A stretch of DNA of 63,712 nucleotides, the filler included, from Sluysia triapertura (taxonomy: Eukaryota), in assembly GCA_046118255.1 (NCBI GenBank). It is 5 parts of 5 records of this genome, joined end to end, with 100 filler letters (N's around TTAATTAATTAA, not from the genome) between each part and the next. Parts side by side here need not be neighbours in the genome. Positions count along the whole stretch, not along the records: positions 1 to 16,216 come from JBJNIA010208256.1; 4 more parts are not named here. One strand, given 5' to 3'. Shown one piece after another: positions 1 through 63,712 of the stretch. Made by a program: the position numbers and the translations under genes. Each line of letters starts with the position of its first letter. Within the stretch, counting starts at the first letter, position 1. The notes beneath the pieces are model-generated. The model was not told the origin of the DNA. It did not search any database and worked only from the letters and a program-made list of their open reading frames with translations.

Positions 1-1934
1 ATTATTCTTCGTTAGCATGTACCACATCAATACAATCACCAAATCTCATCATAAATACATTACTTTCAACTTTTCTCAGATTTTTAAGATTAGAATTTAT
101 AGCACTAGATAGTATCATAGAATTTTTATAATACATTGCGAAATAAGTTTTTAAACTTATATCTAACATTTATTAATCTAAAAAATGAGATGACAAAAAT
201 TCTATTTATTATTTCTAACGTTTGCTCCAATGAAATATTAATTTGCATCTATTATCGCAAATTCACTTTATAGTGGCTAATATTGATGACATTAATGGCT
301 TAAATATAATGAAGATATGAAGGCTAAATTAAATTAAATTAAATTAAATTATTTATTTATTATTATTATTAAAATTATTATTATTATTATTAATGTTATA
401 ATTCATACTGCTATAGGTTTGAGTAAAGCAAAGTTCTTTCTGAAGAGAACGTCTTCTTTTTCAAATAGTTAAAAAAATAAATATAACTAATTTGCAGGAA
501 ACTTTAACAATTAATTCAATAATCTGATATATTTGTTTGGAAATTTTGACTGTTAACTTAATGAAATTTGTATTTATGTATTTTAAAAATTTAATAAATT
601 TCAAAACAAAAACTTAAGGTTGACGCCTTTGATGAATATGAAAAATTTGACAATGAACAAGTTAACTAAACAAACAACATGTTTAATGAGTAAAAGAAAA
701 AGAATAAAAATAATATATGCGTGAGTAAACATTAAGGCTGAATATTGCTGTCAAATAGTGACTGCATTTCCTACATATGTTGGAGTTTCATCATACTAAG
801 TTACGTCATAAAAACTAACTTTATATTGTATTTTCATAAACATTAATTATGGATATATATCTATAATAGTTTTGAAACTTTTCGTAATTAAAATTTGTAA
901 GAAACACATAAATATATGTAACTTAGATATTACGAAATATTCATTGATTAAAAATTAATTTTTTATTATCATTTTTATATTTTATAATTTCAGATGAATA
1001 TAATCAGTGTCTCGTTTGAAGCTTTTATTCAACTTCGCGTTCGTACATTAGTAATTATGAGCAACCGTGTTTTGTGGCCAACTGTTGTTTATATAAGAAT
1101 TTATAGATACTTAAATATATTATTATATTTCATCGACTTAAAATTTTATAATGCATATTCGGTTATTTATAATATATTTATAATATAATAAAATTTATAA
1201 TATATTCGGTTATTTTTTAATTATTTCAATATATATTAATAATGAATGTATTTCTCAGATACATTTAACCTCCGCATAGTTAGTATAATTATAATAAATT
1301 ATGTAAAATTATGAAATTGTGCCATTCTAATTCATGAAAACAATTATATAAATAAATTTTAATTATTTATACTTTTCTTTGTTGTACCATGATAAGCATT
1401 TATCAAATATTCAGACATACATTCTTGATTAAAATGTAAGTAAATAATTACTATCTGAAAGATAACACAAGACAACAATAGTACGTCTGGACACTATTTA
1501 AAGATAAAAACTCTAAAAGATGTTTTTATATCATAAAAGAATGATTTTTAGTGATATAGTGTAATGAATAAAATATATAAATATTTTGTAATTAAATTTG
1601 TAACACGTTAGTGATAGCGACTGGAGAAGACGATGATAAACTTGCTAGTACATTAACAACATTGACCTTGAGCTAGTACGAAAATTTATTGTTGATATAT
1701 TATTATTTGCAATTATGGGAGTACCCAAACCATCAACTAAATTGGTTATGAGAGATGTAGTAGATGATGGTGATGCAGTTAGTGGATGAAGTGAATCCAT
1801 GGCAAGGGGCATATCAATAAAAATAACAGAATTCTGGGATTAAGTTTTATATTTGTTTTTATTATTGTAATTATTATTATGAATTGTGATAAGCACTTAT
1901 CACGAAACAACTGTACATGCTTATCGTTCATATT

Positions 1935-2093
1935 AAAACAATAGTTCAGTTTATCATGTGATTCTTTTTGCAGTAAATTAGTTTTTTAATATTGTCTTAT
2001 TGATAGACTCATTTTGTCGTATGACATTTTTTCATTATTTTTACTGAAACCCCAAATTCGTTCAACTTCAGTGGGATTTTTGATTGAGTGTCC
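1935..2093 (-). pseudogene. ETS-domain transcription factor, C-terminal half of the DNA-binding domain, disabled
   Basis: Manual translation after a TAG acceptor gives GHSIKNPTEVERIWGFSKNNEKMSYDKMSLSIRQY*KTNLLQKESHDKLNYCF, matching ETS WG..KN...M.YDK.SR..R.YY. In-frame TAA at 1986-1988; first Arg of RxxR replaced by Leu. Confidence 0.75.
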
Positions 2094-2220
2094 CTAGGTT
2101 TTCGGCAACCTAGGTTTAGGTTTATCATCACATCTTTTGATTTTATTGGTTTTGTAGTGATTGTTATTTATAAAACTGGGTTTCCTAATGCTAAAATTGG
2201 TGGGATTTATATTACAAATA

Positions 2221-2715
2221 TTAGATATGCTTGTAATAGGTGGTATAACATTTGGTGATGTGTTGAGGAGTATGATGATGATGGCTGTTATTTTGTGACT
2301 GTTGTTGCTGTTGATGATGTTCCAATGATGATAAACGTTGAATTTGATTTATATTTCTTAATACTGATTCTTTCTTATTGTTATAATTTTGTAATTTGAC
2401 ATATTCCGGATCTACTAGTACAACTCCATCAACGACAATTATCACCAAAATGACCACTTTTTGTTCAAAATAATCTCTCGTAATACCAGATAAAAAAGCA
2501 TTTATTGTTCAAATATACTAGATGTGGCTTTCATTTCCATTTGCCTTTGTGATATTTGCATTAATGTCGTAATATGCTTGATGCAAGCATTTTACTTTTT
2601 CATATAAGTTGCTTAAATCCAAAATTATATCTAAATTCATAGGAGAACCCAAACATGTTATTAAAGTTACACCAAATAATGATTAAGTGACGAGGGATTC
2701 TTCACTATTAAACCA
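2221..2715 (-). pseudogene. Q/H-rich low-complexity coding remnant, probably the upstream part of the ETS pseudogene
   Basis: ORF 2221..2457 (HHQQQQQSQNNSHHHH) plus upstream coding-like frame with stops (FNSEESLVT*SLFGVTLITCLGS...), same strand as and adjacent to the ETS segment. Confidence 0.35.
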
Positions 2716-3545
2716 AAACAAATCTAGCATTTAACTTTTAATGGCTTATTACTTCTAAGAGATGAAGATTATAGAAATATTAATAAAATTTTAAGAACTG
2801 GATAATAATAGTGATAAGACACGAGAAACAATAAACATGTGTACAAAATAAACACACATACATAAAGAGAGTAAACGGAGAAAACAATGTGACAACAATA
2901 AAAGTTATAATGACAACGATTATAAAATAGGAGTAATATAACAGAATTATTAAGAGAATTATTATTGTGATAGAAATTATGATAACAATAAACGTAAGTT
3001 ATGATAATTATACATTATGACTGTGTTTATGTTTTGAATGAATCCATTACTTTAAAAATAATTCTTTAGAACATTTTATAATTCTTAAATCTTCAAAAAT
3101 CCTAAACACAAAATTTCATAACATCAAAATCATATTCAACATTGAAAGCCATAAAAATACACTTTAAAAATTAATTCAAAACATTTTAAATTCAATATAT
3201 CACACTTTACCTATTATACTGTGAGAAATCAATTGTTAACTGTCCAAACTGTGGATAATTTACTTTATTGTGTAAATTTATTATTTACTTTATTATGATT
3301 ATGATTTATTTTACATTTATTATTGTTCTGTAAATTTATTTAGTTATTATTTACTGTATTATGATTTTTTATTTATTATAAAAAATTATTATTATAAAGA
3401 AATATATTTAAAAAAATCATTAAAAGAAATATATTTAAAAATCATTAAAAATCATTATTTCTTAATATTTAAAAACTAATATTTATAAATTTTGTTTAAT
3501 TAAAGTAAATTAATTATGTGTCAATTTTTCAAAATAACAAACAAC

Positions 3546-4179
3546 ATGGCCGTTGAAAGAAAATTGTGTATAAAAGTCACTGACTTTGCAGATTTATCAC
3601 AATTTTATTTTAATAGCCAGTTGGTAATTAATCTTCAAAATCTTCCACCAGATATCAATGAAAGTGGTAAGTTTTTATTTATTAAGTTGTATGACCTTCT
3701 CACCGTAAAAAGGGAGAAGTAAATTTTTACTTAAACTATTTTTAACTTTGCTTATACCGTAAACGGATAAGTAAAAATCAGTCTAAAATAATAAAACTAA
3801 ATTCTTCGGAATTTAAGTTGAATAAAATCATTATCTGTAACATAAATTCCTTCGAATATTTTGTGTTGAATTATAATTTTGAGTATTCTTTGTGGTAAAT
3901 AAAACTTTCTTTACTTAAAATTTGTTTTGGAATTATTATTAAAATCATTGTCAAACGCTAGACCGTAACAAGGCTAGCTTAATATTATAAAATTTACATC
4001 ATAGTTTTCAATAATTAGACCGTAAACGGCTAATTTAATATTTCATTAACAAGTTAGACCGTAAAAAGGCTAACTCAAAATCAGTTAAATTTATTGTCAA
4101 TTCTAACATTCTAAAATTCTCTTTAGGTGATCCTTATCTTAACACTTGTTCATTTCTATTTTTGCATAGTAAATCCTAA
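3546..4179 (+). CDS. Putative small two-exon ORF (3546-3666 + 4127-4179, 57 aa), unknown product
   Basis: ATG in AACATGG context; donor G|GTAAGT at 3667; branch-like TTCTAAC at 4101; pyrimidine tract and TAG acceptor at 4126; spliced frame MAVERKLCIKV...DINESGDPYLNTCSFLFLHSKS*. Confidence 0.35.
3696..4075 (+). repeat. Array of five structurally conserved hairpins (stem-A-CC-GTAA(N2-3)-GG-stem)
   Basis: Units at 3696-3719, 3750-3772, 3957-3978, 4013-4035 and 4052-4075; lower stems differ in sequence but remain paired. Confidence 0.85.
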
Positions 4180-4277
4180 CAGGCCGCCGTCGTTCAGACT
4201 TAAGTCGTTTTTGTTAGGCGAACTCTCTCCAGGTTTATTTGCAACGTAGGTTAGGTGAAACTACATCTTTGCAAATT

Positions 4278-4303
4278 TGGTGCCCAGAAAGAGGAATTGA
4301 ACC
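4278..4303 (+). promoter_or_regulatory. Primer-binding-site-like motif (complement of a tRNA 3' end including CCA)
   Basis: TGGTGCCCAGAAAGAGGAATTGAACC is the reverse complement of GGTTCAATTCCTCTTTCTGGGCACCA (T-loop, T/acceptor 3' strand, CCA). Confidence 0.6.
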
Positions 4304-4324
4304 CTTCACTCTGCAAAAAATTTT

Positions 4325-6190
4325 GTTCTTGGTCGGACTCAATCCGTGACTATCGGGGCAAGAAAATAATATATTTTAAACAACATAAAAGTGTACAAAC
4401 ATAGAATAGATACATATATATCCACAAAAGTGGGAGTTTTAAAACTCTATAGATATGAATAAATTAAAAATGTTTTTAGGATCACAAGAGGTTAATTTTT
4501 ATTTATCAAATGTTCGCTGATTCTGTTTCATCGATTAATGCCACATTGTTTTCTTCTGAACTTCTTTCTTTTTAGCTTATATCTGCATCGTCGATATATG
4601 TTTCATTTATATCTGTTTCATTGATACCTGCTTCATGTGTATCTGCTCCGTTAGTTTCAATTTCATTATCACCATTGTCGAGGAATATACCATTATTGTG
4701 CACATTATAGATTCCGCAACTATCCGCAATAGATTTAATTATACATTCCTTCTTTATCTTTTCGATTACTGCCAAAGAGAAACCAAGTAATTTCAGGATA
4801 TTGTTGTTTTTAGGATGCCAAGTGTCCAATGATCCCACGCAAATTTATCGAGAAATACTGCCCAGTTTGGTTTTATGGATGTAATTTCATTGACAAGATT
4901 TTGATATTTTGTCTCGTTGAGAGTTCGAGAAAGATTCATAATGGTCGCTTCATCATAAGGTGTTTTGACATCGATAAGGATACATTTGTTCTTTGAATCT
5001 GATATTAATTGTATGTCCACTCTCAACATACTTGAGCTGAATTCGCATATTCTGTCTATAATAACTTGGAAGTGGTGCAGATTTAATAGATTTAATAGAT
5101 TCAATCATATCTGAGCTGTTGATACAATGATTCAGAATATGAGCTTGTGATTCAGGCCATAATTTGCATTTTTGACAAATTCTATCATTATAATCTTTTT
5201 CAGCTCTGTCGTTAACTGGAAGAGAGGTAGTTAGGGCTCTGTGGATGAATGCCCATTGATAATATCGAAGATTTCCATGGCAGAGAATTGTTGTTGATGT
5301 TCTGGAACTTGATATTGATGTTGCTCATTTTCCAGCAAGCTTTTGTACTGACCATTTATAAAAGTAATGTACTAAAATACTGACTCAATGTTTCACCTAC
5401 TTTATTTTTATATTTAGAGGTTATTAATTTTGAGGCTATAATATTTGATGTTTTGTTATTAAATTGTAACTTTAAACAAATACCTAATTCTAATTTAACA
5501 AAATTTAAGGCAATTAAAAAGTTGCGATTTAAATAGAAAATACTGTTCCTGACCCTACACCACCAAAGGGAAATATGTCATGTTCTTGACCAGAATTAGG
5601 CCATTCGAGTGGATCTGGAATTTCATAATTATATGGCAAATGAGAGTGTCGTGATGAAGTATTTAAAAGTCCTTGAAAGGCAAGTTTGGCAACATTTTCG
5701 TCATCACAAACTAACATTCGGAATGCAAAAATGATTGAATTTACTGCACAATCATCCCTGGCTGAGATTAAGCCAACTCCACCTTTTGATATTGGAGAAT
5801 AAAGGTAATTATTAGTTGCATAGTGTGGTAGCTTGAGAATTCCTTTAATTAGTTTACGTATTTTTGCATCATATCCAGGTTGTTTGATATATTGATCAGT
5901 GCGATTTTTGAATCCACGACTAAATAGCATGTCAATGTGGAATCATGATGTTCTCATTGTAAATTGTAGACGAGAGTGTATAAATGTTTTATATACATCT
6001 ATCATTTGCCATGGTTTATGTCCACTTTTAGAGATTTTATCAAAATCTTGAATAGCTCTTTCAGTAACTCTTTTGGATCGTGCTTTTGGAAATGACCAAA
6101 ATGTACTCCCAAGTATTTGTATGAATCCTTAGATATTATTGGAATTTGGTTTTCATAAATAATAGGAACAGACTGATCCAATAAATTCAG
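4325..6190 (-). mobile_element. 5'-truncated, decayed non-LTR retrotransposon with restriction-like endonuclease (Utopia/NeSL-like, R2 group)
   Basis: RT C-terminus YKYLGV, KPWQMIDVYKTF, LPHYATNNYLYSPISKGGVGL; WAFIHRA; CCHC knuckle CQKC...ESQAHILNHC; RLE motifs RVDIQL...ILIDVKTPYD...KY..L; several stops and frameshifts. The 3' boundary is approximate. Confidence 0.85.
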
Positions 6191-6279
6191 AAACTTTTGT
6201 AGTTTCGATATGTAGTACTTTATATGTTTTAATAGTTAAACTATTTTCGATTTATTCCATTATCCCATTTTTGATTTAC

Positions 6280-6800
6280 TCATAATATAATGTAGTACTA
6301 AATTTAAAATAATTCGAGTATTGATCTTCATAAATTTCTAACTTTTCGGAATCTTTTAGCCACTGACTCAATTTCGATTCTGCAATTTTAGGTTTAATTT
6401 CACTGATAGGTTTAGCACCAAAATAAGCATCAACTTCTTCGTCTGTCATGGTTCTTGGCCATTTAAATTTTGACTTTCACTTTCTTTCAGACGATTTTCT
6501 TGCACTGTCATCTTCATTCATATTAACTGCGCCTCTAAAATTACAACTATTAAACTTATAGTAAAATGGCACTTCTCCAGAAGTAGAGAGTGCTAAAGAT
6601 GATTGCGACGTGTAAGAATCACATACATAATCTCGATTGTCCATATCAAATTTCGGAAAATAATGATTTATAAGAATAAAATCTAATCTAACCAACGCTT
6701 TCAGATTTATTTCATAAAAATTCATAACACTATCACTTTTATCCATAGGATTTATCCTATCTGTAGGGAATCGTCTAAACAATTCAAACTTGGTTTTGTT
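6280..6800 (-). pseudogene. Disrupted ORF of unknown identity (~170 aa)
   Basis: ORF 6477..6782 continues in frame past one TGA as KSKFKWPRTMTDEEVDAYFGAKPISEIKPKIAESKLSQWLKDSEKLEIYEDQYSNYFKF. Confidence 0.35.
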
Positions 6801-6879
6801 GTCACAGTTTTAACAGGTAATGCTTTAAAATTCGTCATTTGAATTCTATTATTTAAATAAAAATATTTTGCTTCGACCT

Positions 6880-7379
6880 TCCAGAAAATAATAATAGTAA
6901 TACACAAAGAAAATAATAATAATAAATTAAAAATAAAATTAAAAATATTAATAAAAATAATAGTGAAAATAATAAAAATAATAATAAAAATGAAAATGAA
7001 ATTAAAAATATTAATAAAAATGATTAAAAACCACGATGAACCACTCCAAAATCGCAACCCTGGCAAAAACAATAGTGAACATTCACAACTACATGTAATA
7101 CCGGGGTAGCGATGTATCCGTTTGATGTGACAGCAAAAGTAGGGCAATGACGCGGTTTCGGTACTAACAAATCATGTGACGCGTGTTTGACTTCCCAATA
7201 TGTACTATTGATTCGACATAAAGTTGAAATTTTAGTTGTGGTTTTATTATTTTAGGTCTCATAGCCTATGAATTTCAGTTTTAATTGTTATGATTTCATG
7301 TTCGTGAGTCTGTGTTTGGGTATGAACGTTTATGTATGCGACGAGAAATAAAGGAGTCTGATAAGTGTTGAACACTACA
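6880..7379 (+). mobile_element. Possible 3' end of an LTR retrotransposon (low-complexity tail plus ~275-bp LTR)
   Basis: A-rich repeats followed by a PR*TT..RNP-like post-integrase tail; candidate LTR 7105-7379 bounded by (G)GTAGCG...CACTACA with AATAAA near 7347. Confidence 0.35.
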
Positions 7380-7927
7380 GTTAAATTTTAATTTAATGAT
7401 TCTGAAAAGATAATTATCTTTACATAATTAAAATTGGACATAGGTGGAAATTACTGCTCAAATTTAATCATTAATCTATAAACACAAGTGGTCAATATGG
7501 CGTTGAGCACGGTAAGTATGCGACGTCGACTGCACAAAAGTAAAGGTCGTAAATTTCAAGTGACTTTGCGAGCAATTTACTTTCTGTTCTCTTGGCAGCA
7601 GCATTATTTGGAATTAAGGCTATCAAAGTCAAATATGCAATCGTGTATTGCACTAGTAATTCTAACTAAAAGTTTTAATTAAGTCCTTGAAATCAAAGAT
7701 AAAGATTTATCAAATGGAACAAATTTTTCTATAGTGTACAAATAGTGTATATATTTCCATGTATATTAATGATTTTTTTAAATTGCAGTAGATTATTTAT
7801 AAAATATTATGGCAGTAACAACCAAAGCAAAATAAAAAAATAAAAACCATAACTTCATTTAAAATGTCTTAGATTCAATTTCCAAAGATTAAAGTGTTTA
7901 AGAAATCATACAAGAATAGCTTTATTA

Positions 7928-9138
7928 AAGGGTTATGCATTAATATATTTTAAATTATGCAAAATAAATTTAAAATTACGCAATGATATATTTAAATTTA
8001 TGAAATAATTTATTTAGTATATAAATAAAATTTAATGGCAACAAATCATTTTATAATTATATTTTTGATGTAAAATTTAAAACTGAAATTTGTTTTTTAA
8101 AATTGAATATAATATTTTTAATCAAATTTTTAATCACTTAAAATATTAGATGAATTCTTGTCTGCTTAATGCCTTTTCAGTTCATCTCCTCATATTCAGG
8201 TATTTCATTTCTAATTATTTCTGCTATTTTATTTTTTATTTAGTGAGGTTGATAAAATACTGATAATTTGGATTTGATACAGCTACATAATTCAATTAGG
8301 TTAAGCTGAGGGGAATATGATGGAAGGAATTTGTAAGCTATGCTTTTTTATCTTAATAAATTTATTACATCGTTTTTATGATGAAATTTGCAGTTATCCA
8401 TTATTAAAACGTCATTTTAAATATTTGAAAATGAGGTACAAGTTTTATATTGTTAAATTCAAAAAAAATCGTCATTAAATGTCCCATCTTTTATTTCAAA
8501 TGTAATGGTTCCGAAATTTTTATAGAAATAATGCAGCTTATGTTTGTACCAATGATTCATTTTATTATTTTGAATTACTGCATTTTTTGGAGAATAACCA
8601 TAGTTTCTTACTTGGTGTAAGTTAATACCAGTCTCATCCAAGAAAAATAAAGAAGAATTTTCAACGTGTTAGATTGATCTGGCATAAATCTGCCTTGTTA
8701 GAGTTTTGTTTAAATAGAATTTTAACTAGCCTTTTCCTTGTGAATTCTATAGTCTTGAGGATTCTTGAAACTGTACTTTGAGTAATGTTCAAATTCAAAC
8801 CCAAACCAACTCATTTTGACTGTAGTAATGAGAAGTAATGAGGAGATCTTGCTTTTTATTTCGGATCTTGGTAAGGGTTTTCTCCCTCTCTTCGCTCCCA
8901 TTATCCCATTCATCACTTATATTATCTGCCACTTTCGCAATTATGTTGTACACTGAGATTACTTTAGCTGAACAATCTTTATCAAACATCTTGCGTATTA
9001 TTCTTAATGACTCTGCAGTGATTGTCTTTTTTCTTGCTCTCTCATGAATATTTTCATCTTATAAGTTTAATTCTTCTTCCATGGAAAAATTTAATAAATT
9101 TTTTACAATTAATTTTAAATTTATTTTGCACAACCCTG
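7928..9138 (-). mobile_element. Tc1/IS630-like DD34E transposon, full-length but decayed
   Basis: FLDETGINLH..YGYSP; MDN followed by 34 residues to E in FLPSYSPQLNLIE; TIR TA|CAGGGTTGTGCAAAATAAATTTAAAATT at 9138 and an interrupted copy TA|AAGGGTTATGCA...AAATAAATTTAAAATT at 7928. Confidence 0.85.
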
Positions 9139-12100
9139 TAACAAATCTCATTGTTGGAATACTTATAAATTACCATTAATCTTATAATTTGTAAGTTTCC
9201 ATGAATTTTAAATAAAGCGTAAAATCAACATAAAATCGTTTTTTTAAATAGGCTAGGGAAATATTTTTAACATTATTGTAGATTTGATTTAAATAACTTT
9301 TAAAATCCGTACATTTGTTAAAAATATTCATTTGTTCTAAAGTAATATCCTTTAAAACCTCATTTTAAATAAAGGCGTAAATTCTAGGGTATTATAAAAT
9401 ATTTGAAATTCCACAAAATCTAATTACCTTTTGAACTCTAATTTTAAGTTCATACACAAATTTATTATTTTATGACTTAAATAATTGACTTCCATTTTTT
9501 TGCAAAGTCATGTGAATAAACCAATTAAGCTTTTATTTATGATCGTACGTTGTCTTCTTTNNNNNNNNNNNNNNNNNNNNNNNNNNNNNNNNNNNNNNNN
9601 NNNNNNNNNNNNNNNNNNNNNNNNNNNNNNNNNNNNNNNNNNNNNNNNNNNNNNNNNNNNNNNNNNNNNNNNNNNNNNNNNNNNNNNNNNNNNNNNNNNN
9701 NNNNNNNNNNNNNNNNNNNNNNNNNNNNNNNNNNNNNAATTCTAAACTTTATAAAATTTTTAATTTCTTTAACTTTATAATCGATAGCTTTTAATTTACT
9801 CGAATTGTCAGAATACTTTCACAAATGTCGAATCATTTTAAAACCTTAATATACATAGTCCGTAAAGTGTGAAATCGCAATTATAATTCATCTCTGATGT
9901 TAGAGATGAAATTGTAAATAAATCTTTAAACGTTTTTGTCGAAGTTTCAATAAAGAATTAAGAAAAATACGAAAATAACTAAAACATATTTCAACACTTT
10001 TAATACAACACAAATTATACCACAGTATAACCATAGACAGTACTTTTGTTATCATCCACTTACATAAATTCACACAAATTTCACCCACAAATATTTCCTC
10101 CACATCATTTCATTACATCAAGTGCAAACTATAAGTCTAAAATAAAAAATTACTATTAAAATCGTATTAATAGAAAGATCGCTTTCTTCGTTCTCATCAA
10201 CATTATTACGAAGAACACTTTTAGAACTCTTCGAATAGTAAATTATTCAGTTATTCAGCAAGTAATTCGAGATTTAGAGGTCCAATATAAATAAAATTAA
10301 AGGGAAAAAATTTTAATTCCTTAAATTCAATATTGTATGTAACAAGAAAATTGTTGACAATTATTATTTACCACTCTATAAATCTGATTATTCAAATGAA
10401 AGTGAAGATTATCATTTAAAAGAAAAGATTTTAACATATTTAAACATCAGCTATTAATTCATCAACTCCAATAATGTTTATGTTCAAATTTGACACAATT
10501 GTCTGATTGACAGTTTCTCGTTTTGGCATTGAAAGCAATTTCGAACTTATAATTTGGAAATAAGGAATCACAAGTTAAAACAGAAAATGGAGAGGAAAAC
10601 TTTAGCGGAACAAATTAAACGTTTCACAAAAAGAGGAATATTAAAAAATTTATACAGAAATGAAAATAAGAAATTATTGAATTAGAATTTTAGGCACGTT
10701 TATCAAATTAAGAAGCTCGAGATAATGATAATTATTTACCAAGATTTATTATGATTTATTCAAACTTTTAAATATATAAATATCAAATTGGAACTTAATC
10801 TTATAGTTTTAAAAGAGGTTTAATACTTAATAACGTAAATATTGATGATTCTGAGCAATATATTTGTGTATAGAATTAGAAAATATCTTAATGTTACTTT
10901 TTTGAAGTCATTTATTATTAGAATAGATTATAATAATAATTCAACCTTTGAGTACAGCAGTTTTCTTCCCAAGCACGCTATATCGGTCTACTTTTGTGAT
11001 GCACATCCTGGACATTTTTAACATTTGTACATTAATTTTAAATTTTATTGATAATATTATTACTTTTATCTGTTCTTCTAGTTTAATAGGAATTTGTTTT
11101 CATTTCTGTGCCTTAAGAAGATTTTTGACGATTTAATTTTTGATTTTTTTATTAAGATAGTTTTAATAAAGTCAAAATTGATCTTAAGTCCGGAATTAGT
11201 ATTCACTTAAATAAAGTCCAAATTTTTAAAGATAATTTAATAAGTAAACATAAAATGCCTGACATATGGCCATCTCCAATATAATATAAATATAAAATTG
11301 GTCCATTTTGTTTAAATAAGATCGTAAATAAAATCTCTTACATTAATTTCATTCAAAAGTATTTAAATTAGCTATAAAACTACACAACCCTCAAAAACTT
11401 TTATTGTTAACATCACCTTTAAGGAAAAAAACTTTCTTTTTAACCTTCATATTAAAATTTTCTTAACATCATACGGACAATCCGTAAAACGTAAGACTAG
11501 GATCGTAGGTGAATTCATGTATATTATAAACAATTTTATTGTTTACATATTATAAAAATTCAATAACAATAATAATTTCTTTTGCCATTAATTCTTCCTT
11601 AAGTAAGAATTTTACGTATATTTCTGTTTTTTATTGTTGTTATATCAACTTAACTTTAATCTGATTGCTTCAAACTTAATTTTGCTTTTGTATTTCATAT
11701 TTGAACTTTGTATCATTAATTTGCTCACTGTAACAAAAATTGTGCAACGACCTTTTAATTACGATAAATATGGACCTTTTAATTACGAAAAATGTGCTAT
11801 TTAATGCAAGGCATTCCGAAAAAGTATAAAATTATTAAACTTACAAAAAAGTAAACATTTAGGAAAACAGTATGTTGCAAATCTGCAAAGCTTTTATTAT
11901 TCTAATATTAATATAATGAATAATTGCATAATTGTTAAAGACTAACAGTGTGTTTAGTAACTTAATTGTTTTCTAATTCAACTTGCTTTTATCTTTATGT
12001 TTCAAACAATTTGACTAACCAATAAAATTGCATTTATTGTTTTTCAAAATAGCAAATTTTATTTAATATTTTTTTGCTAAGAAAATTAATTTTTAATAAT

Positions 12101-14252
12101 AATTTAGTTTATTTGTTTCGAAATAATTTTTAATTTAATTATCGTTAATGATCATTCAATATATTTCCTAAACAAATATTATAAACAATAAACGAAAATT
12201 ATTTGTATTATAAATGCAACATTTATTTTTGTAAACATTGAAATAATTAAAGTGTTTTGGTAAACCTTTAAAAAATTTAATTTGTTATCTCGTTAATTAA
12301 ATTTTATCTCCCAATTTGTAACTATTGTTTTTAAATTAATATTGTTTTGAATTTTTAACTTTTCTTATTAAAACTTTTTATACAAATTGTAATAATATGA
12401 AGCATTATGTATTTTAAAATGTTTTATTAAATATTTTCTTATATTTTACATGTCATTATTTTATTATCGAATATTTTGTTTATATATTTAATATTAAAAA
12501 ATAATTTTAACAAATTTTATCTAATTTAATTAATTAAATTTTTATAAATATTTTATTAGCGTAATAAAACTATTCCCTAATTATATTAATATTATATTCA
12601 TTTCATAAAATATTATTTATAAATTAAACATGTAATAATAATAATAATAATAAAGTTAAGATACCGAATAAAATATTCAATTAGCAAATATTAATATTAA
12701 TGTATAAAATTTGAAATTAAATTTTTTTAGTTTTCTTAACAAAACAATAAAAATATATTAAAATAATATTACGTTTTAATAATAATAAATATTATTGTAT
12801 TAATTTATATAATATCTAAACAAAAATGTTCATCTTTCATCGTAATCAGTATTTTTTTCTTGACTTGTTCGACTACAATCCATGTTAAGTATCTACGTGA
12901 ATAAGATGCTCAAAACATTTACTGTGTGAATAAATAATTCCAAGTAATGCTTTAATATCTTAGAAAATAATGTATTTAATCTATTCAAGTAATATTACAT
13001 TATTAATAAATTCAATCAGAATAAATTAATCAGAATGTTTACAGTCAATATATAAAAGAATGAGTTAGCAAAAAAACGAATTGACAATTAAAGTTATTGA
13101 ACTTTAATCTTTTTAAATTTTAGTTATTAAACTTTAAGATTCCCTTATGAAATCGATGAACGTACAATAAATGAACAAAAATATTGAATCTAAAGATATA
13201 ATAATTTTCACTTGAAAACACTGAATTAATTCCAATAAATAATGTATGACAATTTTATTTGGTTTTGCCCAAAATCATTCTTAATTTTCTTTCTGGTAAA
13301 TAAAGAGAAACATATTAATATTATTATTACCATTATTTCCTTCATTGTGTTCACGAGTTATGATTTTCTAGTACTACTTTATTATAAGATTTGTTACTAT
13401 TATTGTATTTACAATTATTATGATTGAGACTATTATGGAAGAACGAAATAATATTTCTGGAACAAAAAGATTAAATACATACTTTAAAATATTCCAGTGA
13501 TTAGACATTCTCTGGTAGCTCTTTGCATACTTTTAAAACATCTATCTATATCTTATTATAATACGTTTTATATGAAGTTTTAAAAATGTAGAATATTATC
13601 ATTCAAAACTTCCGTAAAAAATCATTTACACATTATTATCATGATTTTGAATTATAATTATGATTTTATTGATAGTCAATATAATTCGTTAAAATAAGGT
13701 GCACTATAAGATCTCCTTTTGAATTTAAAATTATTCATTTATTTAATTTTTTAATATATTTAATAAGGTAATTAAAATCATTACTGATATTATAATTTAA
13801 CCCCAATTTTTGTAAAATTACGTATAAATAAATTAGACATAAAATAAAATAATTAATATATTGTAAATTAATGGTTTAAATCTTTTAATTTTTGTATATT
13901 TTATTATTTTTTATCTATATTTTTAATTTTGTACATTTTAATAAAATAAAATTTAACAAATAATTTAATAGAATTAATTTGTTAAAATAAATCAATTTTT
14001 GTTTTTATTGGAATTAATATTCAATATGGTTACCAAAATTTCACTATAAATAGATAGCGAAATTTAGAAGCCATTGACACAAAAGGTAAAAATTACAATC
14101 AGCATTGGATAATAACAATTTGCAATAAATTTTCGGTATCAACAAAAATCAATTCCAAGTCATGCTGCGAGAATTTTTTCATCTTTAAGTAAGATTATAT
14201 TATAAGTTCTGAAATTCTCACTTTAATCCGACTTAAAATTACAATTTTTGTA

Positions 14253-14625
14253 ACTTAAACATTAAAGGCTAAGTCAATCTTAAAGTTAAACTAAAAAGTA
14301 CTAAGAAAGTATACTTCTGTGTGGTTCAAATTGTTTATTATTATTACATTAGTTTTTTGTTTGATATTAAATTTTGACTATTGAATTTACATTGTTAATG
14401 TTGTATTTTAATAAAATTTAAATTGATGCTTAGTTATTTTTACGATTTGCGACCTTAAGAAGGCTAGTTTAATGTGTAAGTCTTAAATTAATTAAAAATC
14501 AATCAAACTGCACGCTAAACCTTAATGGCTAGCTCAATCTTTTGTATAAACTAAACTATAACGGCTAGTTCAATTTATAAGATAAACTGATTGCATAAAC
14601 TGCGACTATGTGACCGTATAAGTTA
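14253..14625 (+). repeat. Second, decayed array of the same bulged-A hairpin motif
   Basis: ACTTAA-A-CA-TTAAA-GG-CTAAGT (14253), GACCTTAAGAAGGCTAG (14451), GCTAA-A-CC-TTAAT-GG-CTAGC (14514), AACTAA-A-CT-ATAAC-GG-CTAGTT (14549), GACCGTATAAG (~14612). Confidence 0.6.
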
Positions 14626-15879
14626 TACATAGAAGAATATATAGGAATATATGAATATAAAAATGCATATAATTTATATATAAGAATATAATTAAAATCA
14701 TAATAAGACGTCTCCCAAGTAGATATAAACCGTACTTATTAGTTGTCGTGATTCAACTAATCATTAAAAGTTTTATACCACATTATTCATACATAAAACA
14801 GTAATTAACCGTTTAAACAATATCTACATTTTAGCCAAACAATCAATTTAAATGTATCCAACACAACACATTAAGCTCTATAAGTTATAACATAAATTCC
14901 TAAATTTGACATCTCTTGTAAAAATAACAACACCTCTCACTTTTATTTCTGCAACTTGTTTCTTTTTTAAAAAAAACGTTTAAAGAATTTTTAGATAAAA
15001 ATTATTTTGAAAATTTCATTTTTGCAAAAAATTATTTTATTCAATTGTTGTTTCATTTCGTTAATTAAATGTTCCATTTAATTATAAAATTTATGTAAAG
15101 AAATCTAATCTACAAGCTTTTACCAGATAATAAAACTGTGACACCTTCTACTTCATATTTTCGCACAAATACGTCATTCATGTTCTTTCTTTGTTCGAGA
15201 CATCACATTTTGAAGAAAATTTCCTATAACTGTTATACTATCATTGTGGCTCCGGAATATTCCCATTTGACCACCTTATTTCTATCAAATCCTCTCTTTT
15301 ATTGATTATTAAGGTTTATAATATGCCTATTTTTCGATTACCAAAGGCAAACAAATTTAAAACTATTTTTCTTCATCAAATCATATAATCATGTAATTCA
15401 AACTCATGTAATACCTCAATATATTTTGCAAGGATAAGTTTGATTCTTACGTAGTAAAAGCACATTGAAAATTTAAATATCAATTTAGAATTTGTGTTTA
15501 AATATTATCCCTAAAAATATTTAATAAACTATCTATATAAAATATATAATAAAATATATAATATGAAATATTAAAAGCTTCTATCTAAACTGGATTTAGA
15601 TTCACAAATTTCTCTAAAGATTACTATTTACTAAAGATTACTAAAAATTACCATTTCACTATTTTGTTGTAACAAAAATCACTAAATATTCAAATTTCAA
15701 ATGCAATTTACTAGAAATTAATTATTATTTAATTAGTTCATTAAATTTCATTTTTTACTGATGTTTTATTAAATAGGTTTCTTTTTTAATTAATTTGGAA
15801 TTTTTAATTATGCTAAGAATTATAAAAAACATTAATGTTATTCGAAAAGGTAGATAAATGATAATAATATTATAAATGT

Positions 15880-16216
15880 AGTGTCCAACACTCACAACTT
15901 AAAAATTTATTAAAACATTACATTCAACATCCATAACTCAAAAGTTCACTAAAATATAAATTTCTAAACAATTACACTCCTAACTATCGAACTACACCAA
16001 CTCAATCACCATAAATAACACTCGACATTTATAACATCTATTAACACATATGTAGTGGCCAACTCCGTAAATCAAAATTTAAATTAACTAAATTAAAATA
16101 AAATTCAGTACAATCACACTCTGCAACCACAACCACCATACAATTCATCACATAAAATAACAATACTCACAACTACTACCTTAACACTTCACCAAACTAC
16201 ATCTGACAATAAATTA
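15880..16216 (+). mobile_element. C/A-skewed LINE (CR1/L2-like) 3' fragment
   Basis: Shares sequence with 55790-56240 (ACTATCGAA...ACCATAAA...ACATTT(T)ATAA...AACACATA...AACCACAACCAC). Confidence 0.45.
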
Positions 16217-16316
16217 NNNNNNNNNNNNNNNNNNNNNNNNNNNNNNNNNNNNNNNNNNNNTTAATTAATTAANNNNNNNNNNNNNNNNNNNNNNNNNNNN
16301 NNNNNNNNNNNNNNNN
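16217..16316. other. Artificial scaffold linker (44N-TTAATTAATTAA-44N)
   Basis: Identical 100-nt construct at 16217, 29726, 41314 and 52695; the 12-mer has stops in all six frames. Confidence 0.95.
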
Positions 16317-16342
16317 ATAATAATAATAATAATAATAATAAC

Positions 16343-16389
<47 letters not shown>
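16317..16389 (+). repeat. (AAT)n microsatellite
   Basis: Direct observation; similar tracts at 25958-26011, 26287-26332, 30872-30938 and 53097-53140. Confidence 0.95.
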
Positions 16390-16392
<3 letters not shown>

Positions 16393-18229
16393 TTTAATAT
16401 CTTAAAATTAGCCATAACAAAATTTCCTAGCTTCTATCTGAGAAATAAAGAAACGAAAATACTGAGTCATATTAAAAATAAATGTAAATTATTTGTTTAT
16501 TTCGTTTAATCACACATAAAAAAAATTTCAGTTCAGAATTAAAAAAATTACTTAAAATAGTCTACTTATTAAATTAAAAGTAAATAAAATATAATGCTAA
16601 TTTAGTTTTAGTTTAAAATTCACTTAAATTTAATTATTCAAAAATTTAAAATTTCATAACTCAACTTGTCGATTTATTTAAACAATGATGTACAATTTGT
16701 ATTATTTCCATGATGCACGAGAAAGTCAGTTTCAAATAAACTATATTACGTATGTACAATTTTTTGATTATTAAAATTTAACATGTCATTTGAGTTAAAT
16801 CAAATAAGTAGGATATTAAAATTTATTTACTATTTATAATTTTAGTCAATCAGTGTTTTTATCTTTCGGAATTTCTGTAAATAAATTCTTACAAATTATA
16901 ATTAAATGAAAATAACTATTTTATATAATAATAACTACAGTATAGTTTTATATTGATAAAATAACGTAGTTGTGATGCGATGCAGTTTTCAAAATTGAAA
17001 ATTATATTATCACAGCTCGTGTAAGATTGATTGGGACGCAGTAGGTAATTTGAATGAAGTTGATGTAGAAAAATTTGATGCTGCATTAAATGAGATGTAG
17101 TAGTTATATGATTGTGTACATAATAATAATAAATAAATGTTAATTAATAAAGTATGTAAGTAGCTTTCTGTATATTTTTCATGATAATATGAGGAATGAT
17201 GTCATGGTATTTATATTAGGAAAGTGATTACAGTCATTTGTTAATAAGATTTCATTATATTGCAATTAATATATAAAAATCATGCTCACTATTACTATCA
17301 TTAGATTTATTATTATTTTTGGTATCGAGAGCGTAAAAATTTATCATTACAGCTGTATTCGTTTTGTACCGCTTCTAGCACCTTCTAGTAGTACCAAATA
17401 TTTTCGTCTAGATATTTTAATGTAGTTGAAGACGTTTTGGCCGTCTGCATTAATGTGATCTAAATTCAGATAAGGTTTTTAAGTATTATACGTATTGCTA
17501 ATTATTACCACATGTAAAGCTGAATAATTGCTTACAAGTGTTTTTTTGTTTATGTCAATTATAAACTCATCACTATCCTTTTTAACTGTACCAAAAATTG
17601 GACTGCTTCATCATTATTTTCCAGAACTCCTTTATGAAAAACGTTGTAATTCATATACTTTTATATTGCAAAATCACGTAACTATTTTAAAATATTAAAG
17701 TTATTATATTTAATATTATTAAATGGTTGGATGGTGAGTGTTTGAGAGGGTAGACAATGCTTAGTTGGTCGGAATGATATGTATGAAACCACGTGAATGT
17801 TTCGAATATGTACTACCAAGATATATACTACTAAGATTATATATGTTAGTTTCGTTTTATGAGAATATGGTAGGGGATTAATACAATTTAATTTGATGTT
17901 TAGCCGAAATGTTGGAGAATTAATTTGAAGATGCATACATCCATCACTATTGCTGCTGTAAAATTCTTTGAATTGAATTTCTATATATCTACGTTTAATT
18001 ATGTACAATACTCTAATAAAATTATGATTCTTCCTTAATAAATTAACATTATAACATTCGATATAACACCAGCTGCCTTTTATGTCATCTTTTATTTCGT
18101 TTATGAAATAGTTATGACTTTACGTAATTAATAAAACTAAAGAGATTAAAAATATTAATACTTTTTATCAAAATTATCAGGAAATTAAATTTATAAATAA
18201 TCAAAATACATGTTAATTTAGGTTGGTAT

Positions 18230-18970
18230 TAAAGGATGCAAAACTTTTATGTACAATAAAAAAGTGAGACTCAAAACTAATGATAGCCAAAAAATCAAAC
18301 TTGGAATTGTCATTCATAATACTTGTTTTCATCAAACTTCGGAATTGTCTGTTAACTGTAGCATTAACATGTTCCTGCTAACACTATTGAAGCTGCGAGC
18401 ATATCCTCCTCAGAATCTAATGTTATATTGGGATGAAATATCAGCATCATTATCAGATGATTTAGTAAAATCTTTCCCGAAATTTCAACTGATTTCCATC
18501 ATTGTATATAAGAAATCATTCATGTTAAATTTTAACGAGTGACATGATTCCAGTTCACAATCTAGGTCTACACCATGTTCCGTTACGAATATATTATCAT
18601 CATCATTTGTGTGTAATTTACAATCATCATTTGAATCTAATATGCAATCATGTATCTTGTTCCTTTGTGAACTTATTATCACCATCATTTGTACCTCTAA
18701 ACTTCTTTAATTTTACGTCACTGTTTACTTCGCAGCAGTAATTAACTTTCTTCATTTATATGTATTTTGGTAAAGTTCTTTTTAAGGTATCTCGCACCCA
18801 AAATACTCTTAAATTTTTCTCTATTTTTAAATTGTGGCAGCCATTTTTTTGACTAACTGTGCTTATTCTACAAAACCAATCACTTCTTCTTATAACCAGT
18901 AATTCTACTTCCTATTTAGCCAATTACATATATACTCTCTTTTTCATATCTTCACAGGTGCACCTAGATA
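18230..18970 (-). pseudogene. Decayed ORF, possibly MADF/BESS-type
   Basis: Fragments such as WVRDTLKRTL, an acidic linker (ORF 18485..18688) and FWLSLV near the end loosely resemble a MADF...BESS layout; many disruptions. Confidence 0.25.
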
Positions 18971-21900
18971 AACAATTTTATAGCCTTTCTTAAGCCAATG
19001 AATTGTTAATTCTATTAATAACATAAAATTTGACCTATAATGCAACCATTTTGTGCGTTAAACTGAAAAATCAGCCATTTTGTTGCCAATTATATAATTA
19101 NNNNNNNNNNNNNNNNNNNNNNNNNNNNNNNNNNNNNNNNNNNNNNNNNNNNNNNNNNNNNNNNNNNNNNNNNNNNNNNNNNNNNNNNNNNNNNNNNNNN
19201 NNNNNNNNNNNNNNNNNNNNNNNNNNNNNTAAACTAAACAAGTTCTTTAATCATATACATTCTACTTCTATTTCTTAAATTTTCCCTCTTAAATTTGAAT
19301 AAATACTTCGCAATACGTGATTGATTTGGACAATTATTCTCGACAAAGGTATACCTATCATAATCATATTCGAAGAAATTTTGCATTATAAACTTGTAAT
19401 ACTTTTAGATGATTCGTAATTTCATTATTAATTTGAGTAATCATTACACAATTAGGAATTAGGAATTTTTAATACATTATAAATTACAATATTAAAAAAT
19501 TATTTAAAACAATTTGTATTATTAAAAACTTGGAAACATCTGGGTTAAATCTCTCACCTCAATATCTCTTCTAAAGCTGAAAAAATAGTAGAGTTATCGT
19601 AATCTAAGTTTGAATATTTTTAATCCTTCATTTTCAACACTAACAAAAATTCCACTGTTTGAACAGGGTGTATTATAATTCTTAATAATTGAAGTTAATT
19701 ATTGTTGGTAATTGTTGCTACTAATCGTTGCTGATTGTTTACAAATTTATGTGGGTAAGTTTTGTAATTCTTGTCTTAATTTAAAATTTTCACGTATTCC
19801 CTTTGATACTTTCTAACCATCCAATCACTCTTGAATTCCACACACAAATCATTACAAAATTCTTTGATAATTAAACCGACAATAGTAACTTTGACTGTTA
19901 TGCGGTACACCTGTCAAACTGTATTAGGCATAAATTCAAAATTTTGATTAATAATCAACCGTTGCTTTTCTTTTCTCTACTTGACCTTTTATTTAAATTA
20001 CTTCTCACAATAAAATAAAAGTCATTAGTATTGCTGTTTATTTTGTATTGTACATATTTTATATTTTATGACCATGTGTATGTTACGAAAATGTAAATAT
20101 TATTTTATTTTCGTATTATTTTAGTATTTTTAGAATACAGTATTCAATAAATTTAGTAAATATTTAAATTTAAAACGGTAGATAATTCTTTTAAATAAAT
20201 ACTAGATAATAACTTGAAATATTAATGTTAAAATTTAAAAATAGAATTTTATCCTTTATAGTGTTGCTGAATCATTGTGAATCAGTGGATAATCAGACCT
20301 TTTAAGGTCAACATAAAATTAACTATAAAAGTGTACACAAAAATTTTAAGACCTTTAGTTGAAAAACAAAACATTTTTAAAGTGTCGAAATTACATTAAT
20401 TTTTCATTAATGTATTAAAGTGTTGAGTTAATTTCATTGGATCACAAATTTCAACAATAATCTGGAAGGACGTTATTTTGAATCACATTAATACAACAAG
20501 TAACAAATATTGATCATTAATGCTATCTTAAACATCCACCAATTTTGGCAGAATTCTTTGGAAATTTCAAATATTTAATCGAAACTTATTCTTTAAGTAT
20601 AATAGATAGTTTTTCGTTCATAAGTTTAACACACTTTAAGTTTAAACAATTTGACTTAACCTAATTTTTAGAATTTTTTTAAAAGTGATTCCAACACTAT
20701 CAAGTCATTCTCTTTTTAGCAACACACTTTCTGATATGTCAAACGATCTCGTTTTGAACAATTTCGTACATTACATTAAAAATAAAAATTCTTTTTTTCA
20801 TGTAAATCTTTACATTTCAAAGTTTTAACATGATTATGATTTAATCTATTCTTTCAGAAATAATAGTAGCATATGGAAAGCAGTATATCCAATAAAAATG
20901 TGATATTATATAAACGTTTTGTTATGAAACATTTATGTAATTGTAATGCAAACTTTGTATCGAATATGTGTTTTAGTTTTTACATTAATCATTTATTATT
21001 ATATAAAATTAAATTACAGAAATTTCGTAAAGTAATAATCTTTTTAGGAATTAATATAATTAACTTAATTAACAAATTAATAGCTTAATTAACTTAAAAT
21101 AAAGAATTACAAAACAATCAATAATCATCTTAACATATATTACCCAAAGTTTATAATGTTCAATCCATCACTTCTTCCTTCATTTTATAGTTCTATATAT
21201 TTTCCATTCATCTCCTAATTCACAGTTTGGCAATCCCAACGCATTCGAAGAGAGCAGGAAATATACTCTCAAAAGATAAACGAGACTCGCATTACTAATT
21301 GTAACTATTTTTAAAATCATGTGGTAGTGTTTCCGACATAGGTATAAAACATTCCATACAGATGAACCCTAAGTTAAAATTGACAAAGCTGTTTTGTAAA
21401 CGGTAAATTTGATTTTAAATTATTGCATGATTTAATTAAAATTTATTAAATTATAATTAAAATACAATTTGAATTAGAAATTAAAAATTAAAATTAAATT
21501 CTTTCAATAAAACAAAACTTAAAATTACAGTACTTTTCTTAGTTTATTTCATGTCGCTTTAATATTGTGACCAATAAGTACTTATTTTCGTTTAATTTTA
21601 ACAAAGATTGATTCCTGATACAGCTTTTGTATTTCCATCTCTAACAATAGAGACGAGTTTAATTCTTTAATGATAAAATATAAAATTATACCTTGAACAT
21701 TAATAAATACTCATAATCCGATTCAATTGATAGAAATTTTCCTAAATTATTATAAAAATAAACATTTACAATTACATTTTAATTTGGAACCTAAGTACTC
21801 AAAAGTTAACCTTTCATGAATTTTAAGTAAAACCATAAATTTTTATTATGCAGAAAACATAATTAGTAAAAAAAATTGTCCAAAAATATACAACTCAAAA

Positions 21901-23681
21901 CATTATATTATTTACTTATTGGGATTTAAATTTTCAATAAACCTTTCCTTATAACAGATAACTCTCATTTCATCTATTTAATAAAACTATGTGATGTTGG
22001 ATCCCTAGGTGATCTATATCTGTTCTCAGTTTCAATAATTTAGTTAATTTGTGCACAAGAGCATAAAAATTCAGCAGTGACAAAAATGAAAATAAATAAA
22101 TTGATTACTTGCTAATGCACAAAAAATTTAACCTTACGAAGATTGCGGCTGATCTAATAGATACAAGCAAATTTTTTAAATGCTTGAAGGTCATGCCTAG
22201 CTACTAACGAGAAACTGCAGTGGTTTTGCGGTTAGCTTCAGTGTAACACGACATATGTGCCGATGTGTAACATTTGATAGTAACTTGTATACGAGAGATA
22301 CACGCGACCTCCTGTGTAATTTTTCGACCACGACCTCCACAGGGTTAAATTAATGAAAAACTGGATAATAAAACTAAACCAAATAAAATGAGAAATATTC
22401 TATTATCTCAAATATCACACACGCACATATTACAAGTAATCATACATATGACCAAATTTAAACAGAACAAAACAAACTTTAATTATAATCATTGGCAGAG
22501 CCTCTTAACAAAACATTTTTGCTTAGATCCACATTTTCACTTATTTATTAAATCTATGGGCAGTATAAAATAAGTATAACAATGATAATAATTCTCAAAT
22601 CAAATTTCATCACTATTAGTTTGATTATCAATAAACATATTCAACACAAATAAAATTAATAATTTGATTAATTTTAAGATAAATATATCATTATTATATT
22701 TATTATTTTTTTATCATTTTATGAATTAATATAATAATAATAACACATTATAAATTTGTGCGATAGGTAATCATAATAAAATATATAAAACAAGGAGTGG
22801 ATAAAAGTAGTAATATTATTATTGTTGTTATAATTATTATTAATTAAAAATTCAATGATAAATTTATTATAATTATTGTATTGATTTTTTATAAATGAAA
22901 AATTAAATTTTCAATTTCCCTTATGCAATACGAAACTAATGATGCATATTTTAATTGTTAAAGTAACAATTCTTCAACAGAATAACTACACTAAAATAAA
23001 AAAGTTAATTTCCTTAAAAGATCGAACAAAGTTATCATTTAAACTTGGTTAGTTCAACAAATTTAAATTATTGGAAGTGTTAAATTATTGGATTTGTTTT
23101 TACAAGAAATTATTTTTCAATATTATTGTTCATTATTATTATTATTACAACATTGTAATAATCTATTTTTAGTGATTTCAGTAATTACAATTAAATATTT
23201 CATCTTTAATTTCCGTCTTAGTGGAATTTTTCAAAAAAATAATTTTTTTCATTAACTATAAATTGTAACTCGAGTCTTGGTATTTTACATTTTGTTTATA
23301 ATCCATAATTGGTACAACTGAAGATTTAATTGAATTTGTTTTACAACTATTGATTGGTTTAAAGATCAAATAAAATGGTAAGTGGTAAGCGATGCCGTAA
23401 GATTTTGGTGTAAATATAGGAAAATGACTTTAATTAGATTAAATGTGTCTTGAAATCTAAGCGTAACATGGACAAAGTGCTGTAGAAGTTTATTTCAACC
23501 TGAACTTATAAGAATACAATGTTTAAAATATGAACAGACAATTTTCACTTAAGATGAAAATTTTAAAATAACAATTTAAAAAAACAACACACAACACTAT
23601 AAAAAGACACTAAATTAAAATATGAAAAATGTTATAAAACACATTTAAATGTTAATATTGTTACTTCCGGCGGCAAATAAC

Positions 23682-24260
23682 CTAAGGAATTTCATAGTGG
23701 CCTTTAATCACTATGAAAACGTTTTCACGCAAAGCGCCGCTGATCTGCTCTCTTTTATAATTGATTACAATCTGATTCGTTGTCTCCAAACGTACTATTT
23801 TCTCTAAAGTGGATATGGTGGTATTTTTTGACACTTCAATTTCCTTGATTTTTCCGTCGCATTTCAGCAAAAGTAAGTTGTCGCTCACATGCGGCAAGTT
23901 TCTTAAAATAAGGTCTGCTGCTTCTGCAGTTTGAAACTTCTTAATTGTTTTTTGAAATTCAACCTGTTTCTATTCTTCATTGGTATTGATCAATTCTATA
24001 ATTATCTGTTGAATATATTAAAATAAATTAAATATAAATGCTTATGCGCATAGAAATGAAAATGCATTTCATAAGGTTTAGAAAGTACCTATAGATAAGA
24101 GCCTCTGAAGTAATAGGAACAAAGAATAAAAGGAATAAGAAAGTTAGATAAATGTATGTTAAGGCGAAATAACTTACTTTCATAAGTGACTGCTTGTTGA
24201 TTGAATGTAGTCGAAAAACGGCAGCTTCATATACTGCATTAGGCTCATTAACTTAATTGA
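23682..24260 (-). CDS. Two exons of an unidentified gene (24178-24260 and 23682-24005)
   Basis: TTTCAG acceptor and GTAAGT donor; phase-0 join ...HSINKQSLMK|IIIELINTNEE; ORF ending LLLLKCDGKIKEIEVSKNTTISTLEKIV...YEIP*. One in-frame stop near the start of each exon. Confidence 0.45.
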
Positions 24261-25957
24261 CTGAAAGTAATTTTGTAAGTTTCAAAATCATTTCAAAGAA
24301 AATAAGAAATTTAAAATTTATGAAAATTTAATTAAAAAGGGAACGCATCTTCTAATTTACATGTATGTATCTATTTTTTATAAATAAAAGGTATAAAGAA
24401 TACCAAATTCTAAAAAAACTTACCAAAATGATTATTTTAATAGTCAGGAAATAATATTAATTACATAAACATAACCACTATTGGGATACATTGATTAATT
24501 TTTTAATAAGTACACTTATTAATTAAAACATTACGATTCTATAATGTTTCATATGTGCATAAACTATTTAGGTGTGACAAAAATCATGAATGTAATTTTT
24601 TAACCGTATTAAACACGATATCCATATTTCTTTTTCTTATTTATGACAAAATTTTGGCTTCTTGACGTGAGTAGTGTCATATCCAAGCCAACGTACGAAG
24701 GTACAACTTAAATAATTTCTTTGACTGCTCCATTTGTCATCACACAGAATTGTAACAAAATAAACTGATAAATTATAGCAAATAAGCAAAAATCAAATAA
24801 ATAACTTAAAAATTAGTTTTTTAATCTAAAATTAAATTTATGTGTTGTAATTCCTAAGAATAATTTAAGTAAATATTAAATTGATTCTCACGAAGATATC
24901 AATTTAGACCTTTTATTGAAATCGACGTACATGTACGGTTGATGTGTGAAAACAGCTTTTTTCATAAAAAGCTTTTTATAGAACATAAATTTGATATTTG
25001 ATCAGTTTTATATTTATTTTACGTTGACATATTATGAAAATAATCTAATAATGATTAAATTTTGATTGAGTTATGTTGAAAAGATAAGGGGATTGTTCGT
25101 CACAAATCCCATTATGTTTTGGTAATTGTAGGAATAATAAATTGAAAACCGATGGAAATTATTGTCGAAATTTAATTATTGAAATTGGTCGGCTTATGAC
25201 CGACCTAAAAGAATAAGTAATTATATGATGTAATTATTTCTATTTTCCACTTTTTAATCTACTTAGCAATTACCCAACTACTATTGAAGCGATCGCATTT
25301 TCGTAACAAAATTAGAATAAAATATCTGGACAAATCAGAAAAATATGAAGAAAATAAAACTCCTTCCACACATTTGTGGTAAACATTGTGATTGAGGATT
25401 TATCTTTAGCAATTTGCAAAGCCTCATAAGTAATACGACTATTATTGCAGTTAGTGATTTTCGTTATTATTATTTTATTATTGTTAAATATGGGCGCGAA
25501 CATTTGCGTTGTGCTAATCCTGAAATCTTTGTACTGAACAATTGTATACAGTGATTTATAATTTTGAATTTATATATTGTTTCTAAAGAATAATTCATAT
25601 TTTGTTATTTCTCATATATTTGAAATGTATAGAGATTACGTGTTAATTTAATTGCTGAGTTAACAGTGAATATTTTGAATAAAATCACAATACTTATTAA
25701 CGTCATCCGATTCTTTGTCTAGAAGGAAACAGACAACTGATTGCCTGCGATCTATATTTGACCTTCTCTTTCTTTTTGACTTGATTCAATATAATGATTT
25801 CTTTTTTCTTCTTAATTGTATTATTTCACCTTTTTCTAACTCTTCTTGTTCCACATATCCTGACTCCCGACTACACCCAGCACAAAAATGATTCTGATGA
25901 CGATTTACCGACACTGAAAACCCCGAAACTGACAACTATTCCAAAATTAATAATGTG

Positions 25958-26014
<57 letters not shown>

Positions 26015-26039
26015 TATTAATTTATATTGCGCTCATATC

Positions 26040-26230
26040 TACTACAAAGTAAGTACTCAAAAGCGCTTTAAATTAATTCACTCACTATAATACTTCTGGA
26101 ACAGAAAGAACTTTGCCTTTTTTTAAACTCTTCATAATCATCTAGTAATTTGACATTTTCTGGTAACTGATTGTATATTTTTGAAACATAAACGGTATAC
26201 AACCTTTCACCCAGCTTATAATAATAATTT
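26040..26230 (-). mobile_element. L2/CR1-type LINE 3' end
   Basis: SKIYNQLPENVKLLDDYEEFKKR matches the terminal (W/Y)NxLP...FK motif; followed by an (ATT)n tract. Confidence 0.6.
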
Positions 26231-26285
26231 TTACTATCATTTAAGTGCATCCAGATAACAATGATAATAGTAACAGTGACCAAAA

Positions 26286-26332
<47 letters not shown>

Positions 26333-27264
26333 TATATTTTGACAAAATAAATAAATTGTTTTTAGGGTATATCATGCAGAAGAAATTAAATAATTGTGAT
26401 AATCGTCAAGCCCATATTGTTAGAATTTTGTATAAAACCGTTGAAAAAACATTAAGGCATCACCAAATTCTAGCTACACAATTACAAACAACAATCAGAG
26501 CGTTTAAAGTGTCTACAAGAGAGAGCAACGTAAATATCAAAGATTTAAAACTGAAAAGAATTATAAATTGACTAAGTAATAAATAATGTCATCGGACAAA
26601 TCTTCAAAAGTTAGTCAGCATTAATTTATACTTGGTTCCTCAATTAATACCTCCAAATCTCAAATTCTTACCTGTTTATCTGCAGCAAAATTGCGGTATT
26701 GTAAGACTTACATCAGAGTTGTGAATACTCAATTAATCATTTGATCGCCGCATCATTCGAGATATTTTATTTCATTTTAAATATCGTAAGTTTGTAATAA
26801 ATAGGATTTTCTTTGATTAATCCAAGATATTAAAATAGATGTAAAATGTTGATAAATTTTTTCAGCGGTTTATAGCTACTGTTAAAATAAAATTTTATTA
26901 TTGAAATATAAAATTACTCATATCGTTGCTTGGTATTATTACGTCATTTTATTTTTATTTTTTTTATAATAACCTCCACATGTTTCTTTGTTTATTTTTT
27001 GTAAAAATTAAAATTTGTTGATATTTTTCGTTGTTTTAACATTACAATTAATAAAATCCTAAAGGGTTATCTTCCGTAAGGTTATCAGACATCGACAGAA
27101 GGTGAACCCTATCTTTTAACATTTTGCGCAAGTGTAAAAATTAATTTATAAGAAAAAGCACTCACCTAATACGCAATCAAAAATTTTTATTTTAAATAAT
27201 GAATCATATCTAAAAATACCTTAATAATAAAATATATTACTTCAAGTATATTTCAATAACAAAC

Positions 27265-27846
27265 CTTTTCTCCGGATTCAGTAGATGATGCAGCAGCCGC
27301 AGCTACAGCAGCTGCTGCAGCTACTGCAGTACTCTGTCTGTAAAGTAGACTATCAACCGATTTCATTTTCAGTAATGCTTCTTGAATAATAGAGTCACAA
27401 GAAGCTTTATCCATAATACCTAATGCTCCAGTTGAAACAGATGTTAAAGGTAATGGTGGATGAGAGCACGGTGGACCTATTAATGAATTGCCTGTTGTTG
27501 TTGTTGCTATACTACCGATTCCAGTGTTATTTGTATTACTATTGACTGACGAAGCTGCGGCTGCAGCACGGAGCATTTCCGATATACTATTTGTCAATTT
27601 CTCAAATGTAACAACATTTGGATTGCTATTATTTGCACTAGTAAGATTATCTCCTATGCATGTTGAATTATTTAAACTGACAGTATTATTTGTCAAACTT
27701 GATGTAGACAAAAACTGGTTTATAGGAAATGAGCGATACCAATTGGTAAAAGAAAATGTATCCAAGAAGCTCAACTTATAGAGGGGTTCTAAAGTTTCTA
27801 AATTTGTTGAACTGCAACTTAGAAAAAGGAAATCCAAAAAATCACT
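27265..27846 (-). CDS. Internal exon (194 codons) of an unidentified S/T/N/A-rich low-complexity protein
   Basis: Open frame bounded by TTAG|AGT acceptor and AAG|GTTTGT donor, phase 0-0; poly-Ala tracts; GC content above the flanks. Confidence 0.7.
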
Positions 27847-28427
27847 CTAAAAATAATATATATGTGATTTAATATAAAAATAAATACAAAATTATAAAAA
27901 ATAGCTTTGTTTTATTTTAATTTTAAAATAAATATAAGACCGTCTTAATCATCTTAAAATAAAATTATGCTTGTAAAAGAATATCTTAGTCATTTTAACC
28001 CATTGAAAACGGTATGTGATGTAAAGCATATAGCCTGAATTCCCGCATATTTTGTTGATATTATACAAATTAAAAGTGACAATTTCGGAATCATTTATTA
28101 AGTACAATACATTTTAAAATTAATGAGCACATAAATTCACAACGTCAATTACCGTCATCCGTCCTCAATGTGTATCTTATAATCAAAAGAAAATAACTGA
28201 ATGAGTGAAGTATTAATTTACATTCTATACAATTAATTAGCAAATAGAAAATGTTACGAATTAGACGATAGTACAAGAAGAATAAGAAGAGGTATGAATT
28301 TATTAAAATAGAAAAGATAAAAATGAATAAGAAAAACACAACTAACACATAACTACTAAATAATGTGACAGTAATATTGTACAGTTGTAAATGCAGTTTG
28401 AATAATTTTCAAATAACAATTGTATAA

Positions 28428-28565
28428 TTAAATAAATGTAATTTATATTAATAAATTAAATAAATGTAATTTATATTAATAAATTGAATTAATAATTGTA
28501 AAATTGAATAAATATATGTAATTTATATTAAATATATTTGTAAATTTAAATAAATGTAAATAATT
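28428..28565 (+). repeat. AT-rich minisatellite (~28-nt unit TAAATAAATGTAATTTATATTAATAAAT)
   Basis: Several degenerate tandem copies visible. Confidence 0.7.
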
Positions 28566-30321
28566 TACTTAAAAATTGTTACGTTTGAAAATTATAATTA
28601 AAAAATTTTATGTCACTTTTATCTCGAGACAAAAACTTTAACATGGAAAATATTGCAATTTTATCGATATTTTAATGCGAAAAAATTGTAATTTTATTAT
28701 GACTACATGGACTCGTAGTGGTACAAAAGTAGGTTATGTAAAATCAATCGGTACGCACAAAAAACCGTGTTATACGTTACGCGGAGGTATTAACTTTGTA
28801 TATTCATATTTCGTTATCAAATGGTTATTCTAACATCGTTAAACAAGATGGTGAAACATTACCGTCAACAAGGCTATTAAGATAACTGACAAAGGTGCTG
28901 CTATATTACAAATTTCGTGATCTATTTTATACCAAGCGATTTTCAAAGATATCAGTCTCTATTGCGGTGAACAATTCCTGCTCAAAAAATCTTCAATCAT
29001 TATCAATCCATGAATCTGTAAGATTGTTTGTTTTAAGGTTTTATCCTACGATTTTCGCAGTATCAATTTCATACTTAATCTCTAATAATTTTTAATTCCA
29101 AGAATTCCTCCTGGCCAACGTTAAATCTTAATTTTCAATTTAATATTATTACTATTATTATGTCTGATTTTGTAATTTTTCTTCAAATATTTTGTTAATA
29201 AAACTTAGATATTTTGATGTGATTTTTTATCAAGCTGGTTTATTTAAAACACTCTTAATAAAATCAAATTTTTAAAATTGAAACATACTCGAGGCTTTTG
29301 CTAAAAATTTATAATTACACACCCACTTATAGCATTCAACGATAATTTCAATCCACTAAGAATAAGAATTCCTTTTCGTAAAGCTGACATTAAAAATCCT
29401 GAATCAGTGTCACTGACTTCGGACGAATCCAAAAGAATTTTGTAACACCATTTTCTGGTCCATATTTAGTAAGAAAGCGCAGCAATATTATAAAAGAAAA
29501 TCAATTAATATATTGATAAACCGAACATTTTCCCACACTATTGCGTATATTAGAATAATTTGTGATATTAACTATAGAAAGAAATTGACGCTGTATAAAT
29601 TGAAAATAATGATAGAAAAATTATTGTAGCATGAAATTGAAATTTTATTAACCAGTACAATCACTATAACATGTTAAAAATAGAACATTAGAAATAGAAC
29701 AGAATTATGCATGTGATGTATGTATNNNNNNNNNNNNNNNNNNNNNNNNNNNNNNNNNNNNNNNNNNNNTTAATTAATTAANNNNNNNNNNNNNNNNNNN
29801 NNNNNNNNNNNNNNNNNNNNNNNNNTAACATAGCTCACGTACTATTTACACTAGATTTATGAAACAAAAACGAAATTAAAGAGAATGGAATTTTCTATAT
29901 TCATATAATTCGGCAAACAACGAGTACAAACAGTGGTTAATATATTAACCATTCGTACGATAAAGGTTAAAGGAGTATTTGGAAAACAAAAGCAGAAGTT
30001 ACAAATATATATATATGAAATAAAATAATTATACAACTTACATATATAAAACAAATGAAATAAATCAATGTACTTTTTGTAATATTTAAATGAATGTACT
30101 AAACTCAAAATAAACTGCAGTAAATTAATATAAAATCAAAGAATACGCATTTTTAAAAATGAAAATATATTATAAAACTAAGATGGATATAAATTTATTA
30201 TAGAAAATACCAATGACCAAAGCTATATTGTAGAATATAATGAACTATTATGTGAAGGAAATTAGCAAAATAAACTTATAAAAGTGTATAGTAAACGATT
30301 AAAAAGTGTATTTTATTATAG

Positions 30322-30376
30322 GACAAAGTTGGCTATATGACAGAGTTGATTATGAAGAAATTAGTATAGAAGATAA
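30322..30376 (+). CDS. Cadherin exon (GQSWLYDRVDYEE)
   Basis: TAG acceptor, cadherin xDYE motif, GTAAAT donor. Confidence 0.6.
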
Positions 30377-30608
30377 GTAAATAAATTTTTGGCTATATTC
30401 ACGAAAAAGGAAGTGCATTTTACATGTTACAGCACATAAATTTGATGAACTAAAACTTATGTTTAAATGAAAACATAAGTAGTTTCAGAATAAATTTTAA
30501 TATTGTCGAATTTTTTAAACAAATAAATTATAGTTATATTATTCTGATTAATTTGTTTTAAATTATATAATACCAACAATATTGAATTTAAATCATTTTA
30601 AATTTCAG

Positions 30609-30816
30609 GATATTAACGACAACGCTCCAATATTTAATTCATCATTTTATAATGTATCAATCGTTCAAAATTTTGACACTAATTTAATCATAACCGTTAT
30701 TACAGCTTATGATGTTGATCAAGCTAAAACTGCCAATTCTGATATCATGTTTCGATTATCTGGTGATGACTCTAAAAATTTTATATTGCAATCGATAAGT
30801 GAGACCAATAACAAAG
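30609..30816 (+). CDS. Cadherin-repeat protein exon
   Basis: TTTCAG acceptor; DINDNAPIF...VITAYDVD; G|GTAACG donor, phase 1. Confidence 0.92.
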
Positions 30817-31277
30817 GTAACGTTTTCATTGATATAATATTGTTAGGTAGAAGACATCACATCTCATGTGAGAAATAATAATAATTATTATTATTATAAT
30901 AATTATAATAATAATAATAATGATAATAATAATAATAAAATTAAATAAAATCAAAAAATTACCTATTCAATTAAATGAGTAGGTAATAAATATTAAATTA
31001 TTTTTATAAAAAGTATTTTATTTTTCATATCATCTTACTTATTAAAATAAATAAATGAAAATAAATTTGTTTCAAAATATAATTTAGTAAAACCTAATTC
31101 AATAAAAATGTGAACAGAGTTTAATATGAATATTTAAGTCAAAAAATTATTGAAAATTGAGTTTTATAATATGAACACTGTTTATTTTGAACAATGAACA
31201 ATAATTCGTGTAAAATAAATTAATAATTTCTCAATTTTTTTTGTTCAAATATTCATTTTTAACTGTCTTTTATGAAC

Positions 31278-31520
31278 ATGAAAAATACAAATCCAAAACG
31301 AAAGAGAAATAATTTAAGCGTCGAAGAGAAACAGAAATTGTTAAAATTATTTGTTGAAGATAAAGGTTGTTCTCAAAGCTTTCTTTAATCAAAATACAAT
31401 CTTTCCTTAGGTAGTCTAAATAATCTTATGAAATCTAGAGACTCCATTTTTTAGTCAAACTTGAATACCAAACAGAAAAATACATTCGAATTATTGAGTT
31501 TAGAGAAAATTTATTATTTT
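31278..31520 (+). mobile_element. pogo/Tigger-type transposase N-terminal HTH fragment in a cadherin intron
   Basis: MKNTNPKRKRNNLSVEEKQKLLK...KYNLSLGSLNNLMKSRDSI with stops (CENP-B-type N-terminal HTH pattern). Confidence 0.6.
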
Positions 31521-31883
31521 TACATTTTTGCCAATTTAATTATTATATAAGGATGTTCACATTGTGAAGATTAAAATTCAACTCAAAATCTTCTGTTTAA
31601 TTTTAATCGATAACGTTTGAATTAAGTTGGATCATCTTTGTATATATTTAACTAATCATTCAGATGATAGAGCTATTTAATTGATTATCCTATGTACATT
31701 TGATGGAATTGAACTTAGTCGTTTTAAGTTTTGTATTATTGTGGAATATTTATATAAACTGATCTTTTGTAAAAGAAAATTTGTATATTTATTTTGAAAA
31801 TTTGTAAATCAATTGAAAAAATTAATTTAACATTAAAATGCTTTCTAATGAAATAAGCCAAAGAATAATTGATTCTTATTTAA

Positions 31884-32345
31884 CCCTTTAACCGCCGATG
31901 AGAACATTTTTGCGAACATAAATTTATTTGAGAGATTATATGAAACATATATGTTAGAAAAGCCACTATAAAGTTGGCGCCACTTGCGTTAGTGTTAATT
32001 TCAAAATTAATAAAAAATTATTTATGAATTTTCAATAAAATAGCATAAAATGTGAAAATTTAGTATTCTCTATCAAAGTGTAATATAGTGTGGAATCTAC
32101 CATCTTCTAACAAAAGTAATAATAACTTTAGACTTTATAATATTTTCAGTTATTTTATTTAATTCAAATATTTTTTCACAAAATGGTGGCATATTATTGA
32201 AATAACTTTGTGAACACACTTTAAAAGCAGAAACTATTATGCAAAACATTGTCCTTATTTAATCTTCTGAAACAATGTGTAGCATGACCTGCTTAAGCCT
32301 GAAAAATATGAGTGGGACCAATTGGTCTCAGTGGCGGCGAAAGGG
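31884..32345. mobile_element. Non-autonomous piggyBac-type element (462 bp)
   Basis: TTAA on both sides; imperfect TIRs CCCTTTAACCGCCGATGAGAAC and (reverse complement) CCCTTTCGCCGCCACTGAGACC. Confidence 0.85.
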
Positions 32346-32729
32346 TTAAACGATATATCAAGAAAGAACTACCGACTATTTGTGTTACAATTAAAGGATG
32401 TGAAATAAAGAAGAATTAGTCAATAATGTTGATAACCTGATAATACCTAATGACTGAGCATTATATTAGCGCCTTATGATGAGTTTTATAACAAGGTATA
32501 TTAATAGGGAAGGTATAAATGGTGAAAAAATATTAATTTTTCAATTTAAATTTTTTATATGTAATAAATCTATCGTTTTATACATTGCTTCTAGAATTTA
32601 AAACTGAAATTATTTATTCAAAATGTAAGTTCACAAATTCAAAGTAAAATTATAAATTTTCAAAATGTGGATTCATACCGCATAATTTGAATGTATAATT
32701 AAATTGAACTAAAAATAAATTCTATTTAG

Positions 32730-33064
32730 TTAATCTTAAATGTCAACCCAATACTCGATTTGCAGTCAGGTTATATAATTTCACAATAGAGGCTGATGAT
32801 CGTGGAATTCCTTCTAAGTCAGCAAACCCCTTTGCTGTTGTCAATGTGTGGATACAAGAATTTAATGATGAAAATCCATATTTCATTGCTCCTGGATATT
32901 TTCAATTTTCAATTAAAGAAAATTCTCCATATAATCAATTTGTAGGAACTATTAAAGCTCTTGATCCTGATTTAAATGCTAAATTAATTTACTCACTAAG
33001 TGATTTAAATTCAAAAGCATATAATTTAAACGATGCATTAATTTCTGATACAGGATTATATTTG
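32730..33064 (+). CDS. Cadherin-repeat protein exon
   Basis: TTTAG acceptor in phase with the previous exon; YNFTIEADDRGIP...WIQEFNDENPYF...IKENSP..VGTIKALDPD; GTTAGT donor. Confidence 0.92.
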
Positions 33065-33699
33065 GTTAGTTTAACTATGAAATTAAAGTTTAATTAAATT
33101 TTTATAAACTATTAAATCAAGTTTGAGTGTCTTTTCCAATTCATAGTAACCGAAGCTACTTAGAATCAGATCCAACAATCTCACTAAATCATTCAATCGG
33201 TAGTATGTATTTAGTAGTTATTTTATTAATAGCGGTTATAAAATTTATTTTTGCATAATTAACACATTATAAAATCATATTTTGGGTAAACCAAGCCCAC
33301 TTGTATTTGACATCGGAATAAACTATTAAGTGATTTAAATTCGAAAGTATATAATTTAAACGATGCATTAATTTCCGATACAGGGGATTATATTTAACTA
33401 TGGAATTAAATTTTAATTAAATTGTTGTAAACTATTACAAACATATTTCCAAGTTACTAATTTTCGATAGAGATTCTGTTCATTCAATGACATTCTTATT
33501 TTGGAATTGTTGCGAGGATAACATTTTTATAATATTATCAATTTACTAATAATACTTGTTTATTTTAGTCAAAAGTGAATCGTTCTCATTTTAATTTATC
33601 TATGATATTAGTATTATTGTTTTTATATCTGTTATATTAAATGACAACATTGATATTTCATAAAGTTACTTGATAACTTACGAATATAATGATTTGTTC

Positions 33700-34345
33700 T
33701 TTCATCAAAGTATGCATCCATATTATGCATACATCTACCACTTAAGTGGCAGCTTGTTCAGACCGGTAGTATAAAACCTTGGTGGACGAGAGTCAATGAA
33801 TTCCTGGAAGACCATTTTACAGCATGATCGGAATTAAATTGTTGGCCTATTAAAAAGTTGTACAAATTGCGGAAGAAGTGGTAGTTAGTAGGATGATGAA
33901 GTTCCAACGCCAACTCTTGTGCACTGTGCGGTTCAGAATTTAGACTGTTGACAAATTTAGACTTCTTTTCAATTATTTTTCCATATATTTCGTCCAGATG
34001 GTTGCTACGATCGATGAAGCAAGTTTCATACCTGTGATAGACCAAACACTCACCATCAGTTTTTTTGATAAAGTGGCTTTTAGATATTCATCCTTGTCAA
34101 GGCACTGTGTTGAAAGTTTGTGATTGTCATATTAGATCAATTTCTCTTCACAAATGAGAATTCGATTATATAATGTATCTGATTTGTGACAACAAAATAA
34201 CATTAAGCAAGTTTACGAATGCTTTTGTTCCTGTTCTTCATTCATTTGGAACCAACTTATCCAACTTTTTCATTTTACTGATTTGAGCTAAATGAGTTAA
34301 TATTGTTTGTTTGCTAATACCAAACTTCAACGATAATTCTGAGAT
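33700..34345 (-). mobile_element. mariner transposase remnant, internally deleted, in a cadherin intron
   Basis: ELSLKFGISKQTILTHLAQISKMKKLDKLVP (HTH and WVPHEL region) and PTNYHFFRNLYNFLIGQQF (mariner DYHLF..L.NFL.G..F). Confidence 0.8.
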
Positions 34346-36319
34346 GGGTCAAATTCAAGGTTATTGACCTTTGATTCTGTGGGACCGCGTGGCTCAAAAC
34401 AATGTGTTTATTAAACAAAAATTATTTACAGAATTTAATAAAATTTAATATTTTTTATTTATCGTAATCATAAATTCTAATAAAGTCTAAAAAATTTTTA
34501 TAATTCTAATATTTACAAGTGTTAACTAAATAATTGAGATTTTATTAAGTAAATTATCCGATATTGATGTGCTATTATCATTAAGTATAAAGGCGCAACA
34601 TTATTAGTAGAATTGTTGAAATATTATATATCATGGCTTTTGTAACGTGTGGTTTTGGATTGAAAAACGTAATCTTTGCGAATTTCTTAAGTTAGTGATG
34701 TTCGTGATGTGGTGGTACGATACATAATGTACAATTTGTTCCTGATAAAATTTTTAATTATTTAAATAACATTCAACAAGAAACATAGGCTCAAACATAT
34801 CATAATTTTACACCTCACGTTCCATTTTTATACATTTGTATACGTCTTAAATATCTTGCCAAATTATTTTAACTATGTATCACACAATTTAGTCAAGCTT
34901 ATGTTTCATAAAATTACTAAATGATCAACTAAATTTATCAATTCAGAAAGCATTTTCAGAACAGTAAGATGATCTTTAACATAGTAATGCGTCGCCTACC
35001 ACATATCTAAAATTAATAAAATTAATTAATAATAATAATATAAAACTATAACAAACATATCTAAATAATAATACTAAATCTATTCTAAAAATTATGTATC
35101 AAAGACAAAATAAAATTGAAATTATAGTCTGAGAATTTATGTGTTGAGGCTAATGCAAAAACATGAATAAAATATATAAGAAAAATCGTCCAATAAAATG
35201 AAATTAAATATAAAAAATTGATTATAGAAAAATTATTATAGAATAAATTTAGTACTAACGGAAAATTACTATGTAGAGAAATGGTTTCATTGAATTCAAC
35301 GCAACAAAGTTTTTAAGATACAAAAATTGTATACGAATATATTTGAGAGGATTACCCCTTAACCAAATATTGTCCATGAAAAATTATATTGTCTGTTTGA
35401 ATTTGAATTAATATCTGGATTGGAAAATCAAGTTGAATTTGAAGAGTTTCGTTTTATATTAGAAGAATTATAACTTTGGATAATAAACCTAAGTAAAACA
35501 TCCTTAATTAAACCTTTAAAATAAGTTTGTAAATTTAAAGTAAAAAGTTTAGAATAAAAATTAAATGTTTTTTTTCTTTTTTGAATATTTTTCAATCTGA
35601 TATTGTACATGAAAGTAATCTTTATTATATATTTAGTTTTGGCATTTTATTACGAATTAATCCTTGAATTATTATATTAATAAATCTTTGTCATTTATTG
35701 TTGTTCTTTATTCATTGAGACTTAGAAAGAGAGTTTAAATTTCATTAAGCACTTCTATCTCTTACGTTAGAGTGAGTAGAACTCTGATTTTCAGATAAAC
35801 ATTGTTCACATTATTACGTAATATGTTACGAAAGTTTAGTCTAAATTTTGATCAATTCTAAGAGAATAAAATTAAAAGTCCTTTATAAATAATTTGAAAG
35901 CGAATAAGATTTGTAACTCATGAGTTTAAAGACAAACAATGTACCGTTCTTAGAAAAAGTTTTTATAAAGTTATTATTACAATTTATTTAATATATGAAA
36001 AATGTTAAAATCATAATTTAGCAGTAAATGATAACAAATATCAAAAACTATAATTAATTTTAAGTATTATTACCCTTACAAGAAATGTATTAAAAACCAC
36101 AATACATTTTTAATTTTATATTTACAGAAGAATAATTTAGCCTGTCCTGAAAAATTTTATTTATTTTACAAATAAAATAATTTATTTTCTTGTTGCAGTA
36201 CTAAATTTGAATAATTTCAAAAAAAGAAATTAATCATTGAAAACTAAAGAAAGACATGTTACAGTTTTGTATCATGTACTAATTCAATCAATTTTTTATA
36301 AAGCTATTTGTTATTGCAG

Positions 36320-36554
36320 TGGCTTTTCAAGATAGATCCAAATTCAGGAAATATCACAGTTAATGGAACGTTAGATCGTGAAAAGATAAAGAAAATCATA
36401 GTAACCGTAATAGTGCAAGATTCAGCCTCTCAGACCGGTATTCAAACAGCTTTTACCAGTGTCACAATAATAATTGAAGATCAAAATGATAATAAACCCG
36501 AATTTAAAAATTCTTTATTTCGTTTCACGATTTCAGAAAGCTATCTTTATAAAA
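36320..36554 (+). CDS. Cadherin-repeat protein exon
   Basis: TTGCAG acceptor; WLFKIDPNSGNITVNGTLDRE...EDQNDNKPEF; GTTAGT donor. Confidence 0.93.
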
Positions 36555-38094
36555 GTTAGTTTTATATTATATATAAGTTATGTTTAAAATTCAAATTTAA
36601 GTTAAAATGTTTATAAAAATTTAATTAACATGCTTAAAAGAATATTAAACACGAGTAATTTTCAAAAAGAAATTAAATAATTAGCTTTACACTAACTTTG
36701 ACGTAACATAATTCGAGATTCGGAATTTCAAAGAGCTTATTCCAGTTTTGACGAATGTTCCTTTTCATTTCTAATTACTTTTACAATTATATTTTACAGT
36801 TACAAAATAGAATTAAAATTCGAGTTCACCTTGGACAACGTTTTGCACAACAAAGAAAGATGAACCTATAGGACTTAATAAATTAAGGGTCTATGAGTAC
36901 TATAACGTTGAAGAATTAGTTGAATTTAATTAATTAAATTTATATGGTCGTGATATGATTAATGTTGATCAAACAATGACTGCAAATAGTTATAAATGGT
37001 TCCTTGTCAAAGATTTCGCTCCAACAGTGATAAAAGAGAACAATACTTAACTAAGTTTCCTCAAATGTAAGATTTAAAATAATGAAGAATTACCTAATGG
37101 ATCTTCTTAGGCTTAGAAATTCGATGTAGAATGTTATGTAAAAGAAAGAAAGAATTTTTGAATTCTTTATTTTTATTGTGGTTTAATTTAAAAGATTACT
37201 GAGACGAAAATAAAGTTAATTTTGCTATTAATCTATTCATTTCCATTAGGGCATCAAAAAATTAATTGATAAATATCCATTAATATTAATCCAAAGTTCA
37301 TTCACTAATTTATAAAATATTTCAATTTCTAAAAACCGTTAATGGATAAAATTTGATTTAATATAAACATTAATTAATAAAATTTCTTTCATTTAATGTA
37401 CATTCTAACAGTTTCAATCAAATACAATAGGTTATTTTTTGTAAATAAATTACTATTAAAATAACGATTGAGATGTTTATTGTTAAGATTGGTGAAGGAT
37501 AAAGGTAGATGCAAGGGTCAGGGCTTAGGATAACAGAATGAGGTGAGCATTATTAAAGAATAAAGATAAGGTACTTTGATGAACAGTAGTAGTAAGATAT
37601 GTATATAAAGTACTTAAATTAAAACAAAATAAACAGAAATAACCCTTTGCAGGGTTTTATTTGTTAAAATATTAAAGTACATTTGTTAATTAATTTAATT
37701 AAAATTTGTTTAATTTGGTAACTCAGTAAAGATGTTTGCTCATGATAAAATGAAACTTGGTTTTAGTGTATAATATTGAGTTTTATTCGTGTTTTTAATG
37801 ATTAAGTATTGCGAAGCAAGTCAACGTAGATAACATAAAAATTAGTTATTTAATGAATTTTTATAATTTAAAACTAAAGTTAAATATGTTCCGATGGCTA
37901 AGAATTCAAATATGTTAGTGAACTTGACATGCAACGTACGGTTGACTCACAAGGTATTAATGCAGAACACTCCTGTTAGAAATAAATTTATTATTTCATT
38001 GATTTTATCGTTAAATTAAGTTGACAAATTAGGTTATTATTATAAAAGCAATGTAAGAATGATCTTAAATTTTAATTAGATGATATTAAGAAGA

Positions 38095-38830
38095 TAATGG
38101 ATTGTTTTCCACAAATCCCATTATCTTTAGATAATTGGAATGATAATGAAGTTGGACATAAGGGAAATTGCTGTCAACATGTAATAAGCGAAATTAGTCA
38201 GCTTATTACTGACTAAAAGAAAATCGACAGCTTTAATTTCCGTCTTGCTTAATTTCTGATTTCTAATTTTACTAATTATCATAAAAGTGCTATATAAGTA
38301 GTTATATTTCTGCAAGAAAATCAGAAGAAAGTAGTGCTAAAAGCAAAAGTTAAGAAAAATAAAGAAGACTTTTAACTGTAGGGGCGCTGCCTTGATTAAT
38401 CTGTTGTTAACGGTGATATCATGACTTATTCTTTAGTAATTGATTAAAATAAGCTTTTAGAGTTAGAGGAATACGGGTTAGTGAATTATTTTATATTAAT
38501 TATAAATATATTAATTATTAATGCTGGTGCGAAAATTTAAGTAGGTTGTGGTTATTATTTGTCATTGAAGAGTGATTCATATTGTTATAAATAATAATTT
38601 ACATTTCCATTGTTATAAAGAGTTATTTATATATTTTGGATATAATATTGGGATAATGTAAAGAATATATCGCGAATTTGAATTATTTAGTTATTGAATT
38701 TTAATTTAATAATTTGGTTTTAAAAATACAACCGTTCTTTGAATAGTATTTTCTCTCTTGTTAATTTCAAATTCAGTATAAATTTGCACGTCATCGACAT
38801 ATTTATGGTACTTAAAATCATATGATTCGA
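38095..38830 (-). mobile_element. L2-like LINE reverse transcriptase fragments
   Basis: YHKYVDDVQIY matches the L2 YHxYADDxQ(L/I)Y motif; 38095-38180 is similar to 25080-25170. Confidence 0.65.
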
Positions 38831-38846
38831 TTACACTTTCAACATC

Positions 38847-38878
<32 letters not shown>

Positions 38879-39172
38879 GTAATGACGGCACACACATAAA
38901 CACATAATGAACATTTATTGATATAATTTATTGATTGTACACACATAAACATTGATTTATTATTATTTTATTAGTACAATTTTTTGAAATGACTAATTTA
39001 TTGTTTTAAAACATTATTATTTTATTAATACAATTTTTGAAATACTATAATTTGGAACTATAATTCAAAAGTATGTTTCATTTTTATTTTAATAATTATT
39101 AGTGTATTATTTTTTATTTTTAATATTTTAATTTTAAATACTATTTTGATTTTAAATATATATATATATATT

Positions 39173-39402
39173 TTTTAACAGTTTGTTTTAATCTGATCCT
39201 TCAAGGTCAGATTAAAACAGTATAAAAATAAAAAAATTTACAACCAACACAACGTATTTATACAGTTATTTGTTTAAAAATCTTTATTTGATTACGCGCT
39301 AGGAGAAACTGATAATTTTTTAAGAATATATATATATATATATATATAAACAGTTTTTTTTAATCTGACCTTGAAGGATAAGATTAAAACAAACTGTTAA
39401 AA
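39173..39402. repeat. 45-bp inverted repeat pair, each arm itself a hairpin, next to (TA)n tracts
   Basis: TTTTAACAGTTTGTTTTAATCTGATCCTTCAAGGTCAGATTAAAA and its reverse complement with one mismatch. Confidence 0.85.
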
Positions 39403-41049
39403 TTATTTATTTTATTATTTATATATTTAAAATGTGCGAATTATTTTCTACATCAAATCTGTACTTTTAAGGTTATTCTCCAATAAAAATTTTCTCAATG
39501 ATCTATGTGTGCATTGGCCATCATTAGAGTTATAATAACTATGTTATATGAGGTAATTATTGATATCACTTCATAATGCATAATAGCATAATTAATAAAG
39601 TAAATTTTATTTGGCGTCTTGAATATCAGATGTCCGTTAAACTTTAATTTAAAAATGTGAATAAAAATCAGCTTAACATTTTCTAATGTTACTATAATGT
39701 TTACACTATGATGTAAACTAATGGTAATATAATAATAATAACAATAGTAATAATATTAATATTATTAATATTAATAATAATGTAATAAAAATGAATTATT
39801 TACATCTGCATTATTTATTAGAATATACTTAAAATTTTAATTACAAAAAACAGTTAACATTATATAGTTAATATGAAAATAGTTAAATAATATTACGAAA
39901 TTAATAAAAGGTATTTAAACCACTTACTATAGTTATAGTTAAAGCAATCAATTAATATGAAATTATTAGAAAATGTTTTAATATTTAAAACAGATATTTA
40001 ATTTAAAACAAATTAATTATATTTAATAAAAAATGAGACCTACAAAAAGAATAAAAACATCACATAGAACAGTTGCAGTTCTTCAATAGTTTATCATCTA
40101 TCACGCAGCTGAAAAGATTATTAATTTGGAAAACAAAGGAAATTTCACAAACATCAAAAACGAAACAATTTTTTAATTATAAAAATGTGTTAAAATACTT
40201 TAAGAATCATTTTTCATTGGGCATTTTAATTATCTCATTAAATTCATTTATAAAATTAATTAGTTCTTTATTTAATTCCTTTAAATAACTAATATTATCT
40301 TGGTTTTATTGCTATTGATTAATTATTCTAACATTCGGTTACAATATTATACTTGTGTTATTGACGATTTTATATTATCAATACCCGTGTATTGTCTTAT
40401 TTAAAATATATTATAAAATCCATTGAAAATCCAATTTTAAAGAAGGAGTTAAAATCATTATTTTTCACCTCATTTTAAAACTATTTTCAATTCAACATTA
40501 AAATTTATTGGTAAAGTGAATAAAACAATTTATTTATTGTTTGTCATAATAAAGAGTATGTCAATTGTCTGATTTATAATTATCGTAGGACTTTCACAGA
40601 AACTGCGTACATACTATAAAGATGCGTATCAAAAATTAATAGTGATCTCTCTATTCTTTACTTGATATTGATATTTTCTAAATTCTTTGAATAAGTTACT
40701 AAGTCTTAGATCACAGTCGAACTCAGCTAAATTTATAATAATTTATGATATCAGACTCTAACATACTTAAAGTAACCACACCTTATTATTGTATATACTG
40801 TTATGATTAATTTTTAATTATTATTTTGTTATTTTTGTAACATTAACAATTGTTTAATTTTTGTCATTGTTAGAATCAAAAACGTCTAATAACTGGGCTA
40901 ATAATAAAAATAAAGAAAAGATAATAATAATGTTTTAATTACAATAATAATAACAACAGTAAGATGTAAAACTTTTGAGGTGCAGGCTTAAAGTGCCATT
41001 TGGAACAATAATAGTATAACTGACTATAATAAAATAAAATTGTTAGTCA

Positions 41050-41115
41050 GGGCTGATAGCTCAGTGGTCAAAAGCTATGAGGTAAGAATTCCGGGGTTGA
41101 ATCCCAGTCAGTCCA
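41050..41115 (+). repeat. tRNA-Ala-derived repeat or pseudogene
   Basis: GGGCTGATAGCTCAGTGGT (A box)...GGTTGAATCCC (B box)...TCAGTCCA; anticodon arm lost. Confidence 0.75.
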
Positions 41116-41452
41116 TTTAATGATGTGAAAATAATTATGATTAAATCAATTGTAATCATTATGCTAAATCAAATTTTGTATTTCGTAAAATTTTGTAATT
41201 AAATAAAAATTATGTCCAAAGTTTTGTAAAAATAATTTAATATTTGTTATTATATTTATAATTATTATTACTATTATAAATCTATTAGTTTTATTAAAAT
41301 ATTATAACAATTANNNNNNNNNNNNNNNNNNNNNNNNNNNNNNNNNNNNNNNNNNNNTTAATTAATTAANNNNNNNNNNNNNNNNNNNNNNNNNNNNNNN
41401 NNNNNNNNNNNNNATTTTAAAATTTTATTTATAATGATTGAAAAGTATCAGA

Positions 41453-41504
41453 TCTTTGCGACCCCCTTTCAGTAGTCTCGCGACCCACAGCTTAAGAAGC
41501 CCTG
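41453..41504. mobile_element. hAT (Charlie-like) terminus
   Basis: Reverse complement begins CAGGGCTTCTTAAGCTGTGGGTCGCGA, with repeated GCGACCC subterminal motifs. Confidence 0.6.
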
Positions 41505-41829
41505 ATCTATTCAATGGTCTTAAAGTAAAAGAAGTTAATGCACTTAAAATGAAATTTACGCACCCAAGGAAGTTTTTTATTGTGCTGTTTATGCATGGAT
41601 CTCTGGCAGATTGAACTACGAGTATAATACATTTATAAATTACAAAGGAAGAAAATAAAAGATATAATTAGATAATAATACTTTAAAAATCAATAACCTA
41701 TCGGTTAATTTAAAAATAAAAATTAATGTGTACATTGCTAAATTAAATCATCGATAAGATTTTAGAACAATAATTTTAAAGTTAGGTGACCGATCAGACT
41801 TTATTTATGTGTCATTCTGCGCAAATATA

Positions 41830-44230
41830 TTTTATGGCTTCAGTCATAAGATTGACTGCAAACAAAGCATAATTAATGAATGTAATAATGCAATTATAGA
41901 TGTTAATTTCAAATACTTTATTTTGGTCACTATTGTTTATTGAAAAAATTGAGGTTAGCACAGCTGATTTTAGTAAAATGATTTATTATCGTAGTTGCTT
42001 CAGTTGTACTTATATTTGTTATTGATTCTTGTAATACTTATTTAACTTATCATTTACAATTTCAGTAATAATTGGTACTACAAGTGGCCAAAAGTTATTT
42101 GTATTAAATGTTTCATTAGTGGTGAGTATCCAAACATCATGATTATTAGTAGAGTTATAATTAATGCAATAATGAACAGTTTTGTGGCAATTATTAAAAT
42201 AGTTGGTGATGGATCTTTTCCTAGAGATTTTAGGATTATTGAACCTTTTTCATCACCTTAAATTGCGTACTGGATTGTTTAATAGCTTTAGCTTGATTTT
42301 TTAAAGTATTATTATTACATATTTGTCTTCAGAAAGTAATGTAGAATATTCCGTATTAGATATTACATGTTTCCCGTATACTAAAATTAAGTCTCGCTGG
42401 CTTAATACATATATAATGTGCCTCAATATTGGTTTCTATCATTTTTATTTGTACTTCTGCATCACAGTTGTAGAAATATAAGTATTTTGATCTATAAACT
42501 CTTTGGGATCTCTTTGCAATTGAAATTAATGACAGTAATGTAAACAACATTACATTTCGTCGTATTTTTTTAGCTCTTATGATTCTAAGCAGGTATATTA
42601 TAGTGAATATCAAAAGTGCTATTCCTGATGTATTTGTTTGAAAAGTTGAAGAAATCGTGGTGTTCCAGCAGTCAAGATTTTCTGAATTTGGGGTTGATGT
42701 TGGTAGTATTGGTAGATTTAGTGGAGATGTTTGATAACTTTGTTGTAATGCTCTATTTATCGTTGGAGGTAAAAATATGTGTGCTCCTAATGTTATTTTA
42801 AGAAATCCTAGTCTTCCATATACTACAACGTTTTCTAATTTACTTAGTACATCCATACCTATTATAGCTTAACAGGGGCATCTGTCCCAAGTTAATATAG
42901 TTATGAATAATTCTACATCTAAAATTGTTAATTTGCATTGTAATATTCTGTTAAATGTAATATTCGAACTGTCAATAGTAAATAATCTTATGCTAGCTTG
43001 TTGTAACATACTAATTTCTAAGGCATTTAATACATTATAATTAAAGCCAGTATCTATAACTGATCTTACTCATCTCTAGTTAAATTTAATATTTTGTACT
43101 AAATGATTTTGTATATTAAAAGATGTTATCATGTTTAATGAAGAACTTATTAGTGATTTATTTATTGGTTTATTTTCTAATGGTGGGGGGTTTGTTCTTG
43201 TCTTTAATTTTTGGTTTCATTTTTAAAATGCTTTTTGTAATTTTTCTATTTCTCAAATTATACTCTTCTTTCAGTGCTAATTTGCAACGATTTACATGTG
43301 TAACAAAAGTTTTACCGTTAATATCATTTAACATTATATTGATGTTGTTTTAATACCTCATAAGGTCCTGCGTAATTTTGGAGAATATCTTTATTTAGCA
43401 ATTGGATAATCTACTAATACTTTATCTCCAATTTCAAAATTATGTTCCTTGGCCTTTTTATCAAAAATATTTTAATAAGCTTCTTGGTAGTATCTTATCT
43501 GTAATTCTGCGAGTTTCCATGCATCTTGTAAGTTTTCTCTCATTATGGTAACATATTCAGGAATTTTTAAGTATTGCGATGTATTAAGTTTGTTTTATCT
43601 TTCGTACATAAGATAAAATGGTATGAAATTTGTAGCACGATATATCCAACTTAGGTAAGCAAAAAAGTATGGTGCTACACAAAGATCCTTATATTTCTGT
43701 CTCTCGTCCACATAAGATTGTAACACATTTATTAAGGTTCTATTAAACCTTTCCACTAATCAGTCTATTTGTGCATGTGATAAGATGAAGTATATATTTT
43801 TAAAATATTAAATACTTTGTCAGAGATTTGATTACATCAATGGTAAAATTGGTACTTTGATCAGTTAAAAGTTTTCCTGGAGTTCCATATCTCTATATTA
43901 TTTTTTCTACTAATATTTGTGCTACAGTTTCAGCCTTCTGACTTGGTACTGGATAAGTTTTGGGCCATTTTGTCAGATAATCAGCAAATACAAATATATT
44001 TATTTCCGCTTACCGTCTACGGTAATGGCCTCATTATATCCATTTCTGTGAATTCTATTAGTGTTAGTGGCATAGACATTGGTTTTAGCAATACCTTAGT
44101 TTTTGTTCAAGTAATTTTTCTTCTACAACATATTGCACAATATTTACACCACTTTTTTATGATTACTGAATCTCCTGTCATTTTTATTTTTTGAAATTGC
44201 CCATGGATATTTGTAAATAACTTTATATAA
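41830..44230 (-). mobile_element. Decayed Gypsy-type LTR retrotransposon: integrase, then aspartic protease, then env-like region
   Basis: IN: SGNKYIFVFADYLTKWP...YGTPGKLLTDQSTNFT...HVNRCK; protease: VIDTG (43046-43054)...AIIGMDVL; then two hydrophobic segments and a Cys-containing region. Confidence 0.8.
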
Positions 44231-44409
44231 TATCTCTTTTTGTTGTTTGGTCAAATTCTTATTTTTTTAAATTTGTTTTTCTTCGTAATCCATTTCATCT
44301 TTGTTATTTATATTTTTTTTAATTTTATATTCTTGTTCTTTGGTTTACTACTGGATACCTTATTGCGATTATACTTTATAACTTACTATTTCTCCTAGCT
44401 TAGTACCAT

Positions 44410-44477
44410 CTGACCGCGGATCGAACCCAGGACTTCTGGCTGCGCAGTTTGATGCTCTACCACCGAGCCATCAGCCC
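44410..44477 (-). repeat. tRNA-Ala-derived repeat or pseudogene
   Basis: GGGCTGATGGCTCGGTGGTAGAGCATCAAACTGCGCAGCCAGAAGTCCTGGGTTCGATCCGCGGTCAG. Confidence 0.8.
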
Positions 44478-45099
44478 AGTCAATTATACCAAATGGCATC
44501 TTAGGCCTACATCAGGTTTTTCTACGAAAATTCATCCTTAGATGTAATTCAGAGTGTTGATATCTGTAATGACCATATTTTTTGAAGAAATAACAAAGTA
44601 AATTATAAAACCAACATAATAAATCCAAATTCTTTACATGACCAACGTGTTTTAATTACACAACGAGGAGTGGTTCGAAAAGTAAAAATGTTTTATTTAT
44701 TTGGTTCAATCATCGCCTAACTTTCATTATATTGAAATCTGAAAGTTGTTTATTGTTATTCATATTTTCATAATAATTAAATGTTCACTATTGTTTACTA
44801 TCGTTTAAAATAATTATTAGATTAAGCCGATCGAGTATATCATGAATATTTCCAATAGTATATTCTTTTTTAACATTCAACTTGGAAAAATCAACCAAAG
44901 CAATGCAAATTAAAGCATTAATTAATTTTGTGGCTGTGTGGAGAGGGCTTTTTCTTTTTAAATTTTAAAAAATTATGTAAAAATTTTCAATTAACATGGA
45001 ACAATTTAAACAAAACTTATAAGTAATTAACAATAATTTAAATAAATAAGTTACAATTGACAAAGTAGGCTTACAAATTGAACAAACGACAGAGTTCGA

Positions 45100-45980
45100 T
45101 TTTGTATTAACGAGAATAAGAAAAACATAAAGAGCATTAATGAATGAATTGCATAATATTTTACCATTTTTACCAATTTAATCTGCACGATCATCAATAG
45201 TAACTGGATTTGAATGTGCTGAAGCTAATAGAGTGTCTTTATCCAATGTATTAATTGATTTCAATTTATCTTCCCCAGTTTTTGCTAATGTTATTAAATG
45301 TTTAACTTCATATTTTGTAAGGTTCGGTGCTTTACAAATATATTGTAGCATATCTAGTAGACCTAAATATCTACCTTTGTAAAAATCAAAAATACGTTCA
45401 ACCGTTTAGTATTCATTTCTAATAAAACGAGCAACAATTTCAGTCAATCACAATTTACAAAAACAATATTCTATTTTTGTTTATTAGATAAAAATATCTC
45501 TAGCCATAATTAACGTGTAGCGAATAATATGAATTCGTATGGTAAGAGAAAAATACTTATTAGTAAATTAAAACTAAGACTTGCGATACAAAACAAAAGA
45601 AAATTTACTTGAAGGAATGGCAAAAATTTGTAATCATAAATTAAAACATTAATCATTTTCGATAGCATATATAGTAAAATAAATAATAATACGACACCAT
45701 AGTGAAATACTATTAAATGTCCATATTTGATTATTTCGTTTGTATTCATGATAAATGGAATGAAAAAGTACGAAACCATAATTAGAGTTAAGCCAAAGTT
45801 ATCGTCTTCTACACACTTCCCATTTGTCAATAATACTGCAAAACTGTCCAGGATTATAAATTGAAAAGCTAACTTTAAATTATTGACCTTGTATTTAGAT
45901 GTAATTTCATTGTAAAAATTGTCAGCGACACGCGAAGTAATACAGGAAATTGATAATGGGCAAATTAGTAAGTAATTCAT
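45100..45980 (-). pseudogene. Disrupted multi-pass membrane protein gene of unknown family
   Basis: 156-aa hydrophobic ORF; coding-like sequence continues after a stop and a frameshift (EIVARFIRNEY*TVERIFDFYKGRYLGLLDMLQYICKAP...). Confidence 0.45.
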
Positions 45981-47357
45981 AAGATAAATGAGTCAAGTGA
46001 CTATTGATGAAATACAATTATTTCCACCGTACTTACAAAGAATGCTTGAGGTGGCATTAGCACAACAATAAATTACTGACTTTGACTTAACATATTATCG
46101 GGAAGGAATATGAATTCTGTTGGAGGAATTTTGAAATTTGGTGTTGAGTACCAAGACCATGTTCATGTAAATTTTAGAATTTTCGTTATATTTTTATTGC
46201 TCTAGTAATTTATATTCAATGATATTTATCTTCAGATAAAACTTAGAGTTATATTTTGAACATAGTTAAGTGATATTTCGTAAGATAGATGGTTTCATTA
46301 ATTGTATAAGTAGTTTACACTGCATTGTAACTCAGTTTAGAGTTAATTTCAACTACAATACTTAGTAAGTGTAATGAGCAAGAGGTTATTAAAATTTACA
46401 AGGCCCAAAAAAAGGAACAACACACTGCACATGATGCTAGGCAATAATAAAAAGACATGATTGGTTTAGAATATAAAATAATAAATGAACAAATTAAATT
46501 TGAATCCAAAATATGACTTGGTGAAGTATTTCGAATTTATATAATAAATGTTGATTTTGTCAATTTTATGTGAAATTGACATTGCTTTGCTTCCAAAAGG
46601 GGGTAAACTTGAATCTCTGAGGTTATTTAAATCAGAATTTTCTTCATTGTTAACCACTATCTTAAAAACGTTATTGAGTCTATTTGTAACTAAATTATAA
46701 AAAGAAAAATATCCAAAACGATCTTTTCTTAAATTCATTTCTTTTTCTACGATCCGTGGCACAATTTCGCACAATTGTTAATCATCAAATAATAAATTAT
46801 AGTTACTATATGTTTATGTGCACCATTCTTAGATGGACCAACATTAGTTATAATACGTATGATATAGCATTGTTTCGAAATTACTCTTTTGAGTCGTAAG
46901 CTGAAAAACAAAAAGTTCTTCGTCCTGGTCAGTTATGTGAACTTTTATAAAGTTTAGATACAGTTTCAATGATTTCAAATTTACTGATACATTTATACAT
47001 TTTCATCACGAAGAAATTGATAATATTTTTATTTTCCCCTTTGATGTGGACTTTATGACACCTTAGGAATAATTCTTAGGATTCATTAAAAGCCTCACAG
47101 ATTGTAAATGACCATTAAGTTTGGCTAACGTTACTAAATGTAATGTAGAACTTGGTAACAGCTAATTACTATTTGATTTCATGAGAATTTGAGAGAAATA
47201 ATATAAAGTAATATTAGTAGATTAACAATAAAAATTATTAATTAAGTTTCGTCATTGAAGTATGAATTGGCAGCTGCTGTAGCCAAATAAAGTCACTTCA
47301 TTAATTTTTCATTATTTATTATCCAGCATAATTAAGTACATAATTAATTTAGAATAT

Positions 47358-47753
47358 TGTTAGGATATCATCACAACCCTTTAAAAAATACAAAACCATA
47401 AAAAGAAATCGCAATTTCCTAAAAAGAAAATTATTTTCATAAAAAAGAAAACTTATTTTCTAAAAAATAAAATCCCTTACTAAAAATAGAAAAGAAGTTA
47501 CTATAACATTTTGGAATTTCACTCGCTTATATAAATAGCTTCTATAAATAGCTGCAGTTAATCATAACATCATAATTTTGGATGCCATTTTGAATTCAAC
47601 TTTTAATTTCATTTTTGGCTGATCAATCTATTCTATTGGTTTCATTTGTCACTTAGATTTTGACAATTTTGAAACTTAGCAATTCTATTTTCCTATTCGT
47701 GAATTCAACGTCAATCTTTATTCCATGTTATCTGTAAGTTGTTTTTTGTAACA
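47358..47753 (+). repeat. Dispersed repeat, possible solo LTR
   Basis: Starts TGTTAGG..ATCACAACCCT, has AAAAAGAAAA subrepeats and TATAAATAGC, ends TAACA; related copies at ~49865-50273 (+) and ~51050-51225 (-). No TSD found. Confidence 0.45.
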
Positions 47754-49472
47754 CGTTTTTATTTTTGTAGAGGAAATAAGAATACTAAATTCGACTTAAA
47801 TTATTTTTGTAATTGAATTTTCTTTATAGCGATTTAACGAGTGGAATATTTTTAATTTAAAATTTAATCATTAAAGATTTGTAAAACTTACTTTAGAGTG
47901 CGAGTTATGAATAATTGCATGTGCGTATATCAGGTAGTAACTTTACTTGATACTTAAACTCTGAACTCTAAAGTTTTGCCTAGGAAATGTTAATCAAAAT
48001 TCAAGAATCTAAATTATTATTGTTAATGTAAACTTCCTTCAATAATCTATTTTACAAGTGATATCTATATTTTATATATTATACTTATTTTATCTGGAAG
48101 TGTGGATTCGAATACTCGTCTCAGGTGTTTGAGATGGAAGTACTTATCTTTAGTTTTACAAATTAGTTTTTATTGTGTTATTCTTACAACATTACCTTAT
48201 CAAAACTTTGCTTTACTTCATTCACTTTACCAAATCTTTAATTTCGATTTAAATCTCATATCTTCAATCTCCCTTTAATTGAATATGAACAAAAGAGTCA
48301 CTAAATTTTATTAAAGTTATAGTTAACTATTTTAACCAAAAAAATATTTAAATATTGAAGTGGAAAAAATATTTAACTAAATATTTACATTAATACGTTA
48401 GTCAAAAATTTGTACAAACTAGAACAATAATCAACAACCAATGAATCTCGAATTTATATTATTTCTATTTAAACTAATTTTAAATTGATACTAAAGCATT
48501 ATAATCTTTGTAATTTTTGAGCATTATTATTTTAATTATTTTTTTTAATGAGTTTATTTTAAAATGTTAATAGTAAAAATGAGTATTATGTTTAAAATTC
48601 TTTTACAAAATATTACAATATATAATTTATTGCAATGCAATTTATTTTTATTTTTACTATTATACTAAATATAAATACGTTTGTTTAACATTAATAATTT
48701 GACTTTATAATCAAATAACCTTTTGTTTAATATTTACATTGTTCAAACAATGTATTAATAAAATTAATATCTGAATGTATCAAATTGTTATAATTAAACT
48801 AACTAGAAAATTGTATGTATATATTATATGTTAATACATTTATTTTAGTCACACGTAACAATTGATTAAATTGTAATTAAATATTTATGGAACTAAGTAA
48901 AATATTTGTTACACGAATATTTATGTAAAATAATAACAATAGAAACATCACTAGGGTAGTAAATAATTGTAGATAATAACTATTTAATAAATTCTAAAAA
49001 GATTGTAATTCAATCCAATAATGAGTGAATACATAAATCGTGAAGGTTAAAATTGAATTAAATTAACCCTCTTACGAGAAAGTTTTCTGTCAAGCCATGC
49101 GTTTTCTGGTTAATCAGGCACATTGTGTTGAATAAAAGATGTTATACTAATTGATCTAATATTTTTGTATATCTATTGAGTTAAGAACATACGTCTATTT
49201 CTAAAATCTAACATAGTTATTGTATTTTTTATTAAGAATAGATTGTATATGCTAATATTGTATTTTTAATGCATTGTTTGCGCATTGCGAAATTTATCAA
49301 GCAAGTCAATAAACAAAGTGAAAAATCACAGTCACGATATTAACTTATTTTACTTTGCTAGGTTGACCTTCATAAATTATGTTTCCATCCTTCAAAATAA
49401 TGACATTTATATGTAATTTTTTTACTACTGATAATAACAGTAATAAAATAATAATAATAATTAAAAATTAAC

Positions 49473-49739
49473 CTCTGGAAGTCTAGATCCAGGAATATAC
49501 GGAAAGTCATGATGTTCATTGTGATATCCAACATTAAATGTTATAAGGTTCAATATTCCATAATAAGAATACGTTTCATAACCCTTTTTGAACATATAAT
49601 GTTCTGATATGAAATGTCCAGCAATTGGATGCAAACCCAGACTTAAAAACGTACTACTGGTTAAATAAACCAAAGCGTTGAATCCGACAAGTTTGACATA
49701 AACGTAATCAAAAATAAATTGTAAAACCGCATTAATGTA
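49473..49739 (-). CDS. DEGS1: Sphingolipid delta(4)-desaturase internal exon (89 codons)
   Basis: [50 protein letters not shown] (third His box); TTTCAG acceptor and GAG|GT donor. Confidence 0.95.
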
Positions 49740-52620
49740 CTGAAATTAAAAAAACTTTGGTAAACAAAAACAAAAATATATTTTGATTTTTTCGATACAA
49801 TTATATTTTAAGATTATAAATATATCATCTAAAATCCAAATTTAGTATGCCGTTAGATATCTTATGTTAGGTTGCCATCACGAACCTCTAAAATTACATA
49901 AATATTATTAAAAATATTATTAAATAATTTAAAAAATATTTTAGAGTTTCCAAATATCCAAAAAAGAAAATAGAAATTCTAAAAAAGAAAATTTGTTTCG
50001 ATAAATAGAATGTTCTAAAACATTTTTAAGAAATTTCTATTTTACTGTATATTCATTTTGGAAAATAATAGAATTATTTATCTTAAAAAAATTCAAATTT
50101 GCATTAAAAGATCACTGTTTTATGCAGACATATTTAACAATTTAACGATTTAATAAAATAAGATACTTAGTCAAATTTCTCGAATAAAATCCAATCATTA
50201 ATTATGTGGAGTTAAATTTTTTGAGACTTCGACGGATAATTTTTAAAGTCTGTTTACTTCCATCTTTAAAACAAGAGATAAGTTAAATTCACGACTTCAC
50301 ATATCACGATAATATATATTTTATTTAATAATATATATATTTAGTATTATTTTAAGTCTTGTAAAAGTTTAGGTAATTTGAACATAGTAAAACAATAAAT
50401 GTTAACGATCACAAACAAATCTAAATGTAATGCTGTGGTTTTCCTAACACTAAAAAATAAAAATGAGCAGGTCCACTTACAGAAAACCACTTACTACGTA
50501 GAGTGGGTGTTCTTTTAATTATCAATAAATAATTCTTAAGATAAAATATCTTTCTTATTAATTTTCCTACCCAATTATAGATTTCACTAATGCACTTATA
50601 TTTTTACTCCAGAAGAGTCTTAAAATTTAACAAAATTCAAATAATTTAATGTTTACTTTCTTACAGTTTACCTTGATTTCTTTTACGTGCTTTTGTAAAT
50701 TATTCCTTTATAAATGAATCAATAATTTCACAAATATTTATATTAAAAACAAACAACAATAATGAATTATTTAATGTAAAATGTTTTTTAAAAATAAAGC
50801 TGGTAAAAGAATAGACACAAAGTAATAAAGTTTAAGATTAAATATTATAATTAAAACCATTTAATTTGAAATAAAATTAAAATTTAGAATTGATTTTATT
50901 CTAAATATATCGGAAATCTAATTATGTTAAATTAATATTTCCTTAACAAAAATAACTTTTGATTGACATGGAAAATTGAGAATATTGATTGAATCGCATT
51001 GGATTGACTGAATTATTGATTGCAAATTTACAAAATTTACAAAATTGTCAAAGAAAAGCGAGTTTATGTTCTGGAACATTCTAGAAACTTCTATTTTATT
51101 TTTAAAAACGAATCTTCTTTTTTTGGAAATAAATTTCTTTTTGGAAAATTAAGATTTTTTGAACGATTTTAAAGATTTTGTTAGTATTTTTAAATAATTT
51201 AGAGGATTGTGATATCAACCTAACAATAATACAGTTAAGAAGTATCGCACTCATTTTAAAGATATTTAAATTATATGACGTTACAATATAAAAATAACAA
51301 AATTTATTGCAACCACTTCGCAATATCACAAATTCGTAAAATGTTAGAATGAGTTTTAAAAAATATCAGAAACCACGTAAAAAATACTTAAGAAAATATC
51401 TTCATAAAACTTCATATAGTATCCAAAAGCACCTACGAATCAAAAGTAGGCGCCAATACAAACAAGCAAAGCACATATAACTGATAAATGTACACAGTTA
51501 AAATTATAATATAATTCATAATCAATTATATGCAGAATATAATTAAATTATATAATAAATTATGATATAATTAAATTGGTTAGATAATAAAATTCATTAT
51601 AATGATGAAAATTGAATAATTATTGATGATATTTTATTATGAATATAAAAGCACTATAAATAGTGTTGAAGAATAGCAAAAAATTATAATTGAATTAGTA
51701 ACATAAATATTTGGATCATTGACTTTGATTTTGTCTCTTCGAAAAAGATTATTAAAGCCAATACTGGTCGGATAGCAACAATTAATTGGCATGTACTTAA
51801 ATTCTGGGCATTAGGATTATTTGTTTCTTCAATAAGTGCAATTTTCTAAAATTAAAATTTTTAGAGAGCTTCTGTTTAATTAAGGCAGCTTTCTATAGCA
51901 TTAAAACGTTGATTTAACGTTTAAATTAGTGTAATTTATCAATTTATACTTGAACTCAGATTTGTAAATAACATTCTATCTTTATGGAACACGATAACTT
52001 ATAATTAAAAGTTTGTAGTTTAACTAAATGTGTTAGAATTATTTTATCTCAGTTTTATCACAGAACTGGAAACTATAATAAAATGAATAAAGATAAAAAA
52101 TTAAATAAATGTATTATTTAGAAATATCAGAAAGTACAATAAAATCTCAGATTTTTATAAAGTGTACGAGTTAAATTTAAATTGATTATATTTATAAACC
52201 TATTGTAATTTTAAAATAACAAGATTAATTGATTTAAATGAACCATTTTCAATCAAATTTTTAAAAAAATTAATATACTTACATTGTAGTAGAAATAATA
52301 GAAAATAAATTAAATATGTTTATATCAAAAAACACAATTTTTTAGAATTTTTATGATTAAAAAATTAAAATTAAGAAATTAAAATTCTAAGTTACTTATT
52401 GCAAATTTACTTATTACATAAAATTAATCAAATAGCAACTTTCAATATTTCAATGTTTATAAATAAAATTTCTATTAATATCTCAGTAACAATAATGCCA
52501 AAATAAATGTAAAAATATGAAATATAATAATAAAACAATTAAAATAAACTAAAACAGCTTCCTTAAACTTAAATTTACATTTGCTGGTCTCATAAGACAA
52601 GTAAATATGGATTTAAATTA

Positions 52621-52694
52621 TACACCTATCCCCCGATTTACACGGTAGATACGTTCCTGAGAAAAACGTGTAAATCGAAAATTAAAAATTTTCA
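52621..52694 (+). mobile_element. Tigger/pogo-type MITE left end, cut by the linker
   Basis: TA|CACCTATCCCCCGATTTACACGGTAGATACGTTCC...CGTGTAAATCG with an internal palindrome. Confidence 0.6.
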
Positions 52695-52794
52695 NNNNNN
52701 NNNNNNNNNNNNNNNNNNNNNNNNNNNNNNNNNNNNNNTTAATTAATTAANNNNNNNNNNNNNNNNNNNNNNNNNNNNNNNNNNNNNNNNNNNN

Positions 52795-52824
52795 GCGAAT
52801 GCTCTACCACTGAGCTATCAGCCC
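52795..52824 (-). repeat. tRNA-Ala-derived repeat, 5' half
   Basis: Reverse complement GGGCTGATAGCTCAGTGGTAGAGCATTCGC, truncated by the gap. Confidence 0.75.
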
Positions 52825-53094
52825 CGTCTAACAATTTCAGATTTAATATATTCAATTATACTACTTGGCACTTTTTAGGCCTTTTACCCCAACAGAATGT
52901 GATTTTATATGAAATGTGTTGAATTAAGTTTTCAATGTTTTGAATTAATTTTTTAATTAAATCTTTGATGATTTCGGTATTAAATGTTAATTTGATGTTA
53001 TATAATTTTATGTTTAGGAGTATTAAGAATTATGAAATGTTTTGACTAGTGATTTTGTTGTGTTGTTGAAATAAAACTTTAAAATATTGGGTTA

Positions 53095-53129
<35 letters not shown>

Positions 53130-54929
53130 CATTATTGTTATTGTAATATTTTGTACTCATTTGTGTTAACATTTTTAAACAAAATACTAAGTTTTACTAT
53201 TAACATTTTATAAATAAAGTAATAATGTTAACCTTTTATAATTAAATAAAATAAACTTAATTTTAATAAAATAATGTTAAAATAATTAATAATCTTAAAA
53301 TAATTGTTAAAATAATAATGCTCAAAAAATTACTAAGATTATAATGCTTTAATATTAATTTAAATTTAGATTACACACAGTTGATATAAATTCCAAATTT
53401 AATAATAAATAAAAATCAAATTTAAATTAAAGTTGTATAAAAAAAACATTTTAAAGTGAGATTCAATAAAGAGAATATGAAATTTAAATTTATAAACATT
53501 AAGGTTAAGAAATTAATAATAACAATATGAATTCAAACTTTAAGAGCATAAAACTCATTCAAAAATCACTTAAATTAAAGATTTGACTGAATGGACAAAA
53601 CTATATGAAATCAAAATTTAAAAGCATTATAATCGAATAAAATCATACTAAATTGAGATTGAATAAAGTTAGTGTAAAAGCAAATTTTTAAAATATTATA
53701 TTAAAAAATAGTTAAAATTAATTGGCCAAAATAATTTTTGATTAAATATATTGAATTGTTACTATACTATAAGTAATAATATTTAGTAATAATATTGTAT
53801 ATATTTTGAATTGTTAGATTATTTAGTAATACTATTGTATTTGTAGCAATAATATACTACTAGATTATTTACTAATAACATTGTATATATTTTGAATTTG
53901 TAGTAGTAATAATTCTGAATTGTTAATTGGATCATTTAGTAATAATATTGATTGTTATTACCATTTGCAATTCGTTGTATATATTTGTTCTATATTTTGC
54001 GTAATAATAATTTTGAATTAATATTGATTGTTAATTGGACTTACGAATGTAATAGCAACAAATTTTATAATAAAACACAGAAAAATTTTGTATTAGGACC
54101 TTATGACAAATTTTTGGGAAATCAGTGGATGTCGATATAGTGGAGAAATTTTACGACTGTTGACTTATTAAGTAATGATTATTTTCGGCATTAAATTAAT
54201 TTTACATGCATAACTTACATCTTGATTAAAATAAAGTTTGAATTTTAGAATAAAATTATATTTGTTTAATAAATACTTAGTGTCGATTATTATATTTATT
54301 TTGTATGAGACTAAATTAGAGCACTTAGGATTAAGGAATATAATTAATATAAAATTTAATAAAGTCTAAGATCAGAACGGAATAAAATTTATAGAAAGTT
54401 TGGTGTTGAAACATACAAAAAGAATTAAAGTTGAAATTTTTAGTAAGCACTTCCATTTCAGACGAGTACTCGAATTCATACTTCTAGATAAGGTGAACAA
54501 AATAGAAAGTACAGATAGCATTTGTTGAATAAATTAATAGAAAGGATTTATATTGACAAAAGATTATACCTTGAGTTAAATTTAAGTAAGAGTATTATTA
54601 AATAAGTTTAAATTATTACCAGAGAGTAATAAATAAATTTATATTATTACTAGAAGACCACGAGTCCATTACAAGCGCATACAAATTTGTTAAAATATAA
54701 ACAAATAACTTTAATTTTTTACATTATTATTTTTATTAATTATTAATATTAATACTATTCATATAAAATGATAGTATGGGCAGAAATTACGGATTTAAAT
54801 AATAAGGCATACAAACACTGATTAGCTAATTTTATAATAATTTAAATTAAAACATACCTGATAATTTTCATTTCTTATTATTATTATTATTATTTATTTT
54901 ACGTTCTCGTTGTAACACTTACATTGGAC

Positions 54930-55445
54930 ATATATATTTACAAATCATTAAAATTTACAAATGAATTATGAAGATAATGTTAATTTGAAAAGTATGGAAT
55001 AATGTGAAACATAAAACATTATTTGAAGATAATTGTGATAGTGGAATTGTATTAGTAAATATGACTTAGAATTAAATCAAATGAGATAATTTTGATATAA
55101 TTTGTTTATCGGTATAATATTAGTAGTATGGAATGCAAAATTTATAATTATCTTAGTATCTTTCTCTCTATTCATGCTTACATTTCACGAATATATCATA
55201 AACAATAATTTTGGTACTTGTACATAAGATGCTGGATATTTTGTAATATTTTAACTATTTTTCTCGCAATGCAACACGAAGTATTGTTTATACTCTTGTT
55301 GGTGGTACTGCTAAATGGATTGATGGTTCTAAATCGGCACAATATTTTGAACTAGCTGGAATATACGAAGATAATACTTTTATGTAATCATAAAACAGTG
55401 CAACATTAATGCATTATAAAATTTCTAGATGTGATTAAATAATTT
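54930..55445 (+). pseudogene. Decayed paralog of the 59961-60635 ORF
   Basis: Colinear nucleotide identity (AATTTACAAATGAATTAT, GGAATTGTATTAGTAAATATGACTT, GGATATTTTGTAATATT, GCACAATATTTTGAACTA, shared 3' UTR TCATAAAACAG...TTTCTAGATGTGATTA) with many deletions. Confidence 0.9.
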
Positions 55446-55789
55446 ATTATATTTAATTTTCTATCTAAATTAATATGCAACAAAAGTTAGACTCGAGTTG
55501 TACCTTAGATTTAAATTAAAACTTGTTCAAGTGATTTATTAATTTAGAATATTATCATTAAACAATGTTCTTTCTACATTATCATACTACGACGGAGATA
55601 GAATAGAAGCTTCAAATTAATTCGAAATCAAAGCTATTTGTGACAAATCTAGATTATCTTATCAGATAACAAGTACATTTATTAAATAATAAAATCTTAA
55701 AACTCTATATTTAAATGCTTATTTGGATAATTTAAGTTAAGTCAAGTATCTTATATATAAATTAAAACATATTTAAGTGATCCTCTAAA

Positions 55790-56260
55790 ACAATATAACA
55801 CTCAAATCACAACCAAATTCAACATCACCATATTTCAACAACTAGTTCATAAAAAACACAACACCCAATTCAATCACATTCCATACTATCGAATTACATT
55901 AACCGATTAACCATAAACGACATTCCACATTTATAAGATTTCAACAACACATACTCCTCAAACAATTCTTCTAATAGTTCCAAACTTTTACCCCGCTATA
56001 CTTTGATAATTAATACCGAATAATCCATAACATTCACTCAATAACTATTCTTTCAAACCAAACCACAACCACAACCACAACACATAATACTTAAGTTACA
56101 AATACATTAACAAATACCTGGAAACATAGAAAACATTTACGTTACAACCTCGAATCAGTTATATTAATTCAAGCCTATTTCAGCTACACATAACCATTAT
56201 CAACATTCTACAGCAACATTGTAAATACGCCAAGATGTATTTTGTAATTATCTTTTAAAT
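55790..56260 (+). mobile_element. CR1/L2-like LINE 3' fragment
   Basis: Similar to 15880-16216; ends in a YFSY...IVN-type terminal motif. Confidence 0.45.
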
Positions 56261-56989
56261 CAAATAAACTATAACCTTTTAACAAGCCTTTTAAACCATT
56301 ACATTCAGTGTATAACTTGTATTTTTAATTACAAAATTTAAATAAACATCAAGAATTTATCCTGACATCCTTCATTTTACCTACAGCTTAAATCATTTAG
56401 TTTATCTTTAAAAGTATTCATTTCCTTATGATGAAGCAACAACGATAACTTAAGCATAGCATACCACGTTACCGTTGCTTCTTCACATAATTTCAATAGT
56501 TTTATTTGATTATTTTATTTTAATATGTAAGAAATCAAGACGTAGAAAGAAAAGATCATGTTTTTAAAGATGACAAGAAATTTTATGTAATTTACTTTAT
56601 TTGATAATAATAATAACAATATTGTTATTGTTATTATTATGAAACATTAAATTAATTTTGTGAAATATAATTTAAATTAAAAAATTCAATTAAATGATGA
56701 TCAACTTGGTTGCTACCATCATCAGTGTTGACACTATACGTCACATTTTTCATTATAGTGCCAACACTGATGATGGCCAATCATCAGTTTTGTCGTCTTC
56801 GATTTCATATCAATAATTTGTGTACACCACCAAATCAGAGTCAATACTATTAAATATTCTTTCTGAGACTCTGATTGGACACACCATTTTTTAATTTTCC
56901 ATTTTGGTACAACATATCATTACTAAATACAAAAAACATTTTCATGCGAATAGAATTTTTTTTTCTTTGGTTTTCATGTGTGAATTTTA

Positions 56990-58600
56990 ACGCAGAATAT
57001 TGATGCATATTAGAGTTATGAATAAAACTTCACCGAATCGACTGATTATTAAAAATTCTGTCAAATCATTTTATGTCCAAGCTTTAGTAGAAAGGACTAA
57101 TGTTGATAATGATATTCCAAAAACGAGTAATAAATTTTTGGCGAAAAAATTGATAAAGGATTCAGTGTCACCGAAATCTAAAGAGTTTGATGAAATCGTT
57201 TAGATCAAAAGCAAAAAGCAGAACACGTTTCAAATGTTTACGTCGTATTGTTTTTTTGTAACGACAAGAAAGCTAACATTCAAATAACTACTCTTTTCGA
57301 TGTTTTCGAACATAATCAATATAATTTTCACAGTACGTTACAGAATAAAAATAACTATAATGAAAATTCAAGTAGCGTAGACGAAGATAGTTTTTATTGT
57401 GTGACACGTAGAATGAATGTTTACAAAGAAGATAAAACTGGAAAGTATAGTGAAACACCGGTAATGAATAACAGTGAAAGCAATAGATCCCATATATCAA
57501 GTCTAAAAGATTTTACCGATTAAGTTAATAGTCGAAATCTATCATGGTTAACTCGTATAAATGTTACACCTATGATATTATTTTCAAAAAATTCTTTACT
57601 TTTTTCAAACTACAACGAAAAAAATTAACGATTGAACTAGTTAAACAAAAAGCTGATCGAATGTCCCAAATCATGAAGGAACAATTATTTAGTGAAAGTA
57701 TACTCAAAGACGAATTAGTTAACCATGATGACAAAGATTTAGACAGAAGTACACAGATTATGAACAATCGACATGACGTGTTAAGAAACTATAAATTTAA
57801 ACTATTTCATCATTGTCTACCAAGGCGATCGAAGGCCAGCACCATGATCAAAGAAACGCAATTAATTTATTTCCAGACAGAGCGATGCCTTGTTTTAGAT
57901 TAGTATTAAATATTAATGAAGCATTTATCTCTATAAGTTTGTTTTAAGCAAAATTTGGTATAAATTAATCATAATTTAGAAACATGTTTCAAATCATCAA
58001 AAAGGATATCCTCGCTAAAATGTCTTGTCATATTACAAATTAATGGGATCAACTTTATACTACAGCGCCAACAATCTACGATGTCGTCAACAGTTATTCA
58101 ACAGAACAACTAAGTCATGAACACAATAAATCTATGCGAATTTATGGATGAGACTTTTGCGATAAGGTGTCGTGTGTAAGTTCTTATTACATATCTTTAT
58201 CTATTTATATTTTAGATAATGAATTTAAGGAATGGATTAGTGGAGGTCAACAAGAAGTAGTAATGCAAAAAAAGCATGGAAAAGAAAATTTTCTTATAAA
58301 ATTTCAAAATGTTTTTTCCTGTAATAATTTTGTTGTATTTAAAAATTTTTTATTTATTTTAAAAGACTTAAATTTATTGTCTCAAAAAGAAAGAATTTTA
58401 TGTTACTACATAGTATATCCCAAAAGAAGGAGTTCAAACATAAGTCGTTAACATTTAATGATTTAAAGGAGGAAACTAAACTTAGACATAAATTCATGCA
58501 TACAATGGTAAATATAACTTATGTGTTATTAATGTTTGACTCTGTCATCCATCAGAAATTTTTACTAAATTATATTATTACCATCATTAACTTAACTATC
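56990..58600 (+). mobile_element. Large decayed transposase-like ORF (Academ-like, tentative)
   Basis: Chain of same-strand broken ORFs; CFFC and EIYH..SYKCYT motifs resemble N-terminal motifs I associate with Academ-type proteins; hairpin cluster upstream. Confidence 0.4.
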
Positions 58601-59960
58601 ACAACACAACTTAAAATTCTGAAACCAAACATAAAGTCTTTATCAAAAACAAACCATTGTTGGTTCTGTAATTTTAATTTATTAAATGCGTCATTAATTG
58701 AGAAATCTAAAATCTTTAATTTAATATCTCAACATATAATAATACACACTCCAAAGATATATTTATTTATTTAGAATATAATCATTGAAGATTGTTATTT
58801 CTATATTATTAAACTATGATGTTTTGTGTTTTAGTGATATAATACAATATTCAAATTAATTCTAAACCAAAACCACTTATAACATATCTAGATTATAGAT
58901 AATTGTACTATATTTTATTTGGAGTGTTCTAACTACCCGATGAGATAACAAGTACTTTTAGTTAATAATAAAATCTTAAAACTGAGTTTTTAAATGTTTA
59001 TTTGTATATTTCAAATTTGTTACTCATAAATAAAATTTATATTTGAAAATGAGGAATTATTGAATGAATCTGATATTATTGCAAGTATTATTATTCATAA
59101 ATATGAGAAAATATAAATAGAAAACATTAAAAAACATTAATCAGAAATTTGTATATTATTGGATGATATATGCAATATTATATTCGTGATTTATGTGTCG
59201 GAAAAGAAAGTAATTTAAAAGAAACAAGATATTTATATGAATGATAAATTATCTATGAGAATAAGGAATTAGAAATATCAACTGAAGAAGAAATGAAAAG
59301 TACGAAAAAATGATATGAATGAAAAAATTTACTGAAGAAACAAATAGTTTTAATAAAAACTGCTGAATAGTCTTGATGTTCGATGACGATAAAATAGTGA
59401 AAATTGTGCAGATTTTAAAAATAAATTTAAAACTTCCTTTAATATTAACAATGATTTGAAAATATCAAATTTAATAATAGAATTAGAGTTAATAATAGAT
59501 TTAGAGTTAACTACAATCATAAACTTGTACAGAAGGATATTAGTGATAATAATCTAATCAAAAATATATTATTGATAAAAATATAGGAATCGATTGATTA
59601 ATTAAAGATAAGGAAACTTAAAATATAAAAATATTAATAAATAATTACCATTTAAAATTATATACATTTACAATTTATTACAGCATCTGCATAAATTAAG
59701 TTTGAATTATTTATGATAATAATAGTTGCGACTTTGTCAAAAAGTACTGAAACATTTGTTTAAAAAATGATATTGAAACAAAAATATCTATTGTTTTATT
59801 AATTGTATTTCAACAATAAGTACATGTAAGGTAATATATATTGAAATGATTGCAAGTTATTCATCATAAGTTTGAATTGATTGTAAACGTAAAATAAATA
59901 AACGTAAAATTAATATGGACTTATCAAGATAGCAAATTACGATGTTGTTTAAGTGCTTTT

Positions 59961-60635
59961 TTGAATAAAAAAGATACTTTCACTTATGTAAATGATAAAT
60001 GTTTTACTATGTCCGGATCAAATATAAATACAGTATCAAATAATGCAATTTATACTTGTAATAAGAAACAATTATTATTTCGAATTGTTGCAGGAACTGG
60101 AATAGTTCCATTAAATTTATATCAACAAAATTTACAAATGAATTATAAAGATGATAAAGGTAATTTTAAAAGTATCCTTTTTGAATTTTGGAATGATGTG
60201 AAACCGAAAATGATAATATTAGAAGCTAAGAGTGATAGCGGAATTGTATTAGTAAATATGACTTTTAATATTAATTCATATGATGCAATATTAACGTGGT
60301 TTAATTTGAATAATTTGGTATCTGCTTATCCGTATGATATTAGTAAAATGAAAAGTCAAACTTATAATTATTTTAATATTTCTGGGCAGATGGGTGACAA
60401 TGTTCTTCAACGAGTATTTTATATCAATATTTTGCACAATTATTGCCCAGGTGATACTGGATATTTTGTAATATTACAAATTCCTGACGGTTGTACCTAT
60501 TTCCCTCGCTCTACAATACCAAGTATTGTTTATACTCCATTTGCTGGTGGTAGTACATGGTCTGGTAATTATAAAACAGCACAATATTTTGAACTAACTG
60601 GTATATATGAAGATAATATTTATATATTATCATAA
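59961..60635 (+). CDS. Uncharacterised probably extracellular domain protein (Cys/aromatic motifs), preceded by a PAN/apple-like Cys segment
   Basis: 224-codon ORF in very AT-rich DNA: LLFRIVAGTG...FKS....W...TWF...YNYFNISG...RVFYIN...CPGDTGYF...C...PSIVY. The frame extends upstream (IWTYQDSKLRCCLSAF); the true start is unresolved. Confidence 0.75.
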   Translation: MNKKDTFTYVNDKCFTMSGSNINTVSNNAIYTCNKKQLLFRIVAGTGIVPLNLYQQNLQMNYKDDKGNFKSILFEFWNDVKPKMIILEAKSDSGIVLVNMTFNINSYDAILTWFNLNNLVSAYPYDISKMKSQTYNYFNISGQMGDNVLQRVFYINILHNYCPGDTGYFVILQIPDGCTYFPRSTIPSIVYTPFAGGSTWSGNYKTAQYFELTGIYEDNIYILS

Positions 60636-63440
60636 AACAGCGTAACATTAATGCACAAAAAATTTCTAGATGTGATTAGATAATATTTCGTTATTATTTA
60701 TTAATATAAATAAGATAGTAGGGCTTATTTTACACTGATTTAAAAATTATTCCCCTATTAAAAAGCCTCAGCTTAGAATGCAATATTTACAATAACAATA
60801 ACAGTATTGAATTTTGTAAGACCATTGTCCATACATCTTTCAATCATCTGTAGCTAAGAATGACAATTTATTAATATTTTGAGTTAAAATGTAAAAGAAA
60901 AAATTAATTAATATTCTAAGTAACCAAAGAGTTTGCAGCACTTCCAGAATTATGGAATTTTTAATTTTTCTTATATAAAATTAAAGATTGTATTAAGTAG
61001 TATCAAAATTAATTAAAATATCTGATAAAAAGATATATTATAGATAAAGTCTTACGAATATTTCTTTTTAAATTTCATTTTTTACAGGATTACCTAAGTA
61101 AGAATACAAAATATAACTGATAGGTGAATAGAGTATTGTTACTCTAAAACAAATTAAAACAAACAATACATAATTTAATGTAATCAACATTTAAATACGA
61201 GAATCTTTTGAAATCTAAGACTGCATATTTTTATTGTCTTGCTTCATTATTATTAAAGGCGTGATTAATCTTCCATTCAGGAACGAAAGCTTTAATTTAC
61301 TATATAGAGAAATTTTACTTGTTGAAAAATACCTGCTAGATAATTTTCGAAATTAGTTTTCCAGAATAAAGTAAATTTGGCATTTAGAGTTAGGTTCTGG
61401 AATTACGTTTTCTTTACTTTGATATTTTAATCCTAATAGTTTCAAATTACCCTTTTCTGTACTGCTTGAAATAATGATGAAATTCAAATATAATTATTAT
61501 TTGTTGTAGAATTAGAAAATAATTTAATACTGTAATGACTTAACAATGATTTATTTATCTTTATTTGAATAATTTACTCATGATCACTGATATAATGTTT
61601 TCATAGTAACTCTTAATTATAAATATAATTTAGAAAATAAAAGACTAAATATACAAAAAAAGACATGGTCATCATCAATAGTATCATCATTAAGAACATG
61701 CCGATAATAAATTCAGAAGTAATAACATAACATGTACCCATTTTCAAAAATCCAAATAAGTAATGCAACGATGATACACATGTAAGTAACCATGAAACAC
61801 TATCTGACAATGAAACTAATCAATTAATTCGTAGGAGTGAAAATACTTATCAGCAATTAGATAATTTTTCACACAAGATGTCGAACGTAGTGAACTGCAG
61901 ATCAACTCATAACAATCACAAACAAACACCAACACAAATCAACATATCTTATTTTAAAAAATGTTAAACAAACTACAACACATCATTATAATTTCATAAT
62001 CGCTGGAATTTTGTATATTGTTACAATATTTGGATTACTGTTCATTTTCTTGAATGTATATATACTAATGAAGTATATAATAATAATCATCCATAATAAT
62101 CACAAACATATATAAACAAATTAATTAAAAGATTACTCAGCACATTCAAAAACAAACGTAGTAATAATAATTTATAATCACAATAATTTATAATTACAAT
62201 TATTATTATCACAATAATAATAACTACTGTTATAATAATACTAAATTGTTGTGATTTTGTGATAGTTACTCTTATGACCATTATTGTTATTATTGTAGCT
62301 TCTATTGTTGCTACAATGTTTTGTTTACTCTTCCTCTTTTTATGTCTTTTATTGTTTCTTACATTTTGTTATTAGCATTGTTCATTTTCATTCAATTACA
62401 ATATTGAATATTTGTTTGAGGCAAAAGACTTCAATGGTTAATTATCATTTTATTTCGTATTGTATAATTTCCACAGTTTCACACTCCGGATTAATGAAAA
62501 GTTCAAAATTGTATTATTAAGATTTAGGCTATCTTTTTCACTACTTTCGCTTTGTTTGGACGATTTTTTGGAAGTTTGAAGATTTTTTCTTCTAACTAGC
62601 CTTTACCCTATAGTTTCATGTAATTAGTGTGTTTTTACCTTCTTAATATTATAAAAGATAATTAAGTGAGTCTCAATCCCAATATATTATAACTACATTA
62701 CAATGTAACACAATATTAATTAATTAATGATATTGAAACTTAGTTTCTTTTTATCACAAGAATGATTGTGTGTTACTACGTTATGTTAATCTTCTTCTTT
62801 TGTTTAATATAAGATTTAAATTTTATTTTAGTTTAATTGAATCGTTCGCAATATTGATAATTCGTTTTGTAAAGGGCCTTAAGCCGAAATTAAATTCTCT
62901 AAATTTGCATAAGTTATTAAATTTCAAAAAAATATATAAAAATTTAATTATCAACCCAAAATAATGTACAATTCAAATTACAAAAATCTAAAATTCATAA
63001 AACCCAATACAAGTGTAAAAATTTCCAATATCCAAATAAAAATTTATAAACTGAGTTTTTATATTATATTATTTAATAAATGTACATGTTAGGTGATCGA
63101 ATAGTTAAAACATTCCAAATAAAATATAGTACAATCTTCTATAAGGTAGGTTACGAATTAATTTGAATATTGTATTCTATCTCTAAAACACAAAACATCG
63201 TAGTATCAGAATACAGAAATATTCAATGGTACTATTATAAATAAATACATCACTTAATTTAAATACAAGATACATCTCGAGTCTAATTTTTATAAAATTA
63301 AATATAAGATATTTAATCACATCTAAAAATTTATCATGTATTAATGTTGAACTATTTTATGAATACATATAAATATTATCTTCGTATATTGCAGTTAGTT
63401 CAAAATATCGTGCTGATTTATAATGTTAGATTTCCTAAAA

Positions 63441-63489
63441 TGGACTGACCGGGGATCGAACTCGGGACCTCTCGCTGCGCAGTTCGGTG
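63441..63489 (-). repeat. tRNA-Ala-derived repeat, 3' part
   Basis: Reverse complement CACCGAACTGCGCAGCGAGAGGTCCCGAGTTCGATCCCCGGTCAGTCCA followed by TTTT. Confidence 0.8.
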
Positions 63490-63712
63490 AATTGAAAACT
63501 TATTTTACAACAAAAACAAGTAGGGTATAATAAATATAGATAAAAGGATCACATTTATATAAAAAGTAGTTAATGTAATAAGGATGATACTGATTGCCCA
63601 TTTAAGAAATTGTTTTTCGTGCTGCTGCCACTTACGCTGCTGGTGATAAGGAACATGTTAATAATTGTTGTTGAACTATGGGGCCACAAGCATACCATTG
63701 ATAAGTCAGAAA

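Follow-up and report, generated by a model that had tools for sequence, protein, structure and literature searches.

Five short hairpins, each with a single bulged base and an invariant core, form an array at positions 3667-4126 of the window (the whole stretch of Sluysia triapertura DNA that was analysed, 63,712 nucleotides with filler included), and the pattern that they make is real and far beyond chance. An asymmetric core that is perfectly kept, stems that change in pairs and flanks that have drifted together indicate that the hairpin and its core are under constraint, now or recently. This constraint could act at the array 1 locus itself or in a master copy. The interpretation toward which we lean, while giving it somewhat less than an even chance, is that the five hairpins are a repeat or mobile-element hairpin site that would be read as single-stranded nucleic acid by a protein. 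We favor it because unrelated flanks carry the unit, one of its two arrays is decaying, and the surroundings are element remnants without a supported gene.

Architecture of the hairpin array

The five hairpins described in the first-pass annotation are all present, with their invariant core and with outer stems that differ from unit to unit yet remain paired (CTTCTC/GAGAAG, GCTTAT/ATAAGT, GCTAG/CTAGC, AATTAG/CTAATT, AGTTAG/CTAACT). The features of the array are as follows, with covariance model scores in bits and energies from single-unit folds.

3667-4126: array 1 in full, a degenerate tandem repeat with start-to-start spacings of 54, 207, 56 and 39 nt
3696-3719: hairpin unit U1, 6-bp lower stem, motif as written on the + strand (39.8 bits; -10.0 kcal/mol, z -3.2)
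3750-3772: hairpin unit U2 (35.9 bits; -9.2 kcal/mol, z -4.1)
3957-3978: hairpin unit U3, 5-bp lower stem (38.0 bits; -9.5 kcal/mol)
4013-4035: hairpin unit U4 (37.8 bits; -7.1 kcal/mol, z -3.7)
4052-4075: hairpin unit U5 (41.3 bits; -8.0 kcal/mol, z -4.4)
3799-3814: hairpin of another type located in the long (184-nt) spacer; its 6-bp stem is A/T-rich and its loop is TTCG (-4.3 kcal/mol, z -6.2)
3846-3857: weak tandem sister of the 3799-3814 hairpin (-0.4 kcal/mol, not significant)

In U1, a single A is bulged (T on the opposite strand), the clamp consists of two C:G pairs and the loop has 7 nt. In U2, a terminal G.T pair closes the lower stem, and the clamp can be extended to 3 bp, leaving a 4-nt loop. 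A 3-bp clamp with a 4-nt loop is also possible in U4, whose 6-bp lower stem consists of A/T pairs except for one G:C. U5 differs from U4 by one base pair, which is altered on both sides. Folded singly, each of the five units gives the expected hairpin (-7.1 to -10.0 kcal/mol, z -3.2 to -4.4), and a fold of the whole 460 nt keeps all five on either strand. The hairpins are 41% GC and the spacers 18.5%.

Core invariance and paired stem changes

The core pattern ACCGTAA N2-4 GG was found five times, in each case on the + strand and within array 1, against an expectation of 0.05, and none of 200 shuffles reached this count. In the five-unit alignment, 97.5% of the cells of the proposed helix are paired; six of its eight pairs are altered on both sides, and the two clamp pairs are invariant. 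On none of five measures did any of 500 shuffles equal the real array. Sliding the 3' partner by 1-3 columns lowered pairing to 17-52%. Within array 1, identity between units is 100% over the nine positions of the core (ACCGTAA and GG), 44% in the arms and 36-49% in the flanks, with 32% expected by chance. The stem differences had originally been proposed to reflect covariation, and this proposal is upheld: the paired changes exceed those of all 500 shuffles on the five units and also on nine, when the units of a second array are included.

The spacers had been described as unrelated and up to 184 nt long. One spacer is indeed of that length, but the spacers are not wholly unrelated. A 9-mer, AAAATCAGT, is common to the 3' flanks of U2 and U5, an 8-mer, TTAATATT, is common to the 3' flanks of U3 and U4, and a T-run lies upstream of most units. 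Given these shared motifs and a flank identity above chance (36-49% versus 32%), we consider array 1 to be a degenerate tandem repeat.

A second, decayed array in unrelated flanks

A related array with the same orientation as array 1 was detected 10.2 kb downstream.

14253-14570, + strand: array 2, decayed, four units with spacings of 194, 67 and 35 nt
14253-14274, + strand: array 2 unit
~14447-14469, + strand: array 2 unit
14514-14533, + strand: array 2 unit
14549-14570, + strand: array 2 unit

Array 2 was recovered twice, once by a covariance model built from U1-U5 (10.9-15.6 bits, all on the + strand) and once by a sequence profile (nhmmer, E 1e-4 to 2e-6). Its core is mutated in all four units. 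The outer stems are mostly still paired and differ between units, and an identical change of the innermost stem pair is found in three of them. When all nine units are aligned, 90% of cells are paired and 13 cells are changed on both sides, a result that none of 500 shuffles matched. One array 2 unit, V2, is a clear homologue of U3, with stem type and flank in common, which implies that unit types have been copied between loci. Compared with each other, arrays 1 and 2 have no shared flank sequence and no collinearity beyond the hairpin units. The presence of the unit in two unrelated flanks identifies it as a dispersed tandem repeat family, and uniqueness of the array to the first locus is contradicted by this second, decayed array. 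Spacing is similar in the two arrays, with one long gap followed by close units (207/56/39 versus 194/67/35); with only three intervals in each, this resemblance is at most suggestive.

Searches with the covariance model and nhmmer revealed no convincing further units elsewhere in the window. A possible third array at 260-335, consisting of three GGCTAA/GGCTTAA motifs, was rejected as unsupported (nhmmer E>5). No relatives of the hairpin were found outside the window in the metagenome contigs, prokaryote genomes or viral contigs searched. The single-unit pattern matched 33 loci in metagenome contigs, once each, and we regard these matches as chance because none is AT-rich, none lies in an array and several fall inside a conserved bacterial gene. 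The two-unit pattern matched once among 185,579 prokaryote genomes, in a coding region, which was also taken as chance, and gave 0 matches in viral contigs. Around the arrays we were unable to define any termini of an element, target-site duplications or inverted repeats in the flanks. We also considered whether arrays 1 and 2 might be an LTR pair or the two ends of a transposon, and rejected this arrangement, as they have the same orientation and unrelated flanks and share the units alone.

AT-rich tandem repeats with periods of 12, 25 and 58 and about 10% GC occupy 3258-3489, directly 5' of a putative exon. A 9-mer, AAAATCATT, recurs in them, and near-identical versions of it occur in the spacers of array 1 and array 2.

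The two arrays together bear on a neutral explanation, which we judge unlikely: a functionless palindromic minisatellite whose stems would be made or restored in the DNA itself, by template switching during replication or by repair in an extruded hairpin, and whose perfect cores would reflect recent amplification. A single template-switching event can produce both perfect stems and compensatory changes of several bases (PMC8794818, PMC5453318). Array 2 shows that units decay when left alone, and the two strands pair equally, as those of a DNA palindrome would. Recent amplification, however, predicts similar stems and spacers, whereas the arms are 44% and the flanks 36-49% identical beside a core at 100%. 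A/T mutational bias should moreover erode a GC-rich core first, and the hairpins have kept 41% GC against 18.5% in the spacers. Finally, the asymmetric bulged base is present in 5/5 units, although copying from arm to arm would tend to erase it.

Strand, splicing signals and Rfam

Counting Watson-Crick and wobble pairs over the units gave 65/72 on the + strand and 64/72 on the minus strand. The units of array 1 fold slightly better on the + strand and those of array 2 better on the minus strand; for the array 1 region as a whole, the fold z-score is -3.5 on the + strand versus -2.2 on the minus strand. The first-pass annotation had favored the + strand as the RNA on the basis of one G-U pair, the terminal pair of U2. 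This preference was not borne out by the near-equal counts (65/72 versus 64/72) or by array 2, which favors the minus strand. The U2 pair does not decide the strand, because three A.C pairs in array 2 become G.U pairs on the opposite strand. Equal pairing on both strands shows neither an RNA form nor that the + strand is the acting strand.

Several motifs are more frequent on the + strand than on the minus strand (GTAAGT, 7 versus 2; CCGTAA, 9 versus 0; GGCTAR, 10 versus 3). This bias may reflect a long + strand transcription unit or merely the orientation of the repeat family.

Array 1 had been placed within an intron. The signals on which that placement relied are present, with GTAAGT at 3667 and CTAAC...TTTAG ending at 4126, where the branch-like CTAAC motif lies ~22 nt upstream of the AG at 4125-4126. 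Coding support for the exons, the other part of the claim, is absent. For the putative exon at 3504-3719 we found no Pfam family, no exact protein record and no homologue among proteins of comparable length. Its frame continues past the proposed donor, and the donor-phase frame 3' of 4127 is open only to 4176 (a single-frame piece). Splice-like motifs are frequent on the + strand of the 16 kb (seven GTAAGT and six CTAAC..YAG), so the signals are compatible with an intron but carry little weight.

Whether the hairpins belong to a known Rfam family had also been raised, and none was matched. With Rfam 15, the sole match in the whole window at E<=1 was a chance miRNA elsewhere, and at E<=10 the region 3600-4600 gave four matches of 15-17 bits, compared to thresholds of 49-66, and no family. 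With no Rfam match and a real array, a candidate protein-binding or structured nucleic-acid array is still viable.

These observations can be set against a model in which array 1 is a multivalent RNA platform in a + strand intron or long non-coding transcript, bound by an RNA-binding protein and acting before splicing, a model that we consider distinctly improbable. Selection on an RNA site predicts an invariant core beside stems that change in pairs, as seen here, and donor, branch-like CTAAC and acceptor motifs bracket the array. The unusually stable + strand fold of the region (z -3.5 versus -2.2 on the minus strand) and the slightly better + strand folds of the array 1 units are in keeping with such a transcript, as is the location of both arrays and most GTAAGT motifs on the + strand. 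Against this, pairing is equal on the two strands and array 2 folds better on the minus strand, the bracketing motifs are common in the region, and the flanking 'exons' have no family or homologue and, downstream, a very short frame. The existence of a second array, decayed and in unrelated flanks, also argues against an RNA platform.

Mobile-element remnants around the array

Array 1 and array 2 both lie in the part of the window at positions 1-16216, which looks like repeat-rich nuclear DNA of an AT-rich eukaryote and not like human DNA. Its GC content is 15-33%, and CpG dinucleotides are not depleted (observed/expected 0.92). It contains no tRNA gene detected by ARAGORN, no Rfam family and no standard-code open frame longer than 139 codons. 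Ciliate and other genetic codes were tried and rejected, as they gave no coherent long frames. Two element remnants were recognized within it.

4554-6181 (outer bounds, possibly to ~7250), minus strand: non-LTR reverse-transcriptase homology
~8462-9058, minus strand: probable Tc1/mariner transposase remnant (DDE_3 19.6 bits, below the Pfam cut-off; more than one frame)

The homology at 4554-6181 covers only the C-terminal third to half of reverse-transcriptase proteins. It falls into four or more stretches in three reading frames, which implies at least two frameshifts in addition to in-frame stops, and the N-terminal part is missing or unrecognizable. A relative of this remnant matches solved R2 proteins better than L1 ORF2p (E 2e-43 versus 4e-28) and has no AP-endonuclease domain, from which we take the remnant to be R2-like. 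Its relatives, the only proteins recovered by an exhaustive profile search, are distant reverse transcriptases with at most 45% identity, and come from contigs of 42-53% GC without the hairpin motif. Protein word searches with the LINE piece and the Tc1 piece gave no match, and an exact protein look-up of two open reading frames of the window returned no record. The R2-like and Tc1/mariner remnants together suggest a mobile-element graveyard rather than a gene.

Other features of this part of the window include an (AAT)n-like low-complexity run at 6885-7021, which lies just upstream, on the minus strand, of the reverse-transcriptase homology and inside its possible extension to ~7250. An assembly gap of 177 bases occupies 9561-9737. 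On the minus strand, ~1650-2700 is a gene-like stretch of 29% GC with strong GC skew and a His/Gln-rich run; it has no Pfam match and could be a host gene or pseudogene.

The first-pass annotation had also suggested that the array lies in the LTR or leader of a retroelement. We found no long direct repeat of 3300-4500 in the window and no second LTR, which speaks against this suggestion. Nor does a retroelement on the + strand fit the data: no gag/pol domain was detected in + strand pieces, and the sole reverse-transcriptase homology is that of the minus-strand, R2-like non-LTR remnant. The supposed PBS-like motif also looks doubtful on closer reading, since its TGG at 4278 opens an antisense tRNA-like sequence of ~82 nt with its own acceptor pairing. 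This sequence, at 4278-4359 on the minus strand, ends in CCA, pairs at 6/7 acceptor positions and has a weak antisense-tRNA-like Rfam match; neither ARAGORN nor the Rfam tRNA model called it. By its sequence, the site at 4278 appears to be a complete antisense sequence of tRNA origin and not a PBS; it could represent a retro-copy derived from a tRNA or the head of a SINE.

The region 4127-4360 forms a GC island (41.5% GC in surroundings of 18-24%). As a candidate structured RNA, 4127-4365 was rejected, with fold z-scores of -0.7 and +0.3 and no Rfam match.

The proximity of a non-LTR remnant raises the further, very doubtful, explanation that array 1 is a pile-up of stringent-type LINE/SINE 3' tails, in which each unit would be a reverse-transcriptase recognition hairpin with a short tail, left by severely 5'-truncated copies inserted repeatedly at one site; in a minus-strand version, these could be tails of the adjacent R2-like element. 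Stringent LINEs use as their 3' tail signal bulged hairpins whose stem sequence is free to vary (PMC1636434, PMC4176376). Read along the minus strand, on which the remnant lies, its protein homology stops at ~4554 and the array follows downstream. The relatives of the remnant match R2 proteins, and the tRNA-like sequence, a possible SINE head, lies between array 1 and the remnant. The array nevertheless starts ~480 nt beyond the point where the protein homology stops, the GC island intervenes, and the 3' region of the element itself contains no unit. Beside array 2, no reverse-transcriptase homology was seen. Tails of a single family should have common stems, and related elements elsewhere come from contigs of 42-53% GC that lack the motif. 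A comparably small probability falls to explanations beyond those considered here.

Comparison with known systems

The kinds of element that the arrays most resemble are Helentron-borne short arrays, LINE 3' tail hairpins and bacterial REPs. Non-autonomous elements are known to carry short dispersed arrays (PMC7492417, PMC4067079), and enzymes of mobile elements are known to recognize bulged hairpins (PMC1636434, PMC4176376). Non-autonomous Helentrons of the HINE / DINE-1 type resemble the present case in their few-unit short tandem arrays, unrelated flanks, small palindromes and T-rich surroundings (PMC7492417, PMC4067079). Short tandem arrays dispersed in unrelated flanks, a Helentron trait, are represented here by two arrays 10.2 kb apart. 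In contrast to Helentrons, the units are much shorter and each is itself a palindrome. Around the arrays, no subterminal inverted repeats, no 3' palindrome with a T-run boundary and no Rep/helicase gene were identified. A search for Helitron-type ends, either 5' TC and 3' CTRR with a hairpin ~11 nt from the end or subterminal inverted repeats with a 3' palindrome, gave only weak AT-rich inverted repeats flanking the arrays and no clear ends; the CTAG/CTAA of most units is part of the 3' arm and is not spaced after the hairpin.

The 3' tail of stringent LINEs and SINEs, exemplified by eel UnaL2, is also a single-bulge hairpin in which geometry and a few loop and bulge residues matter, rather than stem sequence (PMC1636434, PMC4176376), and it is likewise a cis-site for a mobile-element enzyme. 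That tail, however, has a lone hairpin at the very 3' terminus of each copy, with short tail repeats after it, whereas at least five stand in a row here, and array 1 lies hundreds of bases from the nearest reverse-transcriptase remnant. Bacterial REP elements and clusters are 20-40-nt imperfect palindromes with a conserved tag that occur singly or clustered; a dedicated enzyme recognizes them in single-stranded hairpin form, and their stems vary between subfamilies (PMC3733652). They differ in the position of the conserved part, which is a 5' tetranucleotide in REPs and the loop, clamp and bulge here. A REP/RAYT system proper was rejected: the context is like that of a eukaryotic nuclear genome, with non-LTR and Tc1/mariner remnants at 20-30% GC and neither tRNA genes nor bacterial ones, and there is no HUH-type gene in the window.

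Likenesses to several protein-bound sites are more general. The operator hairpins of MS2 and PP7 combine a short upper stem and a conserved loop with a lower stem that varies and a single unpaired base on the 5' side, and the 3'UTR of the transferrin receptor carries five iron-responsive elements as a multi-hairpin mRNA array. The present hairpins are like the MS2 and PP7 operators in architecture only, and like the iron-responsive element array in having several tandem copies. They differ from all three in that the likeness is one of architecture, with no Rfam match, and in that the RNA form and the binding protein are putative here. In hAT and CACTA transposons, clusters of transposase-binding motifs are subterminal; the sites are double-stranded and need no flanking complementarity, and the clusters adjoin the terminal inverted repeats of the two ends, with opposite orientations. 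Those clusters and the array both contain many copies of a short motif, irregularly spaced over a few hundred bp, but neither terminal inverted repeats nor ends in opposite orientation were seen here.

A model for the hairpin family

In the reading that we prefer, a repeat or mobile-element hairpin site, the hairpins would belong to a family of short, dispersed tandem arrays whose basic unit measures roughly 35-57 bp. The carrier would be a satellite-like or non-autonomous mobile element, situated in eukaryotic DNA that is AT-rich, full of transposons and poor in genes. The 22-24-nt imperfect palindrome of the unit could extrude as a hairpin on either strand when the DNA is single-stranded or transcribed. 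The surface read by the protein would then consist of the unpaired base, the 2-3-bp G:C clamp and the loop, which is A-rich on one strand and T-rich on the other. If the lower stem is needed only as a helix, its sequence would drift through paired changes. Adjacent sites would allow multivalent binding. Arrays with a perfect core, such as array 1, might still serve the family or be young copies of a master, and dead copies, such as array 2, would decay. We infer that the hairpin is read by a protein, that single-stranded DNA or RNA is the form read, and that its role is in the propagation or maintenance of the family itself rather than in a host gene.

Several observations run counter to this model. 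No termini of an element could be delimited, and the two arrays are the only copies that were found. A perfect core with drifted spacers fits purifying selection at the array 1 locus equally well, as a host function predicts. In addition, both arrays and 7/9 GTAAGT motifs are on the + strand, which could indicate one long + strand transcript. A more specific possibility, to which we assign a low probability, is that the hairpin is the site of a dedicated protein, either as a natural multivalent RNA-protein platform in a long + strand transcript, akin to an array of coat-protein operators, or as a eukaryotic counterpart of REPs read as single-stranded DNA; in either case, the family would be an undescribed one.

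At present, the array stands as a well-supported structural motif. If it proved instead to be a locus-specific transcript element, it would represent a new structured RNA. If the family is abundant and the core is kept in old copies, the unit would be a clean natural recognition hairpin of an AT-rich eukaryote, with bulge, clamp and loop conserved and the stem free to vary. It would then be useful for annotating AT-rich genomes and would provide an example of structure-level constraint in repeats.
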